Virus record (IMG/VR): IMGVR_UViG_3300001598_000045
Location: 64,001 to 76,554 of that record
Direction: 5' to 3' (one strand)
Source: a virus
Lineage: Duplodnaviria > Heunggongvirae > Uroviricota > Caudoviricetes
DNA length: 12,554 bases
The notes under the pieces are model-generated. The model was given only the letters and a program-made list of their open reading frames with translations. It was not told where the DNA came from and did not search any database. Of the stretch, positions 1 to 12,554 are shown piece after piece (the first letter of the stretch is position 1; each line of letters starts with the position of its first letter). The translations under genes and the position numbers were made by a program.

Positions 1-119
1 TTTTCAAAATCATCCTCTTCTTGTTCTTGTGCAGCTATTTTTGCAGCCTCATAAGCAGCTTGAGGGGTTTCTGGAAATAACTTTTTAATATCCTCAGCTC
101 GTTGTTCAATTGTTTTCAT
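1..119 (-). CDS. hypothetical protein, 5' part (runs off window start)
   Basis: Manually translated: ATG at 119, MKTIEQRAEDIKKLFPETPQAAYEAAKIAAQEQEEDDFE..., open to position 1. Its start overlaps the end of the upstream small ORF. Not in the ORF track. Confidence 0.65.
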   Translation of the reverse strand, partial: MKTIEQRAEDIKKLFPETPQAAYEAAKIAAQEQEEDDFE

Positions 120-228
120 ATTTTTTATTAATTTTTTGTTTAACTTTTTCTTCAAATATAAGACGCTTATGTGTTCCAGATTTTCCAATATCTTCTGAAA
201 TACACTCTTCTAAACTATATTTCTTCAT
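106..228 (-). CDS. small hypothetical protein (40 aa)
   Basis: Manually translated MKKYSLEECISEDIGKSGTHKRLIFEEKVKQKINKKYENN*. The ATG overlaps the TGA of 225..833 (ATGA coupling) and the ORF fills the gap in the operon. Confidence 0.55.
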   Translation of the reverse strand: MKKYSLEECISEDIGKSGTHKRLIFEEKVKQKINKKYENN

Positions 229-833
229 AATTTTCTTATTATCTTTGGAGTATGTCTATTATGTCCATCACCCTCTCCACTTTTTCTATAGGATGATGTA
301 CTAGTTTCTCCCTCAATATAAATATGATGAAATTCTAAATTTGGATTATTATTTGCATAAAATTTAAAAAGATAATGTGCAATTCTACCATCTATCGTTT
401 CAAATCGATCTCCAGTTTTAGCATCTTCAAAAATACCTACGGTTTTTAATCCTTTATTTGGGCTAACTAAAAAGTCACAGAGAGCTAATGAATTCAAAAG
501 ATCTCGCTTCTCATATCCTATAAATTCTTCAAAAGTACACTTAGAACAACAATATGTAACATTATTTTCACAATAAACTGGATATTTAGAATTCACCTTA
601 ATATTAACTATATGGTTTGTATCATAAGGTTTTCCACAATACTCAATTACTTTAAGGCTTAATTCTATTATCGTTCTTTTACCACCACTATTCCATTCAG
701 GTGTTGTTCTAGTAGTTTTTATAATTTTATCTATAACTTGATATTTATAAGTATATAATCTAGTTTCATAATGAGCTATAGCATAAACTACATCTAATTT
801 ACTATTTCCAAAAGTCCAATTACTTTTATGCAT
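225..833 (-). CDS. hypothetical protein (202 aa)
   Basis: Long ORF in the co-directional gene run with tight spacing to its neighbours. No motif recognised. Confidence 0.75.
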   Translation of the reverse strand: MHKSNWTFGNSKLDVVYAIAHYETRLYTYKYQVIDKIIKTTRTTPEWNSGGKRTIIELSLKVIEYCGKPYDTNHIVNIKVNSKYPVYCENNVTYCCSKCTFEEFIGYEKRDLLNSLALCDFLVSPNKGLKTVGIFEDAKTGDRFETIDGRIAHYLFKFYANNNPNLEFHHIYIEGETSTSSYRKSGEGDGHNRHTPKIIRKL

Positions 834-837
834 ATTA

Positions 838-1173
838 TTAAATCTTAGTATTTTTTAATCCTTGTAATGCAGCACTAATTGCATCTTCATAGGCATCATT
901 ATATTCGAATGATCGTCCATCAATTACATTATCAGACTCAATTTCTACTACTATCCAGGAATATATATTACCATCAGGCATTTCATCGACTATTATATAA
1001 ATACCTTTAGTTCTTAACCAACTTTTCATTTGTTGTATAGTAGGAATAGCAAAACATTTATCGTCTATTATAACTCCATTACTATTTTCTGGATCAAGTA
1101 AATCAAGTTGTGCTCCTAGAGAATAAGCTAATCTTATTTGCTCTTCTGTACAATATCTCTCAAATTCTTTCAT
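838..1173 (-). CDS. phage hypothetical protein, paralogue of 2618..2971
   Basis: Shares YCTE-Q-x3-A-x2-LGA-x-L, PT-x-QQM-x2-WL and a C-terminal A-I-x2-AL helix with 2618..2971. Confidence 0.8.
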   Translation of the reverse strand: MKEFERYCTEEQIRLAYSLGAQLDLLDPENSNGVIIDDKCFAIPTIQQMKSWLRTKGIYIIVDEMPDGNIYSWIVVEIESDNVIDGRSFEYNDAYEDAISAALQGLKNTKI

Positions 1174-1951
1174 CTTTAATTAAATTTTTGTAAGTTCTCC
1201 AATACATTAATGGTAATTTATCTAATTGTGCAAATCCATATAATCCACAACTAAAAAACTTATGACATTCCATTACATAAGTATCACCATCTATTTCATC
1301 TACATAAACATCTAATGTTCCCTCTTTTAGTAAGCCATTTAATTGATATATATAACTATCAATAGACTCTTTATTAGGAAATGCAAATGGATTACCTGAA
1401 TAGTTTTTTATATCTACAGCTTCTCCATTATGAATAAATACTCTCCATTCAGAAGAAATATGATCATCCGGTATTAAACTAGATATCTGAACATCTTTAA
1501 GTCCGGCTCTTCTAATATCATCTAATGTAAAATAAACACCATTCTTAGGATTTTTTATTTTTTCATTATCTTTTGCATAGAGTCCGCCTAAAATATGCCA
1601 AGCAGTATTAGTTTCATCTAGTACTATATTATTTACAGCTCTACCTAGATTCATACTATTACTTAAAAAACATTCAGGAACATTTAGTGGTTTTAGTGTT
1701 TTATTAGCCACCTCATCACCAAAATATGTTCTAATATATTTTTCTACAAATTCAATAGTACCAATAGGACACCATTCGGATGGATCAATTTCATGTAAAG
1801 TTTTTAAATTTACAATGTCTGATAAATCACTATATATAAATTTAAAACTATTATCTTTATCTTTCCAATCCCAATATTCTTTCGATCTTTTCATTTGATA
1901 ACACTGATCTAATGTTATCTCATTTCTAATAAGTTGCAATATAAAATTCAT
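1160..1951 (-). CDS. ATP-grasp protein, R2K clade / DUF4343-like
   Basis: Motifs PIGTIEFV, PLNVP, SEWRVFIHNG, YSGNP, TLDVYV and VMECHKFFSCGLYG match my recollection of DUF4343/R2K ATP-grasp proteins. Recognised by eye. Confidence 0.7.
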   Translation of the reverse strand: MNFILQLIRNEITLDQCYQMKRSKEYWDWKDKDNSFKFIYSDLSDIVNLKTLHEIDPSEWCPIGTIEFVEKYIRTYFGDEVANKTLKPLNVPECFLSNSMNLGRAVNNIVLDETNTAWHILGGLYAKDNEKIKNPKNGVYFTLDDIRRAGLKDVQISSLIPDDHISSEWRVFIHNGEAVDIKNYSGNPFAFPNKESIDSYIYQLNGLLKEGTLDVYVDEIDGDTYVMECHKFFSCGLYGFAQLDKLPLMYWRTYKNLIKDERI

Positions 1952-1952
1952 A

Positions 1953-2234
1953 TTATTTCTTAATTTCTTTTATAACTTTCAATGCTCCTTTTGCTTTATA
2001 TTTTATACTTGCTATATTATGAGCAAGATTTCCTGTAGTAGTGTGCTCCAACTCTTCAATAATACCTTCAAGTATACATTTAACAAAATCTGGATCACTT
2101 ACATTATATTTACTCTCAGGATTTTCATCAGCCCACTTTGCTCCTCTTTCAAAATCACGTCTTCTTCGTAATTCAAATTCTCCAACTGGAAATTCATTAC
2201 AGGCAGCACTATAAATTTGTTCCTCCCTACTCAT
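1953..2234 (-). CDS. phage hypothetical protein
   Basis: 93-aa ORF. The FERGAKWADENP segment resembles a short-protein family common in Bacteroidales phages. Confidence 0.7.
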   Translation of the reverse strand: MSREEQIYSAACNEFPVGEFELRRRRDFERGAKWADENPESKYNVSDPDFVKCILEGIIEELEHTTTGNLAHNIASIKYKAKGALKVIKEIKK

Positions 2235-2616
2235 TGGTTTTCTTTCGTTTTTTATAATAATATTTTAAATCATCTGCTGGCCAATCATAATGATACAGGT
2301 CATCTATTTTTACTCTAGCACTGTATTTTTCTCCATCATTACCTAAATAATCTATATCAACTTCATTGATCCTCATACATAAACAACGAACTTTAATAAC
2401 CCTAGCTAGATAGATACCATAATAAAACATATCATTGTTGGTATCCTCTTTTTCTAGTTTATCAATCTCTCTTTTATGTTTTCTTAATTTATCCCAGAAA
2501 GTTTGTTTCTTGTAAGGTTGATAATGTACAGCAAAGAATATACCTCCATATCCCTTTGCCATATGTGCTTCATAAGTTTCTGCAAATTCAACTAATGATT
2601 CAAATACTTTTAACAT
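2227..2616 (-). CDS. hypothetical protein (129 aa)
   Basis: ORF overlapping or abutting its neighbours in the same-strand run. Confidence 0.7.
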   Translation of the reverse strand: MLKVFESLVEFAETYEAHMAKGYGGIFFAVHYQPYKKQTFWDKLRKHKREIDKLEKEDTNNDMFYYGIYLARVIKVRCLCMRINEVDIDYLGNDGEKYSARVKIDDLYHYDWPADDLKYYYKKRKKTNE

Positions 2617-2617
2617 A

Positions 2618-2971
2618 TTATTTTTTATTTTCTAAGTAATCAAGTGCAGTGTCAATAGCAGCTAATTCTGCTTCTTTCCTAGTTTTATAGTATGGAGTCG
2701 ATTCCCTACTATAATAGTCAATCTCAAATTCTTTAGTACTTAGATCTTTATAATCTATATAGGGCTGATATCCTCTGTCTCTGAAAAAATCAATATCAAT
2801 AACAATATTTTTTTCATCTTCTAACCAACCTATCATTTGCTGAGTCGTTGGAACTTCAATTTCTATTTTAAGATCAGGTTTTCGTAAACGATAACTATGC
2901 ATTAATGGCGCACCTAATTTATTTGCTCTTTTTGTTTGATATTCTGTACAATAATTACTATAACTTTCCAT
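2618..2971 (-). CDS. phage hypothetical protein, paralogue of 838..1173
   Basis: Carries the YCTEYQTKRANKLGAPL, PTTQQMIGWL and EAELAAIDTAL motifs shared with 838..1173. Confidence 0.8.
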   Translation of the reverse strand: MESYSNYCTEYQTKRANKLGAPLMHSYRLRKPDLKIEIEVPTTQQMIGWLEDEKNIVIDIDFFRDRGYQPYIDYKDLSTKEFEIDYYSRESTPYYKTRKEAELAAIDTALDYLENKK

Positions 2972-3296
2972 ATTCTTTTTTATTTAATTGTTCACATAAA
3001 TATTCATATGCACTATTCAACCATTCACCAGACTCCTTTGACATCACATTTTTTCTATCATCAGGACTTAAATGTTCTAATGCATCTTGTAATGAATAAG
3101 CAGGATAGCCACCTTCTTTCTTAAAATTTTCCCAATCTAAAGGTAAATGATCTTCTGGTACATCAGGAGTGGTAAATACATGCTGCTTTCCATTCATATT
3201 ATAAGAAGGACCATAATAGTGACTGGCATCTGAAGTATCTAATCCAAGCTCTTCAAGATGTTTCATTTGATCTAAGCTAAGCACTATATCTTTCAT
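2958..3296 (-). CDS. phage hypothetical protein (112 aa; start revised to MKDIV)
   Basis: The track starts at 3338, inside the upstream gene. The second ATG (3296) follows AAAGGAGGAATAATT and lies just past the upstream stop. LSLDQMKHLEELG...PAYSLQD resembles a Bacteroidales phage family. Confidence 0.7.
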   Translation of the reverse strand: MKDIVLSLDQMKHLEELGLDTSDASHYYGPSYNMNGKQHVFTTPDVPEDHLPLDWENFKKEGGYPAYSLQDALEHLSPDDRKNVMSKESGEWLNSAYEYLCEQLNKKEYGKL

Positions 3297-3298
3297 AA

Positions 3299-3628
3299 TT
3301 ATTCCTCCTTTGCTTTTCGATAGCCAATCATTGCACATTTTAATGCTAATAACTTTACCTTTAAATCATCACCTTTCACAAACTTAATCCATTTATAGGC
3401 TTTATCACGTAGTTTTTCTTCATCAATAGGTTCTTGATATTTTGATACAATATCCCATTCATCATCTCCTAAACATATACCATCCTCATCATATGGCACA
3501 AATTCCAATAAATCCTCAACCATTAAATAATGTTTACCGTATAGAGTCTTTTTATGGTATATAGCAATTTTTTCATTTTTTGTTACAAACTTGTCACCAA
3601 ATTTAGCACCATCAAATATATTTTCCAT
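3299..3628 (-). CDS. phage hypothetical protein
   Basis: 109-aa ORF starting 2 nt after the rtcB stop. The IFDGAKFGDKFVTK N-terminus resembles Bacteroidales phage proteins. Confidence 0.75.
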   Translation of the reverse strand: MENIFDGAKFGDKFVTKNEKIAIYHKKTLYGKHYLMVEDLLEFVPYDEDGICLGDDEWDIVSKYQEPIDEEKLRDKAYKWIKFVKGDDLKVKLLALKCAMIGYRKAKEE

Positions 3629-3630
3629 AA

Positions 3631-4422
3631 CTAATCCTCCATTGAATTTAAAGCTTTCATACTAATAACTGGCTTGATAAAATATAAAATCTCACAACTT
3701 GGTTCTAAGAGTTTTACTATTTCGGCCGTTTCTTTATAAGCCATAGGAGATTCATCGATAGTTCCTTTTCCGATCGATGTTGAATATATACCCTCCATTT
3801 GCTTTTGAAATTCGGCCGTAGATAATAACTCTTTTGCTTTTGATCTTGACATTACACGACCAGATCCATGAGGCGCACTATAATTCCAATCTTCATTACT
3901 TTTACCGGAACATATAGCTAAACCATCCCTCATATTAAATGGAATTACAACTTTTTCTCCCAGGTATGATCTAATTGCACCCTTTCGAATAATATGATCT
4001 TCCATGTCTATATAATTGTGGGTTGATCTTATTTCTTCAATTACTTTAGCTCCATTTATCTTTTTAAATATGGCGCTAATTTTCTGGGCTATGAATATAT
4101 GGTTAAATTTTGCATATGCCTGAGTAATAACCATATCTGTAATGTAGCCCTTAAGATCCTCGCCATAAAGATATCCCGTCGGCTTTAATTCTGCTCTCAT
4201 CTTAGCCTCTTCATTAAAACACAACTGAGCTATTTTACTTTTATCCTTCGTCGTCTCTCTAATTATTCTTTGACGCGCTTTTAACTCTTTTCTATCTATC
4301 TCACCTTTTTCTGCACGTCTAGACCAATATGCCCAAACTTTAATACCAAGATTTCTAGAACCCGTATGTATAGTAAAAGCATAGTTACCTTCAGGAGTTA
4401 CACCAATCTCAATAAAATGATT
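3631..4422 (-). CDS. rtcB: RtcB RNA ligase, exon 2 (263 aa: NHFIEIG...SMED)
   Basis: Carries the RtcB C-terminal motifs NHFIE, IHTGSR, HNY, RKGA, SAPHGSGR (guanylylated-His motif) and DESPMAYK. It begins immediately after intron omega-G at 4423. The TTG 'start' at 4425 in the track is intron sequence. Confidence 0.93.
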   Translation of the reverse strand, partial: NHFIEIGVTPEGNYAFTIHTGSRNLGIKVWAYWSRRAEKGEIDRKELKARQRIIRETTKDKSKIAQLCFNEEAKMRAELKPTGYLYGEDLKGYITDMVITQAYAKFNHIFIAQKISAIFKKINGAKVIEEIRSTHNYIDMEDHIIRKGAIRSYLGEKVVIPFNMRDGLAICSGKSNEDWNYSAPHGSGRVMSRSKAKELLSTAEFQKQMEGIYSTSIGKGTIDESPMAYKETAEIVKLLEPSCEILYFIKPVISMKALNSMED

Positions 4423-4433
4423 CAAATTTGTTA

Positions 4434-5122
4434 CTAAACTATAATTAATCTCTTTTCCAAATCTTTATTTCTTTTGATTTTAATAATTTTCGATCTAAAC
4501 TTAATAAATTATTATCATCATAGTACAATAAGCCTGCTAATTTTACAGCATTTTCTCTAGTTACTATAATATTGTAAACATTATCTCGTTTATTTCTATT
4601 TAAATGTTTTTCAATTCCTAACTCATCTTTTAAAAATCTTAAATAATTTATTTTTAAATTTTCACTTTTAGTTACTAAACTAATAAATGGTATACCTGTA
4701 GAGGTAAAGCCAATACTACCGTCGCCATCTATTACCCCTCTCCAAAAATCATATTTTTCAAAACTAACAGTTGGAATATTTGCGTTCAAGGTTTTTTCCT
4801 TAATAGGAAATCCACAGCTAATTAATCCATCCCTAAATACTTTCAAATGATTTGTAAATAACACCGTTGTATAATCTTTACCATTTGAAAAATTCGTTTT
4901 TCTAGTTCTTGTATGTATTTTTGAATTTTCAATAATGTTATATAGTTTTTGTACTATATCAAAATCTCTTTCTTGGACCTCTAAAGTAACCTTTCCACGA
5001 TTTCTTGTAGTTAAATACAAAGAACCGTCAGTAATTAGGAGTCCAAATATATAACTATCTATTTTATTCATTTATTTTATTAAATTATTATATTTATTAT
5101 CTATTGATTAATTATAGTTTAG
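4434..5122. repeat. perfect 17-bp inverted repeat (4434-4450 / 5106-5122) flanking the endonuclease ORF
   Basis: + strand ctaaactataattaatc (4434-4450) is the exact reverse complement of gattaattatagtttag (5106-5122). The endonuclease stop codon lies within one arm. Confidence 0.9.
4445..5071 (-). CDS. intron-encoded LAGLIDADG homing endonuclease (two-motif, 208 aa)
   Basis: Two LAGLIDADG helices, YIFGLLITDGSL and FWRGVIDGDGSI. The ORF lies wholly inside the intron. Confidence 0.9.
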   Translation of the reverse strand: MNKIDSYIFGLLITDGSLYLTTRNRGKVTLEVQERDFDIVQKLYNIIENSKIHTRTRKTNFSNGKDYTTVLFTNHLKVFRDGLISCGFPIKEKTLNANIPTVSFEKYDFWRGVIDGDGSIGFTSTGIPFISLVTKSENLKINYLRFLKDELGIEKHLNRNKRDNVYNIIVTRENAVKLAGLLYYDDNNLLSLDRKLLKSKEIKIWKRD

Positions 5123-5368
5123 GATAGGTCATTTCTGCCTATCTCTATAGATTCAATATTCTCTATAGTTCGGAGCACACCTTCACCCTATATAGTCATA
5201 GTATATAGAGTGCCCAAGTCCCTCTGCTCTCTACGATGGTATATAATATAAATATTATATACTTATCTCGGAATTATCATCTCAGATTTTCCCGATATGG
5301 ACGAGTTTAACTATTAGCATCTATTAAATGCTACGGAGGCAATCATAACTATTAAATTAGATTAACTC

Positions 5369-5887
5369 ACCTCCGCCAATTGACCCTAAAGACTTATAAA
5401 ATACACCAAGATCCATTCCTATTCTTTGTGTAAATTTTCGTAAACCTTCTTCAGAAATATCAAAGTCTTCTATCATTTCTGGCCATTGTTGTTTAGCTCG
5501 AGAATATTCAGACTTCATAAACTTAATAAAATCTTTCATCTCAAAACTAGCCTTATCCTGAAGTTCCTTACCAAATTTTACTTCTTTCCTAATTCTATGT
5601 TCTATTAATGCATACTCTTCCGGATTCACTGGTTTATCTAAAATATAAGTGTCAATACAACAACCTATATCACAACCTACATGATCCGGATTTACACATT
5701 CATTTATAGGAGAAGTAAAACCTATAACAATACCCGCCCCAACATGAGTATCTGGCATTATTCTTATCTTAGAGTCTTTAAAAGCTGGATTATCACATAT
5801 CTTATAAACCATACTTTTTGTCTCTTCTTCTAATGTCTCTGCAAAAATCTTACAATCTTTACAATTTTCTCCTTTAATCTCTAACAT
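5369..5887 (-). CDS. rtcB: RtcB RNA ligase, exon 1 (173 aa: MLEIKG...GSIGGG)
   Basis: Carries the RtcB N-terminal motifs IMPDTHVG, IGF, VGCDIGC and LGSIGGG. The reading frame hits TAA 3 codons into the intron. Confidence 0.93.
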
Positions 5888-5903
5888 ATTAAATTTTCTA
5901 TTT

Positions 5904-5919
5904 TCATATATAAGGAAAA
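5904..5919 (-). promoter_or_regulatory. putative phage promoter motif TTTTCCTTATATATGA upstream of rtcB
   Basis: Identical 16-mer at 6928-6943 and an 11-nt match at 9757-9767. Each lies 14-17 nt before an ATG and just after a terminator. Confidence 0.55.
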
Positions 5920-5920
5920 T

Positions 5921-5950
5921 AAGAAAAAGAAAAGGGATTTTTATATCCCT
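5921..5950 (-). terminator. intrinsic terminator
   Basis: AGGGAT-N6-ATCCCT hairpin (5950-5933) followed by a U-rich tract, directly after the 5957..6109 ORF. Confidence 0.6.
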
Positions 5951-5956
5951 CTAACT

Positions 5957-6109
5957 TTACAATAAATATGGTCTTATAAACCAACAAGACTCTTTACCAT
6001 CTTCGTGTGGAAATCTAATACTCTGAATTTTACTATCTAGAATATAAAGATCCTCTAATTGTAATCTAGAATAATCACTAAATTTCAAATCTTGTCTACT
6101 TTTTTGCAT
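5957..6109 (-). CDS. small hypothetical protein (50 aa)
   Basis: Manually translated MQKSRQDLKFSDYSRLQLEDLYILDSKIQSIRFPHEDGKESCWFIRPYLL*. It starts 2 nt after the upstream stop and ends just before the terminator. Confidence 0.6.
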   Translation of the reverse strand: MQKSRQDLKFSDYSRLQLEDLYILDSKIQSIRFPHEDGKESCWFIRPYLL

Positions 6110-6111
6110 AT

Positions 6112-6741
6112 TTAACAATTTTCTAATGTCTTTTTGTTTTTAATATATACAATTATCCAGCCTATATCATCTACTATACAACAAAGTCCCCATATAAATA
6201 GAGAAACTTTTAATGACGGTAAACATAATAAAGCTAATCCAAAACCAATTACACATACAATACCCTCAACTATCGACGAATTATTATCATACACTTCTCG
6301 ATCTTTTTCAATCCACATCTTTGCTTTAAATGCCATAATACACTTACAAACAAATGTAGAAATGAAAGTTGAGTAAAATAAAGAATATATTGCAAATACC
6401 CAAACATTGTATTGGATAAAACATAAATACATTCCCAATAAACACCCTAAAGTGGACTCTGTAATGGCGAGAATAGAAAAATATTTTATAGCTTTTTCTC
6501 TAATCTTACCTTTCCAAATCATACCTATTATAAGACCAGCTACATTTCCTATTAAGGCTTGACATGCTATCCACTGTGCCGGAAGTTCTGATATAATTGC
6601 TTTTGTTATCGTAGGACTAGTATATGTTCCTAAAAGACCAGCTAACAATATACTAATCAATAACCACTTTTGATTTTGGTCTGGATGAATATTAAGTATA
6701 TCTAATATCTTCCTAAATATTTTACTAAAGAGTTCCTTCAT
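6112..6741 (-). CDS. multi-pass membrane protein (~6 TM), possibly half-MFS-like
   Basis: About six hydrophobic segments in 209 aa. The WIEKDREVYDNNSSIVEGIVCVIGFGLA segment is reminiscent of the MFS TM4-TM5 loop. The family call is tentative. Confidence 0.6.
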   Translation of the reverse strand: MKELFSKIFRKILDILNIHPDQNQKWLLISILLAGLLGTYTSPTITKAIISELPAQWIACQALIGNVAGLIIGMIWKGKIREKAIKYFSILAITESTLGCLLGMYLCFIQYNVWVFAIYSLFYSTFISTFVCKCIMAFKAKMWIEKDREVYDNNSSIVEGIVCVIGFGLALLCLPSLKVSLFIWGLCCIVDDIGWIIVYIKNKKTLENC

Positions 6742-6913
6742 TACACTTTATATAAGATATTAATTTTTCATAATCTTCTTTGGTTATTTCTTGATATACT
6801 GCAACACCATTAAACCAAATTCGATAAGTCCCACATTCTATAGTAATATTTCTAATAGAATCTGTATTAATACAATAACTAATACCACGTGAATTTTTTC
6901 CTTTAAGCCACAT
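6725..6913 (-). CDS. small hypothetical protein (62 aa)
   Basis: First ORF after the 6928 promoter-like motif. It overlaps the start of the next gene. Confidence 0.65.
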   Translation of the reverse strand: MWLKGKNSRGISYCINTDSIRNITIECGTYRIWFNGVAVYQEITKEDYEKLISYIKCNEGTL

Positions 6914-6927
6914 AATCTTATTTTAAA

Positions 6928-6943
6928 TCATATATAAGGAAAA
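6928..6943 (-). promoter_or_regulatory. putative phage promoter motif (copy 2)
   Basis: Identical to 5904-5919. Sits between a terminator and the ATG at 6913. Confidence 0.55.
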
Positions 6944-6947
6944 GAGA

Positions 6948-6985
6948 ATAAAAAAAGAAAGTACAGATTAATTCTATACTTTCTT
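6948..6985 (-). terminator. intrinsic terminator
   Basis: 13-bp stem AAGAAAGUAUAGA/UCUGUACUUUCUU (one G.U pair), 5-nt loop, then a U run. Confidence 0.75.
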
Positions 6986-6991
6986 AATTTA

Positions 6992-7266
6992 TTACTTACA
7001 CCTTCCCCGTAATTTAATAATTCTTGGATCTTTTCTATTAACTGATAACCACATACCTAAATACCTTTTTTCAGGATCTTTAGAGGATTAAGAATGTAAT
7101 TAGTTGGTGCTGCAAATAACACCTTTCTAAACTGGTTAGCTACATTCAAACTAACCCAAGTCTTTCCAGTACCAGTAGGCATAACTATACACCCACGCAT
7201 ACTTCCTTTTGCAATATCAGATAAAACTGCATTAATTGCATCTTTTTGATAACTAAATAATTTCAT
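6992..7266 (-). pseudogene. superfamily 2 helicase remnant (N-terminus joined out of frame to a probable C-terminal fragment)
   Basis: LFSYQKDAI (Q motif), MPTGTGKT (Walker A) and VLFAAPT (motif Ia) are present, but the ORF stops at 69 aa. A different frame from 7087 to 6992 reads SSKDPEKRYLGMWLSVNRKDPRIIKLRGRCK*, resembling a helicase-associated (HA) repeat. Confidence 0.7.
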
Positions 7267-7311
7267 ATTCTTTTCCTTTCTTTTTCTAATTTTCTTGTTA
7301 ATATATCGATA

Positions 7312-7344
7312 GAAAAAATAACCTAAAGAAATTAATCTTTAGGT
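7312..7344 (-). terminator. intrinsic terminator
   Basis: 9-bp stem ACCTAAAGA/TCTTTAGGT with a 6-nt loop, followed by UAUUUUUU. Confidence 0.65.
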
Positions 7345-7386
7345 CGCTTATTCAATTATAAGGCTATTAGACATTTTTAAAAGGAT

Positions 7387-7415
7387 AAAAAGAAAGGATA
7401 GATTTTACTCTATCC
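7387..7415 (-). terminator. intrinsic terminator
   Basis: 7-bp stem GGATAGA/TCTATCC with a U-rich tail, 6 nt after the stop of 7422..7598. Confidence 0.65.
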
Positions 7416-7421
7416 AATCAT

Positions 7422-7598
7422 TTACTCACAATATTCTTCATTATCTTCAGATTCAGCTATAACTTGCTCTATATCCTCATCTTTAAGATCTTGTTCCATC
7501 TTAGCACACTCAACAGCATCTTCTATTGACTCTGCTTCTACTGTTGTCTCGACTTCTTCGCCTGACATCAATTTAATTACTACATTATACTCTTTCAT
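7422..7598 (-). CDS. small highly acidic protein (58 aa)
   Basis: Manually translated MKEYNVVIKLMSGEEVETTVEAESIEDAVECAKMEQDLKDEDIEQVIAESEDNEEYCE*: 21 D/E, 4 K, no R. It has a promoter-like motif upstream and a terminator downstream. Not in the ORF track. Confidence 0.75.
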   Translation of the reverse strand: MKEYNVVIKLMSGEEVETTVEAESIEDAVECAKMEQDLKDEDIEQVIAESEDNEEYCE

Positions 7599-7641
7599 GT
7601 TCTTCTTAATTTTTCTTTATATATTAGGATTTTAACACTTC

Positions 7642-7977
7642 TCAGTCTTCTTTCTTTTGATATGGAATAAAAACATCATATTCTGTAAATTCTTCAAAAT
7701 GCTGAATTGTATCATATAATATTTCTCCAAACTTATATCTTTTATATTCAAATAGTTCTCCATTCCAAACTGCTTCACTTGCATTTCTACATATACCTAA
7801 ATAAGTTACACCAGGTTCTAAGTTTTGTTTTGATATAGCGCCTTTTTTAAGTAATTCTGGTATAACTTTATTTTTATAGAATTCCTCATCATAAAATATA
7901 GGTAATTCAATACTATTTAATGGACAATCTTTAACATAATTTAAATGCTCTCTGTCTAATTCAGGTTTACTTTTCAT
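7642..7977 (-). CDS. conserved-looking large-phage hypothetical protein
   Basis: The GAI-x-K-x2-L-x2-G-x2-Y-x-G-x-CRNA-x2-A-x-W ... Y-x-R-x-KFG ... HFE ... DVFIP pattern resembles a family seen in large phages. Function unknown. Confidence 0.7.
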   Translation of the reverse strand: MKSKPELDREHLNYVKDCPLNSIELPIFYDEEFYKNKVIPELLKKGAISKQNLEPGVTYLGICRNASEAVWNGELFEYKRYKFGEILYDTIQHFEEFTEYDVFIPYQKKED

Positions 7978-7978
7978 A

Positions 7979-8458
7979 TTAATCCCACATATTTTCTAAG
8001 TTTAACATAAATTCTGTAAAATTCCCAACTTTTATATCTTCTATTATTTCAGTCAATTTATTACGCCAACCTTCATCTGTTTTATATATAGGCGGATAAC
8101 CGCGGTGTATTTCTATAAACCGAATTAATCTAGGTATAATAAACTGTCTACACTTATCACAAATTTCTTGATTAGCAGAAATCTCATCAGCTATAATACG
8201 ATACTGACCTTCTCTTTCATCATGCATTATAGTAAGATCACATTCTATTATTTTATCTAATAATTCTTTATGACCTTTAAGATAACCATGACTAAGTACA
8301 AATTTAGAAAAAGTACAATCAAAATTCCAAAGTTCAGTATCATCAAAACCTCTCTTTCTACACTCTCTTAAAGCTGATCGATAACGCTTTGTACCTTTAT
8401 GTATATGTCCATAATTTAAATACTTTTTTGTGCTTTTATTTGGATTTATACTACTCAT
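7979..8458 (-). CDS. phage hypothetical protein
   Basis: The GFDDTELWNFD and FIIPRLIRF...GYPP motifs resemble a common phage hypothetical family. Confidence 0.7.
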   Translation of the reverse strand: MSSINPNKSTKKYLNYGHIHKGTKRYRSALRECRKRGFDDTELWNFDCTFSKFVLSHGYLKGHKELLDKIIECDLTIMHDEREGQYRIIADEISANQEICDKCRQFIIPRLIRFIEIHRGYPPIYKTDEGWRNKLTEIIEDIKVGNFTEFMLNLENMWD

Positions 8459-8871
8459 ACTTCATCTATATTTAAATTATTTGCTAACTCCGATAAACTA
8501 CATACACGAAAAGCATGTTGTAATTCATGTATATATTTTACATTAGAAAGATTTACTAAATAATCTTTTCCATCTATTAAAATACAATTAGTTAATAAAT
8601 TAAAAGATATTGTTATTAGTTTATTATCTTCTTCCTGTAACTTTTTTTCAAATAATCCACTAGACTTTTTAATAAATTCATTATTTAATAAAAAAGCTTC
8701 TGTAATAAATACTGGACTAGCTAAAACTAATTTAATATATCTAACGGAATTCGGAGTTAAGTGATAAGCTATTTTTTCTGATGTAATTTGACTTACTTTA
8801 ACAATTTTATTATCTAAGTTATAAATAATATCACCAATTGTTAAGTCTCTATTTCTCTTATTCCAATACAT
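8455..8871 (-). CDS. Bacteroidota phage-type hypothetical protein (possibly YopX-like)
   Basis: Layout is L-x-IGD at the N-terminus, PVFITEAFL in the middle and YIHELQH at the C-terminus, typical of a family common in Bacteroidota phages. Confidence 0.65.
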   Translation of the reverse strand: MYWNKRNRDLTIGDIIYNLDNKIVKVSQITSEKIAYHLTPNSVRYIKLVLASPVFITEAFLLNNEFIKKSSGLFEKKLQEEDNKLITISFNLLTNCILIDGKDYLVNLSNVKYIHELQHAFRVCSLSELANNLNIDEV

Positions 8872-8884
8872 AAATTAGATTTTA

Positions 8885-9739
8885 TTATTTATTATAATTT
8901 GGATTAGGATTTTGCTCAACTTTTTCAAATGTTCCATATTTTGCAAAATACTTATTCCAATCACAAGTTTTAACCTTAAAGATGATACGTTCACCCATAC
9001 GAGTCTTTAATCCCAATGAAGTCTTTAAAACTAATCCTTCAGCATCATAATCCTTGTTTTCTGCAATAGTTGACTTAAATCCTTTCTTAACAAATTCAAT
9101 AGCCTCATCAATGGTCATTTCACCCATATAAGGTACATGAGGAGCTCCAAGTTTATCTGCAATCTCTTCCATTGCTAAGCGATTTAGATACAGGTTATTA
9201 ACTTTTACATCAAAGACAATAAAACCAACCCCATTAGATATATAGTTTCCACCTTTTTGTATCTTCACTCCATAACCTTCACCATAAATAGTATATAATT
9301 CGGGTATTTTATTCCAATCTGGCGTAAATACTCCAGTCTTTTCATTTTTAGTACCCCATTTATGCTCTTCCCATTCTTCAATAGGAATCCGGCGTTTCAG
9401 ACCTAAAGAGCTTAATACTTTATCTAATGGAAAATTCTCCTCCATAAACTTAGCTAAATGAGCAGGTACTTGAGCATCATCAGATTTTCCTTTAACTGCC
9501 ATTTCAAAATAAACGGCATCTGGAATTTGTGAATCATTAATAAAACTTAAACCATTCCAGATTTCAATTCTAATATTAGTTCCATCAATTTTTTCAGTAG
9601 CTTCAAATTTTACATTGAACTTACGTAAAAATTCTAACTCAGGACTTACTAATTCATTGAAAGGCATAATAATATTATTTACATCTCTTTTAAAAATAGT
9701 ATCAATTTTCTGATACGTATTTATACTTCTATTTGCCAT
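8885..9739 (-). CDS. ATP-dependent RNA ligase, Rnl2-like nucleotidyltransferase
   Basis: Motif I TEKIDGTN (adenylated Lys), III IYGEGYG, IIIa FIVFDV, IV EGLVLK and V IFKVK are present in order. No OB-fold follows, which argues against a DNA ligase. Confidence 0.8.
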   Translation of the reverse strand: MANRSINTYQKIDTIFKRDVNNIIMPFNELVSPELEFLRKFNVKFEATEKIDGTNIRIEIWNGLSFINDSQIPDAVYFEMAVKGKSDDAQVPAHLAKFMEENFPLDKVLSSLGLKRRIPIEEWEEHKWGTKNEKTGVFTPDWNKIPELYTIYGEGYGVKIQKGGNYISNGVGFIVFDVKVNNLYLNRLAMEEIADKLGAPHVPYMGEMTIDEAIEFVKKGFKSTIAENKDYDAEGLVLKTSLGLKTRMGERIIFKVKTCDWNKYFAKYGTFEKVEQNPNPNYNK

Positions 9740-9756
9740 AATTATTTTTTATTATT

Positions 9757-9767
9757 TCATATATAAG
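9757..9767 (-). promoter_or_regulatory. putative phage promoter motif (copy 3) upstream of the Rnl2-like ligase
   Basis: CTTATATATGA lies 17 nt before ATG 9739, downstream of a terminator. Confidence 0.5.
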
Positions 9768-9783
9768 AGTTTTAGAAGAAAAT

Positions 9784-9809
9784 AAAAAAAGGAAAACTTA
9801 ATTTCCTTT
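9784..9809 (-). terminator. intrinsic terminator
   Basis: 8-bp stem AAAGGAAA/TTTCCTTT with a U run, overlapping the stop of the upstream gene. Confidence 0.5.
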
Positions 9810-10166
9810 CTTATTATAAATAGGTTCTTCATAAACAGTTTTCATAGGATAACCATCCTTAGCCGTTTTATAACGTGCCTCTTTATAAATTATCTTTTTT
9901 ATTGTAATTGGTCTAGTTCCTTTATATAATTGCTCAGAAAATATCCCTCCTAATGTAGATAATTTATATGTACATCTAACCCCATCAGATAAAACCTCTG
10001 GAGTTATATACACTGCAAACTTAAGATCATCTCGTTTACTAATAACTGTTCTATTATAAATACTATCAGAATCACCAATAGTAAAGTAAACAGTATACTT
10101 TTTACTATCACATGAACCTAGAAATAATATTATTCCAAGTCCTATAAATAATTTTAATTTTTTCAT
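9798..10166 (-). CDS. predicted lipoprotein (start revised to MKKLKL)
   Basis: KK + hydrophobic stretch + lipobox LGS-C. The ATG at 10166 overlaps the upstream TGA (ATGA). Confidence 0.65.
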   Translation of the reverse strand: MKKLKLFIGLGIILFLGSCDSKKYTVYFTIGDSDSIYNRTVISKRDDLKFAVYITPEVLSDGVRCTYKLSTLGGIFSEQLYKGTRPITIKKIIYKEARYKTAKDGYPMKTVYEEPIYNKKGN

Positions 10167-10357
10167 ACTGTACAATCAATTACAAGTTTATCATTTTCTT
10201 GAAGTGGCTCTACCTTACCTTGATTATTAATACTAAGGTTTCCACATATTACACACCAAACAATTCCATATCGATTTAAACGATATCTATGTTTTCCTTT
10301 ATCACAATTAAAGTGCATCATTTTTATATGATCCTCTTTTGTAATTAATCTAGCCAT
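10163..10357 (-). CDS. small hypothetical protein, possible Zn ligand set (C-x4-H ... C-x2-C)
   Basis: CDKGKH...WCVICG. Fits the operon spacing. Confidence 0.6.
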   Translation of the reverse strand: MARLITKEDHIKMMHFNCDKGKHRYRLNRYGIVWCVICGNLSINNQGKVEPLQENDKLVIDCTV

Positions 10358-10358
10358 A

Positions 10359-11471
10359 TTATCTTAAATCATTAAATATAACAAAAATACTAAGTCCTAA
10401 TGAAGCAATAATAGTAAATATATAAACTATTATCCATTGTTTAGTATTTAGCTCATGTTTTATATAATCAAAATCACTAAAATTCTTTCGTTTCCAATCA
10501 GATGGTACTTTGTCTAAAAGATACCTATTTAACTTCATAAGGTCTAATACTTCACCTTTAGAGTATAAATGATTTACACCTGTCTGTATTTTTGGCGAAT
10601 CTTCCCAACTAAATGCATTAACCCATTGAATCTTATTAGTAGTAGAATCAACAGATATACATACATTAAGCTCATTTTTATTTCCACCTACTAAGAAATC
10701 TTGTTGAAGTTTAGATACCTGGAGCGGTTTATCCTTCCATAACCAGACATAACATCTAAATTGATATTTTCCTCCATAATAGGCGTTCAAATATTTAAAA
10801 GAATCAACGACAGATCTAGGAATGGCTATATTACCAGTTATAGGATTTTGATCTCGATAAACTTTTTGATAATCTAATACTTTATCTAAATCCTCTTCCT
10901 GTACATCTGAGAAATTAAATATAGACTTACTTCTCAAAATTTTATTTGTATATGGATTTGCAAAAGTACAAGTATACATTCGATTTCTATCACCTGGAAA
11001 TTCAGCATAATACATATCACCGTCTATAGTATGATAATGTCTATGCATGTCATGAAATATTTCACTAACCCCAAATCTTTGTACAATCTGTCTATATTCC
11101 TTCTTATCTATATATATCTTCTTTCCATTATTCAGATACATATACCATCTAGGCGGGTGATTGTCTACATAAGAACAATCATATGTTTCTGAATGCGTGT
11201 TTCCATCACTATCAGTCCACGATCTAGTACAAGTCTGATGAATATACTCATTCCATCGCTCATAATATTCAACTTTCGTAGTATAAAATCCCAAATATTC
11301 CGTATCAGTTGTAACATATGCCTCTATACCGAAGAATGTTATAACTGATACAAGAATAGTAGGAATAAATACCATGAAATACTCACCAATTGTTGTCTGA
11401 GATCTAAAGAAAGGTACTACAAATAATATAATACATGTAATAACCGGAATCAGAAAAGCAATTAGTAACAT
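10359..11471 (-). CDS. membrane-anchored protein (2 N-terminal TM + 1 C-terminal TM), possibly with a TPM-like domain
   Basis: Hydrophobic segments at both ends. The CYVWLW...GGNKNELNVCISVD...IQWVNAF beta/alpha pattern is reminiscent of TPM-like domains. Adjacent to a LemA-like gene. Confidence 0.6.
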   Translation of the reverse strand: MLLIAFLIPVITCIILFVVPFFRSQTTIGEYFMVFIPTILVSVITFFGIEAYVTTDTEYLGFYTTKVEYYERWNEYIHQTCTRSWTDSDGNTHSETYDCSYVDNHPPRWYMYLNNGKKIYIDKKEYRQIVQRFGVSEIFHDMHRHYHTIDGDMYYAEFPGDRNRMYTCTFANPYTNKILRSKSIFNFSDVQEEDLDKVLDYQKVYRDQNPITGNIAIPRSVVDSFKYLNAYYGGKYQFRCYVWLWKDKPLQVSKLQQDFLVGGNKNELNVCISVDSTTNKIQWVNAFSWEDSPKIQTGVNHLYSKGEVLDLMKLNRYLLDKVPSDWKRKNFSDFDYIKHELNTKQWIIVYIFTIIASLGLSIFVIFNDLR

Positions 11472-11482
11472 GGTCGTCCTTC

Positions 11483-12016
11483 TTATTTAAAGAGCTCCAT
11501 ATCATCATCTATGCCAGTCTCCATAACTTCTTTACTATACGTAGATGAAATAACAGTATACTCTATCGATTCTTTGTTTTTAATAAACCAAGTAGCAGGA
11601 ACAGTATGAATTAGATTCTCATGTTCTCTAATTATATCTATCATACGTTCTTGATCGTGCTTAAAGGTTAATCTCTGAACTTCAATAGACTCCATCAGAT
11701 CTTTATAAAGCGATGTATCAAAATCTGGATTATTCTCAGTAATCCATTTCATAAGACTACCATCACCTTTAGAATAACGACCTGCAATAAGCTCTGGATA
11801 AATCTCAGAGAATGCATCTTTATACTCCTCTGTTACTTGAGCTTTTTGTTTGATGATTTTCCACATAGCATCAAAAGAACCTTCAACTTTAGCCCTTTGT
11901 GCCTCAGCTTGATTTCTTAACCGTATCTCAGAGTTATTATACCCGAAATACATACCAACGAAAATTAATCCTAAAACTAAAATACCAGCTAGGATCCCAA
12001 TTAATGCTTGTTTCAT
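11483..12016 (-). CDS. LemA-like protein
   Basis: N-terminal TM helix, then YNN-x3-LRN helical region. The C-terminal IEVQR...HENLIHTVPATWF resembles the LemA I-x2-aR...YN-x2-I-x-tFP-x2-l motif. Length 177 aa. Confidence 0.6.
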   Translation of the reverse strand: MKQALIGILAGILVLGLIFVGMYFGYNNSEIRLRNQAEAQRAKVEGSFDAMWKIIKQKAQVTEEYKDAFSEIYPELIAGRYSKGDGSLMKWITENNPDFDTSLYKDLMESIEVQRLTFKHDQERMIDIIREHENLIHTVPATWFIKNKESIEYTVISSTYSKEVMETGIDDDMELFK

Positions 12017-12039
12017 AATTTTTTATTTTTTTTGTTTTA

Positions 12040-12554
12040 CTATAATAAGGGTTTAGCTTGTTCTAATAATTCTCTAAAGTCATTAAGAAATTCTTTTGCC
12101 ATATCAAAAGTCGGGAAAGATAATACCCTACCATTACTAGTAGTTATTTCAAGTTTGCTGTTGTTTTTTTTACCCCACAATAACAATGTATATTTATATT
12201 CGTTATCTTCCCAATTTGGTTCCCAATCACCAATCCATTCTTGCCTTAATTGAAGCAACTGTGCCAATGCTAATGCAGCTTCAGCATATTCTTTTGTTGG
12301 ATATAAAATTTTATCACTAAGTGGATATGGATTTCGCCCAATATTAATACAATCAATATTAGAATTATCATAAATATGCCAAGCCATTCTTTTATGATTC
12401 TTCTTATAAAATTCGTCCCAACTATGACTCTTTGAATCTTTCAACTCACTTTCATTAAATGCTTGTAGTGCAACTTCTTTTAGTTCACCACCTTTTTTGT
12501 ACCACTCTTTTGCTTTATTAAGAGTAAGTTCTACATTTCTTTTTTCTTCTTTAT
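12040..12554 (-). CDS. Bacteroidales phage-type hypothetical protein (5'-partial)
   Basis: The frame is open from the window end: ...KEEKRNVELTLNKAKEWYKKGGELKEVALQAFNESEL continues in frame into the tracked 12040..12444 ORF. The TTG at 12444 is therefore not the start. Confidence 0.75.
   Translation of the reverse strand, partial: KEEKRNVELTLNKAKEWYKKGGELKEVALQAFNESELKDSKSHSWDEFYKKNHKRMAWHIYDNSNIDCINIGRNPYPLSDKILYPTKEYAEAALALAQLLQLRQEWIGDWEPNWEDNEYKYTLLLWGKKNNSKLEITTSNGRVLSFPTFDMAKEFLNDFRELLEQAKPLL

Follow-up and report, generated by a model that had tools for sequence, protein, structure and literature searches.

A phage rtcB gene interrupted by a very probable mobile group I intron of a widespread, rtcB-specific family

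The td (I-TevI), nrdD/sunY (I-TevII) and nrdB (I-TevIII) genes of phage T4 carry self-splicing group I introns that home and show presence/absence polymorphism. The endonuclease ORFs of the T4 introns are looped out of a peripheral helix and their products are of the GIY-YIG or HNH type, while the introns themselves belong to subgroup IA2, which is typical of phages and is marked by P7.1/P7.2. Intron insertion sites are also targeted by free-standing homing endonucleases, as in the cyanophage psbA and T3/T7-like DNA polymerase cases. In the RNA ligase RtcB, inteins are known from bacteria, archaea and actinobacteriophages (PMC4760082; 2025 survey, bioRxiv 10.1101/2025.01.02.630785), and an earlier note on the DNA studied here had pointed to those of some archaea. 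A study of the jumbo gut (Jug) phages of Bacteroides and Phocaeicola (Chen et al., Sci Adv 2026, PMC12880540) reported 2513 group I introns from 136 genomes, or ∼18 for each genome, with many essential genes among the hosts. It also reported 17 LAGLIDADG endonucleases, and of 76 predicted introns 37 had their splicing supported by metatranscriptome reads. The hosts given in the main text of that study are terL, nrdD and DNA polymerase, and rtcB is not mentioned there. The earlier note knew of no group I intron described in rtcB, and our literature search likewise found no paper naming rtcB as a group I intron host.

The DNA analyzed here (the window, 12,554 nt in full) belongs to a phage that, like the Jug phages, is of a large uncultured gut type. 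All genes in the window lie on the minus strand, and the 946 nt that separate the two halves of its rtcB are very probably a mobile group I intron. The intron resembles those of T4 in having a conserved phage enzyme gene as its host and an endonuclease ORF in the loop of a peripheral helix, and differs from them in its rtcB host, its LAGLIDADG endonuclease and the presence of only GAG between P7 and P3'. With the RtcB inteins it shares the character of a selfish, putatively self-splicing element with a LAGLIDADG-type endonuclease that targets a catalytic motif of rtcB. The inteins, however, are in frame and splice at the protein level, whereas the insert in the window contains stop codons and RNA structure and is therefore predicted to splice at the RNA level. 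The locus adds rtcB to the recurrent intron hosts td, nrd, DNA polymerase, terminase and psbA.

The interrupted rtcB gene

5369..5887, minus strand: rtcB exon 1, 173 codons, ending in ...GSIGGG (PF01139 positions 14-153 of 426, E 5.7e-10)
4423..5368, minus strand: predicted group I intron, 946 nt, first base G5368, terminal G 4423; frame restored on removal
3631..4422, minus strand: rtcB exon 2, 263 codons plus stop, starting with NHFIE (PF01139 positions 154-425 of 426, E 7.6e-34)

The upstream ORF (5357..5887, minus strand) encodes 176 aa ending in GGGELI, and translation of the unspliced RNA would stop at the TAA at 5357..5359. Since this ORF matches positions 14-153 of the Pfam RtcB profile and the downstream ORF (3631..4425, minus strand) positions 154-425, the RtcB halves abut exactly in the profile. 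In silico deletion of 4423..5368 resulted in a 436-aa ORF reading ...GSIGGG/NHFIE... (the slash marks the junction), which confirmed to the base the uninterrupted RtcB proposed in the earlier note. The spliced product was colinear with uninterrupted homologues of 429-446 aa, with no gap at the junction, and its best uninterrupted homologue (P0005) shared 68% identity over 436 aa. The halves cover PF01139 and the spliced protein keeps GCDIGC, NH, HTGSR, HN and PHGSGR; both exons are open and the catalytic Asp/Cys motif is retained in them.

In Pyrococcus RtcB (PMC9745838), His203 is a ligand of metal M2, and the phosphates of GTP are contacted by Asn202. When the C-terminal half was compared with the PDB by phmmer, only HTGSR and PHGSGR were aligned, to the His234 and His404 regions, and the equivalence of the NH pair with Asn202/His203 therefore rests on the conserved motif. 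By this match the NH pair that follows the junction appears to correspond to Asn202/His203, which agrees with the metal- and GTP-contacting role that had been assigned to it. The insertion interrupts rtcB within the metal-binding GGG/NH motif. After the predicted splicing, rtcB in the phages with this intron and in ∼60 bacterial species is one whole gene and not a pair of fragments or a pseudogene.

Two other types of element were considered for the insert. Inteins are in-frame insertions that begin with Cys, Ser or Thr and end with Asn, most commonly as His-Asn, before a Cys, Ser or Thr. An intein was rejected, as the reading frame stops three codons into the insert (GGGELI) and the endonuclease ORF has a separate start and stop in a different frame; a group II intron was also rejected.

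Guide pairing, ribozyme core and covariation

5334..5346, minus strand: internal guide sequence AUGAUU-GCCUCCG, 13 nt, 3' part for P1 and 5' part for P10
5109..5333, minus strand: ribozyme core, from P2 to the P9.2 5' strand
5315..5333, minus strand: P2
5299..5305 with 5213..5221, minus strand: P3
5290..5295 with 5268..5273, minus strand: P4
5285..5287 with 5276..5278, minus strand: P5
5235..5267, minus strand: P6/P6a
5225..5231, minus strand: P7 5' strand G[A]GAGCA with a bulged A, pairing with 5172..5177 and followed by J7/3 GAG at 5222..5224
5184..5212, minus strand: P8
5172..5183, minus strand: J8/7 AAGGUG (5178..5183) and P7 3' strand UGCUCC (5172..5177)
5145..5168, minus strand: P9
5123..5143, minus strand: P9.1
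5109..5120, minus strand: P9.2 5' strand
4423..4447, minus strand: P9.2 3' strand (4436..4447, including the TAA of the ORF) and 3' tail AGUAACAAAUUUG with terminal G 4423

Both ends of the insert are defined by pairing with a single guide. The 7-bp P1 is formed by CGGAGGU of exon 1 (5369..5375) and GCCUCCG (5334..5340), with U5369.G5340 at the splice site, and the 6-bp P10 by AUGAUU (5341..5346), directly 5' of the P1 strand, and the exon 2 start AAUCAU (4417..4422). The 13-nt guide is complementary to the ligated exon junction, the U.G wobble being the sole exception. Among the relatives, the U.G pair of P1 was present in 91 of 92 sequences and the adjacent pairs covaried with synonymous exon changes: GGC or GGU in the exon is accompanied by G or A in the guide, and GGAGG or GGUGG by CCUCC or CCACC. 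P10 cells were 98% paired. A tail ending in UG is conserved in the complete members of the family, and in the window the conserved tail AGUAACAAAUUUG ends at the last base of the intron, G4423. The predicted sequence of the spliced junction is ...GGCGGAGGU joined to AAUCAUUUU...

The core helices P2 to P9.2 occur in the canonical group I order and include the P3/P7 pseudoknot. P7 has the bulged A and the adjacent G-C pair, which are predicted to bind guanosine, and no P7.1/P7.2 of the IA2 type is present between P7 and P3', where only GAG (5222..5224) is found. RNAalifold detected P1, P2, P5, P8, P9 and P9.1 unaided, and unconstrained folding of the window intron minus the ORF loop recovered P2, P3, P4, P5, P6, P9, P9.1 and P9.2 with a z-score of ∼-6.

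Covariation was analyzed in two sets of sequences. In a MAFFT alignment of 17 sequences, with slid pairings and 500 shuffles as controls, 92.6% of the cells were paired compared to 33-46% in the slid controls, and 37 pairs were changed on both sides compared to 11-21 in the controls; none of the 500 shuffles reached the observed values. In a second set (A2) of 95 distinct sequences, which was model-aligned and therefore leans towards the model's own structure, 96.4% of the cells were paired compared to 36-44% when slid, and double-change cells numbered 983 compared to at most 164 in the controls. Double changes were located in P2, P3 (outer pairs), P4, P5, P6, P8, P9, P9.1 and P9.2, the last of which covaried completely: its 12 bp in the window and its 9 bp in each of two relatives (L005 and L006) are unrelated in sequence. 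Because P7 is invariant within the rtcB intron family, its pairing rests on two more distant relatives, from Lak-A1 (C[A]GCGUA with UACGCG) and from BSP36 (GACUA with UAGUC). P7 keeps its bulged A together with a G-C at the second pair, and it covaries in this comparison; the Lak-A1 relative has ∼45 nt between P7 and P3'. Taken together, P1/P10, the core and the covariation agree with the complete group I intron at GGG/NHF, with these splice sites, that the earlier note had described.

A covariance-model search, which the earlier note had put forward as a check, did not recover the intron. Nothing relevant was found in Rfam, either for the full window at the gathering threshold or for 4300..5500 with E allowed to reach 10. 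RF00028 matched neither the window nor an ORF-less member (L010) nor any of five bacterial members, with E limits of 1 or 10. As a control, the same model detected the three introns of T4, two of them under the model's cut-off. The Rfam group I model misses the rtcB family, and a dedicated covariance model is therefore needed. A weak RF00028 match at ∼51.7 kb in the phage record was gone in cmscan and is not of the rtcB family.

The lack of an Rfam match may also be read as a sign of decay, that is, of a former group I intron that has lost splicing in this phage and has left rtcB a pseudogene. The composition of the window copy fits such a reading, as it is the most AT-rich member of the family (GC 0.32), and its P1 loop, P6a and P8 are enlarged by AT-rich sequence. 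Nevertheless, the copy keeps all invariant core positions of the family and every helix is paired, both exons are open with the catalytic Asp/Cys, Asn-His, HTGSR, HN and PHGSGR, and the endonuclease ORF has lost neither its full length nor its two acidic residues; we consider decay very improbable.

For an active group I intron, the following course is proposed. The rtcB gene would be transcribed as a single pre-mRNA in which the intron adopts the group I core structure, and P1, with its U.G, forms between the guide and the final 7 nt of exon 1. External guanosine bound in P7 would attack after U5369, the 5' part of the guide would then align exon 2 (P10), and the terminal G4423 would replace the cofactor. 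Ligation of the exons as GGU/AAU would yield the 436-aa RtcB with its Asn-His contacts to GTP and metal.

The encoded endonuclease and the spread of the intron family

4445..5071, minus strand: LAGLIDADG homing endonuclease ORF, 208 aa, in the P9.2 loop (PF14528, E 3.3e-12)

The 208-aa ORF scored 46.9 bits against PF14528 (cut-off 22.5). It is full length and contains two motifs, GLLITDGS and GVIDGDGS, both with the acidic residue. Homologues with 37-64% identity were found at the same position, after the core, in every ORF-bearing member of the family, and the endonuclease family is always located within or adjoining rtcB. A homing cycle would be expected to leave damaged copies, and some of the ORFs are indeed frameshifted or truncated. 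The window protein is predicted to cleave intron-less rtcB site-specifically: during co-infection it would cut at GGG/NH, and repair would copy the intron in.

The distribution of the intron was determined in three independent collection scans, in which viral relatives were reached with an endonuclease query and a core DNA pattern. A search for viral relatives with peptide words of the RtcB C-terminal half found none, the words being too specific, and megablast of the locus against GenBank phages gave no match. Of 37 large viral contigs, 36 carry a homologous intron at this rtcB codon boundary, and so do 110 of 114 further genome and metagenome loci, among which ∼60 bacterial species are represented. 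Most members are ORF-less and measure 214-415 nt, and the family extends over cyanobacteria, Acidobacteriota, Armatimonadota, Firmicutes and gut phages. Similar to the introns of the Jug phages, ORF-less introns at this site occur in viral contigs of 200-400 kb and human-gut contigs of 370-393 kb. The window intron is one copy of this widespread, rtcB-specific family. Intron-less rtcB alleles occur in related and unrelated phages, with L048, LoVEphage and L007 as examples, which amounts to presence/absence polymorphism as in the T4 introns. The homologue search suggested in the earlier note has thus recovered both these alleles and insertions at the same GGG/NHF site.

In two loci (L007 and L008) rtcB is uninterrupted, its site reads GSN/NHF, and the gene immediately upstream encodes a LAGLIDADG protein with 45% identity. 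These free-standing genes, together with the ORF-less introns at that site in other phages, resemble the route of endonuclease-intron joining proposed from the psbA and T3/T7-like cases. Some relatives of the phage have both an intein and the intron in rtcB; in one of them (L011), the intein is in frame at GCDIS/C. Every stage of the homing cycle can be seen at one site, as free-standing endonuclease, ORF-less and ORF-bearing introns, decayed ORFs and intron-less alleles, and the intein in a second catalytic motif of rtcB is counted among the stages. The rtcB site is therefore a compact system in which the formation of mobile introns and their movement between bacteria and phages may be studied.

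The earlier note had further suggested that splicing could gate RNA-repair capacity. On such a reading the intron would be selfish but would in addition time or gate the production of RtcB, so that RtcB synthesis would depend on the folding of the ribozyme and on free guanosine nucleotide, and repair would be timed during infection, for example against host anticodon-nuclease defences; if true, the same dependence would recur wherever the rtcB-specific element has spread. What favors it is the logic that unspliced RNA gives a 176-aa fragment. Against it, the same element is found in rtcB of unrelated bacteria and phages and alternates with intron-less alleles, and related phages are reported to have ∼18 introns each over many genes (PMC12880540). 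The wide spread, the intron-less alleles and the many introns per phage fit site-specific homing rather than host-selected regulation. Both the regulatory role of the intron and this conditional synthesis are very improbable, and the gating claim is unsupported. As the same intron occurs in rtcB of many phages and bacteria, its location reflects a homing endonuclease at a conserved site and not a link between ligation and splicing: the intron is an ordinary selfish element, and the finding does not show RNA ligation and RNA self-splicing to be functionally connected.

The related insert of phage BSP36 and the annotation of split rtcB genes

A relative of the window intron is present in BSP36, a cultured Bacillus subtilis phage (Herelleviridae, Bastillevirinae; MH707436.1, ∼119.4-120.5 kb), where rtcB is split at the same boundary after GGU. 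A 2025 paper on introns of Bastillevirinae does not mention a ligase. As in the window, a homing endonuclease ORF follows the ribozyme core. The insert is matched along its full length by our family model R1 (54 bits, E 1e-16); the match begins at the same 5' splice site and takes in the P1 guide as well as the conserved L9.1 loop. The BSP36 insert differs in having a canonical P7 (GACUA with UAGUC) and a 70-nt P5 extension, and it is recognized by RF00028 (72.6 bits, cut-off 50), whereas the window intron is not.

The BSP36 record annotates no intron but three separate proteins, 'tRNA processing protein 1', 'homing endonuclease' and 'tRNA processing protein 2'. Read literally, such an annotation describes a gene that was split by a free-standing endonuclease and is not spliced, the halves being translated separately into a two-piece ligase, with the C-terminal half starting from TTG 4423..4425 in the window. 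This TTG directly precedes the AAU codon of exon 2, and free-standing homologues of the endonuclease adjoin intact rtcB in L007 and L008. The TTG is, however, the conserved UUG end of the intron tail, and most family members contain no ORF, yet their insert, 214-415 nt long, is structured and rich in compensatory changes. In addition, the guide pairs with both exons and covaries with their synonymous changes, and the metal and GTP site would be severed if the protein were divided between Gly and Asn-His. A two-piece ligase is thus extremely improbable, and the BSP36 annotation is one instance of rtcB being split by gene callers and in public records.

The interrupted rtcB gene

The window, of 12.5 kb, closes a 76.5-kb IMG/VR virus record. 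With a completeness of ∼20% as estimated by CheckV, this record stems from a large phage. All genes of the window lie on the minus strand, and rtcB, encoding an RNA ligase, was found in two parts around an endonuclease ORF:

5357..5887, minus strand: 5′ part of rtcB, 176 aa, Pfam RtcB profile positions 14–153
4445..5071, minus strand: LAGLIDADG ORF between the rtcB halves, 208 aa, two LAGLIDADG motifs, PF14528 match
3631..4425, minus strand: 3′ part of rtcB, Pfam RtcB profile positions 154–425

Deletion of 4423..5368 yielded an RtcB of 436 aa with the junction GSIGGG|NHFIE, as the earlier note had proposed for both the insert coordinates and the length of the spliced protein; the P1, P10 and terminal G it described also agreed with the intron coordinates and pairings. 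The 436-aa protein aligned without gaps at the junction to uninterrupted homologues of 429–446 aa, the nearest of which was 68% identical. The insert is best read as an ordinary mobile group I intron; that the two halves are separate genes, or that the interrupted rtcB has decayed to a pseudogene, are weak alternatives. The NH of the GGG|NH motif corresponds to Asn202 and His203 of Pyrococcus RtcB, where His203 is a ligand of metal M2 and Asn202 contacts the GTP phosphates (PMC9745838).

The promoter-like sequence CCTTATATATG was located at 5905..5915 (minus strand), 18 nt 5′ of the rtcB start codon, and was preceded at 5929..5951 by a GC-stem hairpin with a T-run (AGGGAT...ATCCCT TTTTCTTTTTC, minus strand), which resembles a terminator for the gene upstream. 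Given these two elements, rtcB may be a transcription unit of its own. A member of another RNA ligase family (PF09414, E 8e-17) was encoded 3 kb upstream of rtcB at 8885..9739 (minus strand) and an R2K-type ATP-grasp protein downstream at 1160..1951 (minus strand). No tRNA genes were found within the window.

Intron architecture and covariation

The elements of the intron, all on the minus strand, were assigned as follows:

Guide sequence AUGAUU-GCCUCCG, 13 nt: complementary to the ligated exon junction except for a U.G wobble at the 5′ splice site
5′ core, in order: P2, P3 5′ strand, J3/4, P4, P5 (6-nt loop), P6/P6a
P7 5′ strand G[A]GAGCA, with a bulged A: after J6/7, and followed by a 3-nt J7/3 and the P3 3′ strand
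3′ core, in order: P8, J8/7 AAGGUG, P7 3′ strand UGCUCC, P9, P9.1
P9.2, 12-bp helix: entire endonuclease ORF within its loop, with the TAA stop of the ORF inside the 3′ strand
Intron tail, 13 nt: last base G4423

P7.1/P7.2 were absent from the window's intron. Unconstrained folding of this intron without the ORF loop recovered P2, P3, P4, P5, P6, P9, P9.1 and P9.2, with an energy ∼6 SD below that of mononucleotide shuffles.

Covariation was assessed in a MAFFT alignment of 17 sequences, independent of the model structure, and in a model-based alignment of 95 distinct sequences, which leans towards the model's structure because it was fitted to it. Standard pairs were formed by 92.6% of the cells in the MAFFT and 96.4% in the model-based alignment, as compared to 33–46% and 36–44%, respectively, when partners were slid by 1–3 columns. 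Changes on both sides affected 37 pairs (slid, 11–21) and 122 cells in the MAFFT alignment, and 40 pairs (slid, 16–27) and 983 cells (slid, ≤164) in the model-based one; none of 500 shuffles reached the observed value in either. RNAalifold alone detected P1, P2, P5, P8, P9 and P9.1. P1 covaried with synonymous exon changes, GGC/GGU being matched by G/A and GGA/GGU by U/A in the guide. P7 did not vary within the family, in part since the search pattern fixed it; the more distant Lak-A1 relative (C[A]GCGUA with UACGCG) and the BSP36 relative (canonical GACUA with UAGUC) both retained the bulge and the G-C pair next to it.

Family distribution and relation to Rfam introns

The window was not matched by the Rfam group I model RF00028, and neither were an ORF-less relative and the bacterial members tested; as a control, one of the three proven introns of T4 exceeded the cut-off. 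In the cultured Bacillus subtilis phage BSP36 (MH707436.1), the rtcB insert, in a region labeled 'tRNA processing protein 1', 'homing endonuclease' and 'tRNA processing protein 2' in GenBank, scored 72.6 bits with RF00028 (cut-off 50). R1, our covariance model of the rtcB intron family, also matched this insert, beginning at the same 5′ splice site (E 1e-16). As both models matched the BSP36 insert, the window's intron is related to a group I intron that Rfam recognises at this rtcB site, and has diverged from it in its P7 sequence, which is non-canonical. Elsewhere in the same phage record, G000:C1:51722..51832 (minus strand) matched RF00028 weakly (21 bits); it was not matched by R1 and does not belong to the rtcB family.

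The endonuclease query retrieved two viral contigs (L005 and L006) in which a homologous intron with its endonuclease interrupts rtcB between the same two codons. A 26-base pattern that combined the P7/P3′ and J8/7/P7′ strands was used to scan three collections. It gave 37 loci on IMG/VR viral contigs (mostly 200–400 kb), 36 of them with RtcB halves on both sides, divided at residue 173/174, together with 60 loci in a bacterial set of one genome per species and 54 on metagenome contigs (110 of these 114 flanked likewise). Among the bacterial members were those of many Nostocales and other cyanobacteria, Pyrinomonadaceae, Armatimonadota, Shimazuella, Paenibacillus and a Gracilibacteria MAG. The majority of the family was ORF-less (214–415 nt); all long members had, 3′ of the core, an ORF homologous to the window's LAGLIDADG ORF, frameshifted or truncated in several (frameshifted in L082, L142, L080 and L051; truncated in L094 and L081).

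In the bacterial genomes (L049–L108), the chromosomal rtcB of ∼60 species held the intron, in some cases with the LAGLIDADG ORF and in others lacking it, examples being Nostoc, Scytonema, Calothrix, Tolypothrix, Pyrinomonadaceae, Chthonomonadales, Shimazuella and Paenibacillus alkalitolerans; their RtcB was just ∼25–30% identical to that of the phage. A 237-nt ORF-less member (L025, 5771..6007; 209 bits to R1) was one of the few members seen outside rtcB. It lay close to the 3′ end of an ORF (313 aa, structural-looking) on an 89-kb viral contig, so the family can move to other sites.

Predicted splicing and homing, and other mobile elements

Guanosine-initiated transesterification, steered by P1 and P10, would splice the intron out and restore RtcB, and the LAGLIDADG enzyme would spread it by homing to the conserved GGG|NH site of rtcB alleles that lack an intron; all three activities (splicing, cleavage, homing) are inferred. 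The nearest direct evidence for splicing comes from related phages, the Jug phages of the gut, where metatranscriptome reads supported the splicing of 37 out of 76 group I introns predicted, and whose genomes are reported to carry ∼18 such introns each (PMC12880540). A regulatory role for the rtcB intron is a weak alternative to the mobile-intron reading.

That phage genes harbor group I introns is textbook knowledge, and the finding is real and tidy, yet unsurprising. Our literature search found no paper naming rtcB as a group I intron host, and rtcB was unmentioned in a Bastillevirinae intron paper, an intron database paper and the main text of the Jug paper (PMC12880540). The finding is of use for annotation and extends the distribution of the same-site intron to ∼60 bacterial species.

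Intron-less rtcB was present in LoVEphage, L048, L007 and hundreds of GenBank phages. The junction was GGU|AAU in all intron-bearing alleles, and GGU|AAC, GGA|AAC or AAU|AAC in intron-less ones. In the viral locus L007 (also in L008), a free-standing LAGLIDADG gene (2531..3259), 45% identical to the intron-encoded one, directly preceded an uninterrupted 414-aa rtcB (3281..4525) with the target site GSN|NHF instead of GGG|NHF. Together with the ORF-less and ORF-bearing introns, these loci look like stages in the coming together of endonuclease and intron.

RtcB inteins are already known (PMC4760082; bioRxiv 10.1101/2025.01.02.630785). In many Jug-size relatives, represented by L011 (3137..4600) and ∼12 similar viral loci, the N-half of rtcB contained a ∼310-aa in-frame insertion that starts with C-L-D-C after GCDIS and ends with ...TGN before CGM, which marks it as an intein inserted at the metal site equivalent to Asp95/Cys98; their rtcB therefore combines an intein with a group I intron, each at a catalytic motif of its own. 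No intein is present in rtcB of the window.

A related group I intron was present at ∼1534..2723 of Prevotella phage Lak-A1 (L004, MK250015.1), a 540-kb megaphage whose GenBank record is unannotated. It has a 312-aa LAGLIDADG ORF, open only with TAG as a sense codon, before the P3–P9 core, and ∼45 nt (P7.1/P7.2-like) between P7 and P3′. The downstream gene is an ORF other than rtcB, and the intron tail (...AACAAAAUUG|) is the same as that of the rtcB family.
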